A stretch of DNA of 63,457 bases, counting the filler, from Actinomycetota bacterium (GTDB lineage Bacteria > Actinomycetota > Acidimicrobiia > Spongiisociales > UBA4744): NCBI GenBank assembly GCA_013152275.1. It is 5 parts of 5 records of this genome, joined end to end, with 100 filler letters (N's around TTAATTAATTAA, not from the genome) between each part and the next. Parts side by side here need not be neighbours in the genome. Positions count along the whole stretch, not along the records: positions 27,617 to 50,081 come from JAADGS010000033.1; 4 more parts are not named here. One strand, written 5' to 3'. Below the pieces are notes generated by a model that saw nothing but the letters and a program-made list of their open reading frames with translations, made no database searches and was not told where the DNA came from. Shown here piece after piece: positions 1 through 63,457 of this stretch. The stretch's first letter is position 1. Every line of letters starts with the position of its first letter. A program made the translations under genes and the position numbers.

Positions 1-175
1 TAGTCAACTCCTCATACACCCTGGGATGCGTCTTACCGAAACCGACAGCCAGGTAACCCCCATTGGACTCAGGCTGCTTCTGCTTGATGATGTCGGCCTC
101 GATCGTCACACCGATATGATTCGCCTGACCGGTCAGATCCGCCGACGCCTCATAATTCGTACCATCCCTGCCACG
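1..175 (-). pseudogene. fbaB: Internal/3' fragment of class I (DhnA-type) fructose-bisphosphate aldolase; 5' part absent, runs off the contig start
   Basis: Manual minus-strand translation [56 protein letters not shown] resembles the Fba[11 protein letters not shown]...ADIVKQK motif with the Schiff-base Lys. An in-frame TAG lies just upstream (~185-187). Not in the ORF track. Confidence 0.8.
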
Positions 176-429
176 CCCAATGCCCTACGGCCCAAGAGGA
201 TCGCCTGCCGGCCGTCGAGATGGAAGCACCCGACGCCGGATCGGGCACACGTCGCCGTACCCGACATCGCGACCGGCAGCGGGTGACCTGTGCAGCCATC
301 GAGATACGCTCACCTGTTCTGCGCCTGGGCCGCCACCGGTTCTTTGCGAAAAGCTCCGATACTCGAGGAAGGGACGAGTCCCGGGCACGCGTGTGATGGC
401 GAGCGATCCGGTGGCTGCCGGTCACACGA

Positions 430-1017
430 CTACTTCGCCGGATGCCCGACCGGAACGAGATACAACGGTTCGTGGTCGCCCGGAAGCCCCAGTATCGCCT
501 GCACTTGACCATCGTCAAAAGCACCGACCGGCACCGCTCCCAGACCAAGAGAGGCGGCCTGCAACAGGAGATTCTGGGCGGCATGTCCGACTTCGAACTT
601 CACATACCGCTCGGCTCGATCACCATACTTCCGCCTGGTGCGGGAGTAGACCGCAGCAAAGACGAAGATCGCAGCCGCCTCCTCCACGGCCTGCTGCGAG
701 TTGGCCGCCCGGGACAGTTCCCTTCGCAGATCCTCCTTGCCGAGGACCTCGAGCCGATGTCGGTACGGATCGTAGTGGTACCGGCCACGGCCAGTGACCA
801 GGTAAACCTCCAACGGATACAAGGCGCCGGCCGAAGGCGCGCTGCGTTGACCGGCACTCGAGGTGACACCCTGCGCCGCCCACAGGAGCAAGGATATGTC
901 CGCCATGTCGAGGGGTGTCCGCACGTACTCGCGAACTGAGCGACGTCGCGACAACGCGTCCGTCAGTGAGGCTCCGCCGGCCACTGCGGGCGGTGGAAGA
1001 TCGATTCGCTCGGTCAC
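430..1017 (-). CDS. SagB/ThcOx-family nitroreductase-like dehydrogenase
   Basis: RRSVREY, LLWAAQG, RSAPSAGALYPLEVY and EVGHAAQNLLLQA motifs; GGAGG SD before GTG. Confidence 0.9.
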   Translation of the reverse strand: MTERIDLPPPAVAGGASLTDALSRRRSVREYVRTPLDMADISLLLWAAQGVTSSAGQRSAPSAGALYPLEVYLVTGRGRYHYDPYRHRLEVLGKEDLRRELSRAANSQQAVEEAAAIFVFAAVYSRTRRKYGDRAERYVKFEVGHAAQNLLLQAASLGLGAVPVGAFDDGQVQAILGLPGDHEPLYLVPVGHPAK

Positions 1018-1110
1018 GGTGACACCTCCCGGTGGCTACACGGCGGCCACCTGTCAACGTCACGATAATGAGCGACGCGCGCCAACGCACCGGTGCAGCC
1101 CCCAATTCCT

Positions 1111-1161
1111 CGTTCTCGTGACGCTTCACAGGAATAATCCCGGCCAACCGTCACGAGAACG
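1111..1161. repeat. 51-bp palindromic REP-like element, copy A (solo)
   Basis: CGTTCTCGTGACG-cttcacaggaataatcccggccaac-CGTCACGAGAACG, just downstream of coxM. Confidence 0.9.
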
Positions 1162-1193
1162 GTGATGTTGGTGTTTCCCCTCCGATGCGTCGC

Positions 1194-2042
1194 CTACGCG
1201 AGCACGTCCTCCAGTGCTCGGCGCACGTACACACTCGCCAGATGCGTCCGGTAGTCGACCGGGCCGTACAGGTCCTCGAGCACGACAACGCCCTCCGTTG
1301 CGTGGGAGGCGGCGTCGGCGATGGCATCCTTGGACCCATCGGTGCCGACGACGGCCTGTGCCGACGCCGACGCGAGATACGGTTTCGAACTGACCCCGGT
1401 CACCGCGATCCGGGCATCGGCGACCGTACCGCCGGCGGCGTCGACCCACACGGCGGCCGCCGCGATCGGATAGTCCGCGTCGCCTCCCCGCCTACCGAGC
1501 TTCCGATAGGCGGACTTGCCCCCCTTGGGGACTCTCAGCTCGACGAGGATCTCGTCGGACTCGAGCGCAGAAGTCAAGGTGTCGACGAAGAAATCCGCGG
1601 CAGCGATCTCCCTCGTACCCCGTACCGACACGGCAACCATCGTGGCTCCCAGCGCGAGTACGGCAGCCGGTTGGTCTGCGGCCAGGTCCGCGTGGGCGAT
1701 CGATCCACAAGTTGTCCCCTGACTCCTGACCTGAACATCGGCCGTGGCGGCGGCGGCCTGCGCCAGCGCCGTCGCGTGCTCGTTGACGAGTGGATCGACG
1801 GCTGTCTGCGCGTGACGCACCATCGCTCCGATCGCGATGTAGCCGCCTTCATCCGTGATCGTGTCCAACCCGGCGATCCGCGAGATGTCGACGATCGTCG
1901 CAGGGCGAACGAGCCTGGCCTTCATGAGAGGAATGAGACTCATGCCACCACTGAGAACTTTGGCGTTCTCGTCCTCGGACAGTATCGAGAGTGCCTCCTC
2001 CAGTGAGGACGGGGCAACGTAGTCGAAATTGGATGGATACAT
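1194..2042 (-). CDS. coxM: FAD-binding medium subunit (CoxM/CutM) of xanthine dehydrogenase/CODH family
   Basis: MYPSNFDY..P.SLEEA, SGGMSLIPLMKARL, QVRSQGTTCGSIAHAD. Confidence 0.9.
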   Translation of the reverse strand: MYPSNFDYVAPSSLEEALSILSEDENAKVLSGGMSLIPLMKARLVRPATIVDISRIAGLDTITDEGGYIAIGAMVRHAQTAVDPLVNEHATALAQAAAATADVQVRSQGTTCGSIAHADLAADQPAAVLALGATMVAVSVRGTREIAAADFFVDTLTSALESDEILVELRVPKGGKSAYRKLGRRGGDADYPIAAAAVWVDAAGGTVADARIAVTGVSSKPYLASASAQAVVGTDGSKDAIADAASHATEGVVVLEDLYGPVDYRTHLASVYVRRALEDVLA

Positions 2043-2044
2043 CG

Positions 2045-4420
2045 TCAGTTCCTCGCATCCTCGATCGCCTGCCATACACGTTTCGGCCGCAACGGCATGT
2101 CGATGTGCTTGACACCCAGATGGCTCACCGCATCGACAACCGCGTTGACGATGGTTTGAGCCGACCCGATCGTCCCGGCTTCACCGATTCCCTTGACGCC
2201 GAGCGGGTTGACGTCCGTCGGGGTGACCGTGCGATCCAGCGAGAACATCGGAAGGCTCTCTGCGGCGGGGAGCGGATAGTCGAGCATCGACGCCGTGAGC
2301 AGATTGCCCACGTCGTCGTAGATCGCTTCTTCGAACAGCGCCTGTGCGATACCTTGCGCGATCCCCCCATGCAGCTGACCGTCGACGATCATCGGGTTGA
2401 TGACATTCCCACAGTCGTCCGTGGCCCAGTACTCGAGGAGGTCGACATCGCCCGTCTCGGGGTCGACTTCGACCAGCGCCATATGTGAACCGAACGGCCA
2501 TGTCGCGTTCGGTGGTGAGAACACCACCGATGACTCGAGCCCACCTTCAACACCCTCCGGCAGGGTGTGAGGCTGATACGCGGACTCCGCGATCTGGGCC
2601 CATGTCACAGAGCGATCCGGCGAACCGGCCACATGGGCGCCGCCGTCTGCGAAATGGATGTCTTCCGGAGCGGCTTCGAGAAGATGACCGGCGATGGTGG
2701 CCGCCTTCTCCTTCACACGCTTCGTTGCCTCGAACGTTGCGGTTCCGTCCACGGCGATGGACCGCGAACCGAACGTACCGACGCCCGTGGGCGAGTCGAC
2801 CGAATCACCGTGCCGCACCTCGATGTTCTCCATCGGGATGCCGAGGCCTTCGGAGACGATCTGGGCCCACGTCGTCTCGTGACCCTGGCCGCTCGGAGCG
2901 GTGCCGATCGTGACCGTACATGTTCCATCCGGCTGGACGCGCACGACGCCGGAACCGTTGAACGCAGTCGGCAGCCCGTACCCGGCCCACGAGAATCCGA
3001 GACCGGCGAGCGCCGAAGGCCCGAAACCACACACTTCGACATAGGTGCTGAGTCCGATGCCGAGCAACCTGCCCTCGGCGCGGGCGGCGTCGCGTTTCGC
3101 CTTCAGATCCTCGTACCCGACCCTGTCCAGCAGAGCGTCGAGGTTCTTCTCATAGTCACCGCTGTCCATCGTCAGGCCGATCTCCGTGGTCACCGGGAAC
3201 TGGTCTGGCTTCCAGTAGTTGACCTTGCGTACGTCGGCCGGGTCCATGCCGATCTCCCTGGCGTACGCATCGATGATGCGCTCCAGGTAGTACGCGGCCT
3301 CGGGCCGTCCCGCGCCCCGATACGCATCGGTGGTCGGCGTGTTCGTGACGACACAGTGCAGCGCATAGGACGTGGGAATGTCGTATTGCCCTGGTGCAAC
3401 GAACAGCCCGAGGAGGGGGATGGCGACCGTGAAGTTCTGCGTATACGCACCCATGTCGCAGATCGCGTCGAGTTCGTAGCCAAGGATCTTGCCATCCCTT
3501 GTACCGGTGATCGTGGCCGTTCCGATCCAGCCTCTGCCTTGTGTGGAGGAGAAGCCGGCCTCGCGGCGGGTCTCCGTCCAGCGCACCGGCCGACCGAGAT
3601 CCTTCGATGCGAAGCAGCAGAGGAGCTCATCCGGGTACACATTGAGTTTCACCCCGAATCCACCCCCGACCTCTGGAGCCACGACCCGCACCTTGTTGAA
3701 AGGAATCCCGAATGCCACACCGATGGCGCCGGCCACGGCCTGTGGGATCTGTGAGCTCGTCCACAGCTCAACCGATCCGTAGCCGCTGTTCCACTCGGCA
3801 AGAACGGCCCTCGGCTCGATCGCCGTCGGGATGAGACGCTGGTTCACCATCTCGAGGCCGACCACAACGGTGTCGTCTCGCTCTTTGGCCGCCTGAATGC
3901 CGGGAGAGGGATCGGGAAGCTCGATGACGCCTTCCCACCATGCATTCCCGTGCCAGGTGAGCAGCGTGTTCGAAGCGCCTTCGTGAACCTGCACGGTGTC
4001 GGCAAAAGCTTCCTTCAGGTCGACGACGGCGTCTTTCGGTTCGTAGTCGACGAAGACCAGATCTGCAGCGTCCTGAGCGATGTAACGATTGTCCGCGATC
4101 ACCATCGCCACCGCCTCGCCGACATGGTGCACGGAGCCGTCGGCGAGCAGGGGGCGCAGCGTACCGACGGCTACCTGAGCCGGGTTCGGCCCGAGGTGGC
4201 GTACATCGTCCGCCGTGTACACGGCATGGACACCGTCGAGTTCGAGAGCGGCCGATGCATCGATGCCGCTGATCGTGGCAGCAGCGAACGGACTCCGAAC
4301 GAACACGGCAACGAGCTCACCGCGGCGCTTGACATCATCGACGTAGATGCCTTTGCCCTGGATCAGGGAAGGGTCCTCCTTCCGCCTGACGATCCCACCC
4401 ATCGCACTTATCGTGCTCAT
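2045..4420 (-). CDS. coxL: Molybdopterin-binding large subunit, CoxL-like form II
   Basis: [17 protein letters not shown] active-site loop, GQGHET, GTFGSRS, KGIGEAG catalytic Glu. Confidence 0.9.
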
Positions 4421-4917
4421 GGCGCCACCTCCCCCGATGCTCCTTCGGGTTTCTCACCGCGCAGCTTCGCGCTTGCGTACCGGACGGATCGGACGATGTT
4501 GTGGTAGCCCGTGCACCGACACAGATTCCCTTCGATCCCGTGACGGATCTCACTTTCCGTGGGGTTGTCGTTGTGCTCCAAGAGCGCTACCGAACTCATG
4601 ATCATGCCCGGCGTACAGAATCCACACTGGAGCCCATGGCGCTCCCAGAAGCCTTCCTGCACGGGGTGCAGCTCATCACCATTGGCGACACCTTCGACGG
4701 TTCTCACACTGCGGCCGTCGGCCTGAACGGCGAACATGGTGCATGACTTCACGGCCCGGCCATCGACGATGACGGTACAAGCGCCGCAGTAACCGGTATC
4801 ACAACCGACGTGGGTACCGGTGAGACCAAGCTGATCCCGTAGAAAGTGGACGAGCAGCGTCCGCGGTTCAACGTCGCTGCGGTAATCCGTTCCGTTGACT
4901 GAGATACCGACTTCCAA
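4417..4917 (-). CDS. coxS: 2Fe-2S small subunit (CoxS/CutS)
   Basis: [11 protein letters not shown] and QCGFCTPG...[11 protein letters not shown] start after GGGAGG. Confidence 0.92.
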
Positions 4918-5019
4918 GGCACAACCCTCCCGTCGACTCGGCACGGGGGGCCGGCTGAGGGTGCCACCCCCGATCACACCATAGACAGCGCTCCTGACGG
5001 TTGCTGGAAGAACGTTCCT

Positions 5020-5592
5020 CTATGTGTCAGTGTGGGAAAAAAGTCGCTTCCACCACGCTGCGAACGCGCCCCACATGCTCGAGAGCAACAGCGACATTCC
5101 CCGCACTTCGGGAGCAGCGATCGCCGACGCGTCCTCTGTCGAGCCCGCGTTCAACTTCGCATGAACGCACGCAGAGAACTCGTCGATCAATCGCTTCGAA
5201 ACCTCGTTGATGAGGCCGGTTCTTCCGAACTGGGCAATCGGCCCTGCGAGGATGACCTTTGCGTCGATGGTGACGTCGGTGTGGCCGGGACCGGCCTCGA
5301 TCAGGCGAATGTTCACGTCCACCCTCCCCTGGCTGCCCCCCGACCGGTCGATGCCGCGTCCCTTGATGTTCGATGCATACGTTTCATCGTCGAACTCGAC
5401 CGTCGCGGTGCCATCGAACGATGCCGAGATCGGGCCGAGTTTCACGGAGACTCGTCCGTCGAACGATCCGTCCCCCTTGTCGCTTGCGATCTCGGCGCCC
5501 GGGAGACAGCGAACCAACTCGGACATGTCCTGGAACAACGACCACACCGATTCGACCGGCTGTGCGACGGTGAATTGCTCGATGACGTCCAA
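5020..5592 (-). CDS. coxG: CoxG/SRPBCC family protein with C-terminal amphipathic anchor
   Basis: VWSLFQD..ELVRCLPGA, VKLGPI, AQFGRTGLINEVSKRLIDEF; TTG start inferred. Confidence 0.85.
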   Translation of the reverse strand: MDVIEQFTVAQPVESVWSLFQDMSELVRCLPGAEIASDKGDGSFDGRVSVKLGPISASFDGTATVEFDDETYASNIKGRGIDRSGGSQGRVDVNIRLIEAGPGHTDVTIDAKVILAGPIAQFGRTGLINEVSKRLIDEFSACVHAKLNAGSTEDASAIAAPEVRGMSLLLSSMWGAFAAWWKRLFSHTDT

Positions 5593-5600
5593 CGTGACCC

Positions 5601-6365
5601 CTACGCCGAGTGTATCGGCGCGTCGGTGCCGCGCAGTGATACTGCCGAGCCCGCGCCGTATCGAACCTGCACGATCTCGGCCAGTATCGCGATCGCGGTC
5701 TCTGCCGGCGACCTGGCTTTGAGATCGAGACCGACCGGCCCGTGGATCATGTCGATCTCTTCTTGGGTCCAACCTTCATTCCTGAGGCGATCGACACGCA
5801 ACGCGTGCGTTCGCCGAGACCCCATCGCACCTAGATACCGGATCGGCGTTTTGTGCACGGCCCGAAGGACAGGTATCTCGAAGCGGCTGTCATGGCTCAG
5901 CAGGACGACGTATGTTCTGCGATCCAGAACAATATGGTCGAAGACGGCATCGGGCCACGCAACGATCAGCTCGTCGACATCCGGGAATCGTTCATGTGTA
6001 GCCCAGGCGGCACGGGCGTCCGCGACGACCACACGAAACCCGAGTTCGCGGGCGAAGAGCGACAGGGGCTGCGCTATGTGCCCCGCACCGAAGATGAGCA
6101 TGACAGGAGACGGAGCGATCGTGTCGATGAAGATCCTTCGCTCGCCGTACACGAGGGCTCTGCTCTCTTCCCTGTCCATGAGATCGTCGGCATCGGAAAT
6201 GACGTCGTCATCGAGCCATGGTGAGCCATCGCCTGTGATCTGGCCGGTTGCCCGGTCGAGAACGACGGCAGAACCCATGTCCGGTCCGTCGATAACGGTG
6301 ACGAGAGCACCCAGCCGTTCATCCTGTTTGAGCGCCGCGAGTGCGGCGATGACCTCGTTCACCAT
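5601..6365 (-). CDS. XdhC/CoxF family maturation protein, Rossmann (C-terminal) part
   Basis: [50 protein letters not shown]. Confidence 0.88.
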
Positions 6366-6667
6366 GGTGCGATGTACACCTCGATCGTGCCACCACAGGT
6401 GAGCCCGACCTCGAAGGCATCGTCGTCGGCGATCCCGTAGGTGACGAGCCTCGGCGTGCCTGATTTCAACACGGCCGCCGCATGCTCGCACACGTCGTTC
6501 TCGACGCAGCCGCCGCTGACACTTCCCTCCATCTCGCCATCCGACGAGATGAGCATCTTGGCTCCGACGCCGCGCGGTGCAGAGCCTTTGACGGCCACGA
6601 CGGTGGCCACCGCGACATCCTTGCCCTGTTCGGTCCACCGGTCGTACACCTCGAGCACATCTCTCAT
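6359..6667 (-). CDS. XdhC/CoxI N-terminal domain protein (split XdhC)
   Basis: [32 protein letters not shown]. Confidence 0.88.
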
Positions 6668-7827
6668 AGTGATGCGACGCTCCTTCTCCCAACGCTGGCC
6701 GACTGCAACAGCTCGATGAGGTCCACCAGATTACGGGCCGTTCCGCCGGCCAACAAGTCATCGACGAACGGCATCGCGGCAGCCATTCCTCGAGCTTGCG
6801 GCGTGTATCCGACATGCCCTGCGAGCGGGTTCAGCCAGATGACCCTGTGCACGGAGCGGGCGAGGCGCCGCATTTCGCGTGCAAGGAGGAACGGATCTCC
6901 GGTGTCCCAGCCGTCGGAGATGATGAGAGTGACTGGGCCTCCACCTCCCACACGTCGGGACCAATTCCGGTTGAAGACCCCTATCGCCTCGCCGATTCGG
7001 GTGCCGCCCGACCAATCGCGCACGGTCCGGGCCACCTGGGCGAGCGCCTCCGTCGGGTTCCTGCGACGAAGCTGCCTCGTGATCCGCGTGAGGCGAGTGG
7101 CGAACACGAACGATTCGACCTTGCCGAAGCGGTACTGGGCACCGTGGATGAAGTGGAGCAACATCTCCGAATACCTATCCATCGACCCCGAGATGTCGGC
7201 GAGGACGATGAGCGGACGCTGACGAGGCTTTCGCTCCGAGAACGCGAGCGGCATCAGGTCGCCGTTCGGTCCCGTCATCATCCGCATCGTTCTGCGTAGA
7301 TCCGGGACAGGCCCACCCGACGCGGGCCTCCATCGCCGAGAACGGGCCGATGCCGGCTCCCACGTCATCGCCGCCAGCAGGGCCGCAACGGATGCCGCCT
7401 CCTCATCGTCGAGATCGGCGAAGTCGACATCCATGAACCGTTCTGCGTCGGAACCACCGACAACATCGAGAACATCGTCTCGATCTTCGACGCCCTCGGC
7501 CTCGGGGCCACTCGTCGCTCCGATTCGTGAAGCGCGCCGAGGCCGTCTCCGCCGAGCAACCCGTTCGATGACCTCATCGAGGGTCATCACGACATCCCCG
7601 GAGAAGAACTTGTCGAACAGCTCGTCGAAGTACGCGCTCTGGCTCTGACGAGTGACGACCACCGCTCTGAACGCCTCGCGCACATCCTCGCCGCAATGCA
7701 TCCCGACAAGCCGCGCCGCGTCCACGAGACGGCCGGTCGTTTCTGGTGTAACGCCAAACCCTGCCGATCGCAGCGACCGCACGAACCCGACGAGATTGGC
7801 CGCAGCGATATCGCCCGTCCCCGTCAT
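6664..7827 (-). CDS. coxE: VWA domain CoxE-like protein
   Basis: DISGSM MIDAS motif, [22 protein letters not shown] overlap with upstream ATPase. Confidence 0.9.
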
Positions 7828-8696
7828 ACAAGCGCTTCCAGACCGCCGGCGCGTACCGTCTGCATGTCTTCCTCGTATTTGACGATGACCCCCAGGGTTG
7901 CGTCCACGACGTCCGGCGTCAGCCGCACTTCGCCGAGCACCTGGAGTGCTTTCGCCCAATCGATCGTCTCCCCGACTCCGGGCGGTTTGAAGAGATCGAG
8001 GTTGCGCAGCTTGTGCATCGCCGCGGCGAGCTCCCTCGACAACGTTTCCGATGTGTCCGGTGCCTTCCTGTGAAGGATCTCGATTTCTCGCTCGACGGTG
8101 GGATAGTCGATCCAGTGATAGATGCACCGTCGTTTGACGGCGTCGTGGATCTCGCGTGTTCGATTCGACGTGATGACGACGATCGGTGGCGTCGTCGCAC
8201 GTATCGTGCCGACCTCGGGAATCGTGATCTGGAAATCGGAGAGAAGCTCGAGGAGATACGCCTCGAACTCTTCATCTGCCCGGTCCAGTTCATCTATCAA
8301 CAGAACGGTTCGAACGCCTTCGGACGATCGCCGGATCGCCTGGAGCAAGGGTCGCGCGATGAGGTACTCCTCGCTCATGATGTCGTGGACGTCGACCCGA
8401 TCCCCACCGGCCTCGAGCAGCCGTATCGCGAGCATCTGACGTGCGTAATCCCATTCGTACAGGGCGTGGGACGCATCCAGGCCCTCGTAGCATTGGAGAC
8501 GAATGAACTCTCCACCGCTGAGCGCAGTGAGTACGTTGGCGATCTCGGTCTTCCCGACGCCTGGTTCGCCTTCGACGAAGAGCGGACGGCCCATCGCCAC
8601 GGCGAGGTGAATCGCCACGGACAGGCCCCGCTCGGGGATGTAGCCGTGATCGATGAACGCCGCTTCCAGAGCATCGACAGTGGCGGGGAACGTCAT
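7824..8696 (-). CDS. coxD: MoxR-family AAA+ ATPase (CoxD-like)
   Basis: GEPGVGKT Walker A, RLQCYEGLD, LLIDELDRAD, TSNRTREIHDA. Confidence 0.92.
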   Translation of the reverse strand: MTFPATVDALEAAFIDHGYIPERGLSVAIHLAVAMGRPLFVEGEPGVGKTEIANVLTALSGGEFIRLQCYEGLDASHALYEWDYARQMLAIRLLEAGGDRVDVHDIMSEEYLIARPLLQAIRRSSEGVRTVLLIDELDRADEEFEAYLLELLSDFQITIPEVGTIRATTPPIVVITSNRTREIHDAVKRRCIYHWIDYPTVEREIEILHRKAPDTSETLSRELAAAMHKLRNLDLFKPPGVGETIDWAKALQVLGEVRLTPDVVDATLGVIVKYEEDMQTVRAGGLEALV

Positions 8697-9231
8697 CGGG
8701 CGACCTTAGCCGCCAACGTCCCGTCGATTCCGGTCTTCTCCTCCGCAGTGCGCAATGCGGCCTTCTCGACAGCGGATACACCCGGACTCTCCTGATAGCA
8801 GAAGTCTCTCGACCCGATGCCCCTCACAAGTGTGGAGCCAGATCACGTCCCCGACCGCACAACCCGATCCCGCTTGACATCGGACCGCGAATGGGCTCAG
8901 AGACACGAGCTTCGACATGCTCACCCGAGGCTGCATCCGGCTCGGCAATCCCAACGAACCTGAGAAGATGACCCCAACACTCGGACCGGCAATCGACTAG
9001 AAAGAAACCGGCGAGGCGGACACGGCATCACCGATGTGGGCGACGTGTTGGAAGGTGACCTGTGCGACATCGGCTTCCTAAGATGGGAAGTGGTGTGGGA
9101 ACCCTTCTCCCGGCCCCGAGGCCGAGAGGAGCCGCAGGACGGCATCACCCGGAGACGCAGTCCTCCTGCTAGAACTCAGAAGACGAATCAGGATGGGGCC
9201 TTGGAGCCGTCCTTTCAGAGGAGGCGCAGCA

Positions 9232-11355
9232 ATGGAAAAGGAACAGGTGGCCCAGGAAACACAGGTCTCCGAGTCACAAATCGCCGTTCACTGGCGTGAG
9301 GAGGAGTACTACTACCCTCCCGCGAAGTTCATCGCCCAAGCGAACGGCGCCGATCCTGCACTCTTCGAACGATTCGGCGAGGAGCACTTTCCCGAGTGTT
9401 TCAAGGAATACGCCGACCTCCTCACCTGGGATACCTACTGGCACACGACGTTGGACACCAGCAACGCGCCTCTCTGGAAGTGGTTCGTCGGTGGGAAACT
9501 GAATGCCTCCTACAACTGTGTCGACCGCCACCTGACGACCAGTCGCAACAAGGCGGCGTTCATCTGGGTGCCCGAGCCAGAGAACCAAGAAACCATCGTG
9601 ATCACCTATCAGGAGCTCTACAGGCGCATCAACGAATTCGCAGCACTTCTGCGCGGCTTCGCCGATGTCGAGGTCGGTGACCGGGTGACGTTCCACCTGC
9701 CGATGGTCCCCGAGCTTCCTGTCGCCATGCTCGCCTGCGCCCGCCTCGGCGTCATCCATTCCGAAGTCTTCGGCGGATTCAGCGGCGAGGCCTGCGGAGA
9801 GCGTATTGCCGACTCGGAAAGCCACATCCTGGTGACAATGGACGGCTACTACCGCAACGGCGAGCTGATCGACCACAAGGTCAAGGCCGACGAGGCGGTG
9901 GCGGCGGCTCGCGAACGCGGTGTCGAGGTCGACAAGGTGCTCGTCTGGCGGCGACATCCCGGCCGGTACGCGTCGAAGAGCCCCATGGTCGAGGGACGGG
10001 ACTTCTTCGTCGACGAACTACTGGAGGACTATCGCGGCAACATCGTCGACCCGGTGTCGATGCCGGCAGAGGCCCCCCTATTCCTCATGTACACGAGCGG
10101 CACGACCGCGCAACCCAAAGGGTGCCAGCACAGCACCGGCGGTTACCTCTCCTACGTCGCCGGCACATCGAAGTACTACCAGGACATCCACCCCGAGGAC
10201 ACGTACTGGTGCTTTGCCGACATCGGATGGATCACCGGTCACTCCTACATCGTCTATGGCCCACTGGCACTCGGGACGACGAGTGTGCTGTACGAGGGGG
10301 CCCCTGCATACCCGGACGCCGGTCGGCCCTGGCGGATCGCCGAGCGGCTCGGTGTGAACATCTTTCACACCGCCCCGACAACGATCCGCATGTTGCGCAA
10401 GCTCGGCCCGGAGGAGCCGAAGAAGTACGACTACCACTTCAAGCACATGACGACGGTGGGTGAGCCGATCGAACCCGATGTCTGGCGCTGGTACCACGAT
10501 GTCGTCGGGAAAGGCGAAGCGGTCATCGTCGATACCTGGTGGCAGACCGAGAATGGCGGCTTCCTCGGCAGCACCCTGCCTGCCCTCCAGCCGATGAAGC
10601 CGGGGAGCTGCGGCCCCGGGGTCCTCGGAATCTACCCGGTGATCTACGACGACGACGACAACGAAGTCGAGGCAGGGAGCGACCGGGCCGGGAACATCTG
10701 TATCCGCAACCCGTGGCCGGGCATCTTTCAGACGATCTGGAGACAACCCGACCGATTCGTCGAGACCTACTACGAGAGGTACTGCCGGGACAAAGACAGC
10801 ACCGATTGGCGCGACTGGCCGTACCTGGCCGGCGACGCCGCCGTCCAGGCGATCGACGGCTACTTCCGGATCCTTGGCCGAATCGATGACGTCATCAACG
10901 TCGCCGGGCACCGCCTGGGAACCAAAGAGCTCGAGTCGGCGAGCATGACCGTCGAGGAGATCGGCGAGGCGGCCGCCGTCCCGGTGATGGACGAGATCCG
11001 TGGCCGGGCCGTGGAGATGTATGTCTCGCTGAGACCGGGGCTCACCCCCGGCAAGGACATCGAGGCGAAAGTGGCCAAGGCGATCGAAACCAAGATCGGG
11101 AAGATCGCGCGGCCGAAGAACGTCTGGATCGTCCCGGACATGCCCAAGACGCGCTCCGGAAAGATCATGCGCAGGGTCATCGCCGGAATCTCCAATTTCG
11201 CGGATGTCGGGGATACGACAACGCTGTCGAACCCCGAGATCGTCGAGGACATCCGCCACCACGTCCAAAGCGAGAAGCTGGCCCGTGGCGAGGTTCCGCG
11301 CGAGCTGTCGCCGCAGGAAAAGGAAGAAATCGAGGCGTTCGGACACGCCGAATAG
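9232..11355 (+). CDS. acs: Acetyl-CoA synthetase
   Basis: YTSGTT..PKG, DIGWITGHSY, VGEPI, DTWWQTE, PKTRSGKIMRR; GAGGAGG SD. Confidence 0.95.
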   Translation: MEKEQVAQETQVSESQIAVHWREEEYYYPPAKFIAQANGADPALFERFGEEHFPECFKEYADLLTWDTYWHTTLDTSNAPLWKWFVGGKLNASYNCVDRHLTTSRNKAAFIWVPEPENQETIVITYQELYRRINEFAALLRGFADVEVGDRVTFHLPMVPELPVAMLACARLGVIHSEVFGGFSGEACGERIADSESHILVTMDGYYRNGELIDHKVKADEAVAAARERGVEVDKVLVWRRHPGRYASKSPMVEGRDFFVDELLEDYRGNIVDPVSMPAEAPLFLMYTSGTTAQPKGCQHSTGGYLSYVAGTSKYYQDIHPEDTYWCFADIGWITGHSYIVYGPLALGTTSVLYEGAPAYPDAGRPWRIAERLGVNIFHTAPTTIRMLRKLGPEEPKKYDYHFKHMTTVGEPIEPDVWRWYHDVVGKGEAVIVDTWWQTENGGFLGSTLPALQPMKPGSCGPGVLGIYPVIYDDDDNEVEAGSDRAGNICIRNPWPGIFQTIWRQPDRFVETYYERYCRDKDSTDWRDWPYLAGDAAVQAIDGYFRILGRIDDVINVAGHRLGTKELESASMTVEEIGEAAAVPVMDEIRGRAVEMYVSLRPGLTPGKDIEAKVAKAIETKIGKIARPKNVWIVPDMPKTRSGKIMRRVIAGISNFADVGDTTTLSNPEIVEDIRHHVQSEKLARGEVPRELSPQEKEEIEAFGHAE

Positions 11356-11791
11356 CCCCACCCGCGGGCGTCGAGCACGAGATCCCGGGAAGCCGGCCAC
11401 GAAGAGCCCTGGGTGAGGAGGGACAGGTGCCACCGCCCGGCCGGCTGCGTGTATCCGGACCGCACGACTGACGCAAGGCGGGAATGGAGACGTCGGAGAC
11501 TCACGGCTGGACACGTGCGCACGAGGCCATCAGGGCGTTCGGCGAGCACCACCGAGGGTCGAACGCCCCGGCGCATGCGACCACCAGGTTCGAGGGGTCG
11601 AAAGCCGACTCTCGGTCCTCATCATGTCGCGTTCCTTTCCCTCCCGTCCCGGCCTCTCACGCGACGCAGGTGCGCACCCTCGACGATCACTCCGGCCGGC
11701 GCGCGGCATGCCCGCGAGCTTCAGCCGTTGACGGTGGCGACGTGGCGAACCATGGTCCGGTCTTCCGGGCAATCCCGTCCGGTGTCGCCCG

Positions 11792-12262
11792 TCACGTCGA
11801 TCGGGCTGTGAGGAGAGCCGCCAACCGGGCCGATGTGACGTTGCCGACCACCTGCCGGCCATCGATCTCGACAACGGGTACGGCACGAAACCCCTTGGAC
11901 CGAACGAGTCCCGGCCGAAAGGTGACGTCCACCTCGTCCAGCTCGAAGCCCAACTCCTGTTGCAGGCGCCGCAGCCGCTCGCGAACAAGCGGGCAGAATG
12001 GACACACGTTCGCGGTGTAGAGCGTGACCCGAGTTACGGCACGCTCAGGCATCGCCTCGACCGGCTCGTCGGCCACCGAACCGTATCCGACCCAGCGAGA
12101 GATACGGGGGAACCAGCGTACGTAGGCCACTTGGGCGGCCACACCGACGAGAAGCACGAAGACCCCGACCTGCCAACCGGCGCTCAACCCGAGGATCACG
12201 GCAAGGAGCGGCAACCCGAGCCAGCTCAGCCAGACCGCCCAGAAAGAGCACTGCTGTTTCAC
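11792..12262 (-). CDS. Membrane-anchored glutaredoxin-like protein (two N-terminal TM helices, CPFC)
   Basis: GTG after GGAGGAGG; hydrophobic N-terminus; TLYTANVCPFC...AVPVVEIDG. Confidence 0.75.
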   Translation of the reverse strand: MKQQCSFWAVWLSWLGLPLLAVILGLSAGWQVGVFVLLVGVAAQVAYVRWFPRISRWVGYGSVADEPVEAMPERAVTRVTLYTANVCPFCPLVRERLRRLQQELGFELDEVDVTFRPGLVRSKGFRAVPVVEIDGRQVVGNVTSARLAALLTARST

Positions 12263-12500
12263 GACCGCCGACCTCCTCCGGCACAACCCTACAGAGGTGA
12301 CACCGCTCGACCGGACAAACACCCCCACCATGATCGATGGCCGGCCAAGCCCTCCAACCGGCGTCCGATCGGCCGGATCGGCCGGGACAAGACCGGCGAT
12401 CCCGTGTGCTCGGTGCTCGCCGAGCAGAGGGCCCTCCCCGATCACCTGACGCGATCGTTGACGCGAGAACTGGGCACAAAACCCGCCGACCTTATCGCTA

Positions 12501-12805
12501 TCACCGTGTGAGACCGCCCACGGCGTGGCGGCCATCCCTCGCGGGAGCCTCGACTTCCTTCTCCAGTTCGACGGTAGGCAAGATCCGGTCCAGCCACTTG
12601 GGTAGCCGCCAGTTCCACTCACCCATGAGACGCATCGTGGCCGGCACGAGGATGACCCGGATCAACGCGGCATCGACGATGACCGCCGGCACCTGTGGGT
12701 CATCGATGTCCTGGTCGGATCGGACCACGACCTGAACCGGCGAGGTGAGCCCCTCACCGAAGGCGCCGACCAGCATCTCGTAGCCCTGACGGTCCGCTTC
12801 ACGGT
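12501..12805 (-). pseudogene. MMPL/RND transporter remnant with large internal deletion
   Basis: Mid-protein motif RQGYEML..AFGEG..SP.QVVV joined to C-terminal motif IVDAALIR..LVPATMRLMGEWNW.LPKWLDRILP. Confidence 0.75.
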
Positions 12806-12941
12806 ATGGAGCGCATATCCCGCAATGGCCTGCGATACGCCTTCCTGGTCGACCTCGCGGGCCAGACCACGCAGGCATGCGTGAGAAAGTGGACGTTCGC
12901 CGGAACCGCCCGAGCGGCATTCGAGCGGCCGGCCATTGCAC

Positions 12942-13874
12942 TCAGCGTCTTCGCTCGAGATCGTTCGTGTAGCTGCGACCGAGAGTGTCTGCCTCACTGT
13001 GGAGCCATTCGGTGAAGCTGGTTCCCCCGAGCGGCGGCGTACCGGTGTACATGAGTTCATCGCGGAGGCCGGAGATCTCGTGTCGGGTAATGATGATGTC
13101 TCGGAGAAACAGACCCAGAGCGCGGCCTGCCAGGAGCAAGGCGAGGTCGGGGACCGGCACGATCAGCCTGTGTACCCCCATCGCCCGGGCCATCTGGTGG
13201 ACCAACTCCCTGTAGGTGAAGGTCTCGGGCCCAACGGCGTCGAGTGTCTCGTCGAGGTCACCGCTCGCGGCATCTACGCAGATCGTGGCCAAGTCCTCGA
13301 CATGGACCGGTGTCAGTCGGTACTCCCCGCTCCCGAACAACCCAAACACGGGGAAGTGGCGAAGAAACCAGGCGATGTTGTTGATCAGCACGTTCTCTGG
13401 GCCACCGAAGATGACGGTGGGACGCACGATCGCATGTGACATTCCCGATGCTTGGAGCTCGCGTTCGAGGAGTGCCTTGCCGCGGAAGTAGCCCCAGTCG
13501 GAGTCCTCGCGGGCGTTGGCGACACTGAGGTGCACCAGCCGCCCGACCCCGGCCTGTCGAGCGCACTCGAACAGGATCCTCGTGCGCTCGACCGCCAGGT
13601 CGTATCCGAATTCCCTCGTCCCGCTTCGGTAGTCGTACCGCACCCAATAGGTGTTGTAGAGCGCAACGGCGCCCCGCAGCGAATCGACGAGCGCATCGCG
13701 GTCCTCGAATTCGATCGGGCGCACCTCGACAGCATCACCGAACGGGTTCTCGCGATGCAATGAGTTCGTCAACGTCCGGACTCGCATCCCCCGCTCGAGA
13801 AGTTCTTTGGCGATGTATTTTCCGCTGTAGCCAAACGCTCCCGTCACCACATGCAACGGTGCGTCCGTCACCAT
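12942..13874 (-). CDS. NAD-dependent epimerase/dehydratase (NDUFA9-like atypical SDR)
   Basis: VTGAFGYSG, YFRGKA.LE, IVRPTVIFG, PVHVEDLA. Confidence 0.88.
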   Translation of the reverse strand: MVTDAPLHVVTGAFGYSGKYIAKELLERGMRVRTLTNSLHRENPFGDAVEVRPIEFEDRDALVDSLRGAVALYNTYWVRYDYRSGTREFGYDLAVERTRILFECARQAGVGRLVHLSVANAREDSDWGYFRGKALLERELQASGMSHAIVRPTVIFGGPENVLINNIAWFLRHFPVFGLFGSGEYRLTPVHVEDLATICVDAASGDLDETLDAVGPETFTYRELVHQMARAMGVHRLIVPVPDLALLLAGRALGLFLRDIIITRHEISGLRDELMYTGTPPLGGTSFTEWLHSEADTLGRSYTNDLERRR

Positions 13875-14343
13875 CGGTCACGCATCGGTACTCCACGGCT
13901 CGGGCGCATGAACTCATACAAGCACGTCGACAGCCGCTCCGATCGCCCGTTCCAGGACGGTAATAAGCACATCGCGCACCCACCCCGGATCGTCAGATCG
14001 CGCTCGGCTCCGGCCCCGGGGACGACAGCACGGCCCGGGCTTTGTCGCCAGGGCCGGTTTCGACTTTCCGTACCTCTCCAGCTTCGGTGTCCCCCACCCT
14101 GTCAGCCTGATGACCGAGGCTCTCTCGGCCCTCGAGACGGGAGGGTTACGCCCGTCGGCCCGCAAAGCACACGTCCTCCCCCTCGAACCTGACCGTCCAC
14201 CGGGAGCCTGTGTGGCGCCGTCGCGTCGTGCGATATCCCGCCTGTACCCGAGTCCCGCTCGGCCCGCGAGTAACGACGTTTTCTGTTTGAACCATTCCAT
14301 TCCTCCAACCGCCCTGCCCGGCGCATCTCCACAGACGAGGGGC

Positions 14344-14397
14344 TTGACGTCGGTGGGGAAGAGGATTACGGTGTAAACCGGTTTAGTAAACCGGATC
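14344..14397 (+). promoter_or_regulatory. Promoter region and LacI-type operator(s) of the sugar ABC operon
   Basis: TTGACG at 14344; perfect palindrome TAAACCGGTTTA at 14374-14385 followed by a second GTAAACCGGAT; LacI gene ends the operon. Confidence 0.7.
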
Positions 14398-14446
14398 AAC
14401 AGTCTCGATTCATGGAGATTGGGACGGTTTGGAGGAGGAGATCTCG

Positions 14447-15805
14447 ATGTTTGGCATTACCCGCAACAGGCTGGCACTCGTGCTGTCCGCGGCCCTTTTG
14501 CTTGGCGCCTGTGCCACCGGGGCCGGCAACACCACGACTTCCGGTGCAACGACCACCGCGGCCACCGCCCCGAGTACGACAGCCGCGCCGGCGACCACCG
14601 CGCCGGCGACCACCGCACCCGCGGCGGCAGAGCCGATCACCCTGACGTTCTGGAACTACTGGGATGGCAAGAATGGGGAGGTGCTCAACCAACTGGCGGA
14701 GCAATACACCTCTGAACATCCCGGTGTGACGATCGAGTCGGTGTTCGTGGGCTGGGGCGACCTGCTGCCCAAACTCCAGACGGCGGTTGCCGGTGGAGAC
14801 ACGCCGGACATCGCCGCAGGAGATCTCGTCTGGATGCCCAAGCTGACCCGAACCGGGATTCTCGTTCCTCTGGACGAATATATACAGGCGGCGGGCGTAG
14901 ATCTCGGCGACTTCTATCCGGAGATGCTTCGAGTCGGCCAGTATCAGGGTCATACCTACAGCCTGCCCGTAAGCACGAACAACCTCGAGCTCTTCTACAA
15001 CAAGGAGCTGTTTTCCAAAGCGGGACTGGATCCCGACACGCCGCCTACGTCATGGAGTGAACTCTCGGACATGGCCGCGCAGTGCACGGATCCATCGTCC
15101 GGCGTATCCGGTCTCGAGCTCTTCACCGAGCCCGGCGAAGGACTCACATGGCAATTCCAGGTCTATCTCTGGCAGGCCGGCGGTCAGTTCCTCTCGGATG
15201 ATCTGACCAAGGCGGCCTTCAACTCGCCGGCCGGTGAGAAGGCACTGAACTTCTGGGTCGACGAGATCGACAACGGGTCCGCACCGGTTGCGCCATGGGG
15301 CCAGTTCGGCCAAGGAAAGGCCTGCATGGTGATGGACGGGTCCTGGATGGTCGGAATCTGGAGCTCCGACCCCCCGTTCGATTTCGGCACGGCACAGATG
15401 CCCTATCCGAGCAACGGGCAACCGGCCACCAACATGGGCGGAGAACAGATCTTCCTGTTCCCGTCGGATGCGGCACGCCAGCAAGCGGCTTTCGACTTCG
15501 TTTCCTGGCTCACGGGAACGGACGCACAGATCACCTGGGACAGCGAGACGGGCTTCGGGCCGGTTCGAAAGTCCGTGGCGGCGTCCGACGCGTTCGTATC
15601 TCACGTCCGAAACAGCGAGCCACGGATGCTCCCCTTCATCGAGAACCAGAAATACGCTCACAGCCGGCCACCGATTGCGAACTATCCAGAGGTCTCCGAT
15701 GCATTCTCGGAGCAGATCGAGCGTGCTCTCCTCGGAGAGAGCACACCACAACAGGCGCTCGCGGCAGCCGAGGCAGCCGTGAACAAGCTGCTCGGCGGTT
15801 CCTGA
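14447..15805 (+). CDS. Sugar ABC transporter substrate-binding lipoprotein
   Basis: Lipobox LGAC, Thr/Ala linker, LFYNKELF, GGEQ; GGAGGAG SD. Confidence 0.92.
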   Translation: MFGITRNRLALVLSAALLLGACATGAGNTTTSGATTTAATAPSTTAAPATTAPATTAPAAAEPITLTFWNYWDGKNGEVLNQLAEQYTSEHPGVTIESVFVGWGDLLPKLQTAVAGGDTPDIAAGDLVWMPKLTRTGILVPLDEYIQAAGVDLGDFYPEMLRVGQYQGHTYSLPVSTNNLELFYNKELFSKAGLDPDTPPTSWSELSDMAAQCTDPSSGVSGLELFTEPGEGLTWQFQVYLWQAGGQFLSDDLTKAAFNSPAGEKALNFWVDEIDNGSAPVAPWGQFGQGKACMVMDGSWMVGIWSSDPPFDFGTAQMPYPSNGQPATNMGGEQIFLFPSDAARQQAAFDFVSWLTGTDAQITWDSETGFGPVRKSVAASDAFVSHVRNSEPRMLPFIENQKYAHSRPPIANYPEVSDAFSEQIERALLGESTPQQALAAAEAAVNKLLGGS

Positions 15806-15849
15806 AACGGCTTGTTTCAGGAGTTCTGAGGGGGGAGCGATCCCCCCTC
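15801..15849 (+). terminator. Twin hairpins after the binding-protein gene (mRNA stabiliser/partial terminator)
   Basis: CCTGAAAC-ggctt-GTTTCAGG and GAGGGGGGA-gcga-TCCCCCCTC. Confidence 0.55.
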
Positions 15850-15875
15850 CCGACTTCGGAAGGTAGTTTCACGCC

Positions 15876-16787
15876 GTGGGCTCCGTAATCGCGTGGTACC
15901 GGACACGAAACCGTCTTGGTGATCTGAGCGCCGCCGCCGGCTTTCTCCTGCCGACGGTGCTCATCCTGGGCGTGTTCACCATCTACCCGATCCTGTATTC
16001 GGGCTACTTGAGCCTGCATGCCTGGGACGGCCTGACCGCGGCCAAGCCCTTCGTCGGATTCGACAACTACGTGCGGCTCGCGAGCTCCGGAGTTCTCGGA
16101 AGGTCGATATGGGTGACGCTGTACTACGCGGCCGGTGTCACCGTCGGCGGACTTCTGCTGGGACTGGTTGCCGCGGTGCTCATCCATTGGGTGGGCAGAG
16201 GGGCCGCCGTCTACCGTTCGATCTATTTTCTGCCGGCCATCACCGCAACGGTGGCCGTGGCCGTCGTCTGGAAGCTGCTCCTCGATCCCGGCTCGGGTTA
16301 TGTGAATACGGTGCTGCGCTCGCTGGGGATCATTGGGCCCTCCTGGCTTCGTAGTCCGGTATGGGCGATGCCGGCCGTGATCGTCGTCGGCGTATGGAAA
16401 CGGTTGGGTTTCAACACCGTCGTGTACCTGGCAGGCCTGCAGACGATTCCACATTCGATCTATGAAGCTGCGGAAGTCGATGGTGCAAGCCGGTGGAATC
16501 TCTTCAGAAGGATCAGTGTGCCGATGCTCGCACCGACAACGCTGCTGTTGGCGATCATGAGCGTCATCGACTCCTTCATGGTCTTCGATCAGGTGTTCAT
16601 CATGACCGGAGGTGGGCCCATCGGTCACACCGAGGTACTTGGCCTCCTGTTGTACAAACTGGCTTTCAGGTATCTGGATCTCGGAGGAGCTTCCGCCGTC
16701 GGTTGGGTGATGTTTGCGCTCATTGCCGGAATAAGCCTCGTGCAGTGGCGCCTCTCCGGTTCAGGGAGCAGAGGTGTCGGCCTATGA
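15876..16787 (+). CDS. Sugar ABC transporter permease
   Basis: FVGFDNY, YEAAEVDGAS EAA loop, MTGGGP. Confidence 0.92.
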   Translation: MGSVIAWYRTRNRLGDLSAAAGFLLPTVLILGVFTIYPILYSGYLSLHAWDGLTAAKPFVGFDNYVRLASSGVLGRSIWVTLYYAAGVTVGGLLLGLVAAVLIHWVGRGAAVYRSIYFLPAITATVAVAVVWKLLLDPGSGYVNTVLRSLGIIGPSWLRSPVWAMPAVIVVGVWKRLGFNTVVYLAGLQTIPHSIYEAAEVDGASRWNLFRRISVPMLAPTTLLLAIMSVIDSFMVFDQVFIMTGGGPIGHTEVLGLLLYKLAFRYLDLGGASAVGWVMFALIAGISLVQWRLSGSGSRGVGL

Positions 16788-17644
16788 CGCGCTCGGCCGG
16801 TCGCGTCCAGGGCTCCGCCCGAACCTTGGACAAGCCACGACGTGGCAAGCTCGCCATCCATCTGGCCTTGATCGCAGGCGCGCTGATCATGATGGTGCCA
16901 CTCCTGTGGATGTTGACCACCTCACTGAAGACCACGAGGAGTGTCCATCTCCCCCCGTACCTGCTACCGACCGAGTTTGCATGGAGCAACTACATCGAAG
17001 CCTGGCGTGCCGCCGATTTCGCCCGCTTCTACATCAACAGTGGAGTGATGACCGTCGGTATCGTCGGGGGTCAGCTGCTCTTCTCATCGCTGGCCGGGTA
17101 CGCGTTCGCGCGCCTGAAGTTTCCAGGCCGGAACCTGCTGTTCTTTCTGGTTCTGGCCACGATGATGGTCCCCCTCTATGTGACGCTCATACCTTCGTAT
17201 CTGATCGTGCGCTGGCTGGGCTGGCTCGACTCCTACCAGGGCCTGATCGCTCCGCGTCTCGTCAGCGCATTCGGCATCTTTCTCATGCGGCAGTTCTATC
17301 TGAGCATCCCGAGTGAACTCGAAGAAGCTGCACTCATGGATGGAGCAAGCCGCCTGAGGATCTGGTGGTCGATCGCTCTCCCCCTTTCGATGCCGGCACT
17401 GGCGACGCTCGGTATCTTCGCATTCCTGTTTTCGTGGAACGACTTCTTGTGGCCCCTCATCGTCACGTCGAGCGCCGGCATGCGCACCGTTCAGCTGGGA
17501 CTTGCCGAGTTCACCGGTCGCTACGGCACCCGGTGGACCCTTCTGACTGCAGGCAGTCTCACGGCCACGCTGCCGGCGATCATCGCGTTCCTGATCGGTC
17601 AACGATGGTTGGTAAGAGGCATCCGAGTGGAGAGGATGAAATAG
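16784..17644 (+). CDS. Sugar ABC transporter permease
   Basis: AGYAFARLKFPGR, LEEAALMDGAS, WNDFLWPL. Confidence 0.92.
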   Translation: MTRSAGRVQGSARTLDKPRRGKLAIHLALIAGALIMMVPLLWMLTTSLKTTRSVHLPPYLLPTEFAWSNYIEAWRAADFARFYINSGVMTVGIVGGQLLFSSLAGYAFARLKFPGRNLLFFLVLATMMVPLYVTLIPSYLIVRWLGWLDSYQGLIAPRLVSAFGIFLMRQFYLSIPSELEEAALMDGASRLRIWWSIALPLSMPALATLGIFAFLFSWNDFLWPLIVTSSAGMRTVQLGLAEFTGRYGTRWTLLTAGSLTATLPAIIAFLIGQRWLVRGIRVERMK

Positions 17645-17646
17645 TT

Positions 17647-19035
17647 TTGGAACGTCCAGCATGGGTCCCAAACGCAGTGTTCTATGAGGTGTTCGTTGAT
17701 CGCTTCGCGAATGGTGATCATCGAAACGACCCGCCCGGCACCGTCCCGTGGGGATCGCCTCCCACACGCGAAGATTTCCAGGGGGGTGATCTCCAGGGCA
17801 TCCTCGATCACCTGAGCTACCTCGAGGACCGAGGAGTGACTGCCCTGTACCTCACACCGATCTTTCGTTCGGGTACGAACCATCGATATGACACGTTCGA
17901 CTATCTCACAGTCGATCCCAGTGTCGGAGATCTGAGCCTTCTCAGGAGGCTCGTCCAGAAAGCACATCGGCGAGGGATACGCGTGATCCTCGACGGTGTG
18001 TTCAATCATTGCGGTGACGGCCATCGGGCTTTTGAGGATCTTCGACGACGAGGACCGGCCTCTGCGTACAAGGACTGGTTCCTGGTGAAGAGCTTCCCGA
18101 TCGAACGTGAACCGACAAGCTATCAAACGTGTGGTGGGGCAGCGTATCTCCCCAAATTGAACATCGGCAACCCCGAGGTCCGCAAGCACCTCCTCGATGT
18201 GGCGACCTATTGGATCGATGAGACCGACATCGACGGATGGCGACTGGATGTAAGTTGGAAGGTGCCGCTCGACTTCTGGGAGGAGTTCCGTCAGGTCGTC
18301 AAACGGCACAAGCCCGACGCGTATCTGGTTGGAGAGAACTGGCGCGATGGCGAGCCTTGGCTCGAAGTGTTCGACGGCATCATGAACTACCGGCTTCGCA
18401 GTGCGATCCTCGACTTCTGCGTATGGGATCGGATGGACGCCGAGGACTTCCGGGTCGAAGTCGACTACCTGATGCACCGGCATGGCGAAGCATCCGGCTG
18501 GATGCTCAACCTCGTGGGCAGCCACGACACGGCACGCCTGCTGACACTGGCGAATGGTGACAGGCGACGTGCCATCCTTGCCTTTGCGGCACTCTTCACA
18601 CTGCCCGGAGCGCCAATGGTGTACTACGGGGATGAGATCGGACTGGAAGGAGGCGACGATCCGGACTGCAGGAAAGCCATGCAGTGGGACACCCGAGAGT
18701 GGGCAAGCGACATCGCTCTCACATTCCAACAGCTGGCCGACCTGAGAAAGGCGCATCCGGCTCTTCAACGAGGCACCTGGGAACCCGCACTCGAGTTCAA
18801 CGGAGTGTTCGCGTACCGCCGTCGCCAAGGAAGGGATGACGTCATGGTGGTCTTGAACCCGAGGGAAGCCCAGAAGAACCTGGCAGTCCCGCTGCCCGGC
18901 TCCTCGAGCGCCGTCTGGACAGATCTGCTTGGCGGATCGAAGGCTGCCAACAGCGAGGGGTTTCTGAGGGTGCCCACCGTCGAAGGCACCTCTGCGATGA
19001 TCCTGGTGCCCGATCCTGGAGACAGCCATGCGTAG
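17647..19035 (+). CDS. GH13 glycosidase (neopullulanase/cyclomaltodextrinase-like)
   Basis: GGDLQGI, NHRYDT.DY, LDGVFNH, DGWRLDV, GENW, GSHDT. Confidence 0.92.
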   Translation: MERPAWVPNAVFYEVFVDRFANGDHRNDPPGTVPWGSPPTREDFQGGDLQGILDHLSYLEDRGVTALYLTPIFRSGTNHRYDTFDYLTVDPSVGDLSLLRRLVQKAHRRGIRVILDGVFNHCGDGHRAFEDLRRRGPASAYKDWFLVKSFPIEREPTSYQTCGGAAYLPKLNIGNPEVRKHLLDVATYWIDETDIDGWRLDVSWKVPLDFWEEFRQVVKRHKPDAYLVGENWRDGEPWLEVFDGIMNYRLRSAILDFCVWDRMDAEDFRVEVDYLMHRHGEASGWMLNLVGSHDTARLLTLANGDRRRAILAFAALFTLPGAPMVYYGDEIGLEGGDDPDCRKAMQWDTREWASDIALTFQQLADLRKAHPALQRGTWEPALEFNGVFAYRRRQGRDDVMVVLNPREAQKNLAVPLPGSSSAVWTDLLGGSKAANSEGFLRVPTVEGTSAMILVPDPGDSHA

Positions 19036-20074
19036 ACCGAGGATCGCCGACGTTGCCGCAGCAGCCGGAGTATCCAAGACGGCCGTGTCGTTCGCCTTCA
19101 ATGATCCGAGCCGCCTTTCCGCGGCAACCCTGAAGCGCATCCTCGAAGCGGGGAAAGAACTCGGGTACTCGCCGGATCCGGTGGCTCGCAGCATGAGCAC
19201 GGGGCGGACACAAACAATCGGGCTGCTCGTACCGCAGCCTCTTGTCGAAATGACACGCAATCCGTTTCTGGCGATGCTTCTCGAGGGGATTGCCGAAGTT
19301 GCCGAAGCCGCCGCCCTTCCGATCCTCCTCGTATCGCCCATTCGCGGAAGCATGGAGAAGGCCGTGACAGGCGCAGCCGTCGACGGGTTTCTCACCCTCG
19401 GGCTCGAAACGTTTCGACCGACCATGCACATGCTCGAGCGCCGAGGGCTCCCTTTCGTCATGATCGACTGTGAACCGGTCGAGGGGGTGGCAAGCGTCAA
19501 TATCGATGATGAACAAGGCGCGCGCATTGCCATGTCCCATGTGCTCGAGCAAGGTCACAGACGGATAGGGATCCTGGGCATTCGTTCCCCCCAGAGAGGC
19601 CAGTGGTCCAAGTACGTTGGCACGCTGCAGCGCCGCATGGCCGGCTATGCACAAGCCTTGAGCGCGGTAGGTCTGTCTCTCGACGACCCGGGGGTCCGCC
19701 TGACCGAATGCAGTGTCTCGGAGGCGGGCGGGTACCAGGGATTCGAACGACTTTGGCGACGCGGACCGCGACCGTCGGCACTGGTGGCGATGAGCGACAT
19801 CCTCGCTCTGGGAGCCCTCGAAGCCGCCCTCTCCACCGGCCTCTCGGTACCGGAGGACCTCTCGATAGTGGGGTTCGACGACATCCCTCTGGCGAAGCTG
19901 GCTCAGCCGGCACTCACCACTGTTCGCCAGCCCGTGATAGAGAAAGGTCGCATGGCGGCCCAGATGCTCCTCGACCTGTTGCAGAGCCGAGAAGAACCCC
20001 GACATGTGGTACTGCCCACCGAACTGATCATTCGAGGCTCCGTCGCACCTGCACCCGGCAAAGGGACTCGATGA
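19028..20074 (+). CDS. LacI-family transcriptional regulator
   Basis: IADVAAAAGVSKTAVS HTH; VPEDLSIVGFDD, LTTVRQP. Confidence 0.95.
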   Translation: MRRPRIADVAAAAGVSKTAVSFAFNDPSRLSAATLKRILEAGKELGYSPDPVARSMSTGRTQTIGLLVPQPLVEMTRNPFLAMLLEGIAEVAEAAALPILLVSPIRGSMEKAVTGAAVDGFLTLGLETFRPTMHMLERRGLPFVMIDCEPVEGVASVNIDDEQGARIAMSHVLEQGHRRIGILGIRSPQRGQWSKYVGTLQRRMAGYAQALSAVGLSLDDPGVRLTECSVSEAGGYQGFERLWRRGPRPSALVAMSDILALGALEAALSTGLSVPEDLSIVGFDDIPLAKLAQPALTTVRQPVIEKGRMAAQMLLDLLQSREEPRHVVLPTELIIRGSVAPAPGKGTR

Positions 20075-20716
20075 GGCGGACCGTGTCCGAGAAGACCCTT
20101 TGCTGCAGAGAGGAGAAGGAGTCTCCCCTTTCCTGTTGTGAGAGAAGCCGACCGGTTACGGAGTGATCGTGTAGCCGTTCGTCCGGGTGCCGATGGCCTC
20201 GATCCGGCGATGATCCTGTACTGGGCGCCTGCGACCAGGCACCGCGTCCGTCGAGGCAACTCCGTGCCGCTTCCTTCGGTCGACCAGGTCGATCATCGGC
20301 GCGGTCGTCGCGTGGCACCGATCACTTTGACCACACGGCGCCTGTGTGCTTGGAGCTGAAAAGCGTGCCGTCGCGTGGCGGGCCGACGACGAGGGCCCGG
20401 CGTCCCCCGAAGACTCTGGCGTGCAGCGCGACTACTCGACGTGGGCCGGGATCACTCCCTCGTTGAAGAGTATGTGGAGCACTCACAACGCGGCTTCTCT
20501 CCATGGCCTCGTGTGGCGGACCCGATACAGCATCTCGGTTCCCAGGTGCGGCGCCGCCCTGCTCTCAAGTGCAGCAACCGGACAATCACGGCGGCGAACG
20601 CCGGGACAGAAGCTGACGAACAACACCATCGAGCGTCCATGTTCGGCCCTGCCGGGACGTCGAGGCGTCACCTTCGACGAGATGCCACGATCCACCTGCC
20701 GCGAACCCCAACACAC

Positions 20717-22177
20717 CTACGGCAAATTGTCGGCAGGCATGTCCCGGTCCTCCAAGCCGCTCAAGAGATACTCGATGACATCGCCGGCAGAGTAGGTGTC
20801 GGCCCCTTCGGGAAGGAAACGAGCCACGTCGACGATGTCGTCTCCGGAAGTCAGCAAAAGACGTTCAGGGGCCCCCGATCTCTGGGTTTGGCCGAGACCG
20901 ATGTTGGCCAGCAGGGCGTTGCACAGACACCTGCGACCCACCGTGTCCTCCTTCGATCCGCCCTTGGCCACGAAGTCCTCGACCGGTTCTGCCGGACAGC
21001 GCCAACCCAATGATCCGTCCGCGCGCTGATAGGCATGCCGGAGGTATCCGAGATCGCAGACCCGCTCGCGCCCTTCATACACCTCGAGTTCCGAGAGGGT
21101 TCCCTCCAGGTTCACGACCTTGAAAGGAAAGCCGGTGGGTGAGGCTGCCGGGTCGGTGAAGATTCTGGCCTGTCCTCGCCGGCTCATCTCCAAGACCCGC
21201 CGTTTCATCGCGGGTTCCAACCCCGATTCCTCACAGAATGCGAACGCGGTCCCCACCTGCACCCCGGCGGCACCCAACTGTAGGGCGTCTGCGATCGCCT
21301 GTGGCTCCGCGCGCGATCCAGCCAGCCAGAACGGGAGACCAAGATCCCGGATCACATCGAGGTCGGGGACGTCTCGCTCTCCGTAGACGGGCTCTCCGGT
21401 ATCCGTCAACTGCAGCCTGCCGCGTGGTGGCGCGTTGTGACCGCCGGCGGTGGGCGCCTCGACCACGAAACCGTCCACATGCGATTCGGTCCTCCGGGTC
21501 AGCATCGTTGCCAGCACATCAGAAGACACGATGGCCAGAAAGAGTGGACGCTTCACCTCGGGAGGATTACCGCCGGTGTAGGCAACCGGGTCGAACTCGG
21601 TAACCGTGTCCACATCCCGGCCGGCACCTTTCACGTCGAACTTCAGACGGACTCGCAGATTATCTGCCAGCCGATCCAACACCCCCGGAATGGCACGGGG
21701 GATACCTGCCCCCATCAGCACATGATCCACCCCGGCCAGCATCGCCCCATACAGCGACGCCAACGTCGGTAGTTGAATCTTCTCCAAGAAATTGATGCCC
21801 ACCGGATTGGAATGTCCCTCCTTGGCCAAGAACACCTCAACGAAGTTGGACGTCACCAACAGATCTCGCAGACGCCGCGACGGCGTCGCCTTCAACATCG
21901 GCTTTGAGCGGAAGCGAGCCTTGGGAGACTTGCCGTCCTGCAGAAAATACCTGTCGAGGATGCGAGTCGCGACACCGGGGACGGGAAAAGCCTCCAGCGC
22001 CCGCCGAACGTGCCCGCCGACGTCCCCCAGCTGCAAGCGGCGCACCAGGACCGCATCGATCCCGGTACCCGACACCACCCCGAGCTGACCGGCGCAGGAA
22101 ACCGCGGAGGCGAGCTGCCAACCCGAAACCCCGACTCCCATACCACCCTGAATCAACACCGGAAGGCCGTTGGTCAT
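20717..22177 (-). CDS. Nitronate monooxygenase/FabK-like flavoprotein
   Basis: IQGGMGVGVS, AGGHNAPPRG, GVQVGTAF, C-terminal CDLGYL...CPAEP...CLCN. Confidence 0.85.
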   Translation of the reverse strand: MTNGLPVLIQGGMGVGVSGWQLASAVSCAGQLGVVSGTGIDAVLVRRLQLGDVGGHVRRALEAFPVPGVATRILDRYFLQDGKSPKARFRSKPMLKATPSRRLRDLLVTSNFVEVFLAKEGHSNPVGINFLEKIQLPTLASLYGAMLAGVDHVLMGAGIPRAIPGVLDRLADNLRVRLKFDVKGAGRDVDTVTEFDPVAYTGGNPPEVKRPLFLAIVSSDVLATMLTRRTESHVDGFVVEAPTAGGHNAPPRGRLQLTDTGEPVYGERDVPDLDVIRDLGLPFWLAGSRAEPQAIADALQLGAAGVQVGTAFAFCEESGLEPAMKRRVLEMSRRGQARIFTDPAASPTGFPFKVVNLEGTLSELEVYEGRERVCDLGYLRHAYQRADGSLGWRCPAEPVEDFVAKGGSKEDTVGRRCLCNALLANIGLGQTQRSGAPERLLLTSGDDIVDVARFLPEGADTYSAGDVIEYLLSGLEDRDMPADNLP

Positions 22178-22791
22178 AATCAATGCTCTCTCTACTCGAC
22201 TAGGTCCGGATCGCAACAAATGGCGGCGTACCACCGTATCGTCCCACGGTCAGACTCATATGGGGAACAAAAGGTCACTGGAACCTGAGGCTGCGGTCCC
22301 CGCTCGAGCCATAGGCACGGGTATACCATCCACGAGCTTCTCGTAAGGACCCTGTCGCAGCTCCCCGGCGAATGCGGAGACCCTTTTGGTCGACACTTCC
22401 GCTCCAGGCGCGTCACCTCCGGTACGTCGGCAGTACCCGACCGGACGGCATTCTGCGAAACCCGAACCGTCGCCCTGTCGAAAGGGACTCATCGGAAAGC
22501 GCGTCACGGGAGAGTTCGGCATTCCTGCCGCCTTGGTGGCCGGTATGATCCGGCAGGCGTCACCAGTGCCACCTCTGGTTCTTCATGCTCCTTCTCGGCG
22601 AGCGAACTCCGATGGCCGCGAAACTATCCGGGCTGGTCGGCGGCTCTGTGGGAGCATGACCAATGCGTCGATTCCGTGACGTCGTGAGACCGCCGGCCGA
22701 CGCGAAGCCACACGTCGGGCGATCATGCCGGTCGGCTACGAAAACGGCAGCGGTATCCTGGCCGCATCCGAGCGGAGTCAAGAGAGAGGGA

Positions 22792-22891
22792 NNNNNNNNN
22801 NNNNNNNNNNNNNNNNNNNNNNNNNNNNNNNNNNNTTAATTAATTAANNNNNNNNNNNNNNNNNNNNNNNNNNNNNNNNNNNNNNNNNNNN
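22792..22891. other. Artificial contig linker
   Basis: N44-TTAATTAATTAA-N44. Confidence 0.98.
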
Positions 22892-23381
22892 TCAACGGAA
22901 TCAGAAAGAGGAAAGAGAAGCTCATGAGCAGGAACCCGATCTCCTCGAGCGCTATGAAGAGCCCTTGGGGGTTGTACTGCGTCAGTAGGGAGATGCCCTC
23001 CGTCTGTCCGGCAGAGAGACTGGAAGGTACGACGGAGAACTGGACGAAGTAGGTAGGTACGAGCACAGCCACGACGGCGACCGCCAAGCCGACTGCGACC
23101 TGACCGGCAATCGCCGAGCCTGTTCGCGTACGAAGGTTGTTGAGCGATGTTGTGAAGATTAGGTAGATGACGACCAGCCCGATCGCGAAGTACATCCACA
23201 CGTAGTCACGAGGAAACCGGTCGAGCGTATCGAGATAGGGGTACTCGATGCAATCGCTTGGACAGTTCGATCCAGAGATCGGAACGGCAAACAGAGCCAT
23301 GCCGAAGGTAACCGTCGTGATCGCAGCCATGGCCGCCGCCGCATACATCGCAAACCGGGTCGCTTCGCGCTCCTCGCTCAT
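22892..23381 (-). CDS. Hypothetical multi-pass membrane protein, 3' partial
   Basis: Four hydrophobic segments, SG.NC...C.EYPY motif, GGAAGG SD; truncated at the gap. Confidence 0.75.
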
Positions 23382-23518
23382 GCGGAGTCGACCTTCCTAT
23401 CGTTTGAACACGCACCCGGTACGACGACCACGATACCAGCGATCACCCGAGCGCATGTCCGGCAATGCGATCACCCTGACGTGGCACGCCATCCCCTTGT
23501 TGACCAAGAGTTTCCGCA

Positions 23519-23564
23519 GCACGCCCGGAGGGACTCGAACCCCCAACCTTCTGATCCGTAGTCA
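23519..23564 (-). mobile_element. 3'-half tRNA-Arg(ACG) duplicate, att site of an integrated element
   Basis: Revcomp TGACTACGGATCAGAAGGTTGGGGGTTCGAGTCCCTCCGGGCGTGC has anticodon arm, T-arm and acceptor 3' strand but no D-arm or 5' strand. Confidence 0.85.
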
Positions 23565-24590
23565 ATGCGGCAGGAGCGCGATACCCCTTGTGAATCGCCG
23601 AAACCCCTTGTGGTGGCTACGTTTTGCTTCTGAACGGTTCTCGTTGTTTCCCATCGATTCTCGACCTCTCGCGGCCCAGCCGCGGCCCAACGGCCGGGAA
23701 CCTGTCTCAGGACTCGCCATAGGTAGCGTCGTACATTGGGATGTGTCATAGGTCACGACCGATACGCCGGCCCTGTCGGGCAGAAGTCGAACAAGGGTGT
23801 CGGTAGCGGCGCCCCACTCGAATGACCCACTGGGTTCCACGTAGGGCTCGGTAACCGCCTCCAGACTGAGCAAGAGCGTCACGGTCGACGGCGTAAGACG
23901 AACAACGCGGTGTTTGAGTCCACTCTCGGCAACCTGTGACGCTTCGGTCAAGGCCGCGACCAGCTCCGGTCCGTCGACAGCGACCTCTGACAGTTGAAGA
24001 GGCGACCCCGAGGTCAGTTCCCATCTGGTGAGCTCCGTCCCGTCGGGAGCCAGATGGACGATGGTTGCTGTGCCGTCCTGATCGAAGGAGGTCGAAAGAA
24101 GGCTGCCGTTCGAAAGCGGCCGGTCCCGAAGGGATCCCTCGCCGACATCTTCCAACCACACAGGAGGTGCGTTGCGAGGCTCGAGAGGGGCCACGTTGAT
24201 CCAGAAGGAACCGTTGCCATCACGGCTGGAACCCCCGTAGACGATGTCCAGGTCGTCGCGCTGAACCGGTGGCGCAACGAGGTTGTCCGCTGAGTCGACC
24301 TGTGCGAACTGGAGGTCTTGCAGCTTGGGGCGACTCGGCCCGCCCGGGTGGCTGAATATCCCGACAAGAGTGATCCCGCCGTCGTAGACGTCGATGTCGA
24401 GCACGCGGGGGATCGGAAGGGCGGCCTCCGAGAACGAGTCGCCGTCAGCGAGCAACAGCCGTCCGTTGTTCGTGTCGACGATCGCCAACAGCTCACCGTT
24501 TGCAGCGAAACAGCACGGACCCCACACACCGGCACCCACAGCCAGGTCGCGAAAACAAACCATCCCGAACCCGGAACCGAAACCACTCGA
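23562..24590 (-). pseudogene. Truncated extracytoplasmic beta-rich protein (no clear start or signal peptide; frame runs into the att region)
   Basis: Protein-like stretch GPCCFAANGELLAIVDTNNGR...VSVVTYD in the 23562..25316 frame; upstream part overlaps plus-strand genes. Confidence 0.5.
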
Positions 24591-24650
24591 CCGGCAAATA
24601 CACAGATGAGAGGCCGGTGAACGACCGGGCAAGAAAAAAACGGAGAGATC

Positions 24651-24962
24651 ATGAAGCGGTTCATGATCGTCGTACTGGCGATGGCACTGTTGGTGGTGCT
24701 TGCTGCGGGGCCGGCGTGGGCGTACGGGTCGGAGAGCGGCAGAGTGTCGTGCACGAACAAGATAGCGGTGCATTCGAGGACAACACAGACTGCCTACATT
24801 CAGGTGCCAAGTGGATCGACAGTCAAGGTTTGGTACGACGGTGCAAGCCCAGTCACTCACACCTGGGCATCGCAGGTGTACGGACCCAACTCGTGGAGGG
24901 TGTTGAGCCTCGAGGGCACGGTGCACACTGCGGAGACGTACGCGTACTGTTGGGGCGAGTGA
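24651..24962 (+). CDS. Small secreted protein (Sec signal, two Cys)
   Basis: MKRF-hydrophobic-AWA signal; GGAGA SD; ~79 aa mature with Cys near each end. Confidence 0.8.
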   Translation: MKRFMIVVLAMALLVVLAAGPAWAYGSESGRVSCTNKIAVHSRTTQTAYIQVPSGSTVKVWYDGASPVTHTWASQVYGPNSWRVLSLEGTVHTAETYAYCWGE

Positions 24963-24969
24963 CCAGAGT

Positions 24970-25743
24970 ATGAGGTCCGAGGCCGGGTTTCGTGGTACCG
25001 CGGCGGCTGCGGCTGTGGGGTTGTTGGTGGCTGGATGTTCGGCCGGAGGCGTCCCTGCGCCGCAGCAGACGGGCACCTCGACAGCGTCCGTGGGCACGTC
25101 GACGGCCGTTTCCGCCACGGTTTCCCCGGGTGCCTCGGGTGTTTCGGACGGTCTGGTGCCTGCGAAGGATCCGTGGGCGCTTGCCACCGAGTACGGACTC
25201 GTGTCGCCCGACGGGGAGTACGTGGGCCCGACGGATGAGAACGGGGACCCGCTGCTGTTCGAACCGATCGAGGGGTATGGGGATTTCTCGGATCTGGACC
25301 GGTTCGATGTTGACACCTATGAGACGACTCGACTGGTCGTCGCGTGTGTGAATGATCATGGGTTCACAGTGACGCTCGACCCGGATGGTGGGGTCGGGTT
25401 CGGGGCGGTGCCTTCGGAACAGAATCAGCTTGCGTTCGCCATCGTGCTCGCCTGTGAGCACGGTTTGCATATCCGTGAGCCGGCGCCGCTTTCTACCGTG
25501 CAATTGGAGAAGATGTACGCGTACATGGTGGCGCTGGCGGGGTGTTTGGAGGCGCAGGGGTACTCGGTCGCGGACCCACCGTCGCTGGATGCCTACATGG
25601 ATTCGCAGGGCAACTGGAACCCGTACGATGGCCTGTCGGTCGGGCTCGACGACTGGGTATCACTGAACCGGGCGTGTCCGCAGAACCCGGTGGGCGGGTA
25701 CGGCGCCTGGGAGCCTGGCGACCCGATCGTTCCGATGCCATGA
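24970..25743 (+). CDS. Cys-rich lipoprotein, paralog 1
   Basis: Lipobox VAGC; ACVNDHGF..ACEHGL..GCLEAQGY..PPSLDAY..RACPQ. Confidence 0.85.
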   Translation: MRSEAGFRGTAAAAAVGLLVAGCSAGGVPAPQQTGTSTASVGTSTAVSATVSPGASGVSDGLVPAKDPWALATEYGLVSPDGEYVGPTDENGDPLLFEPIEGYGDFSDLDRFDVDTYETTRLVVACVNDHGFTVTLDPDGGVGFGAVPSEQNQLAFAIVLACEHGLHIREPAPLSTVQLEKMYAYMVALAGCLEAQGYSVADPPSLDAYMDSQGNWNPYDGLSVGLDDWVSLNRACPQNPVGGYGAWEPGDPIVPMP

Positions 25744-26543
25744 GTAGCCGGCGGGTTGCCGGGCTGGCGGTGTTCGTGCTGGTGGTGGCCGGCTGTGCGT
25801 CCACTGGTGGAGGCGCTGGGGACGTGTCGTCGACACCCGCGTCGACGGGCCTGCCGACGACGATCCGGCCGGCTATCACGTCGACGGTGCCAGGGGATCC
25901 GTCCTTGGCGGGTGTGCATGGTGTGGTGAGGATCACCGGAGGGCTGGTCGAGTTGGAGGAGGAGTGGGGGTTGCTGGATCCCGAAGGCGCCTACATCGGT
26001 CCGGTCGATGTGAACGGCAAGCCTCTGCTGCTCGAACCGATCGAAGGGTACGGCGACTTCTCGGACATGACGTTGCAGGAGCGATTCGACATGGACCCGA
26101 AGGTGAGGCAACGGCTGGTGTTGCGGTGCCTGTCAGACGTCGACCCGCGGTTCGCGCAACTGATCGCCGACACAGGAGACTTCAACTGGGGCAACCTGGC
26201 CGACCGGCTCTCACAGGTGGGGATGGCGGTGTACATCGCCTGCGACGAAGGGTTGCACCTGCCGTCGCTACGTCAGAAAGACTGGACCCCGGCGATGTGG
26301 CAGGAGGCGTACGAGTATGAGTTGGCACACGCAGACTGCATCGAGCACCAGACCGGCATCGACCTGGGTCCCCGGCTGACCCTCGACGAGTTCATCGCCG
26401 GCGTCCAACCGCTTCCGCCGGACAGCCCGTACTGGGAACTCGATACCGCGACGGTACGTCGTCTCGACCAGGTGTGTCCCTGGGGTCCCGTCGGCGGGTT
26501 TGGAGCATGGGACCCTGGTGATCCCATCACCCCGGCCCCATGA
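25740..26543 (+). CDS. Cys-rich lipoprotein, paralog 2
   Basis: Lipobox VAGC; shares GL..P.G.Y.GP.D.NG.PLL.EPIEGYGDFSD and PVGG.GAW.PGDPI with paralog 1; ATGA overlap. Confidence 0.85.
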   Translation: MSSRRVAGLAVFVLVVAGCASTGGGAGDVSSTPASTGLPTTIRPAITSTVPGDPSLAGVHGVVRITGGLVELEEEWGLLDPEGAYIGPVDVNGKPLLLEPIEGYGDFSDMTLQERFDMDPKVRQRLVLRCLSDVDPRFAQLIADTGDFNWGNLADRLSQVGMAVYIACDEGLHLPSLRQKDWTPAMWQEAYEYELAHADCIEHQTGIDLGPRLTLDEFIAGVQPLPPDSPYWELDTATVRRLDQVCPWGPVGGFGAWDPGDPITPAP

Positions 26544-26700
26544 CGCGGCGCAGACACCGCCTGGCAGTGGAGCCGCCGAGGGTCGACGCTTTCGTCGAGT
26601 CGTCGGGACGCAACCGGTACCCGTACGCGGACCTTCCGTATCAAGAGATGGTCGGTTTCGCCGACCCGGATCATCCGCCGCCCGGCCTGGAACGGGAGTG
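26540..26700 (+). pseudogene. C-terminal fragment of a third lipoprotein paralog, cut by IS256
   Basis: VEPPRVDAFVESSGRNRYPY...LEREC resembles VADPPSLDAYMDSQGNWNPY...LNRAC. Confidence 0.55.
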
Positions 26701-27516
26701 TCAGAAATACGGTGTATCTGCCTGTTGGTCTGAGATGCTGACCCGGCTTTGGGTTAGCGGAAAGGACAGGCAGTAATGGAAGCTACGAAGCCGGCGGTGA
26801 GAACGCCGGAGGACAAACAGCTCGCTGAGGAGTTTGTGGAGCGTGCCCGCGATGAGGGTGTGGATCTTGTTGGCCCTGGCGGGTTGCTGACGGGTTTGAC
26901 GAAGAACGTGCTCGAGGCTGGTTTGGACGCCGAGATGTCTGAGCATCTCGGCTACGACAAACACGACCCGGCCGGGCGCGAGCGAGGTTCGAACTCGCGT
27001 AACGGCACACGCTCGAAGAGGGTGCTCACCGATGTGGGACCGGTTGCCATTGAGGTGCCCCGCGATCGGGACGGGAGTTTCGAGCCGCAGATCGTCAAGA
27101 AGCGGCAACGGCGCCTCTCGGGTGTCGATGAGATGGTGATCTCCCTCACCGCAAAGGGTCTCACCACCGGTGAAGTCTCGGCCCATATGGCAGAGGTGTA
27201 CGGTGCTGACGTGTCCAAGGACACCATCTCGCCGATCACCGACAAGATGCTCGCCGAGATGAGCGACTGGCAGAACCGGCCCCTCGACCGGGTCTATCCG
27301 GTGATCTTCATCGACACGATGGTGGTCAAGATCCGCGACGGGCAGGTCACCAATCGTCCCGTGTACACCGCTATCGGGGTCACTGTGGACGGCGAACGGG
27401 ACATTCTGGGACTCTGGGTCGGGAACGGTGGTGAAGGCGCCAAGTCTTGGCTCCAGGTCCTCACCGAGACCCAGGAACCGCGGGATCGAAGACCTCTGCA
27501 TCGTCGCATGCGACGG
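26694..27516 (+). mobile_element. IS256-family element, left end and partial transposase (CDS from 26776, frameshift ~27470, cut by gap)
   Basis: GGGAGTGTCAGAAA end; EHLGYDKH, NSRNG, PRDRDGSFEP, YPVIFID; NRGIEDLCIVACDG continues in another frame. Confidence 0.9.
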
Positions 27517-27616
27517 NNNNNNNNNNNNNNNNNNNNNNNNNNNNNNNNNNNNNNNNNNNNTTAATTAATTAANNNNNNNNNNNNNNNNNNNNNNNNNNNN
27601 NNNNNNNNNNNNNNNN
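27517..27616. other. Artificial contig linker
   Basis: N44-TTAATTAATTAA-N44. Confidence 0.98.
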
Positions 27617-27642
27617 GAAGACGAGCACTCGGCCGGGTCGGG

Positions 27643-27707
27643 TCAGTCGTCCAATGCGTCGAGGAGATCACGCATCGTCTGTCGGTATGTGGTGAGCGCG
27701 GCCCTTC
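27643..27707 (-). pseudogene. 3' end of a probable winged-helix regulator abutting IS481
   Basis: RAALTTYRQTMRDLLDALDD* resembles the C-terminal helix of HTH_34-type regulators. Confidence 0.4.
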
Positions 27708-29393
27708 TGTCAAGTCTCGGTACCCGTGCGACCCGCTGGCTTCGGTTCGTCCACGACACTGGGCGGTGGGTTTAGGACGCGGCGTTGATCGGGTCGGGTT
27801 TGCCTCTGGGGTTGGCGAACGCTCCGTGAGCCTTGATGGGATCGTGTTTTGCCGCGTGGACTCGGAGCAGCTTGGCGTTCTGTGAGATTTCGACGGTGTC
27901 CCCGACCACCCGTACTTCGACCTGCTGGCGGCGGTAGGCGTTGCCGACCCGGTAGGAGACGGCGGCGAAGCTGATGTTCCCCGACGAGTCCACCTTGCGG
28001 ATTACGGGATGCCCGACCGTGGGAGGCCTGACCGGCCGGGCGCGTGGCCGACGACGCCACACTTGAGGTTCCGCCTCGGGAGGATGACGTCTGGCGTGGG
28101 TGGCCACCAGAACACTCCGATGCGATATCTCGATGAGACCGTCCGGGGTGATGACCACGTCGACGGTTTCCCCGGCCAGGCAACGTCCCACGTGATACCT
28201 GTATGTGGCCAGACTGATCCGACCATCCCGCCCCACCTTTCTGGTGACCCTACGAGGCTCCTCGACCACCACCTCCGCCGGAACAGGGTCTGGTGGCTGG
28301 TCGTCTCCGGTAACCACTTCGAAGGGTTCAGCGACGGCTAGTTCGAACCGGCGGACGGGTGGGACCATCCCGATCCCCTGATGCGGCCGCTCCGTGTTGT
28401 ATTCGACCACCCACGCGTCGATCGCCGTCTGAGCCTCCTCGAGACTCTCAAACGTCTTGCCGGCCGGAAAGTCCTTCTTCATGGTCTTGTGGAACCGTTC
28501 CACCTTCCCCGTGGTGGTCGGCGACCGAGGAGCCGTCAGAAGGTGCCTGATTCCGTTCTCCCGGCAGATCAGGTCAAAGAGCACCTCACCCTTGCCGGGT
28601 CCAAACCTGCCGGTGAACACCTTCCCGTTATCAGTCAGAATCTGATCCGGGACCCCATGACGTGCCATCGCCTCGGCGAGAGCGTCACACACCGGCCTCG
28701 CCGTAGCTCTCCTCACCACCTTGGCTGATACACAGAACCTCGAATGGTCATCGATACCGGTCACCACCTTCAACTCCGACCCGTCGACCAATCGAACACC
28801 GCCGGTGACGTCCATCTGCCACAACTCCATCGACCGGGCCCGCTCCCACCGCTTGTAATCAGACCGCCGCCTCCGACGTTTCTGCGGATCCACCAGCCCA
28901 TGACGGATCAAAGCCCGATAGATCGACGATCGAGAAGGAACCGGAACCACACCCTCCCGCTCCAAGTGATAGCCGATCGTCCGAGGACCCCAACCCGGAT
29001 GAGCCCTCCGCATCTCCACGATCCGAGCCTCCACCTCCACCGGCGTCTGATGCGGACACGAATCCGGCTTCGACGAACGATCCACCAACCCCGCCAACCC
29101 CTCAGACGCATACCGGCGCAGCCACCCATGCACCGTCTGACGAGCCACCCCACACCGGCGAGCCACATCCGTCACCGTCGCTCCCCCAAAAACCTCCAAC
29201 ACCGCCCGATACCGCTGCTCCACAACACCCAACTCCACCAACAAGACGACCTCCCCGCATCAAACGAGAAGCATGGAACCAGAAAGTGTCACCCACGTAC
29301 CGGAGCCACCGTCGCCCAGGAACCGAAGCCGCATCCACAAAGTGGAACCCACCAACCGGAGCCACAATGTCCATCATGAACCGAACCCACACA
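27708..29393 (-). mobile_element. IS481-family insertion sequence
   Basis: TGT...ACA termini with imperfect TIR (TGT-N6-TCGGTNC-N2-G-N3-GAC) and repeated subterminal ACCG(G/A)A(G/A)CC motifs. Confidence 0.85.
27772..29244 (-). CDS. IS481 transposase with two C-terminal Mu-transposase-C-like repeats
   Basis: HTH, WQMD / LTDNG / GKVERFH DDE triad, two RKV..G.I....Y.VG repeats. Confidence 0.92.
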   Translation of the reverse strand: MLVELGVVEQRYRAVLEVFGGATVTDVARRCGVARQTVHGWLRRYASEGLAGLVDRSSKPDSCPHQTPVEVEARIVEMRRAHPGWGPRTIGYHLEREGVVPVPSRSSIYRALIRHGLVDPQKRRRRRSDYKRWERARSMELWQMDVTGGVRLVDGSELKVVTGIDDHSRFCVSAKVVRRATARPVCDALAEAMARHGVPDQILTDNGKVFTGRFGPGKGEVLFDLICRENGIRHLLTAPRSPTTTGKVERFHKTMKKDFPAGKTFESLEEAQTAIDAWVVEYNTERPHQGIGMVPPVRRFELAVAEPFEVVTGDDQPPDPVPAEVVVEEPRRVTRKVGRDGRISLATYRYHVGRCLAGETVDVVITPDGLIEISHRSVLVATHARRHPPEAEPQVWRRRPRARPVRPPTVGHPVIRKVDSSGNISFAAVSYRVGNAYRRQQVEVRVVGDTVEISQNAKLLRVHAAKHDPIKAHGAFANPRGKPDPINAAS

Positions 29394-29463
29394 GTCTGGA
29401 AGGCGGCTCTCGCGCGTCCTGGGCGCGTCCGGGACTCCGTCGTCGAACTCCCCAGGAAGAACA

Positions 29464-29488
29464 GAAACCCCCGCCGAGCAGGGGTTTC
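29464..29488 (-). terminator. Hairpin terminator downstream of tRNA-Ala
   Basis: GAAACCCC-cgccgagca-GGGGTTTC followed by a T-rich tract on the minus strand. Confidence 0.65.
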
Positions 29489-29494
29489 CTTGGG

Positions 29495-29568
29495 TGGAGG
29501 TGAGGGGATTCGAACCCCTGGCCTCTTCCGTGCGAGGGAAGCGCTCTGCCGGGCTGAGCTACACCCCC
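29495..29568 (-). tRNA. tRNA-Ala(CGC)
   Basis: GGGGGTGTAGCTCAG...CTTCC CTCGCAC GGAAG...GGTTCGAATCC...CACCTCCA; G3:U70 pair. Confidence 0.95.
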
Positions 29569-29609
29569 AAAGGGCGAACGGCATTGTAGTCACCGCTTCA
29601 CCCGGCGGA

Positions 29610-30230
29610 TCAGAGCCGATCCAAGAGGTCCCTTCGTAGCCGTTCCTGCACGATCGTGGTCGTCAGGTCCGAGCGGCTGCGTTCGACCAGCGCCCGTGCC
29701 ACATCGGCCGTACGGCGGAGCCCGCGAGTCATCCCGTCTGGATAGTCGAGGCCCGCGAGAAGATCGACGACGGCATCCATCGCACCGAGGGTCTCCTCCG
29801 CTTGCTCGAGTTTACCGGCCCGGAGGAGATCGAGCAGCCGTCTCCGCAGCTCACCGACCGCCTCGCCGAGGCCGTGCAGGTACGACCCGACCCACACACC
29901 CAACTCGTCAGGTGTCGGCAGCGGCAGCTCGAGACCCAAGGCGTGCGTCAAGCGCGCCTCGGCATACTCCTTCGCGGCGTCGGCAACGAAACCGGTGAAC
30001 AACACATCCGGATGATCCTCGAGCAGTCCCATGGCCTCGCTCAGCAGAGCGCCTGCCTGATCCATCAATTCCTCACAGCGTTCCAGTTCCCCACGGTGAA
30101 ATGAACGGATGGCGTTCGCCGAACTGCGAATCAACTGGCGGGACAGGGTGAGGCCTTTCTCACGCGCAGCGAACTTGGCATCGAACTCGGCACGGGCAAT
30201 GGCTTCGACAGGATCGAGGCTTGGCTTCAT
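29610..30230 (-). CDS. Translin/Trax-family protein
   Basis: RE....SRQLIR.SANAIR..HRG, KEYAEA, YL.GLGEAVGELRR, LRR.ADVAR..VER. Confidence 0.85.
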   Translation of the reverse strand: MKPSLDPVEAIARAEFDAKFAAREKGLTLSRQLIRSSANAIRSFHRGELERCEELMDQAGALLSEAMGLLEDHPDVLFTGFVADAAKEYAEARLTHALGLELPLPTPDELGVWVGSYLHGLGEAVGELRRRLLDLLRAGKLEQAEETLGAMDAVVDLLAGLDYPDGMTRGLRRTADVARALVERSRSDLTTTIVQERLRRDLLDRL

Positions 30231-30234
30231 CTGC

Positions 30235-30672
30235 TCAGCCGTGCGCCAGTACCTGCAGCTGCGACTCGGCCTCATCGGTCTCCGAGTCTCTGATATCGAC
30301 CACGAATGAGGCTTCGCGCCGTTGACGAATCTGCACCAACATCGCCACGTACCAGGCGATGACACCGTCCATCGCGATGTGGGCGATGAGCATGGCTGTG
30401 GACCCGCGCCAGATCGCAACCGCGAGTGTCGTGAGTGCGATCGCACTGAGGATGATGAGGGCACGGCGTCTCCGAACGAGCACTCGGCGTCTCGTGAGCA
30501 TCGGTTCGATCGTCGTCCCACTTCCGACCGCAGTGAGACGCGCGGACAGTCGCGTGAACTCTTGTGCCGATTCGGCAGGTCGCTCCCTCCGAGAGGTGAA
30601 GACCGAAGGCAACAGGAAGGCTGCCCACACCCCTGCCAGCACGAAAATGACAATTACTGCCGTTGCTTCCAC
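30235..30672 (-). CDS. GlpR/SepX-like membrane protein
   Basis: N-terminal TM (VW..FLLP), SAQEF, Arg-rich RRRVLVRRRR then two TMs; lies between the moeA/galU cluster and tRNA-Ala. Confidence 0.65.
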   Translation of the reverse strand: MEATAVIVIFVLAGVWAAFLLPSVFTSRRERPAESAQEFTRLSARLTAVGSGTTIEPMLTRRRVLVRRRRALIILSAIALTTLAVAIWRGSTAMLIAHIAMDGVIAWYVAMLVQIRQRREASFVVDIRDSETDEAESQLQVLAHG

Positions 30673-30776
30673 GTATCCGCCCGTCGCTACACCCTGAGCC
30701 TAGGTCACCGGGCCCACCTCCGACAAGTTATCAACAGGAGAGTACGGCATGCCCGGGTCCACGGAGGGTGGTGAAC

Positions 30777-31259
30777 TCAGTGTCCGGCAGGTTCGTCGTG
30801 CAGCAGTGCAATCGCATGACCGAGCGCGGGAGCGACCACATCGAGGGATTCCCTTACCGCTCCGACGGATCCCGGCAGGTTGATGATGAGGGTCGATCCG
30901 GCGATTCCGGCGACACCTCTGGACAGCATCCCATGAGGATTGCTACCGAACGTCGCCGCACGAATGGCCTCGGCGATCCCCGGCGCGAAGCGATCCACAA
31001 CGCTGCGTGTCGCCTCCGGTGTCAGATCTCTCGCCGAGAACCCGGTGCCACCTGTGGTGACAATGAGGTCGAACCCTTCCTCAACGGCCCCCTCGAGAGC
31101 ACCCCGCACGGAGGAGACGCCATCGGGAACCACCCGCAGCTCGGTCGAGAAGCCGAGCGTCCCGAGACGCTCTACGGCCGCCGGACCGGAACGATCCTCG
31201 GCCTCGCCACGGCTAACTCGATCGCTCACGGTGAGAACGAGACCCTTCACCGTCGCCAC
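30777..31259 (-). CDS. mog: Molybdopterin adenylyltransferase MogA/MoaB
   Basis: TVSDR, DRSGP, TTGGTG.SARD.TPEAT, SRGVAG, NLPGS. Confidence 0.93.
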   Translation of the reverse strand: MATVKGLVLTVSDRVSRGEAEDRSGPAAVERLGTLGFSTELRVVPDGVSSVRGALEGAVEEGFDLIVTTGGTGFSARDLTPEATRSVVDRFAPGIAEAIRAATFGSNPHGMLSRGVAGIAGSTLIINLPGSVGAVRESLDVVAPALGHAIALLHDEPAGH

Positions 31260-31717
31260 TCTCCGGAGCGGCCTCCCGATTTGGACAGCAGCCGGACTCC
31301 TGTGATCTCAACACCCCGCTCGACACCTTTGACCATGTCGTAGAGCGCGAGCGCCGCGACGGCCACTGCCGTCATCGCCTCCATCTCCACACCGGTCCGA
31401 TCGCGAGTCTGCACCCTGGCCTCGACACGTGCGCCCTCGTCGTATTCGGATACCTCGACGGAGACCGACGTGAGCGACAACGGATGACACAGCGGGATGA
31501 GATCGGCGGTGCGTTTGGCAGCCATGATGCCGGCCAGACGTGCGGTCGCCAGCGCGTCACCTTTCGGCAGTTCCCCTCCGAAGAGCTTCCCCCTCGTTTC
31601 GGATGTCATGTGCACGACCGCCTCGGCCATGGCCACGCGGTCGGTGACCTGCTTGTCACCCACGTCGACCATGTGGACGTGTCCCTGCTCATCGAGGTGT
31701 GTGAACTCTTCACTCAT
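31247..31717 (-). CDS. moaC: Cyclic pyranopterin monophosphate synthase
   Basis: THLD..G...MVDV, KGD.L..AR.AGI.AAK.T..LIPLCH, TGVEMEA, KSGG. Confidence 0.96.
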   Translation of the reverse strand: MSEEFTHLDEQGHVHMVDVGDKQVTDRVAMAEAVVHMTSETRGKLFGGELPKGDALATARLAGIMAAKRTADLIPLCHPLSLTSVSVEVSEYDEGARVEARVQTRDRTGVEMEAMTAVAVAALALYDMVKGVERGVEITGVRLLSKSGGRSGEWRR

Positions 31718-32942
31718 CGAGGGCCTCCATGGTACGGGTCTCCGGCCACCTGAACATCTCGAGTGTCACCACATCGCCGGCTTCCAGATCGGCGACGCCG
31801 ACGGGAACCAGGGCGAACGCGTCGGCATGCGCCATCGCCGACAGGATGTTTGACGACTGCCCACCGGCGAGCTCGGCGAACAACGCATCACCTTCGATTC
31901 TCGTCCGCACCCGCAGGAAGACGTCTTTGGTCGGATTCGTCGACACGGCCTGGGCAATCCGTCCGAGCACCTGCGGCCGAAAGAGATCCGTGGCCCCCAT
32001 CATGTGAAGCAGGGCAGGCCGGACGAACTGCTCGAACGACACCATGGCCGACACGGGATTACCGGGCAGACCGAACAGGGGCGTCCCTTCGATCCGCCCA
32101 AAGGCAAACGGCTTGCCCGGCTGCTGCGCGACTTTCCAAAACGCAACGGTTCCGAGGTCGGCAAGAACAGCCTTGACCATGTCGTACTCCCCCATCGACA
32201 CTCCGCCGGACGTGATGACGGCGTCCGCCGTCCCTGCCGCTTCATCCAGGGTCGCCCGCAACGCCGTCTCGTCATCACCGACGATCCCGAAGTCGACCGT
32301 GTCGACCGCCAGGTCTGCCAAGAGAGCGATCAGCATCGTCCGGTTCGCATCCCGAATCTTGCCGGGCGTCGGCACCGGAGCTTCCGGTGGCAGCAGTTCG
32401 TCTCCCGTCGACAGGACCGCAACGACCGGACGTCTCCTCACGAACGGCTCGATGATGCCGAGCGACGCGAGGACACCGAGGTGCGCCGGGCTCAACCGCT
32501 CTCCCGCCTCGAACACGCGCGCTCCCGCCTGCATGTCACCGCCCGCACGCCGAACGTTGGATCCGCGCGCACGGAACGCCAGAACCTTGACCGACCGGTC
32601 TCCGGATTCGGTTACCTCGATCTCCACGACGGTATCGGCGCCCGCCGGCATCGGAGCACCGGTCATGATCTTGACGGCGGTACCCGGTCCGACCTTCTCG
32701 GCGGGCACGCTGCCCGCAGGTACATCCTCGATCACGTCCAGCACCACAGGGAGCCTCTCCAGGTCTGCCGCTCGGACCGCGTATCCATCCATGGCCGAGT
32801 TCGAAAACGGGGGAACGTCGTGTGGCGCCTCGACCGGCTCGGCGAGAACGAGACCCCGCGCCTCCATCAGTGGAACCCGCACCGGATCGAGACGGCCGAC
32901 CACCGCCAGAACTTCGCGCTGGGCTTCGCGGCGTAGTTTCAC
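31710..32942 (-). CDS. moeA: Molybdopterin molybdotransferase (gephyrin-like Glp)
   Basis: SAMDGYA, IMTGAP.P.GAD, STGDEL, TSGGVSMG, GLPGNPVS. Confidence 0.95.
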   Translation of the reverse strand: MKLRREAQREVLAVVGRLDPVRVPLMEARGLVLAEPVEAPHDVPPFSNSAMDGYAVRAADLERLPVVLDVIEDVPAGSVPAEKVGPGTAVKIMTGAPMPAGADTVVEIEVTESGDRSVKVLAFRARGSNVRRAGGDMQAGARVFEAGERLSPAHLGVLASLGIIEPFVRRRPVVAVLSTGDELLPPEAPVPTPGKIRDANRTMLIALLADLAVDTVDFGIVGDDETALRATLDEAAGTADAVITSGGVSMGEYDMVKAVLADLGTVAFWKVAQQPGKPFAFGRIEGTPLFGLPGNPVSAMVSFEQFVRPALLHMMGATDLFRPQVLGRIAQAVSTNPTKDVFLRVRTRIEGDALFAELAGGQSSNILSAMAHADAFALVPVGVADLEAGDVVTLEMFRWPETRTMEALDE

Positions 32943-33742
32943 ACCAGCCCTTTCAGGAATTCCCTGTAGCGCTCCCCGAGTTCTGCGTGGGCCAGGCCGA
33001 GAACCGTCGAAGCTTCCAGCAGCCCGGCCGGGTTTCCCACATCCAGCAGGTCGTCCGGCGAGACGAACCCCTCGCAGCGACCTCGCCGACCGAGCGCATC
33101 GATTGCATCGGTGAGCTGAATCTCACCTCCGAACCCCGGAGCGAGACCGTCGAGCACCTCGAAAACCTCCGGAGTGAAGATGTAGCGACCGATCAGTCCG
33201 AGACGCGACGGAGCTCGTTCGATGCCCGGCTTCTCGATGGCACCACGCACCTCGACGACTGTCTCCGATCGCCATGCGCCCGGAACGATCACCCCGTAGC
33301 GGGTGAGGAAGTCGTCGGTAAGGTCCCGCAGGGAGACCATCGATGTTCCGTCGAACTGCGCGGCCATCCGATCGAGGACATCCACGCGAGGAATGTTGTC
33401 GGCGAGCAGGCAGAAGAAGGTCCGGCCGGCCACCGCTTCTCGAGCGGTCAAGACCGCGTGACCCAGACCGAGTGGGACCGGTTGGGTCACGGGTGTGATC
33501 TTCATGTGCTCCAGCCCCGGGAGCGGTCCCCCGTCGAAGAAATGGTCGTGGACGAGTGCGCCCACTCCCGGATCGACGATGATGACCGCCTCGGTGGCAC
33601 CCGCCCTGGCAGCCTCCTCGACACCGTACTGCACGGCAGGGCGGTCGACGATCGGAACCAGCGCCTTCGGAACGACCCGCGTCGCGGGACGCAGACGGGT
33701 TCCCCTTCCCGCGGCCGGGATGACTGCAACCTCGATCGTCAC
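32939..33742 (-). CDS. galU: UTP-glucose-1-phosphate uridylyltransferase
   Basis: VIPAAGRGTR..PAT..VPK, Q..PLGLGHAV, IEKP, GGEIQLTDA. Confidence 0.9.
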   Translation of the reverse strand: MTIEVAVIPAAGRGTRLRPATRVVPKALVPIVDRPAVQYGVEEAARAGATEAVIIVDPGVGALVHDHFFDGGPLPGLEHMKITPVTQPVPLGLGHAVLTAREAVAGRTFFCLLADNIPRVDVLDRMAAQFDGTSMVSLRDLTDDFLTRYGVIVPGAWRSETVVEVRGAIEKPGIERAPSRLGLIGRYIFTPEVFEVLDGLAPGFGGEIQLTDAIDALGRRGRCEGFVSPDDLLDVGNPAGLLEASTVLGLAHAELGERYREFLKGLV

Positions 33743-34326
33743 TCCTCCACCACCTTGCGCTCGACCCCTCTCAACAACCGTGTCATGTTCCCCCGGTGAC
33801 GGTACAGGACCAGCGCGACGGCTGCACCCACCCAGACGAGTGCCCACCCTCGACCACCCGTGAGCCATGCGCCCGGAACCGCGGCGAGGGTGACGACGAT
33901 CGAGCCGATCGCGGCGATGCGCGTGGTGACGATGAGAGCGATGAACACGACGAGGAGGACCGCCGTGGCCACGGGGTACAGAGCGAACATCACTCCCGAG
34001 AGCGTCGCTGCCCCTTTGCCTCCACGGAAGTGATGGAACAGCGGATAGCAGTGCCCGATAACTGCGGTCAACCCCGCTGCCGCACCGAGTGCAGGACCGC
34101 CGAGGGCTGCTCCCGCCAGGGCGGCGATCAGCCCTTTCAGCAGATCGAGGGCGAGCACGGTCACGCCGGCCTTCTTGCCGATCGACCGGAAGACGTTGGA
34201 CGCTCCGGGGTTGCCACTTCCTTTCGAGTAGATATCCAATCCCCTCGCGCGTGCGATGAGGACGGCGAAATCAACGCTTCCCAGCAGATACGAGCCGAGC
34301 ACCACGGCGATCGAACCCAACGTCAT
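33739..34326 (-). CDS. plsY: Glycerol-3-phosphate acyltransferase
   Basis: SYLLGS, GSGNPGASN, DLLKG, GHCYP, GGKGAAT, HRGN. Confidence 0.93.
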   Translation of the reverse strand: MTLGSIAVVLGSYLLGSVDFAVLIARARGLDIYSKGSGNPGASNVFRSIGKKAGVTVLALDLLKGLIAALAGAALGGPALGAAAGLTAVIGHCYPLFHHFRGGKGAATLSGVMFALYPVATAVLLVVFIALIVTTRIAAIGSIVVTLAAVPGAWLTGGRGWALVWVGAAVALVLYRHRGNMTRLLRGVERKVVEE

Positions 34327-34500
34327 GGGTCTCGAGTGTACCGGCGAAAGACGCCGGTCCCGATCGCGCGGATCTGCCGATCCGACCACCAGGACGATGA
34401 GTGAAGATCCCGCTCTTCGGACCACGAGTCGGGTCACCGACCGCAAGCGCCCACCGTCTTGATATCATTCAGCCCCAATCCATCACGGTCTCGAGTTCTC

Positions 34501-34806
34501 ATGCCCACCTATGAATATGTCTGTAAGCGATGCGGAAAACGGTTCGACGTTTTCCAGTCCTTCTCGGAGAAGTCCCTCCAAACACACGACGAGTGCGGTG
34601 GCCAACTCCAAAAGGTCTTCCACACTGCCGGCATCATCTTCAAAGGATCCGGCTTCTACGCAACCGATTCGCAGACGGCCAAGAGATCGCAGACGGCCAA
34701 GGGTCCCGAGACGGCCAAGGGTCCCGAGACGGCCAAGAGTTCCGGGGCGGCCAAGAGTTCCGGGGCGGCCAAGAGTTCCCAGACAACCAAGAAGGGTGAA
34801 GAATGA
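34501..34806 (+). CDS. FmdB-family zinc-ribbon protein with repetitive tail
   Basis: MPTYEYVCKRCG...HDECGG, FKGSGFYATD. Confidence 0.9.
   Translation: MPTYEYVCKRCGKRFDVFQSFSEKSLQTHDECGGQLQKVFHTAGIIFKGSGFYATDSQTAKRSQTAKGPETAKGPETAKSSGAAKSSGAAKSSQTTKKGEE
34669..34794 (+). repeat. 18-bp tandem repeat x7 (coding VNTR)
   Basis: Units encode SQTAKR/SQTAKG/PETAKG/PETAKS/SGAAKS/SGAAKS/SQTTKK. Confidence 0.9.
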
Positions 34807-35585
34807 TCGGAGTATTCGGTGGCACGGGGTTCTACGAGTTCCTCGATGACGCCCGCAGCGTTCGCGTCGACACTCCCTACGGAGATCCGTCGGCACCGTA
34901 CATGGTCGGCACGATCGAAGGCGCCGACGTGGCCTTCCTGCCCCGGCACGGCGAACACCACGAGTTCCCGCCACACAAGGTCAACTACCGAGCCAACGTG
35001 TGGGGTATGAAGCATCTCGGTGTCGACCGCATCATCGCCCCATGTGCCGCCGGGAGCCTGGTGACCGAGTACGCGCCGGGACACATCGTCATCGCCGACC
35101 AGCTCATCGATCGAACATGGGGCCGCGCGTCGACCTACTTCGACGGTCCGGAGACGGGACACATCTCGCTTGCCGATCCCTACTGCTCGGAGCTGCGCCC
35201 ACTGGCGCTCGAAGCCGCGAGGACCGCGGGAGCGACCGTCCACGACGGCGGAACGACCGTCATCATTCAGGGCCCGCGCTTCTCGACGAGGGCAGAGAGC
35301 AGATGGTTTGCCTCCAACGGCTGGCATCTCGTGAACATGACCCAGTTCCCCGAGGCGTCCCTCGCCAGAGAGCTGGAGCTGTGCTTCGTCAACCTGGCTG
35401 TCGTCACCGACTACGACGTCGGCGTCGAAGGGGAGATCCCTGCGGTCACACACGCGGAGGTGATGCGCCTGTTCGATGAGACCCTGGGCACCCTCAAGGA
35501 GACGGTACGGGTATTGATTCCGATCGCCGACGCGGCGCCCCGAGCATGCTCATGTCCCACCGCGTTGTCCGGCGCCACGGGCTAG
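34803..35585 (+). CDS. mtnP: S-methyl-5'-thioadenosine phosphorylase
   Basis: GVFGGTG, TPYG, RHG..H..PPH.VNYRAN, GPRFSTRAES, VTDYD. Confidence 0.93.
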   Translation: MIGVFGGTGFYEFLDDARSVRVDTPYGDPSAPYMVGTIEGADVAFLPRHGEHHEFPPHKVNYRANVWGMKHLGVDRIIAPCAAGSLVTEYAPGHIVIADQLIDRTWGRASTYFDGPETGHISLADPYCSELRPLALEAARTAGATVHDGGTTVIIQGPRFSTRAESRWFASNGWHLVNMTQFPEASLARELELCFVNLAVVTDYDVGVEGEIPAVTHAEVMRLFDETLGTLKETVRVLIPIADAAPRACSCPTALSGATG

Positions 35586-35825
35586 GAGTCTGTCGAAGCC
35601 GGTAGGGGCCACGTGCTTCGTACTTCGTGTCGCGACTTCGTATCGATACGAGACCGCGGTGCCGGCGTGACGGCCGGGCGCGACGAAAGACGCTCGTGCA
35701 CCGCGTGAGGACCGCGAATACGGCGAACGAAACGGAATCGCCGCCGTGGTAGGGGGATACACGTCCCGTATCTCCCCGAGGGCAACCCCCTTCCCGACTC
35801 GACACGTTCGCGGTACGTTCACAGG

Positions 35826-36374
35826 GTGTACTGGTTCACGCGCCCGCCCTATCTCCGTTGGGCCGGCGCGGCACTGATCCTCATCGTTGCCGCCTGGATC
35901 GATCTGCGACCGGCGGACACGATCGCCTATCCGTTCGCGGCAGCGGACATCGCACCCGGAGCGAGCATCGATGCCGAGCACATCGAGTGGCGCCAGGCGC
36001 CGAAGGGTCTGCTCCCTTCCAACCTCGAGATCGGTGGGACGGCCCGGCATGCGATTGCAGCGGGGGAACCCATCCTCCCCTCCCAGATGTCCGATGTGCG
36101 CCCTGAGATCCCCGACGGATGGTGGGCACTCTCGACGAAGTTGCCCGAGAGCGTCGTTGCCGGTCAGTCACTGAGGATCGTCATCACCGGATTCGGTGTT
36201 GGGCCCCAAGCAGTCCCCGGAATCGTCATCGAGCCACCTCCACCGGCAGATCCGCTCGGCTACAAGGACCCCGTCGGTCTCGTCGCCGTCCCCGGTGACT
36301 TCGCCACCGCGGTCGCCGCGTCGGCGGCGGAGGGAAACCTGAGTGTCCTCATCGGACCCGACATCAGTCCGTAG
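35826..36374 (+). CDS. SAF-domain (RcpC-like) membrane protein
   Basis: N-terminal TM; AAADIAPG...IAAGEPI SAF motif; usual neighbour of FmdB/MTAP. Confidence 0.75.
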   Translation: MYWFTRPPYLRWAGAALILIVAAWIDLRPADTIAYPFAAADIAPGASIDAEHIEWRQAPKGLLPSNLEIGGTARHAIAAGEPILPSQMSDVRPEIPDGWWALSTKLPESVVAGQSLRIVITGFGVGPQAVPGIVIEPPPPADPLGYKDPVGLVAVPGDFATAVAASAAEGNLSVLIGPDISP

Positions 36375-36547
36375 CAGAAGCAGGGTCTACGGAGGCCCCC
36401 GTCGATCCTCTCGCTTCGACGACACGTGAGGATTCCTCATGAACTGTCGAGCCATTCCAGGCAACGAGCACGCGGACAACCGGAGGAGCCATGCTCGTCG
36501 AGCGCCGAGATACGGGCGGATGTCCAGTCCGGCTATGCTCCAGCGCC

Positions 36548-37300
36548 GTGCTCCAGGCAATCCTCTGGGGGCTCATCCAGGGCCTAACCGAATTCCTTCC
36601 TGTTTCCTCGAGCGGCCACCTCGTGCTGGTGCCGGCGATCCTCGGCGTGGACCCGCCCGACCTGGCGACGACCGCGGTGCTCCACCTCGGAACCTTGATC
36701 GCCGTGCTCGCCTACTACCGTCGAGACATTGCCACACTTCTGCGGTTCGACGACAAGGCCCGCCACCTCTGGTGGCTACTGATCATCGGGACACTGCCGG
36801 CCCTGATCGGTCTCGCCCTCAAGGACCAGATCGACGCCATCCAGCAGTCCTACACGCTCGTGGCGATCGCCCTGCTGATCAGCGGAGTGGTGCTCCTCGC
36901 ATCACAGTTCATCCACAAACGAACCCGAACCGTTGAGGACGAGACCACCGCTGGAGCGCTGGTCATCGGGATCGCCCAGGCGCTGGCCATGGTGCCAGGC
37001 ATCACCCGCTCCGGGATGACGATCACTGCCGGACTCGCACGGGGACTCGACGCGGAGCAAGCTGCCCGCTACTCGTTTCTTCTCGCCATTCCTGCAATCG
37101 CCGGAGGCGGCCTCCTCGAGGCGATCGAACTGTCGAGCACCGGCAGCTTCACGACGTCGGTGTGGGTCGCCATGGCGGTCGCTGCCGTGTCGGGCTACCT
37201 GGCAATCGCCTTCCTCATCCGCGTCCTCGTCAAGCGAGGCCTCGTGCCCTTCGCCATCTACTGCCTCGTGGCAGGAGCGGTGGCGCTCATCGTGCTGTAG
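36548..37300 (+). CDS. uppP: Undecaprenyl-diphosphate phosphatase
   Basis: QGLTEFLPVSSSGH, PGITRSG, YSFLL.IPA. Confidence 0.95.
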   Translation: MLQAILWGLIQGLTEFLPVSSSGHLVLVPAILGVDPPDLATTAVLHLGTLIAVLAYYRRDIATLLRFDDKARHLWWLLIIGTLPALIGLALKDQIDAIQQSYTLVAIALLISGVVLLASQFIHKRTRTVEDETTAGALVIGIAQALAMVPGITRSGMTITAGLARGLDAEQAARYSFLLAIPAIAGGGLLEAIELSSTGSFTTSVWVAMAVAAVSGYLAIAFLIRVLVKRGLVPFAIYCLVAGAVALIVL

Positions 37301-37305
37301 AACTC

Positions 37306-37356
37306 CGTTCTCGTGACGGTTGGGCGGGATTATTCCCGTGAAGCGTCACCAGAACG
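37306..37356. repeat. 51-bp palindromic REP-like element, copy B (solo, inverted relative to A)
   Basis: CGTTCTCGTGACG-gttgggcgggattattcccgtgaag-CGTCACCAGAACG; spacer revcomp matches copy A at 23/25. Confidence 0.9.
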
Positions 37357-37361
37357 GGTTC

Positions 37362-38567
37362 TTAGAAGCCGACGACGCACCAGGTGGGTTCATGCCAACC
37401 AAACATGAGATCCGCCCGCTGCAAGGCATCCTTGTCACCTTCGACCAGGCCGGCCGCAGCGAGTGTGACGAAGTCGTGATCGCCGAGGTACCGCATACCG
37501 AGTTGCGTCACGCCCATGCGCAGGTCGGGCTCCTCATCGGTCCTGCGGCAGGATGACCCATCGGGGCCTCCTTCGATTCGATAGGCGCCGGCAACGTCGT
37601 CGGGACCGGTGATCTCGATGGTGACCGCTCCCTCGACGGGATAGCGACGTGCCTCGAGCGCGGCCGGAACGTCGAGGATCCGGACCCAGATCCCTTCGGT
37701 GACCTTGAACGACAGCCTCCTGGGATCGGTCAGGAAGTAGGCGAGCGGGTCCCGCAATGGGCGCATGCGGGCTTTGATGGTCTTGATCAGGTCGATCCCG
37801 AACAGGAACCGCCATATGGCGAGGGTCGCGCCGTCGGTCACACCGATCACCTCATTCGCGAGGAGCGTGTTCTGCGGGTGGCCTTCTTTCCACTCCTCCT
37901 TGATGCGGTAGCGCGCGTAGCCGAGTCCGATACCGTCCTCTTCGTAAAGTGCGAAGCGGTTCGCCGTTGCTCCTGCGCGCCACGCCTCCAGGTCCGACAG
38001 GTCGACCTCCCACTTGAGCGGCGAGCGCCGGATCATGCCCGGATAGCGGTCCACGACCTGGTCGAGGACGCCAGGGAGACGCTCGAGCGCCTCGCCCTTC
38101 TGGATCAGACGCACCCCGCCCGGCGATGGTTCGGCGACGGCGAACGTGGCGTGGGCACGATCAATCTCTCTGGCGGCGTGGCGATTCGCCATTCCAAACC
38201 CGTAGCGGCCATAGATGGAACTCTCCGACGCCCACAAGACGGAGAGCGACTCCTCGTGCTCCCGGCTGTCGTCGAGCAGCCTGCCCATCATCTGGGTGAG
38301 TACTCCTCGGCGGCGATGCGAAGGGAGCACACCGATGGCGGTCACCCCGCCGGCCCTTGCCGACCCGCCGGGAACCGTCATCTCGAACGTGATGTTGCCT
38401 CCGGTTCCGACGATTGCACCGTTGTCGAACGCCGCGATCGTCCGATCGAATTCGGTTGCCTTCCGTTCGACCTCGACTTCCTCCGGCTTCGGATCCCAGG
38501 CGAACACGTGCCCCAGAACCCCGAGAAACCCGTCGAAGTCGTCCGATGTGATTGGGCGGTACTCCAT
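37362..38567 (-). CDS. Eis-family GNAT acetyltransferase
   Basis: VTAIGVLPSHRRRGVL, LWASESSIYGRYGFG, WVRILDVPAALEAR.Y, C-terminal SCP2-like domain. Confidence 0.92.
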   Translation of the reverse strand: MEYRPITSDDFDGFLGVLGHVFAWDPKPEEVEVERKATEFDRTIAAFDNGAIVGTGGNITFEMTVPGGSARAGGVTAIGVLPSHRRRGVLTQMMGRLLDDSREHEESLSVLWASESSIYGRYGFGMANRHAAREIDRAHATFAVAEPSPGGVRLIQKGEALERLPGVLDQVVDRYPGMIRRSPLKWEVDLSDLEAWRAGATANRFALYEEDGIGLGYARYRIKEEWKEGHPQNTLLANEVIGVTDGATLAIWRFLFGIDLIKTIKARMRPLRDPLAYFLTDPRRLSFKVTEGIWVRILDVPAALEARRYPVEGAVTIEITGPDDVAGAYRIEGGPDGSSCRRTDEEPDLRMGVTQLGMRYLGDHDFVTLAAAGLVEGDKDALQRADLMFGWHEPTWCVVGF

Positions 38568-38801
38568 TGGTGGAACGCTAGCCGAGCCAACCCTTGCGAC
38601 CGCTCGAATTACCGAGCATACGGCGGCTGGTTCCAGGAAGAGAACAACACGGTTTCCCGCATCGCCGACGGCGCGGCCATCCACACAGCATGGGGAGTTG
38701 ACAGCCGACTGCGAACAGCCGGGGCCCTGTCCCCTGTCGGCGAGGTCTCGACAACGATGACCGCGGTACGAAGTACACGGTCGGGCAGTCTTCGGCCGCC
38801 T

Positions 38802-39881
38802 CTACTTGATCACGAGCTCCGGATGCGTACGCACCCGCGGCCTGGTCTTCTCCAGGGTGTCCGTGAACTCGTCGAAGGCGACATCCGCGTCGCTTCCCGG
38901 AGCGGCCACGGCCACCGGAATGCCTTCATCGGCACCCGCGCGCATGGCCGGAACCAGCGGGATCCGACCCATCAGCGGAACCCCCAACTCACGTGCGAGT
39001 TGCTCACCACCGCCACTGCCGAAGAGCGGATAACGTGTGCCGTCGTCTCCGGTGAACCACGCCATGTTCTCCACGACGCCGATCACAGTCTGGTTGACCT
39101 TTTCGGCCATCAGGGCCGCCTTCTTCGCGACCCGTTGCGCCGTCGCCTGTGGTGTCGTCACCACGAGCACCTCGGCCCGTGGAAGGAACTGCGACAGTGA
39201 GATCGCCACATCGCCGGTACCCGGAGGAGTATCGATGAGCAGGTAGTCCGGCTCGTCCCAGAAGACATCGGTGAGAAACTGCTCGAGTGCCTTGTGCAAC
39301 AGTGGGCCACGCCAGATGACGGCCTGATCGGGCTGGACGAAGTAGTCCATCGACATGACACGAACTCCATAGGCTTGCGGTGCGATGAGCGAACCGCCGA
39401 CGACCGCCGGAGGGGTGAGCACGCCAAGCATCCTCGGGATCGAGAACCCATACACGTCTGCGTCGATCACACCTACGCTGTGGCCCCGAGCGGCCAGAGC
39501 AACCGCGAGGTTCACCGTCACCGACGACTTGCCGACACCGCCTTTGCCACTGGTGATCGTGATGACCCTCGTGCGAGATCCGGGACCGCCCGCAGCTTTC
39601 TTCTCGGGACGGAGCCGCGCCATGAGCGCATCGGCCTCCTCATCGGAGAGAACGGACTGTTGGACCATCACATCATCGATCCCGGCGACCGACCGGCCGG
39701 CCTCCTCGACGGCGGCCGTGAGACGGTCACCGTAGGGATAGTCGGGATCGGCGACGGAGATGGCGGCGACAGCGCGGCCGTTGTCGACGGTGACAGCCCT
39801 CACCGCATCCAGTTCTTCGAGTGTCCTCCCGAGCTGGGGATCGACGACCTGCCCGATCGCCGCGCGTACCGCATCGTTCAT
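38802..39881 (-). CDS. mrp: Mrp/ApbC/NBP35-family ATPase with N-terminal DUF59-like domain
   Basis: SGKGGVGKS, DAD.YG.SIP, WRGP, D.PPGTGD, VVTTPQ, VVENM. Confidence 0.92.
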   Translation of the reverse strand: MNDAVRAAIGQVVDPQLGRTLEELDAVRAVTVDNGRAVAAISVADPDYPYGDRLTAAVEEAGRSVAGIDDVMVQQSVLSDEEADALMARLRPEKKAAGGPGSRTRVITITSGKGGVGKSSVTVNLAVALAARGHSVGVIDADVYGFSIPRMLGVLTPPAVVGGSLIAPQAYGVRVMSMDYFVQPDQAVIWRGPLLHKALEQFLTDVFWDEPDYLLIDTPPGTGDVAISLSQFLPRAEVLVVTTPQATAQRVAKKAALMAEKVNQTVIGVVENMAWFTGDDGTRYPLFGSGGGEQLARELGVPLMGRIPLVPAMRAGADEGIPVAVAAPGSDADVAFDEFTDTLEKTRPRVRTHPELVIK

Positions 39882-39934
39882 TGCAAGTCCTATCTGCGCA
39901 GTGTTTAGAAACGACTCAAAACTATAGTGACATT

Positions 39935-40630
39935 GTGGATATCCGAGACTTGGAGCAGACGCTCAACCAACTCACGGCGACGCTGGGCGATCCCACCCGA
40001 CGATCCATCTACCTGCGGGTCCGATCTTCACCGGAGCCGCTCACCGCGACGCTCGTCGCGAACGAATTCTGTATCCACCCCAACGTGGCTCGCCACCATC
40101 TCGATCGGCTCACGGAAGAGGGTTATCTGGAGGTCACGAGACGCCGCACCACAGGTAAGACGGGACCCGGGGCCGGGAGACCGGCGAAGTGTTACGCACC
40201 CACCGGTAAAGAGATCGATCTGCAGTTCCCGACCCGCCGCCACGACCTTCTGATCGACCTCCTCGTGCGCATCGTCCTCCACCTCGCCCCTGAGGACGGA
40301 CTTCGGGTCGCCCTCGAAATCGGCCGTGACTTCGGTCGTGAGCTCGCCTCGGGCATTGCCACCACAGGCGACAACGACTTGACCGCGTCACTCGAGACCG
40401 TTGCGGCGTTGATGCAGAGAGAGGGCTTCGAGGTCATCGCCGACTCTGCAGGAGAGAAACTGCTGACCGAGCACTGCCCGTTCAGCGCGAGCAAGTTCGA
40501 ACATCCCGAAGTACTGTGCTCGCTCGATCGGGGCATCATGACGGGGATCTTCGAGATCGTCGACCCGCAGAGAGCAGCAGCGCTCGAAGTCAACCTGGAG
40601 ATGGACCACGCCTGCATAACCACCGTCTGA
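39935..40630 (+). CDS. HTH regulator, SufR-like (C-terminal Cys ligands)
   Basis: HPNVARHHLDRL, GAGRPAK.Y, HCPF, HPEVLC.LD, terminal HAC. Confidence 0.8.
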   Translation: MDIRDLEQTLNQLTATLGDPTRRSIYLRVRSSPEPLTATLVANEFCIHPNVARHHLDRLTEEGYLEVTRRRTTGKTGPGAGRPAKCYAPTGKEIDLQFPTRRHDLLIDLLVRIVLHLAPEDGLRVALEIGRDFGRELASGIATTGDNDLTASLETVAALMQREGFEVIADSAGEKLLTEHCPFSASKFEHPEVLCSLDRGIMTGIFEIVDPQRAAALEVNLEMDHACITTV

Positions 40631-40731
40631 CCACTCGGCGTGGCCTGACCGGGCTCATGACCGAGATCGGCCCGGGCAGGCGCCACGGTGGGGGTCGGTA
40701 CACTTACGTCATTCTCCCTGTGAGGTGACGC

Positions 40732-43395
<2,664 letters not shown>

Positions 43396-43413
43396 CCCTC
43401 CCGTCCTCCATCC

Positions 43414-43464
43414 TGTTCTCGTGACGGTTCACGGGAATAATCCTGTCGAGCCGTCACGAGAACG
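43414..43464. repeat. 51-bp palindromic REP-like element, copy C (3' flank of the DUF559 gene; supplies its stop codon)
   Basis: TGTTCTCGTGACG-gttcacgggaataatcctgtcgagc-CGTCACGAGAACG. Confidence 0.9.
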
Positions 43465-44364
43465 GGATCTGAGCGCCGCCAACACCGTTTGGGACACGAG
43501 AACAGGTTCGGTGTGCACCTGATCCGTCGTGAACCGAAGGACCTTCCATCCCAGCAGCTCGAGCTCGTTCTGGCGTCGTGCGTCGGAGGCGCGCTGGGAA
43601 CGGGTGGCATGGAATCGATGCCCGTCGATTTCGACGGCGACACGTGCGTCGGGCCACGCGGCGTCGACGCGGGCCACGAATCGATCTCCCGCTCTAATCT
43701 CGTGTTGCGCCTGCGGTGGGAGCACGGCGAGTGGCTCGACGAGACGAAGGAATTCGCGCTCGTAGGTGCTCTCCGCCACCGGACCGCTCACACGTTCCGT
43801 GAGAATGTTCGCCAGCACGCCGACACCGCTCCGGCCTCTCCCCCTGCGAACCGAAAGCCGCCGATCGATAGCAGACAGCGTCGTCAGCTTGTCCCTCAAC
43901 GCCGCCTCGAGCGCGTGCTCCACCTGCCTCCAGTGCACGACTGCACCCAGGTCCATCAAAGTCCTCTCCACCGTTGTGACCGGAAGTCCATCCATCTCGG
44001 CAATATCGCTGCCGTCGAACTTCGCCGAAGTGTGCACGACAACATCCGATGTCCTGAGACGCCTGGGTCGGGGTGTGAGAATCTCAACGGGATCTCCGTA
44101 TCGCCGAATCCCCCAGAGCTGGGCCGCAGCCCTGTGTGACACGGCGGATCCGTCTCCTCCTTCGAGAACGGCAGTCCAGAGGCGGAGAAGCCAGCTCGTC
44201 GGCGATCCGGCGACGCGATACACGCCGTCTCCAACCGAAAGCCAACGACCCACAGCGACGCGATGGGCGATCTCATTCGTGGAACATCCCAGCTTCATGG
44301 CCTGGGCGCGGCTCACGACCCCTTGCTGTGCCGAGGCGAGTTCACCGAAGGCTCGTTCGTCCAT
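43429..44364 (-). CDS. AbiEi-like wHTH plus DUF559/Vsr-like PD-(D/E)XK nuclease protein
   Basis: Q.GVVSRAQ, GVYR, SHRAAA.LWG, PVTTVERT..DL, ES.YE, RVD.AWP...VAVEIDG..FH, D..RQN.L...GW.VLRFT. Confidence 0.9.
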   Translation of the reverse strand: MDERAFGELASAQQGVVSRAQAMKLGCSTNEIAHRVAVGRWLSVGDGVYRVAGSPTSWLLRLWTAVLEGGDGSAVSHRAAAQLWGIRRYGDPVEILTPRPRRLRTSDVVVHTSAKFDGSDIAEMDGLPVTTVERTLMDLGAVVHWRQVEHALEAALRDKLTTLSAIDRRLSVRRGRGRSGVGVLANILTERVSGPVAESTYEREFLRLVEPLAVLPPQAQHEIRAGDRFVARVDAAWPDARVAVEIDGHRFHATRSQRASDARRQNELELLGWKVLRFTTDQVHTEPVLVSQTVLAALRSRSRDGSTGLFP

Positions 44365-44407
44365 GGCGCCATCCTGCGCCATTTGACGGATCGAGTGAAG
44401 CCCCTTC

Positions 44408-44458
44408 CGTTCTCGTGACGCTTCATAGGAATAAACCAGGCCAAACGTCACGAGAACG
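44408..44458. repeat. 51-bp palindromic REP-like element, copy D (5' flank of the DUF559 gene; supplies the FkbM stop)
   Basis: CGTTCTCGTGACG-cttcataggaataaaccaggccaaa-CGTCACGAGAACG; same orientation as C. Confidence 0.9.
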
Positions 44459-45191
44459 GGAGGAACAGGTAGTTGTTCTCGCCCGGTGTCACTTCGCCAA
44501 CCGGAGACAGCTCCCCGTCGGCGAACGCGTGCATCCGGTACCCGTGCCGGGCAAGGAACTCCACCACCTCCACGGGATGCCTGCCATATCTGGCGAGGTG
44601 GCGCTCTTCGATCTCGATCAAGATCGTTGGACGCCAGCGCTCGATGGACGTGCGGGCCCCTTCGAGAAGGGCGAGTTCCGCTCCTTCGATATCGGCTTTG
44701 ATGAAATCGATCCGGTGAAGCGCCTTGTCGACCACGAAGCGATCGATGGTCGTCATCGGAATCGTCAGGGAGTGCAGGTCCGTGAACCCGTCCGGAACCT
44801 CTTCTGCGTCCTTGCCGTAGGCCGAGGCGAGGAACGCCCGTGTAGTGAACGGTACACCGTGCCAGGAGGGAATCAGGATCTCCATGGACCCTTCCTCATC
44901 GGCGAGGCCGACACGATGGACACTGACGGTGTGCATCCCCAGGAGCCGCCTCGCGCGCTCTATCGCGCGATGGGATCGCGACCTCGGCTCGAACGCATGG
45001 ACCTGCCCGCTCGGCCCAGCCCTGCGGGCAAGCAGGTACATATACGTTCCCCCTGCCGCGCCAACGTCGAAGCAGACGTCACCCGGTGCCACGACCGTCT
45101 CCAGCACCAGCATCTCTTTCTCGAGATACGGGATCTGTTCCAGCAAAGCTTCGAAGGCTCGCTGCGCCCACCTCGATCTCAGCGGCCGCAC
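44448..45191 (-). CDS. FkbM-family methyltransferase
   Basis: FDVGAAGG, VHAFEP, IDFIKADIEGAE. Confidence 0.88.
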   Translation of the reverse strand: MRPLRSRWAQRAFEALLEQIPYLEKEMLVLETVVAPGDVCFDVGAAGGTYMYLLARRAGPSGQVHAFEPRSRSHRAIERARRLLGMHTVSVHRVGLADEEGSMEILIPSWHGVPFTTRAFLASAYGKDAEEVPDGFTDLHSLTIPMTTIDRFVVDKALHRIDFIKADIEGAELALLEGARTSIERWRPTILIEIEERHLARYGRHPVEVVEFLARHGYRMHAFADGELSPVGEVTPGENNYLFLPFS

Positions 45192-45365
45192 GGCAACCGT
45201 TTCCCGGACACCCGTCGCACGACCGTACTCCTCTCTTCTCCGAATACTTGTGAACGGACCATGCCCTCCAGGCTACCGAGCCGAGTCCGACCGCTCGGAG
45301 GACGGCACCGATTCGCCGCACATCTGGACTCTGCGCCGTGCAGCAGAAGCTACCCTGTGACGTTC

Positions 45366-45896
45366 ATGAAGCGCTACAGGATGTTGATTGTGGCGACGGC
45401 GATCGCTCTGGCACTGGCCGGCTGCTTGTCGGTCGGCGCAAAGAAGCAGACCGTCGGCTCCTCGAATCCCGATGCGCGAGTGGCAGCCGATTTCAAGGTA
45501 GACCTCATCGACGGCGGCTCATTCACCTTGTCGGCCGCCCTCGCAGACCGTCCTGTGGTCATCAACTTCTGGGCATCGTGGTGTCCGCCATGTCGCCAGG
45601 AAATGCCCGATCTGGAACAGGTCTCCCGCGACATTCCCGGAGTGAGGTTCATCGGCATAGCAATCGACGATACAGAGACCAACGCCGTGAAGTACGTCCG
45701 CCAGGTCGGCGTGACGTATCCCATTGCCGTTGACAAGAACTACGCGATCTCCGACGCCTACGGCATCAACGTTCTCCCGCAGACCTGGCTCGTCACCCAG
45801 AACGGCACGATCGTTCGTACGATCCAAGGTGGTGTCACCAGAGCGTCCCTCACCGGCTACATCGAGCAGTACCTCGGCGTCAGTGCGGAAGGCTGA
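45366..45896 (+). CDS. TlpA/ResA-like thiol-disulfide oxidoreductase lipoprotein
   Basis: Lipobox LAGC; NFWASWCPPCRQEMP. Confidence 0.93.
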   Translation: MKRYRMLIVATAIALALAGCLSVGAKKQTVGSSNPDARVAADFKVDLIDGGSFTLSAALADRPVVINFWASWCPPCRQEMPDLEQVSRDIPGVRFIGIAIDDTETNAVKYVRQVGVTYPIAVDKNYAISDAYGINVLPQTWLVTQNGTIVRTIQGGVTRASLTGYIEQYLGVSAEG

Positions 45897-46044
45897 CGAC
45901 CCCCATCGTTCCTCCACTGTCGAGAAAGCTTCCTCCCCATTCGAACAGAATCCCCAGCAGTACCAGCGTGATGAGCACCCCGACCACGATCAGCAGTATC
46001 CGCAGCACAGGCGGCCCCGGCAAGACATCGTAGAGGCGCCCCAT
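45880..46044 (-). CDS. Small single-TM protein downstream of sortase
   Basis: TGATG coupling to the sortase stop; LPGP followed by a hydrophobic helix. Confidence 0.6.
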   Translation of the reverse strand: MGRLYDVLPGPPVLRILLIVVGVLITLVLLGILFEWGGSFLDSGGTMGVVSLPH

Positions 46045-46802
46045 CAGGAGACACCCGCGGTGCCGAGATCCTTCGAGGCTTCGGCATACGGCAGATTCGG
46101 ACCTTCGATGAGCTCGGCCTGGACGATCAGGCGTTCCTTTGCAGAGTACCTCGGGGTGCAGGTCGTCAAGGTCAGCCATGCGCCTCGCTTGGGATCGGTG
46201 ACCCAGACGTCGGTCGGCTTGACGATGAGAATCTCTCGCACCTCGTACACATGTCGACCGAGTGTGGTCTCAACGATGATCTCGTCACCAATCGACACCT
46301 CGTCGAGGTTGAAGAATGGCGCGCCATAGGTCGTGCGATGTCCGCTGATCACCGCGTTGCCGGGTTGCCCCGGGAGTGGAGTCCACGGCATGTGACCAGG
46401 TCCTTTCTTGAGGGTGGCCCGATCCACCCCTTCGAAGATCACCTTGTCGAGATCGATCACCGGAATCTCGATTCTGCCGAACGCAGCGCCTTCTTCAGGC
46501 GTCGGTTCCACGTAGCGAACGACCGAGACCGGCTTCGGCTGCGCCGCCGGAGTCGATGCAGGGTTCTGCGGCAGTGTCGGGTCGTCTTCGACCGGTTGCT
46601 GCGGTAGAAGCGGAATCGTCTCGACGACCTCCCCTTGAGCGGCGGCCTGAAAGCGTTCCGCGAGTTCGGTCTCTGCCGCCTGCTGGGAACGTGCCGTCCA
46701 AACGTTCGTCACGACGAGTTGGTAGGCGAGGAAGGCAAGCAGCAGCCCGCCGAGCGACATCATCGCCCAACCCACCACTCTCAGTGTTCTACGAACCTTC
46801 AT
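46044..46802 (-). CDS. Class E sortase
   Basis: PGQPGNAVISGHRTTYGAPF, LTLTTCTP, RL. Confidence 0.92.
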   Translation of the reverse strand: MKVRRTLRVVGWAMMSLGGLLLAFLAYQLVVTNVWTARSQQAAETELAERFQAAAQGEVVETIPLLPQQPVEDDPTLPQNPASTPAAQPKPVSVVRYVEPTPEEGAAFGRIEIPVIDLDKVIFEGVDRATLKKGPGHMPWTPLPGQPGNAVISGHRTTYGAPFFNLDEVSIGDEIIVETTLGRHVYEVREILIVKPTDVWVTDPKRGAWLTLTTCTPRYSAKERLIVQAELIEGPNLPYAEASKDLGTAGVS

Positions 46803-46901
46803 CAGTGGCTACAGCGTATCAAAGGACGTCGAGTACCGGAGGAACTATCTCGCCGGTCACGCATACCGGCAAGCGGGCGTGTCCTGGTACGGTTCGCAGT
46901 G

Positions 46902-47489
46902 ATGTTGTGGCTTGCGCTCGTCCTGTTCATCGCGATGACCGTCGCGCTGCTTCGCGGAGGTCGCCTGATCAACCTTGCAGACATCCGTCTGCGCTTCTGG
47001 TGGCTCCTCCTGCTCGGCTTCGGCATCCAGGCGGCAACCGCGTTCCTCCGCCCGGAAGAAGCATGGGCCCGGCCGACTGCCACCACGATGATTCTGATCT
47101 CGTACCTCCCACTGCTGATCCTGGTGCTGATCAACCGCCAGCGAGAAGGAATGTGGCTCGCCGGCCTCGGCATCCTGATGAACTTCTCGGTGATCGCGCT
47201 CAACGGAGGGATGCCTGTCCTCGAAGGTGCCGCGGCGGTCGCTGGCGGAGGCGGAACGGCGGCTCTGGTCCTGGATTTCAAGCACGTTGTTCTCGACGCT
47301 TCGACACGACTCCCCTTCCTGGCCGACGTGATGCCGGTACGGCTGTTCGGCACCGGCCAGGTGATCTCACTCGGCGATGTTCTCCTCGCCGTCGGATTGG
47401 GCAGATTCCTCGAAGACGAACTCCGCAAACCCATCCGTTGGTTCAAGAGGGGCATTCCCAGCGAAGGCGGATCGGCCTCACGCCGCTGA
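46902..47489 (+). CDS. DUF5317-family membrane protein
   Basis: GG.L.NL, N..VI.LNGGMPV, TRLPFLAD, SLGDV. Confidence 0.82.
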   Translation: MLWLALVLFIAMTVALLRGGRLINLADIRLRFWWLLLLGFGIQAATAFLRPEEAWARPTATTMILISYLPLLILVLINRQREGMWLAGLGILMNFSVIALNGGMPVLEGAAAVAGGGGTAALVLDFKHVVLDASTRLPFLADVMPVRLFGTGQVISLGDVLLAVGLGRFLEDELRKPIRWFKRGIPSEGGSASRR

Positions 47490-47528
47490 TCGCTCCCCCC
47501 GGCCGACGACTGCTACCGGAGCGACGGA

Positions 47529-48779
47529 TCAGACAGTTCCGCGCCGTTCGAGTACTCGTCGCACCGTATTGACCACATCCGGGTCGTAGTCATAGGCGGC
47601 CCCTCGATGCAGCACTTCGAGACCTTCGAGCGGTGAGAATCCCAACTCCATCGTGGCATGGTCATACGCACTCGCCGCCTTGATGATCTTCGAGGCGATG
47701 GGAAGACTTGGGTCCCGCTGCTCTCCGGGACGTCGATACGGCTCGTGCTGGCGAGCGACGAGACCGGCGACTTTTGCAAGATACGGAGACTCGGCAACGA
47801 TCTCCGCTCCCCAGCGGGCGATATCCTCGTCGGTGAACCCACGCCGCAGGATGCTCGGCTCGTTCAGCGTGATCCGCCCGATGTCATGCATGAGTGCCGC
47901 GTACCGTACGTCGATCACCTCGGCCGGAGTCAGCCCGAGGTCCTGGGCCGTCTCGACCGCGAGAGCGCTGGTGCGGTCCGAGTGGCCGTCGAGCGCAAGT
48001 CCCGCCACCTCGGGAATCCGCGAGAGCGCGCGGATCGTCTGGCCGTATGTCGTCCGGGCCTCGAGATATCGGAAGAAGGCCACGTGGGCGAACGCATACG
48101 GCAGTGCCGCGATGAGCACGGCCCAGATCTGCATCTGCTCCCACGAGAAGCCGAACAGCGCCCCCGTGGCCATCATGCTCATCACCACCATCCAGTCACC
48201 CAGCCCGAGCAGCCACAGGTACCGTCTGCTCAGACCGCGCTCTGCGGTGGTCATGAACGCCCAGAGACCCGCCTCGACGACAAACCAGACGGCTCCCGCG
48301 GCAGCAAACCCCACGAGGCGATTCCACGGGTCCTTGGCCCACAGGATGCCGACGTCGGGAACCAGTACCGCAACCACGAGGGAGTACACCAGCGCATACA
48401 CGCCGAGACCGACTCCGAGCCGCAGCATGTCTGCGGTCACATGTTCGAGTCCGTCGCCGCGCACGAGTCGGGCCACCGCCATCAGGAGGATGCCGACCGC
48501 GTAGACGAATCCGACGGACGCGAGGTCGGGCTGCGCCTGACCGGGCTCATGCAAGAGGATCGGTACCGCCGCCGCGACGATGACCGCCAGAGAGAGCCGG
48601 TTGCCGCTCGCTGCGGGAACCCGCACGAGGCCTGCCACGGCCAGAAGGACCGCTCCCACGGCCAGCACCAGCGGACTGGAGCGCGCATGGGGAAACAGCA
48701 GAATTCCGACGGCCACGACGCCGATTGCCCCGGCCAGTGGGAGCAGCGGCGTGCGGATCCTCAGCTTCGCCTCACCCAT
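47529..48779 (-). CDS. Membrane HD-GYP-domain protein (degenerate GYP)
   Basis: Multiple TMs; GHSDR, ALMHDIG; HEPYRRPG in place of the GYP loop. Confidence 0.85.
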   Translation of the reverse strand: MGEAKLRIRTPLLPLAGAIGVVAVGILLFPHARSSPLVLAVGAVLLAVAGLVRVPAASGNRLSLAVIVAAAVPILLHEPGQAQPDLASVGFVYAVGILLMAVARLVRGDGLEHVTADMLRLGVGLGVYALVYSLVVAVLVPDVGILWAKDPWNRLVGFAAAGAVWFVVEAGLWAFMTTAERGLSRRYLWLLGLGDWMVVMSMMATGALFGFSWEQMQIWAVLIAALPYAFAHVAFFRYLEARTTYGQTIRALSRIPEVAGLALDGHSDRTSALAVETAQDLGLTPAEVIDVRYAALMHDIGRITLNEPSILRRGFTDEDIARWGAEIVAESPYLAKVAGLVARQHEPYRRPGEQRDPSLPIASKIIKAASAYDHATMELGFSPLEGLEVLHRGAAYDYDPDVVNTVRRVLERRGTV

Positions 48780-50081
48780 GGGTCTCGACCCTCCCTTCGG
48801 CAAGACGGCGCGCTTCGACCGGATCGTGCAGGAACGGCGATCCGTACCGCCGGTTGGTCCCCTCCATGGCCGCGATGAAACTCTCCACGACTTCCGGATT
48901 GAACTGCTTGCCGGCGTTTCGCCGCAGCTCGGAGAACGCATAACTCTGGCTGAGGGCCATTCGATACGAGCGCGTGCTCGTCATCGCATCGAACGCATCC
49001 GCCACGGCGAGGATGGACGCCTCCAGGGACGGCTCCTCCCCGTCGGCGTGACCGACGCCGCCGTAGCCGGTGCCGTCGTAGTTCGAGTGGTGGGCGGTTG
49101 CGATCTCGACCATCGGCTTGAGGAACTCGACCTCGGCGAGGATCTCCTCGACCATGTGCGCATGCCGCTGCAGCTCGCCGTACTCGTCCGCGGTGAGCCG
49201 GCCCCGCTTGCGAATCAGGTCCCGTGGCACAGCGAGCTTGCCCACGTCGTGGATGAGCGCGGCCCACTCGAGTCGCTCCAGCCTCGTCCCCCGGAACCCC
49301 ATCTGCTTCCCACACAGCACGGAGAACTCGGCGACCCGTTCGGTGTGACCCCTCGTGTAGAGGTCCTTCGCCTCGAGCGCCTTGACAAAGCCGCGCAGCG
49401 TGGCGGCGTGCGCCTCACGGAGCTGGCCGAACGACGCAAACGCGTGATAGCCGATGATGAACACGACGAACACGAGTGGGAGCACGACCTCGGTGCGCGT
49501 GATCGTGGCGCCGAGCAGGCCCCCGACGAAGCCCATCGACATACGAAGGCAGGAGTTCACCAAGGTGAGACCACGCCTTGATGTTCCGCCCGTAAACACT
49601 CCTCACTGCCAGGACCACCATCCCAAGATTGACCGAACCGTGTAGACCAGCAGCAATCGCGCTGCCCAGCGCAATCCATCCCCAAAACGCGCCGTTGCCG
49701 CTCGCCTGCGCGATCCGCAAGAAGAACTCGACCGTCAATGATGCGATGGCGGCTGTTACCGCGAGTTGACCGAAGTTGGCGACCGGCTGGAAGATCCGCC
49801 GCTCCCGCACATCCCGTGCGCTGACCGCGCCGAGTGCGGCCATGGTCGCCACCCCGAGCGCCGCCCTGCCCGGCCCGAAGGCCACCGCAGCCGTCAGCCC
49901 CACCATGATCGTGGGACTCATCAGCATGCGGTCGTTGACCTCGACCGAGCGCCAGTCGAGGAACGCGAAGGCGGCGGCGAACGCCAGCCAGAGCCCGATC
50001 GGGGGAAACGATTCACGAACTGCAAGCACAGCGAGTACGGCCAGACCGCTCACCGCATAGAACGTCGCTATGACGATCTTC
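48772..50081 (-). CDS. Membrane HD-GYP phosphodiesterase, frameshifted near 49537, 5' partial
   Basis: EAKDLYTRGHTERV, HDVGK, HH..YDGTGYG, ADAFDAMTS.RSY; TM N-terminus in frame 49415..50053. Confidence 0.85.
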
Positions 50082-50181
50082 NNNNNNNNNNNNNNNNNNN
50101 NNNNNNNNNNNNNNNNNNNNNNNNNTTAATTAATTAANNNNNNNNNNNNNNNNNNNNNNNNNNNNNNNNNNNNNNNNNNNN
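50082..50181. other. Artificial contig linker
   Basis: N44-TTAATTAATTAA-N44. Confidence 0.98.
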
Positions 50182-50653
50182 CCCGACCCAGAACTGGCCA
50201 ACGGCCTCCACACAATCCGGTGCGACATCGCCGGCGAACACCTCTGCCCAGGTCCACTCTTCCCAAGCCACAATGCCCGGCTCTCACAACGGCACACGAC
50301 AAGGGAATGTCGGTCTTCCGCATGACCACCAATGGCTTCCCCATCGCGACACCCACAAGAGCGCACCTTGCCGCGAGTGCCACCTTTGACGCTTCGCACC
50401 ACTCCGATTCCCATGTCGGCCACCCGGCCCCCGCCCGATGACCTGCCGCCTGCCAGACCTCGAACCGGAAACGCCGCGTCCCGGTCGAGAACGTCGTGAT
50501 CGCCCCTCTGCACGGCTTCCACCGGGCGTGGTCTCGGACGAGGACACCGACCGCGGGGCTCGTGGGATCCATGAACAAAAGTGAGCATTCTCCCGGCTCG
50601 GCCATCACAACGATGTCTAGGCTGCAAAGGCGAGCTACCTGGGAGGGGCAATC

Positions 50654-53125
50654 GTGAAACGCACCTCGATCATTCTGTTCTTGACATTCCTTCTCGTCAT
50701 CTCTGGGACTGCCGTGGCGGCGGGAATGCCACCCGCCCATCGGGGACCGGACAGCGGCACGGTGACGATCGTCCGAGACGACTACGGCGTCCCACACGTC
50801 TACGGGTCCACGATCGAATCGCTCTTCTACGGCGTCGGCTACGCGCAGGCGCAAGACCGCCTCTGGCAAGCGGACATCCTCCGGCGTCTCGGGACCGGGA
50901 CCCTGGCCGAGTTCTTCGGCCCCGCATCGGTAGCCGGCGACATCCAATCCCGGAAACTGTTCGGTCCGCCCGAACGACGTGCGGCGCTCTACGCCGGAGC
51001 ATCACGCGACTCTCGAACGATGTTGCAGGCGTTCGCCGATGGGATGAATGCCTGGATCGATGAGGCGACCGCCAACGGTCGGCTCCCGGTCGAATACGGC
51101 GCCTTGGGGCTGACTCCGCGCCCGTGGACCGTCGATGACTCGATCGCCACGTTCATGCTCCTTGCAAGCCAGTTCGGCTGGTTCGGTGGCCAAGAGCTGG
51201 ACAACGCCCAGATGCTCAACGATCTCGTGGCCGACAACGGTCTGTCGGAAGGCGCAGCGATGTTCGCCGATACACACTGGTCGCACGACCCGGACGCTCC
51301 CACGACCGCGCCCGCCACAGGAGCGATCGGCACGGTCCGGCACGGTGCAGGCCCTCACGCCATGATGCCACGCGGAATCGGCGGAGCCGCCGCCGAGTTC
51401 GAAGCCGGTCGACAGGCTTTGAAGAACAACCTCGACATGGCAGGGATACATCCGGGTCCGGCTTCCAACGCCATCGTTCTGGCACCCAAACTGACCACGG
51501 ACGGCCACCCGCTCCTGTTCGGTGGGCCCCAGATGGGCTACTCGGTCCCGCAGATCAACCACGAGATCGGCATCCACGGTGCAGGGTTCGATGTGACCGG
51601 GATGGAGATCGCCGGCTGGCCGGGCACACCCATCGGAGTGGGCCGCGACTACGCCTGGACCCTCACGTCGGGATTCACCGACAACACCGACATCTACATG
51701 GAGACGGTGAATGGCGCCGGTCAATACCTGTTCGAAGGTGATTGGCTGAATTACGACTGCCGCACGGAAACGATCGGCGTGCGTTCCGCGCCACCAGTCG
51801 ATACCGAGATATGCGAGTCGATCCACGGCCCGGTGATGGGAACCGCTCCCGGTCTGGCGTTCACGCTCAAGACTCCGACCCGTGGAGAGGAGATGAACAG
51901 TCTCACGGCGTGGACCGACCTGGGAAGGGCCCGTTCGATCGGCGACTTCGAGGAGTCGCTCACGAAGATCGCCTACAACTTCAACGTCCTCTACGCCGAT
52001 GCCCGCGGCAACATCGCCTACTGGCACATCGGATCCATCCCGATCCGGGCAGACGGTGACGATCCTTGGCTGCCCCACGACGGTACCGGCGGCGCCGAAT
52101 GGCAGGGATACGTCCCCTGGGACGAGATGCCCCACGCGCTGAATCCGGAGCGAGGCTGGATGGCCTCGTGGAACAACAAGCCCACACCCGGATGGGAGAA
52201 CACGGTCGCCGGGTTCGGGACCTTCGGACCTGTGCATCGAGTCAACACGCTGTTCAACCTGCTGGAACAGATCGAACCCAACAGTGCCGACATGGCAACG
52301 TTGAAATCGATCAACAAAACGGCTGGATGGACTACCGACACGCCGTCGGGGAGTGCGAAAACCGTATTCGTCTCGACGCTCCTCGATGACCTGCTGGCTC
52401 ATACGGATACCGGCGCCGACGCCCGGTTGCCCGGGATCGTGGCGATGCTCGACGGATGGGACTGGTCACAGGTCGACGCCAACGGCGACGGTGTCTACGA
52501 CAACCCGTCGGTGGCCGTGTTCAACACCTGGTGGAAGACGCTGGTCTCTCAGATCTTCTCCGACGATCTGGGTTCCAATCTCGACGGCAACGTGGCCGGT
52601 AATCTGATGGCCCGTCTGCTGGATGACGATCCGGCCGTTCCGCTCCTTCACGACTATCTGAATGGCGAATCCGTAACGGACGCGGTCACCGCCGCTCTGG
52701 TCGATACCCTCGACGAGCTGAGTGTCGCGTACGGATCGACGGACACCGGTACGTGGCTACAACCGGTGGCCAAGATCCATTGGAGTCCCCTCGGTGTGGG
52801 AACGGTACCGGACACCATCTGGATGAACCGGGGCACGTACAACCAGATCGTTCACCTTGGAAGAGGGGCGCGCATGTACGGCGTCAACGTGATCGCTCCG
52901 GGACAGAGTGGCGATCCCTCCAGCCCCCACTTCTCCGATCAACTGGCCTTGTACGCCTCGTGGACCTACAAGCCGATGATCCTGGACCGTCAGGATCTGA
53001 GGGGACACACCGAGTCGGTCACCGTCCTGCGCACCCCGGGGGACTGGCGCCCTGTTCGGCGTCACGGCAGCGGCGGTTTCGATGCCGGCGCCGGCCACTC
53101 CCGGGCTTTTGGTGGGATGAATTGA
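50654..53125 (+). CDS. Secreted penicillin acylase-family (Ntn) hydrolase
   Basis: Signal peptide; RD.YGVPH, GYAQAQDRLWQ, A-SNA nucleophile Ser271, WNNKP, PGQSG. Confidence 0.92.
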   Translation: MKRTSIILFLTFLLVISGTAVAAGMPPAHRGPDSGTVTIVRDDYGVPHVYGSTIESLFYGVGYAQAQDRLWQADILRRLGTGTLAEFFGPASVAGDIQSRKLFGPPERRAALYAGASRDSRTMLQAFADGMNAWIDEATANGRLPVEYGALGLTPRPWTVDDSIATFMLLASQFGWFGGQELDNAQMLNDLVADNGLSEGAAMFADTHWSHDPDAPTTAPATGAIGTVRHGAGPHAMMPRGIGGAAAEFEAGRQALKNNLDMAGIHPGPASNAIVLAPKLTTDGHPLLFGGPQMGYSVPQINHEIGIHGAGFDVTGMEIAGWPGTPIGVGRDYAWTLTSGFTDNTDIYMETVNGAGQYLFEGDWLNYDCRTETIGVRSAPPVDTEICESIHGPVMGTAPGLAFTLKTPTRGEEMNSLTAWTDLGRARSIGDFEESLTKIAYNFNVLYADARGNIAYWHIGSIPIRADGDDPWLPHDGTGGAEWQGYVPWDEMPHALNPERGWMASWNNKPTPGWENTVAGFGTFGPVHRVNTLFNLLEQIEPNSADMATLKSINKTAGWTTDTPSGSAKTVFVSTLLDDLLAHTDTGADARLPGIVAMLDGWDWSQVDANGDGVYDNPSVAVFNTWWKTLVSQIFSDDLGSNLDGNVAGNLMARLLDDDPAVPLLHDYLNGESVTDAVTAALVDTLDELSVAYGSTDTGTWLQPVAKIHWSPLGVGTVPDTIWMNRGTYNQIVHLGRGARMYGVNVIAPGQSGDPSSPHFSDQLALYASWTYKPMILDRQDLRGHTESVTVLRTPGDWRPVRRHGSGGFDAGAGHSRAFGGMN

Positions 53126-53156
53126 CAGGTCCTGACCGCCAACCGGCGTTGAAGTG

Positions 53157-53208
53157 ACGAACGAGCCCTCTGGGATCGCCCCGAAGGCAGCCCAGAGGGC
53201 TTGTTCGT
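53157..53208 (+). terminator. Long hairpin after the acylase gene
   Basis: ACGAACGAGCCCTCTGGG...CCCAGAGGGCTTGTTCGT. Confidence 0.65.
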
Positions 53209-53462
53209 GGACACGGAGAGCCAGATCGGCGCATAACACCGGGGGTGGCTCACCGGCCGACGAGCCACCCCCGGGAGCACTTGGACGGCAAACGCCGGGC
53301 GTCCAGGATCCGGCGGCACTGCTTCCGGCAGGACAGGCCGGCGCGTTGGCCCGCGTCGCACAACGCCGATCCACCGCGGAGGGCCCGCCGCCGAGAAACT
53401 GAACCGGTCCGGGTTCATCGGAGCCTCCGGACAACCTGGAGCCGTTCGGCGGGCCCCGCCGA

Positions 53463-53890
53463 TCAGCCGACGGTGCGCGCCCAGTCACGGAACTCGAGGA
53501 GACGGCTGCGGTCCCACGCGTTGCCGTGGGTAGGTCGTTTGGCCACACTCACGGACGCCGACGATCGGTAGCCAGGCAAGACACTGTCGGATGAGGGCGT
53601 GGTGGACGGTGGGGACCCGATCCAGCGCCCACAACGCCGCTTCCTCTTTGCTCGGCACCAGCTCTGGTCCACGGTCGAGAACCATGAACACGCGGCACGC
53701 ATTGAGCACTCCATAGAACAGAGTCGCAAGGTGATTCTCGTCTTGGAGGATCCAGAGGAGATCGTCACGTATCGAGTCGAGGTACGCCTCTTGTGGGATC
53801 GGCCCGAAGACATTGCCGATGTCCTCGCCGATGATCGATTCCGAGAACCCCGGACACAAGCCGATGATCGCACATGTGCGGCACGGAATG
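53463..53890 (-). pseudogene. Aminoglycoside adenylyltransferase (AadA-like, DUF4111) C-terminal fragment, frameshifted ~53575
   Basis: VFGPIP..AYLDSI..D, YGVLNACR, SKEEAA.WAL; tail YRSS...WDR..LL.FRD in another frame; no N-terminal NTase domain seen. Confidence 0.7.
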
Positions 53891-54147
53891 CGCCCGATCG
53901 CCGATTGACGGGCAAGTGGGGAGCACAAGACCCACACGTCCACCGTCGGCACGTGCGCGCCCGAGCGCTCGAACGGCCGTAACCGGCCGGGAGTCTGCCG
54001 AGTAGTGCAGGTGCGTGGATCGGCGGACGGTCGCATGGATGCGCGCCGGAATCGGCTGGCTGCACCGTTGACACGACCCCGCAAGTGATCACCCGCTTCC
54101 GGCTGTTGCCGTCCGGCCGAGCACGGCTCCGGGTTCTATCATGCGAC

Positions 54148-55361
54148 ATGGCTCTCCCGGAAGCGTCGTCTCGCAGATCGGGATGGATCGTGCCGTTGTC
54201 GGCCACCGTGATGGTCGGATTCGGCGTGATTCTCTATGGATTCTCCGTCTATGTCACCGATCATGCGGCGGGGGCGGAGTTCTCGAAGACCGTTCTGTCG
54301 GTCGCGTACGGAGGTTCGGTGTTCGTGGGGGGCCTCCTCGCCCTTCCGGTGGGGCGGTATGCCGACAGGCACGGGGTACGGGCGGTGGTCGGGGCAGGAG
54401 CGCTGCTCGGTTCTCTGGGTCTGATCGTCTTCTCGATCTCGAACCAGGCGTGGCAGGTCGTCGCCGCGTGGTGGGTGCTCATCGGACCTGCTCAGGCCAT
54501 GATCTATTACGAACCGGCCTACGTCGCGATCAACCAGTGGTCTTCCGTCCGCGACCGTGCCCGCGTGCTGGCCACCGTCACGTTGATCGGCGGTCTGGCC
54601 GGCATCGTGTTCATTCCGCTCGCCGAACGGTTGGTGACTGTCCTGGGCTGGCGTCCGGCGGTTCTCGTGCTGGGGCTCGTGCTGCTCACCGTTGGTGAAG
54701 CCACCGCCCTGTTCGCCCTGCCACGGCGGCCGGAGCCGCGATGGCGTCCGAGGAGGGAATCTCGATCTCGGGACTCTTTCGGGACCGCAGGTTCGTGCTG
54801 TACACGGCGGCGATGGCGGTCACGTTCATGGCCGCCCAGGGAGTCATCGCCCATCGTTTGACCCGCTTCGAAGAGGTCGGCTTCTCGCTGGCAACGGTTG
54901 CACTGTGGGCGGCCATCGCTTCGGCGATGAGCCTGCCCGGCCGTTGGATAGCACCCATGTTGGCGGCACGGTTCGGAGCGACACCGGTCCAGGCGGGTAT
55001 CACCCTGATCGTGGCGCTCGGTGTCTCGTTGATGTTCAACGGCACACAGTGGTGGCAGATGGTTGGCCATTTCTCGTTGTTCGGCCTGGCATTCGGTGGG
55101 CTTCTCCCGTTGCGCGCCATGGTCATGGCCGATTGGTACTCGGGGCCCGCCTACGGACGGATCATGGGCACCCAATGGACCATTGCCGTACTGATCGGCG
55201 CGACCGGCCCTGCCCTCGTAGGCGTCTTGCGCGACGCCACCGGTGACTACCAGGCGTCGATCGTGCTGCTCACGGTGCTGCTTCTCGTAGGCATGGTGGC
55301 GATCGTGGCCGCCGGCCGGGCAAGACCCGGCATCGCAAGCGCACACGGCCGGGTCTCGTGA
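54148..55361 (+). CDS. MFS transporter, split/frameshifted at the central loop (~54720-54741)
   Basis: VGRYADRHG motif A; N-half in 54148..54861, C-half in 54741..55361. Confidence 0.82.
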
Positions 55362-55568
55362 CGATGAGGCGCCCTCTTTCGATTGATGTCGCGCCGAACG
55401 GCCCGCCCGAGAACACGCGGCGCGCGCCGGTCGCAGAGCACGACCGGACGAAGGCTGGACCGGCCCGGGGCTGGGACGTTCGGATGTTCTCCCGGGTTTG
55501 GTGGAGGCTCATCCGCCCACCGATCCACGTCCGGCGGCGCCATGCTCGATGCGGCGGCGGATTCCCCC

Positions 55569-55626
55569 TGGACATCTCCTACCAACCGACATATGCTGAG
55601 TGTCTACTCAGTGAGTTAGTACTCAC
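55569..55626 (+). promoter_or_regulatory. Sigma70-type promoter overlapped by two tandem TetR operators
   Basis: TGGACA-17-TATGCT; CTGAGT-gtct-ACTCAG (55596-55611) and GTGAGT-tagt-ACTCAC (55611-55626). Confidence 0.8.
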
Positions 55627-55637
55627 CAAGGAGAGGG

Positions 55638-56252
55638 ATGGACGGGCAGGCCGGTACCCGCAGCGAGAGGAAGCAACAGACTCGCCTGCTGCTGATCGAG
55701 GCGGCCCATGACCTGATGGCCGAGAGGGGCATCATCGCCACCCGCACCATCGACGTTGCGGAACGAGCCGGGGTGGCCCACGGGACGGTGTTCGTGCACT
55801 TCGCGACCAGGGAGGATCTGATCGCGGCGGTCGTGGGCGTGTATGCGGGACGGATCGCCAAACGTCTGCACGAGTTGGCAGGCGAGGAAACGACGGTACG
55901 CGCCGTGCTGACCGCTCATCTCGCGGGACTCGCCGAGGACGAAGCCTTCTACTCCCGCCTGGTGATGGAGGGCCCGCTGCTGCCGCCCTATGCCCGCGCC
56001 ACGCTGCTGGGAATGCAATCGGCGATCTCCGCCCACCTGGCCAAGGTGGCGAAACAGGAGATGGAAGCCGGTGAGGTCCGGCGTATGCCTATCTCCCTGC
56101 TGTTCAACACTTGGCTGGGGCTCGTCCACCACTACGTCGGGGGGCGGGAGCTGTTCGCCCCCGGACAGTCGGTGGTGGAGCGGTGGGGACCGACGTTGCT
56201 GGATCACTACCTGGGACTGCTACGTCCCGACGGACAAGGAGGAGAAGTATGA
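55638..56252 (+). CDS. TetR/AcrR-family regulator
   Basis: DVAERAGVAHGTVFVHF.TREDL. Confidence 0.92.
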   Translation: MDGQAGTRSERKQQTRLLLIEAAHDLMAERGIIATRTIDVAERAGVAHGTVFVHFATREDLIAAVVGVYAGRIAKRLHELAGEETTVRAVLTAHLAGLAEDEAFYSRLVMEGPLLPPYARATLLGMQSAISAHLAKVAKQEMEAGEVRRMPISLLFNTWLGLVHHYVGGRELFAPGQSVVERWGPTLLDHYLGLLRPDGQGGEV

Positions 56253-56494
56253 CGACGACCCAATGCATCTCGTGTGGAATGCCGATGAGCAAGCCCGAAG
56301 ACCACGCCGCAGGCGACCCGACCAAGGACTACTGCCTGCACTGCGCTCGCCCCGACGGCACGATGCGGTCGCGAGAGGAGACTCGCGAGGGTTGGACCGC
56401 CTTCATGGTGAAGACCCAGGGCATCGACGAGACCGCCGCCCGCCAGGCGGTGGAGGAGATGATGGCAAGGTTGCCGGCATGGAAGGAAACCTGA
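56249..56494 (+). CDS. Zinc-ribbon domain protein
   Basis: CISCGMPM...YCLHC...LPAWK; GGAGGAG SD. Confidence 0.85.
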   Translation: MTTTQCISCGMPMSKPEDHAAGDPTKDYCLHCARPDGTMRSREETREGWTAFMVKTQGIDETAARQAVEEMMARLPAWKET

Positions 56495-56498
56495 GTAC

Positions 56499-57119
56499 AT
56501 GCCCAAGCTCGACCTGAAGAAGGAGTACCGCCGCTTCTACAACCCCTCTGCCAAGGAATGCTCGATCGTCGACGTGCCCGAGATGCAGTTCCTGATGATC
56601 GACGGTTCCGGCGACCCGAACACGTCGAGCGCCTACCGGGAAGCCCTCAAGGCTCTCTACGCGATGTCGTACACGCTGAAGTTCCTGAGCAAGAGAACCG
56701 AAGGTATCGACTACGTGGTCATGGCTCTCGAGGGCCTGTGGTGGTCTGACGACATGGCCGGGTTCTCGATGGATGACAGAACGGCGTGGAAATGGACGTC
56801 GCTGATGATGCAGCCCGATCACATCACCGCCGCCCACTTTCAAGCTGCGATCGAAGAGGTGAGCCGGAAGAAGGACCTGCCGGCCCTCGACCGGATGCGT
56901 TTCGAGCCGTTCAGAGAGGGCCTCTCCGTCCAGATCATGCACATCGGCCCGTATGCCGAGGAAGGCCCGACCATCGCGCGACTCCACGAGTTCGCCGCCG
57001 AGCGCCGCTACAGCTTGCGGGGCAAACACCATGAGATCTACCTGAGCGATCCGCGCCGAACGGCACCCGAAAGGTTGCGTACGGTGATCAGGCAACCGGT
57101 CGAGGCGGTGTCCGAGTAG
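56499..57119 (+). CDS. GyrI-like small-molecule-binding protein
   Basis: DLKKE...Y.P, G.GDPN, LEGLWW, H.GPY..E, HHEIYLSDPRR. Confidence 0.9.
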   Translation: MPKLDLKKEYRRFYNPSAKECSIVDVPEMQFLMIDGSGDPNTSSAYREALKALYAMSYTLKFLSKRTEGIDYVVMALEGLWWSDDMAGFSMDDRTAWKWTSLMMQPDHITAAHFQAAIEEVSRKKDLPALDRMRFEPFREGLSVQIMHIGPYAEEGPTIARLHEFAAERRYSLRGKHHEIYLSDPRRTAPERLRTVIRQPVEAVSE

Positions 57120-57157
57120 GCGACCGGCCCGCCCCGGGGAGACTGGGTTGGCCAATC

Positions 57158-57410
57158 GTGGCGATCGCCCGCCATATGGGTTTTGAACGCAAGACGATCC
57201 CGAGGTATCCGGCCGGTGAACGACGGCGGGTGCGCCACCAGGAGTCGGATCCGTTCAACCGCATCGAGAAGAGCGTATGCCGACGCTTGGCTGATGACTG
57301 GCGCGTACGGACGACCGTGTTGTCCGACGAGGCGAAGGCGTTGGGGTATCCCCGCGGCCATCCGGCGTTCAGCCGGCAGCAGTGGGACCGGGGACTGCGG
57401 CCGCACATCG
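57158..57410 (+). pseudogene. Degenerate IS21-family transposase (IstA) N-terminal remnant
   Basis: AIARHMG.ERKTI.RY..GER...DPF.R....V..RLADD....TVL.DE..ALGY.....F.RQ...RGLRPH. Confidence 0.65.
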
Positions 57411-57460
57411 GTGCGTACGGGCGGGTCGGGGCGGCCGGTGTCGTGTTGTGTGGGCTCCGG

Positions 57461-57528
57461 TCAGGCGATCGTCACACCGGCATCCAGGTAAACGTCCTGA
57501 ATCGCGTTGAGCAGCTCCACACCCTCGG
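57461..57528 (-). CDS. fbaB: Extreme 3' end of class I fructose-bisphosphate aldolase (partial at the gap)
   Basis: EGVELLNAIQDVYLDAGVTIA* resembles the FbaB C-terminus. Confidence 0.8.
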
Positions 57529-57628
57529 NNNNNNNNNNNNNNNNNNNNNNNNNNNNNNNNNNNNNNNNNNNNTTAATTAATTAANNNNNNNNNNNNNNNN
57601 NNNNNNNNNNNNNNNNNNNNNNNNNNNN
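57529..57628. other. Artificial contig linker
   Basis: N44-TTAATTAATTAA-N44. Confidence 0.98.
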
Positions 57629-58536
57629 CCCTGCTGCACACCTCCGAAGAGCTGGTGGGCGAGGGCCAGTGAGTACTCGGGGAAGAAATCGATGATGGAC
57701 GTGTCGAAATAGACGATGCGGCCCAAGCCGTACCGGGTGGCTTCGGCGGCCGGGAAACCGTCGTACTGGGTGACGTCGACACCCTCGTAGGACCCGGGGT
57801 TCGTGATGCTGAATCGAAGGAGCGGTTGCACATTGGAGCTTGCGACCCGTGCAAACTCGGCGCCGGCACCGGTCGGTCGATTCAGCCGGAGCGTGGTGAG
57901 CCCCAGGTTGGCGAGTGCCTTCTGCACGATGGGGTGATTACGTCCCTGCGCGTCGAGGAGCAGATCCAGCGCATCGGGTGTCGGGTCGTTGAGGTAGTCC
58001 ATCTGGTACGCCTCGCTGAGCGGGCCCCACTCCCAAGCTTCCCGGTTCATCTCGAGAGGCCATAGACCCCAGCCTCCTCCGGGGAGAGGGAACTCGCGAG
58101 GTGACGCCAGAACGGGGACGAGACCGCCGCCACCGGCGATCCAGTCCCGCACGGTCAGCGACGCCGACTCGTTCATGACCCGTGTGTACGGGAGCACGAT
58201 CACGTCGAAACCGGCGAGTTGGCCAGGATCCTCGAGATCCGCGTCGCTGACCCACACCGGGTTCATCCCGACGCGCTGCAGGGCATCGAATGCGGCCTGC
58301 TGGCGGCCGGCGACATCCCAGCCTTTGGTGGCGGCGAAAGCGAGGGTCGAAGCCGAGTTGAGCACGCCGACGCGAGGGGTGGTGACAGAAGATGCCGGCG
58401 CTGCAAGGCCGAACACCATCATGCTCATGATGGCGAATACGGCGGCGACCCTCCTCATCCAGTTGTTGTCGGCCCGTTCGGCCTTTCCCTTGAGCCGTTC
58501 CGGAACGATGGTGCGGTTCATGGAGAAGGCACTCAT
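57629..58536 (-). CDS. Secreted protein with class I GATase-like/trimerisation-type domain, 3' partial (alternative start 58458)
   Basis: Signal MRRVAAVFA..APASS; FDVIVLP..WIAGGGGL; YG.GRIVYF. Confidence 0.7.
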
Positions 58537-59588
58537 CGCAGAGCGACCACGGATTCGAGCCGTTCGAGGGCGTTTGCCGCAAGGGCGTCCGCCGAGAACT
58601 CCGATGCCCTCTCGACCGCCGCTCGGGCGACATTCCGATCTCCGGGGTGTCGCAGCCGGACTGCGAGCTGTTCGGCAAGCTCTCCAGGATCATCCGGTGG
58701 CACGACCGAGCCACATCCCGGTGTCGGGATGGCACCGAGACCTCCGACATCGCTCACGACGACCGGAGTGCCGCATGCCAGAGCTTCGAGGGCGACGAGC
58801 CCGAGAGCATCCCGACGGGACGGCACGGCGACGACGGCCGCCTTGCGGAAGAGATCCGCGACCGTTTCGTGATCGACCTCGCCCAGCCAGCGGATCCGAC
58901 CGGCGAGACCGGATTCGGCAGCCAGTGCCTGCAGGTGTGACCTCTCGGGACCGTCTCCGGCGAGTGTCGCCGTCCAAGCGATGTCATCGGGGATGCGAGC
59001 GAGCGCCCGGAGCAACACATCGACACCCTTGTGGCTCGTGAGGTTCCCGGCGAAGGCGACCGTGGCCGCGCGCCCACCGGCCTTCTCGGGAGGGTGGAAG
59101 ACGGTCAGGTCAACGCCCGGAGGCAGCACCACGGCTTCGACTCCGAACGTGTCTCGGAGCAGTCCGGCGGTCCAGTCGGAGTTCGTGTGTACCTCCGATG
59201 CACCGTCGATGGCACGTTTGAGAGCGCTCCGTATCCAAGGCGGCTGGTCCAGAGCGGCGTCGCTTCCGTGAGCGTAGAGAACATAGCTCCGCCTCGTGAG
59301 CCTCGCCGTTGCCCAGCCGACGACAGCGGTCGGCACGAGGTAGTGGCTCTCGACGATGTCGGGGCGAAACGGCAGTCCCGCGGCGAAGGACCGCATCATG
59401 AGCCAGAGGTACTTCGCCGGCGTCCTGAGAACACCCCGGCGGGGATCGGAGATCGCGACAACGCGCACCTGCGCCCCCTGACGTCGATACGCGGCGGCGC
59501 GTTCACGCACGAACACACCGAACGACGGATGGCTCGGCGACGGGTACATGTTGGAAATCAGCAGTATGCGGAGAGATCCTGGTGGCAT
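58533..59588 (-). CDS. Glycosyltransferase family 4
   Basis: SNMYP, HGSD, KGVDVLL, DALGLVALEALACGTPVV. Confidence 0.92.
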   Translation of the reverse strand: MPPGSLRILLISNMYPSPSHPSFGVFVRERAAAYRRQGAQVRVVAISDPRRGVLRTPAKYLWLMMRSFAAGLPFRPDIVESHYLVPTAVVGWATARLTRRSYVLYAHGSDAALDQPPWIRSALKRAIDGASEVHTNSDWTAGLLRDTFGVEAVVLPPGVDLTVFHPPEKAGGRAATVAFAGNLTSHKGVDVLLRALARIPDDIAWTATLAGDGPERSHLQALAAESGLAGRIRWLGEVDHETVADLFRKAAVVAVPSRRDALGLVALEALACGTPVVVSDVGGLGAIPTPGCGSVVPPDDPGELAEQLAVRLRHPGDRNVARAAVERASEFSADALAANALERLESVVALR

Positions 59589-59744
59589 GGGTGCAGTTCG
59601 GTCGAGTCCGGTCAGCGTAGCGACGTTACCGCCCCATCCGGTTGGTCGCCGGTCGGCAGCGGCGAGCCTCTCGTGCCGTTGCCGGCAGTGCCGGGCGTGT
59701 CGGTGAGGGGGTGGCGCTCGCAGCGGGCGTCGATGGTCGACACG

Positions 59745-61199
59745 CTAGGCGAACCGTCTCCGGACAGCCGAGCGAAGCAACGTGATCACCGTCCGAACCT
59801 CAGGTGTCATCAGCCCGAGGACCAGGGCAATGGTGAGGACGTCTGTCGAGCCTTTCGGCGGCAGGAGCGCCATGACACCGACCACCACAGCGGCCGCGGC
59901 GACCCGGTACCACAGCGAACCCCACCGGACGCCGTAGCGGCGGGTGGCGACGATCAGCGGGGCCATGACCTGGATGCTGCTGCCGATTGCGTAGCCCAAA
60001 CCGATCGCGGGCACCCCCATCGCGGGCGACACGGTGATCCAGACAACGATCGCGACGGAGAAGCCGACAAGGCTCGACCACATCGCGATACTCGCCCTTC
60101 GGAGGTCGAGCGCGGCGAGCGCCGCGACCGACGGCGTGCCGACGATTCTCGTGAAGAATGCCACCGAGAACCAGGCGAGCGTCGCTCCTCCGGTCAGGCT
60201 CGTGAAGAAGATGCCCAGGAAGCGGGAGCGCTCGATGATGAGCAGGGCGAAGATCGGGGCGCTCGAAGCCGCCACGATGGCCGTCGAGACGGCGATCGAC
60301 CCGGCGGATCGGGCGGTCCCCTCTCGAGCGTTGGTCTGCGAGATGGTCGGCAGCAGGACGAGGCTCACCGCACGCGGCAGCAGGTTCAGCGGTTCGAGCA
60401 CGGTGAGGACGCCGCCGATCAACGCCGCGCCGGCGAGTGCATCGACATACGTCGCGGCGATGGGTGTCATATAGGAGAAGCCGACTCCTGCGAGTGAGCC
60501 CACGGCGCCGATGATGCCGTAGCCGACGAAAGAGCGGATGGGCAGTCTCTTCGCGGGCCCCATGTGTCTGAACGCCCTGAGAACGGTCAGGCCCACGGGC
60601 AGGTATGCGGCAGAGAGGGCAAGGATGATCAGGGGCGGCGCCTGGAGTACGACGGCGAGACCGAGTGTGACGGCAAACAGGATCGAGCCGAGGACTTCCC
60701 GTCCGACGTAGGGACGGATGCGATCTTCACCGTACAGGATCGACTTGCCCGAGAGGTAGAAGCCGAACGCCATGACGAGGGTGCCGATCGCGAATACCTC
60801 GAAGGGAGGAGTCGTCCCGAGCCGGTCGGAGAAGGAGACATAGACCATGGCGACCACCGCTCCGACAAGTGAGAAGACGACCCCGGCGCGCGCGGCGAGG
60901 ATGCTCAGGTCGGAAGCGAGCGCCTGATCGCGTTCGCCTCGCAGCTGGGATATGAACTTCGTGACACCTGGCGACAACCCGCCGGAGCCGATGATCGTCA
61001 GGATCGCGGCGACCGACATGGCGAGTGTGAGTACCCCCAACGTGTCGACACCGAACCAGCGTTCGGCGCCGATGCGCGCAATGGCCCGGACGAGCCCGGT
61101 GAGTACCAGTCCCACCATCGTCAAACTCGCTCCGTGGAGCAACCTTCGGGTCTGGTTATGAGGCTCTGGGCCGTCTTGACTGTGGTTTCCGACCGTCAT
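59745..61199 (-). CDS. Wzx/MurJ-like polysaccharide flippase
   Basis: About 12-14 hydrophobic segments; located between GT4 and polymerase. Confidence 0.75.
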   Translation of the reverse strand: MTVGNHSQDGPEPHNQTRRLLHGASLTMVGLVLTGLVRAIARIGAERWFGVDTLGVLTLAMSVAAILTIIGSGGLSPGVTKFISQLRGERDQALASDLSILAARAGVVFSLVGAVVAMVYVSFSDRLGTTPPFEVFAIGTLVMAFGFYLSGKSILYGEDRIRPYVGREVLGSILFAVTLGLAVVLQAPPLIILALSAAYLPVGLTVLRAFRHMGPAKRLPIRSFVGYGIIGAVGSLAGVGFSYMTPIAATYVDALAGAALIGGVLTVLEPLNLLPRAVSLVLLPTISQTNAREGTARSAGSIAVSTAIVAASSAPIFALLIIERSRFLGIFFTSLTGGATLAWFSVAFFTRIVGTPSVAALAALDLRRASIAMWSSLVGFSVAIVVWITVSPAMGVPAIGLGYAIGSSIQVMAPLIVATRRYGVRWGSLWYRVAAAAVVVGVMALLPPKGSTDVLTIALVLGLMTPEVRTVITLLRSAVRRRFA

Positions 61200-61420
61200 C
61201 GCTCCATCCGATTCGGTCGGAAGTGTCCGAGCCGACGATTGGCCACGGGTCGTGTTGTCGTGTGTTCGTTGGAACCGACCGCGTCGGAGATTGTCGACTG
61301 CATGCGCCCTCCGGCTCGGAAGCGTAGCCGCCGTTTCCCTGGGCGTTCGCCGGTGGTGCCTCGGCAAACGCATCCGTGTGACTTCGGCGGCCCTCTCCCT
61401 ACTCAGATCGTCCGGCCGTT

Positions 61421-62930
61421 ATGATGACGGGGTTCCTCTCCGCCCTCGATTGGAGTCCGGAAATCGCATCGATGCCCACAGGAGAGTTGACTTCAGGCAA
61501 CCCGACCGCTTCCGACTTCTCGTGGGATCCCGGCGGATCGGTGGTAGCCCTTACCGTGTGGGTTGCCGCGGTCCTCGGCAGTGCCCTGATCGTGGCTCGG
61601 CTCGTTGGAGCCGTTGCCGGGCTCACGGTGGGCGTTCTGGTGCTGGTCTGTGGCATTGCCTTCATGCCGAAGCCACGGTGGCGATGGTCATCGGAACGGG
61701 TGGCGCTCTCTCTGCTGCTGGGTTCTGTCCTGGTGCCGTTCAGCCTCTTCCCGCCGCTGGGCCGTGGATTGAGCGCCGACGACATCATGGTGCTCCTCGG
61801 TACCGTGATCGCAGTCGTGTCGCTGTGGCGCCGACGCAGCATGATCCGGCTTCCCGTCTTCGCATGGCCGCTCGCGTTGCTCACCTTGTGGGCGGCGATC
61901 ATCTGGCTCACGGGAGACCGTACGTTGGGCGCTTTGCTGCGAGGCCCGGGAAGACTCGGTCTGTATCTCGTCCTCGTCGTCGCCGGCGCCTTGTGGTTCA
62001 GGCAGGTTCCCCTGGCTCGTTTCGTCATGCACACCATCGTTGTGGTGGCGACAGTCGAAGGTGTTCTCCTACTTCGCCCGATTTCAGATCCTCGACCGTT
62101 TTATCGGTATCGAGGCGATCAGGGCCTATGACCCGATCTACACGCTGGCTCCGGGGCGCGCCGTCGGAACCCTCGGGCTGGCGTCGAACTTCCTGGGTGC
62201 GTACATGCTGATTCCGGCGGCGCTGATCCTCGGTTTCGGAACGATCGCATCGCGCCGGCGCGACATCGCCGCCTGGTCTGCCCTGTACGTCCTCGTGTTC
62301 TGGGCACTCGCGCTGACCTACACGAGGGCGAGCCTGATCGCCATCGTCGTGGGGGCCGTCGGCTACTTCTTGTGGACACGACGCACCCGGATGCTGCCCG
62401 CCTTCGCTCTGGCACTCGTGTCGGTGATCCTGTTCACACCGTTTCTGTCCCGGTTCAGTCTCGGCAACGATCGGGCCCGTCTGACTTCACAGGCGATCGA
62501 GGTCATTCGCGAGCACCCGGTCTCCGGTGTGGGCGCCGGCGAGTACACGCCGGCCGAGACGTCGCGTCCGACGCAGGAGAATCAGCCCGATGGTCCGGAC
62601 CGGTCCATCACCCCGCACAATTCCTTCCTCCTCTACGCGAGCGAGCTCGGCATCCCAGGCGGGTTGCTCGCACTCTTGGCCGTTGCACTCCCATTCCTCG
62701 GGGCGCTGGGAAGATCACCTCGAGGGCCGTTCGACAGCCCGGCGATTCTCGCAGTGGCGATCGCAGCCGGACTTGGATCGTTCGCGCTCCAGACCCTGAG
62801 CAACAATCTGCTGCATATCCCGGTGGTGACCGTGCAGTTCTGGATCGCTGCAACGGTGGGAGTGCTGGTGTCACTCCACGCCGATGGGCCCCTTGCCCGC
62901 AGGATGTCATTCCCGATCCGCCTCCGCTGA
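61421..62930 (+). CDS. O-antigen ligase/Wzy polymerase family protein, frameshifted near 62065
   Basis: RAVGTLG..N, LTYTRAS, HP..GVG.G, PHNSFL...SELG. Confidence 0.8.
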
Positions 62931-63089
62931 TCCGTACGCCGGGGAGGCTGCATCGTGGTAGTGGTCCCGTTCGAGGGATTCGACGTGTTCGCACCGTCTC
63001 CCGGGCACGTGTGCCTGCGGTGCCGACCGTCGGCAGGGTAGGGCGTGTCGCCTCGGGGGCAGATTGCTTCCCGATCGACTGAGGAGCGA

Positions 63090-63457
63090 TCAGCTCCGGG
63101 GAAGCCGGCCGGCCACGCTCGTCGACAGTATCGGTATCTTGGCGAGTCGGGTGGCGACGGTTGTGCCGACGGCGTTGGGTCCGCCGACGATGATGATGTT
63201 GTCGGGTTGGAGTCTGGTGAGTTCGGTCGCGGTTGCGGCGGGGATGAAGTCTGGGGTGACGAGGAGCAGTGGGGCGCCGTTGTGGGCGGCGGCGGAGACT
63301 CCTGCGAGGCCGTCGGGGAAGTCGGCCCCGGTGGCGATGTACACGGTCGGGGTGGGGGAGGTGAATGTGGCTGCGGAGATGGCGGCTGCGGTTTTGTAGC
63401 GGTCGGTGCCGAAGAGTCTCGTCACGGTGCCGTAGGCGGCGAGTCGGGTGGCGACGG
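63090..63457 (-). CDS. Cell wall-binding repeat 2 (CWB2) surface protein, C-terminal part
   Basis: RLFGTDRYKTAAAIS, ATGADFPDGL, PLLLV, IIVGGPNAV; 20-nt repeat at 63141 and 63438 (297-bp period). Confidence 0.88.
   Translation of the reverse strand, partial: VATRLAAYGTVTRLFGTDRYKTAAAISAATFTSPTPTVYIATGADFPDGLAGVSAAAHNGAPLLLVTPDFIPAATATELTRLQPDNIIIVGGPNAVGTTVATRLAKIPILSTSVAGRLPRS

Follow-up and report, generated by a model that had tools for sequence, protein, structure and literature searches.

Bacterial genomes commonly carry short palindromic repeats at the ends of genes, and to our knowledge the RAYTs, found mainly in Proteobacteria, are the only enzyme family tied to such repeats. In the REP/REPIN–RAYT systems (REPtrons) of Proteobacteria, a nuclease-type gene, usually present in a single copy, is framed by its own palindromic repeat, which is scattered tens of times through extragenic DNA, mostly past stop codons and in the gaps between convergent genes. 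A given gene clade goes with a repeat class of its own, transmission is predominantly vertical, and loss of the gene is followed by decay of the repeats. Background on REP repeats and RAYTs is given in PMC3116915, PMC3337134, PMC5581495, and PMC3733652. The system described here is like REPtrons in all of these respects. It differs from them in its host, which belongs to the Actinomycetota (Acidimicrobiia), and in its enzyme, which combines an AbiEi winged helix with a Vsr/DUF559 PD-(D/E)xK domain in place of an HUH Y1 transposase. In addition, its repeat is one long palindrome of 45–55 bp with a 20–25-nt centre, whereas REP elements are 20–40 bp long or occur as REPIN doublets, and the coding end of the nuclease gene runs into the repeat. 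We know of no transposase family to which the AbiEi-DUF559 protein belongs.

The nuclease locus is located on contig C52 of the genome (G000) and within the window, the whole stretch of DNA that was analysed, which is a scaffold of several contigs with a length of 63,457 nucleotides (Table 1). The open reading frame occupies 43429–44451 on the minus strand, with the probable ATG at 44364, and is flanked by genes for an aconitase and an FkbM-type methyltransferase. A pair of 51-bp palindromes encloses it, each composed of 13-bp arms (CGTTCTCGTGACG / CGTCACGAGAACG) and a 25-nt spacer; the downstream copy has one mismatch in its left arm (TGTT...). The initial annotation had described the gene as bracketed by two directly oriented 13+25+13 bp copies, the downstream one supplying the stop codon, and both points are borne out: the two flanking spacers share one orientation, and the TGA lies inside the spacer of the downstream copy. 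It also placed a plausible promoter just inside the upstream copy. The leader between that copy and the ATG does contain the proposed TTCACT and CAGGAT motifs, and its length of about 43 nt is kept in close orthologues, but CAGGAT could equally be read as a −10 box or as a ribosome-binding site. Likewise in line with the initial annotation, no AbiEii toxin gene is found next to the nuclease gene, and the five AbiEii matches in the genome are all on other contigs. True AbiEi/AbiEii-like pairs do occur at other loci of the genome, such as on contig C92.

Table 1 Positions of the nuclease gene, its leader, and palindrome copies in the window
Feature	Position	Strand	Remarks
Downstream 51-bp palindrome copy (class F1)	43414..43464	.	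Arm in frame forms the C-terminal tail RSRD of the gene; spacer contains the TGA stop (43429-43431)
AbiEi winged-helix + DUF559/MTES_1575 nuclease gene	43429..44364	-	311 aa; coordinates include the stop codon
Leader, upstream palindrome to ATG	44365..44407	-	43 nt; contains TTCACT-17-CAGGAT-6-ATG
Upstream 51-bp palindrome copy	44408..44458	.	Arm forms the TGA stop (44448-44450) of the FkbM methyltransferase gene
Solo copy of the same palindrome	1111..1161	.	Sister-species counterpart has a flipped spacer
Solo copy of the same palindrome	37306..37356	.	Between two convergent genes

The palindrome, referred to as class F1, is present in 58 copies in the whole genome (3.07 Mb). Within the window, 13 arms are found at up to two mismatches, against 5.35 expected, and none of 100 shuffles reaches 13. 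The 58 oriented genome copies share the spacer consensus TTC-a/g-n-n-GGAATAATCC, the GGAATAATCC positions being kept in 46–57 of them, in agreement with the conserved and oriented core reported initially. No covariation could be obtained inside the F1 spacer among the G000 copies, because the core is too conserved to vary. Supplying stop codons is a general habit of the F1 repeat and extends beyond the nuclease gene: 18 adjacent ORFs genome-wide end inside a copy, and the stop codons adjacent to copies lie mostly within about 30 nt. Moreover, convergent gaps are enriched for copies (20 of 57, against 361 of 1,924 genome-wide, based on rough ORF calls).

Several other identities of the palindrome were considered and set aside. 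An Rfam scan of 43000–44900 gave nothing beyond a sub-threshold hit of a microRNA model on one palindrome, scoring 22.5 bits against a gathering score of 100. The arms are unlike the GTTRRRY core of integron attC sites, which would also be expected in arrays and not in scattered positions; nor do they resemble LexA or other operators.

The encoded protein matches the Pfam families AbiEi_4 (27.2 bits, cut-off 25), DUF559 (36.9 bits, cut-off 20.6), and MTES_1575 (40.1 bits, cut-off 38.2), and its score for the C-terminal antitoxin domain AbiEi_1 is 15.1 bits, below the cut-off of 22.2. Among 52 homologues, AbiEi_4 is matched by 49, MTES_1575 by 50, and AbiEi_1 by five. In the AF2 model (pLDDT 92.1), the N-terminal part of about 200 residues resembles AbiEi 6y8q (E 3e-6, alignment of about 200 columns). 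This part thus shares both family (AbiEi_4) and fold with the AbiE type IV toxin–antitoxin systems (6y8q; Rv2827c, 1zel), from which the present system differs in having no adjacent AbiEii toxin gene and in carrying a nuclease domain where the partner would act. The C-terminal part of the model, about 100 residues, resembles the I-Bth0305I homing endonuclease domain 3r3p (TM 0.81–0.82) and the DUF559 structure 3hrl (TM 0.77), and matches Vsr 1cw0 more weakly (TM 0.45). VSR, DUF559, and DUF2726 are placed in one group in PMC3424549. The resemblance to Vsr and to the EDxHD/Vsr homing endonucleases includes the conserved Asp/Glu/His positions: D234, E245, H252, and D261 are invariant in the 52 homologues and D247 is nearly so, and these five are the putative catalytic residues. 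With dN/dS values of 0.08–0.25, the nuclease genes are under purifying selection. Comparison of identity within and between palindrome classes reveals no region of the protein that stands out, the ratio being 1.30 in the winged helix and 1.5–1.6 elsewhere. The search for a transposase covered PF01797 alone, the RAYT-type Y1_Tnp family, which has no match in the whole genome and does match in control genomes.

The association between gene and palindrome is maintained in the orthologues. All nine orthologue loci with both flanks visible (G000, G006, G021, G023, L040, L043, L044, L045, and L046; 47–79% identity) have the 51-bp palindrome on both sides, with two tandem copies on each side in G021, and a tenth locus, cut at its 5′ end, shows the downstream copy. 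These loci represent at least four contexts (acnA/FkbM; acnA with the gene reversed; pncB-like/SDR; P450-like; Mo-oxidoreductase/acyl-CoA dehydrogenase). Alignment of five orthologues shows the downstream arm forming the protein tail in the same frame each time (RSRD, RSCD, or GFSD), with the upstream copy ending 32–44 nt before the start. Relative to each other, the flanking copies vary in orientation, being direct at four and inverted at three of seven orthologue loci. Among 41 genomes, the orthologue occurs in four, all four of which contain the repeat, and in none of the 34 repeat-less genomes. The acnA–FkbM locus of relatives, which the initial annotation had proposed to compare, indeed lacks the nuclease gene in three of them. 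Its further suggestion that excision leaves a solo repeat behind is not supported there: two of the gene-empty sites hold a palindrome of another class, one holds none, and an F1 copy is found at none of the three.

This link extends to the whole protein family. A segment of about 50 bp common to both flanks was detected at 47 of 62 homologue loci, compared with 2 of 399 control ORFs of the genome. The count is based on flank-to-flank alignment, which replaced a strict palindrome classifier (near-perfect arms, fixed loop limits) that sorted 24 of the 62 as 'both matching' and misplaced obvious cases. Bracketing is not universal: the threshold is missed by 15 of 62 loci in the first set and by 19 of 27 in a sample drawn from across the phylum. 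The palindromes measure 45–55 bp across the family, with a centre of 20–25 nt. Mapping their classes on the protein tree requires 17 changes, against a shuffled mean of 38.2, a value as low being reached by none of 200 shuffles, and the F1 class corresponds to a single clade with a support of 99. These results agree with both expectations raised by the initial annotation, that homologues have their own palindromes and that repeat class co-varies with protein phylogeny. G000 itself encodes three paralogues, each within its own palindrome class (58, 32, and 19 copies), the other two classes being 55-bp and 49-bp palindromes. Each genome has one gene copy per class, and palindrome classes other than F1 have 5–53 copies. 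The orthologues belonging to the other two G000 classes follow the species relations, as if vertically inherited. In the GCGTGAG class, three gene-bearing genomes have 19, 16, and 20 copies, and two gene-less genomes have 1 and 0. In addition, eight copies in G009 are identical over 49 bases, among them both copies that frame the gene.

The fate of individual copies can be followed in relatives. The sister species G001 and G002, which lack this nuclease gene, contain 25 and 31 copies at up to two mismatches, or 33 and 38 when the pattern is relaxed; 24 of the 25 and 28 of the 31 are located at sites orthologous to G000 copies. Solo copies are thus mostly long-standing and immobile. At orthologous sites, measured against a consensus first read from G000 itself, the arms have on average 0.42–0.43 mismatches in G000 versus 1.29 in G001 and 1.18 in G002; pair by pair, G000 has the better arms in 16 and 17 cases and the worse in 1 and 3, respectively. 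Mutated, truncated, or interrupted copies are seen in both sister species. The copy at 1111–1161 has a sister-species counterpart whose spacer is 24/25 identical in reverse, and the copy at 37306–37356 corresponds to one with an insertion of about 45 bp in the spacer in one sister species, and to unrelated sequence in another sister species and in a further genus. Eight copies specific to G000 were compared with G001, G002, G006, and G003; four have damaged remains in a relative, two lie at synteny breaks, and two face unrelated sequence, so that neither a new F1 insertion nor a clean empty site for the F1 class was found among these eight.

Palindromes are present or absent as discrete units of 45–49 bp at CCGG sites. 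For classes other than F1, two sites that hold the palindrome in relatives are cleanly empty and read CCCGG, which fits blunt insertion at CC^GG and a 2-bp CG duplication alike. Being short, non-coding, multi-copy, and discrete units with terminal inverted repeats, the palindromes are like MITEs. They differ from these in that a target-site duplication is at most the 2-bp CG, indistinguishable from blunt insertion, and the coding unit, compared with the parent insertion sequences of MITEs, has a whole palindrome at each end and not one arm. Moreover, five orthologous positions hold different palindrome classes in different genomes, and at three such exchange sites in genus g3 the class matches that genome's own gene.

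The best reading of these comparative data is likely a partnership of the REP/RAYT kind in which the enzyme is an unrelated nuclease. Since the gene's relatives likewise have their own framing palindromes, the protein probably acts on its repeat. There is a somewhat better than even chance that it recognises the arms, cuts at or near the palindrome, and so keeps the family intact, copying or overwriting it at gene ends. AbiEi proteins bind inverted repeats at their own promoter and autoregulate through them, and by analogy the winged-helix part would bind the palindrome arms. The nuclease domain would nick or cleave at or near the palindrome, and the cut would lead to copying, for instance through repair templated by a second palindrome of the family. 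The repeat family would thereby be kept intact, copied, or overwritten at gene ends, as proposed for RAYT/REP, and copying driven by a cut would explain both the overwriting at fixed sites and the position of the gene between two whole copies. Several observations count against this explanation: the repeat persists without the gene in G001 and G002, its copies are mostly old and immobile with no new insertion among those compared, bracketing does not extend to every locus of the family, other F1 pairs enclose unrelated genes, no target-site duplication could be established, and the winged helix does not show lower between-class identity than the nuclease domain. The initial annotation had already proposed a cognate, REPtron-like pair in place of a toxin–antitoxin system. 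That core of the proposal passed all the comparative tests that the annotation had put forward. Its excision to a solo repeat is not supported at this locus, and the direct orientation of the copies is not kept among the orthologues.

The rival that survives best, although we regard it as unlikely, is a homing-type selfish nuclease gene for which the palindromes are landing sites and not products. Cutting of a solo copy and repair from an occupied locus would insert the gene between two restored copies, and the solo copies would be spread and kept by something else, or be host gene-end hairpins. The similarity of the nuclease domain to I-Bth0305I is consistent with this idea, as are the occurrence of the unit in at least four contexts, each time between two complete copies, the two gene orientations near acnA, the absence of the gene from the acnA–FkbM site of three relatives, and the mostly old and fixed solo copies. 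However, each genome has a single gene per class although tens of landing sites would be on offer, the orthologues of the other two G000 classes mirror the relations of their species, and the idea explains neither the decay of solo copies where the gene is missing nor the joint change of class of solo copies and gene. The system also differs from known homing endonucleases in that the gene lies outside an intron or intein and between two complete palindromes in place of one split target, and its putative targets are many and intragenomic.

Distinctly unlikely is the view that another enzyme, host recombination, or replication slippage spreads the palindromes and that the nuclease gene is carried as cargo. 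Framing of the nuclease gene by repeats, as initially annotated, is real but not unique to it: unrelated ORFs lie within six other F1 pairs spaced by at most 1.3 kb and within a further pair spaced by 2 kb, so that two-sided copies can also arise otherwise. A 2-kb ORF is enclosed by two identical copies at a site with a single copy in a sister species, another F1 copy marks a rearrangement joint, and the persistence of repeats in gene-less genomes points the same way. Against these stands the need for about a dozen repeat classes to capture a nuclease gene independently, each time matching the protein clade. Moreover, the arm frame and the spacing to the start are conserved, control genes are framed in only 2 of 399 cases, and no RAYT gene (PF01797 being the family searched) is available as the enzyme.

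Lower again in probability is a reading without mobility, in which the hairpins are host gene-end elements under selection, such as terminators, mRNA-stabilising elements, or protein-binding sites, and the protein is a DNA-binding regulator, a chromosome-organising factor, or a defence factor that uses them as operators, with the copies beside its gene serving autoregulation and insulation. It would account for the gene-end position of the copies, including the 18 stops inside copies and the enriched convergent gaps, for their long positional stability, and it would be in keeping with the autoregulation of AbiEi proteins through inverted repeats. Yet the nuclease centre is intact, conserved, and under purifying selection; the palindromes are discrete present/absent units, and clean empty sites exist; a single genome can have identical copies at many sites; and point mutation of both arms would hardly bring about the class exchange seen at fixed sites. 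Coincidental two-sided framing by 58 copies in 3 Mb, to which the framing of other genes might point, is rejected by the counts and has a negligible probability, given the bracketing at 9 of 9 orthologue loci in different genomes and contexts, the family-wide 47 of 62 versus 2 of 399 controls, and a chance that we estimate at about 4 in a million for a particular gene to have a copy on each side.

Returning to the partnership of nuclease and cognate palindrome, the chances are about even that AbiEi-DUF559 genes and their palindromes constitute a second, independent class of bacterial repeat-propagating systems, which would maintain, spread, and overwrite 45–55-bp palindromes at gene ends through homing-like cut-and-repair by a sequence-specific PD-(D/E)xK nuclease and not through HUH transposition, be widespread in Actinomycetota, and include several orthogonal pairs per genome. 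Our literature search found no published description of such a partnership. The genetic signature of REPtrons, with a gene inside its own repeat, repeat classes that match gene clades, and repeats that decay after gene loss, is here shown by a different enzyme across an order of Acidimicrobiia and part of the phylum. If the protein acts on the palindrome, the origin of many actinobacterial repeat families would be explained, and a large set of genes annotated as 'AbiEi antitoxin/DUF559' would be re-annotated and given a function. It would also provide naturally orthogonal pairs of a nuclease and a site of about 50 bp, and make the long persistence of repeat populations inside genomes testable.

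Contigs of five read runs list no excision joint or circle, and contigs cannot show rare forms. The contigs break at palindromes, where depth peaks, and one contig of 6.5 kb spans 43440–45200.

We have no explanation that fits the data better than a cognate pairing of the nuclease protein with its palindrome. The gene is located on contig C52 of the source genome (G000; 3.07 Mb, 100 contigs, 63.8% G+C); several contigs are scaffolded together in the window, which contains 352 N. Its neighbors encode an aconitase and an FkbM-type methyltransferase, and it is framed by two copies of a palindrome, F1, composed of 13-bp arms (CGTTCTCGTGACG and its complement) with a 25-nt spacer in the middle. The ORF between the two copies has 340 codons on the minus strand when counted from GTG; the ATG at 44364 is the likely start, giving a protein of 311 residues. 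The last residues (RSRD...) are encoded by the arm of the downstream copy and the stop codon lies inside its spacer. Within the 43 nt that separate the upstream copy from the ATG, the proposed hexamers, TTCACT-17-CAGGAT-6-ATG, can be read. In addition, the stop codon of the methyltransferase gene falls within the arm of the upstream copy (44448-44450), and the C-terminus of this protein reads ...LFLPFS in G000 versus ...LFF in the sister species G002 (G001, the other sister species, is alike by the same reading).

Palindromes and paralogues in the source genome
Feature	Position	Length	Remarks
F1 palindrome, downstream of gene	window 43414-43464	51 bp	one arm mismatch
F1 palindrome, upstream of gene	window 44408-44458	51 bp	
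Paralogue	C95:22224-23099		framed by 55-bp class, 32 genome copies
Paralogue	C17:26313-27194		framed by 47-49-bp class, 19 copies; two in tandem on either side

The protein matches Pfam AbiEi_4, DUF559 and MTES_1575, each above the cut-off, and its AF2 model (52 homologues) has a pLDDT of 92.1 and a pTM of 0.80. In Foldseek searches, the first ~200 residues resemble AbiEi (6y8q, E 3e-6) and Rv2827c (1zel), and the last ~100 residues resemble the catalytic domain of I-Bth0305I, a homing endonuclease (3r3p, TM 0.81-0.82), the DUF559 structure 3hrl (TM 0.77) and, more weakly, Vsr (1cw0, TM 0.45). VSR, DUF559 and DUF2726 are placed in a single PD-(D/E)XK group in the consulted part of PMC3424549. 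Residues G26, A80, D234, E245, H252 and D261 are invariant across 52 sequences, of which 50 match the MTES_1575 profile and 49 the AbiEi_4 profile. The gene is under selection, with dN/dS of 0.08-0.25 between orthologues. One rival reading takes it as a homing-type gene that uses the palindromes merely as landing sites. The reported lack of an adjacent AbiEii partner holds, as all five AbiEii matches in the genome lie on contigs other than C52. On the short contig C92 (563-2188; L214, L217), AbiEii matches adjoin an AbiEi-like N-terminal match that is weak (E 7e-4); in contrast to the nuclease gene, these probably represent a true AbiE toxin-antitoxin pair.

Orthologues (53-79% identity) are restricted to G000, G006, G021 and G023 among the 41 genomes of the order searched. 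F1 occurs in seven of these genomes (58 copies in G000, 31 in G002, 25 in G001, 14 in G023, 11 in G006, 4 in G021 and 1 in G008), including all four that bear an orthologue; none of the 34 genomes without F1 contains one. Public contigs provide further orthologues, namely L040 (47%), L043, L044 and L045 (75-78%), L046 (52%) and L047, which is truncated at the 5' end with its downstream F1 copy visible. The association is constant: F1 lies on both sides of the gene in nine of nine loci with both flanks visible, in two tandem copies on either side in G021. The downstream arm is translated in one common frame in all five aligned orthologues, and the upstream copy ends 32-44 nt before their starts. 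L055 holds a 42-residue fragment followed by two palindromes of a neighboring class. Homologues L045 and L046 (metagenome contigs), L019, L140 and L144 carry a frameshift or internal stop with the framing retained; either decay of these copies or sequencing error may be the cause.

The framed gene lies between acnA and FkbM in G000 and G006, downstream of acnA in reversed orientation in L040, beside pncB-like/SDR genes in G023, P450-like genes in G021, L046 and L047, and Mo-oxidoreductase/acyl-CoA dehydrogenase genes in L043-L045. A second rival reading regards it as a passenger cassette. The initial annotation proposed looking in relatives for an empty acnA-FkbM site or a single repeat, and expected excision to leave a solo repeat. 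The gene is missing from this site in relatives, as acnA abuts FkbM in G001 and G002 (same genus) and in G003; no solo F1 is found there, the site holding a palindrome of another class in G001 and G002 and none in G003. This solo palindrome (G001:C50 and G002:C2; L030, L029 ~1445-1505) has TCTCGTCAATGCTG arms, the class of the paralogue common to G000, G001 and G002. No excision joint was seen in the sequencing runs, which comprise contigs only.

Counted genome-wide, the 51-mer has 58 copies in G000 at no more than two mismatches per arm, all exactly 51 bp long and 37 with perfect arms. The spacer is found both ways round, and each position of its core GGAATAATCC is conserved in 46-57 of the 58 copies. 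In 104 of 116 pooled flanks the adjoining base is C, which makes the palindrome effectively 53 bp long. According to rough ORF calls, F1 copies lie directly 3' of stop codons, 18 neighboring ORFs terminate within a copy (12 at TGA in the arm, 6 at a spacer stop), and 20 of 57 copies occupy convergent gaps, versus 361 of 1924 gaps genome-wide. A third rival reading views the palindromes as host gene-end elements accompanied by a regulator. Unrelated ORFs are framed by six F1 pairs with a separation of at most 1.3 kb (about 1.4 such close pairs expected by chance, by our own estimate) and by one pair separated by 2 kb; a copy on either side of a gene is therefore not special in itself.

Beyond the orthologues, F1 arms were not found at homologues of 25-42% identity, which are framed by their own palindromes of 45-55 bp. 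In the flank test, 200 nt upstream were aligned to -75 to +170 around the stop, with a pass score of at least 22. Framing by chance, the weakest rival, faces a common ~50-bp segment between the flanks in 47 of 62 homologue loci, non-independent in that they include orthologues from related genomes, versus 2 of 399 G000 ORFs taken as controls (mean score 9.5, 99th percentile 12.5; an F1 pair accounts for one of these two). Several of the 15 failing loci score 17-20 with visible arms. The count leaves out L042, L045, L047-L049, L051, L052 and L054-L056 (partial matches, short flanks, near-duplicates). As predicted, repeat class co-varies with protein phylogeny: on a quick IQ-TREE of 56 proteins (six dropped for length or partial match; internal stop in two rows), twelve classes assigned from the flanks require 17 changes versus a shuffled mean of 38.2, none of 200 shuffles being as low, and the F1 loci form a single clade with support 99. 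In the phylum sample, the family occurs in 51 of 151 genomes (48 of 148 minus the unpublished G041, G086 and G157, which underlie no further result) and 8 of 27 loci pass (best locus per genome, those of two unpublished genomes left out), so the pattern extends past the order and is far from universal.

Among the other classes, GCGTGAG is represented by 19, 16 and 20 copies in three genomes bearing its gene, versus 1 and 0 in two without the gene; in G009, eight copies, both gene-framing ones among them, are identical across 49 bases. The ACCCAGGG class has 5-53 copies across five genomes. Most classes have common tips, (C)CGTT...AACG(G) or GTT...AAC, and differ in their inner arms, a hint that a shared motif for cutting or targeting may lie beside a class-specific reading motif.

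Most F1 copies are old: sites orthologous to G000 copies account for 28 of 31 F1 copies in G002 and 24 of 25 in G001, with flank identity of 79-98%, mostly 85-93%. The palindromes decay where the gene is absent: mean arm mismatches at orthologous sites are 0.42-0.43 in G000 versus 1.29 in G001 and 1.18 in G002, and G000 arms have fewer mismatches in 16 and 17 pairs, as many in 7 and 8, and more in 1 and 3, under stricter ascertainment for the sister species and a consensus originally read from G000. Among eight G000-only copies examined, no new insertion was found. For four of them, relatives retain a damaged counterpart: in G002 two are split by an identical ~45-bp insert, with an arm mutation in G001 as well for one of the two, and a third is truncated, while the fourth is reduced to a short degenerate palindrome in G006. 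Another two are situated at synteny breaks, and the last two are opposite unrelated sequence, one facing an other-class palindrome in G002. The higher copy number in G000 therefore reflects better retention. Spacers are ~80% identical between orthologous sites, and among 51 comparisons 7 are flipped in place, 36 have the same orientation and 8 are ambiguous. The flipped 25-nt spacers, at window 1111-1161 and six other F1 sites, keep their sequence, for example 24/25 identical in reverse; accordingly, gene-framing copies are direct at some orthologue loci and inverted at others.

Palindromes are present, absent and exchanged as units. Four sites of the GCGTGAG class were compared across genus g3. 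Two clean empty sites were seen, reading CCCGG at positions where a palindrome is present in relatives; this is consistent with a discrete 45-49-bp unit at CC^GG, or with a 2-bp CG duplication. In this genus, the class at one position differs between genomes at three sites, agreeing with each genome's own gene, and class is likewise exchanged at the acnA-FkbM site and C3:55053. For the cognate pair, we infer that the winged helix would read the palindrome arms, the nuclease domain would cut, and repair or rejoining would copy or overwrite palindromes, thereby placing the gene between two whole palindromes.

The nearest known system is REP/REPIN-RAYT, as described in the consulted parts of PMC3116915, PMC3337134, PMC5581495 and PMC3733652; PF01797 (RAYT) has no match in the whole G000 genome. 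Outside subscription journals, we found no literature that connects dispersed palindromes with proteins of the DUF559 or AbiEi type. An indirect hint comes from the consulted part of PMC9881135, where 'DUF559 domain-containing protein' is enriched among targets predicted for programmed inversion (with an odds ratio of 14.3).

The G002 orthologues of window 37306-37356 (L156 ~2207-2310) and G000:C90:127231 (L255) carry the same ~45-bp insert in the spacer core in opposite orientations, which may be a second, nested mini-element targeting the F1 spacer. At G001:C1:24550-25055 (L179), orthologous to G000:C80:5089, the palindrome is replaced by a G+C-rich stretch of 504 nt with internal repeats. 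At G000:C41:3927-6028 (L170), a 642-codon, 2-kb ORF lies between two identical F1 copies where G001 has a single copy, and in G002 an F1 copy joins the flank of this ORF to the site of G000:C90:9902; the palindromes thus also mark insertions, deletions and rearrangement joints.
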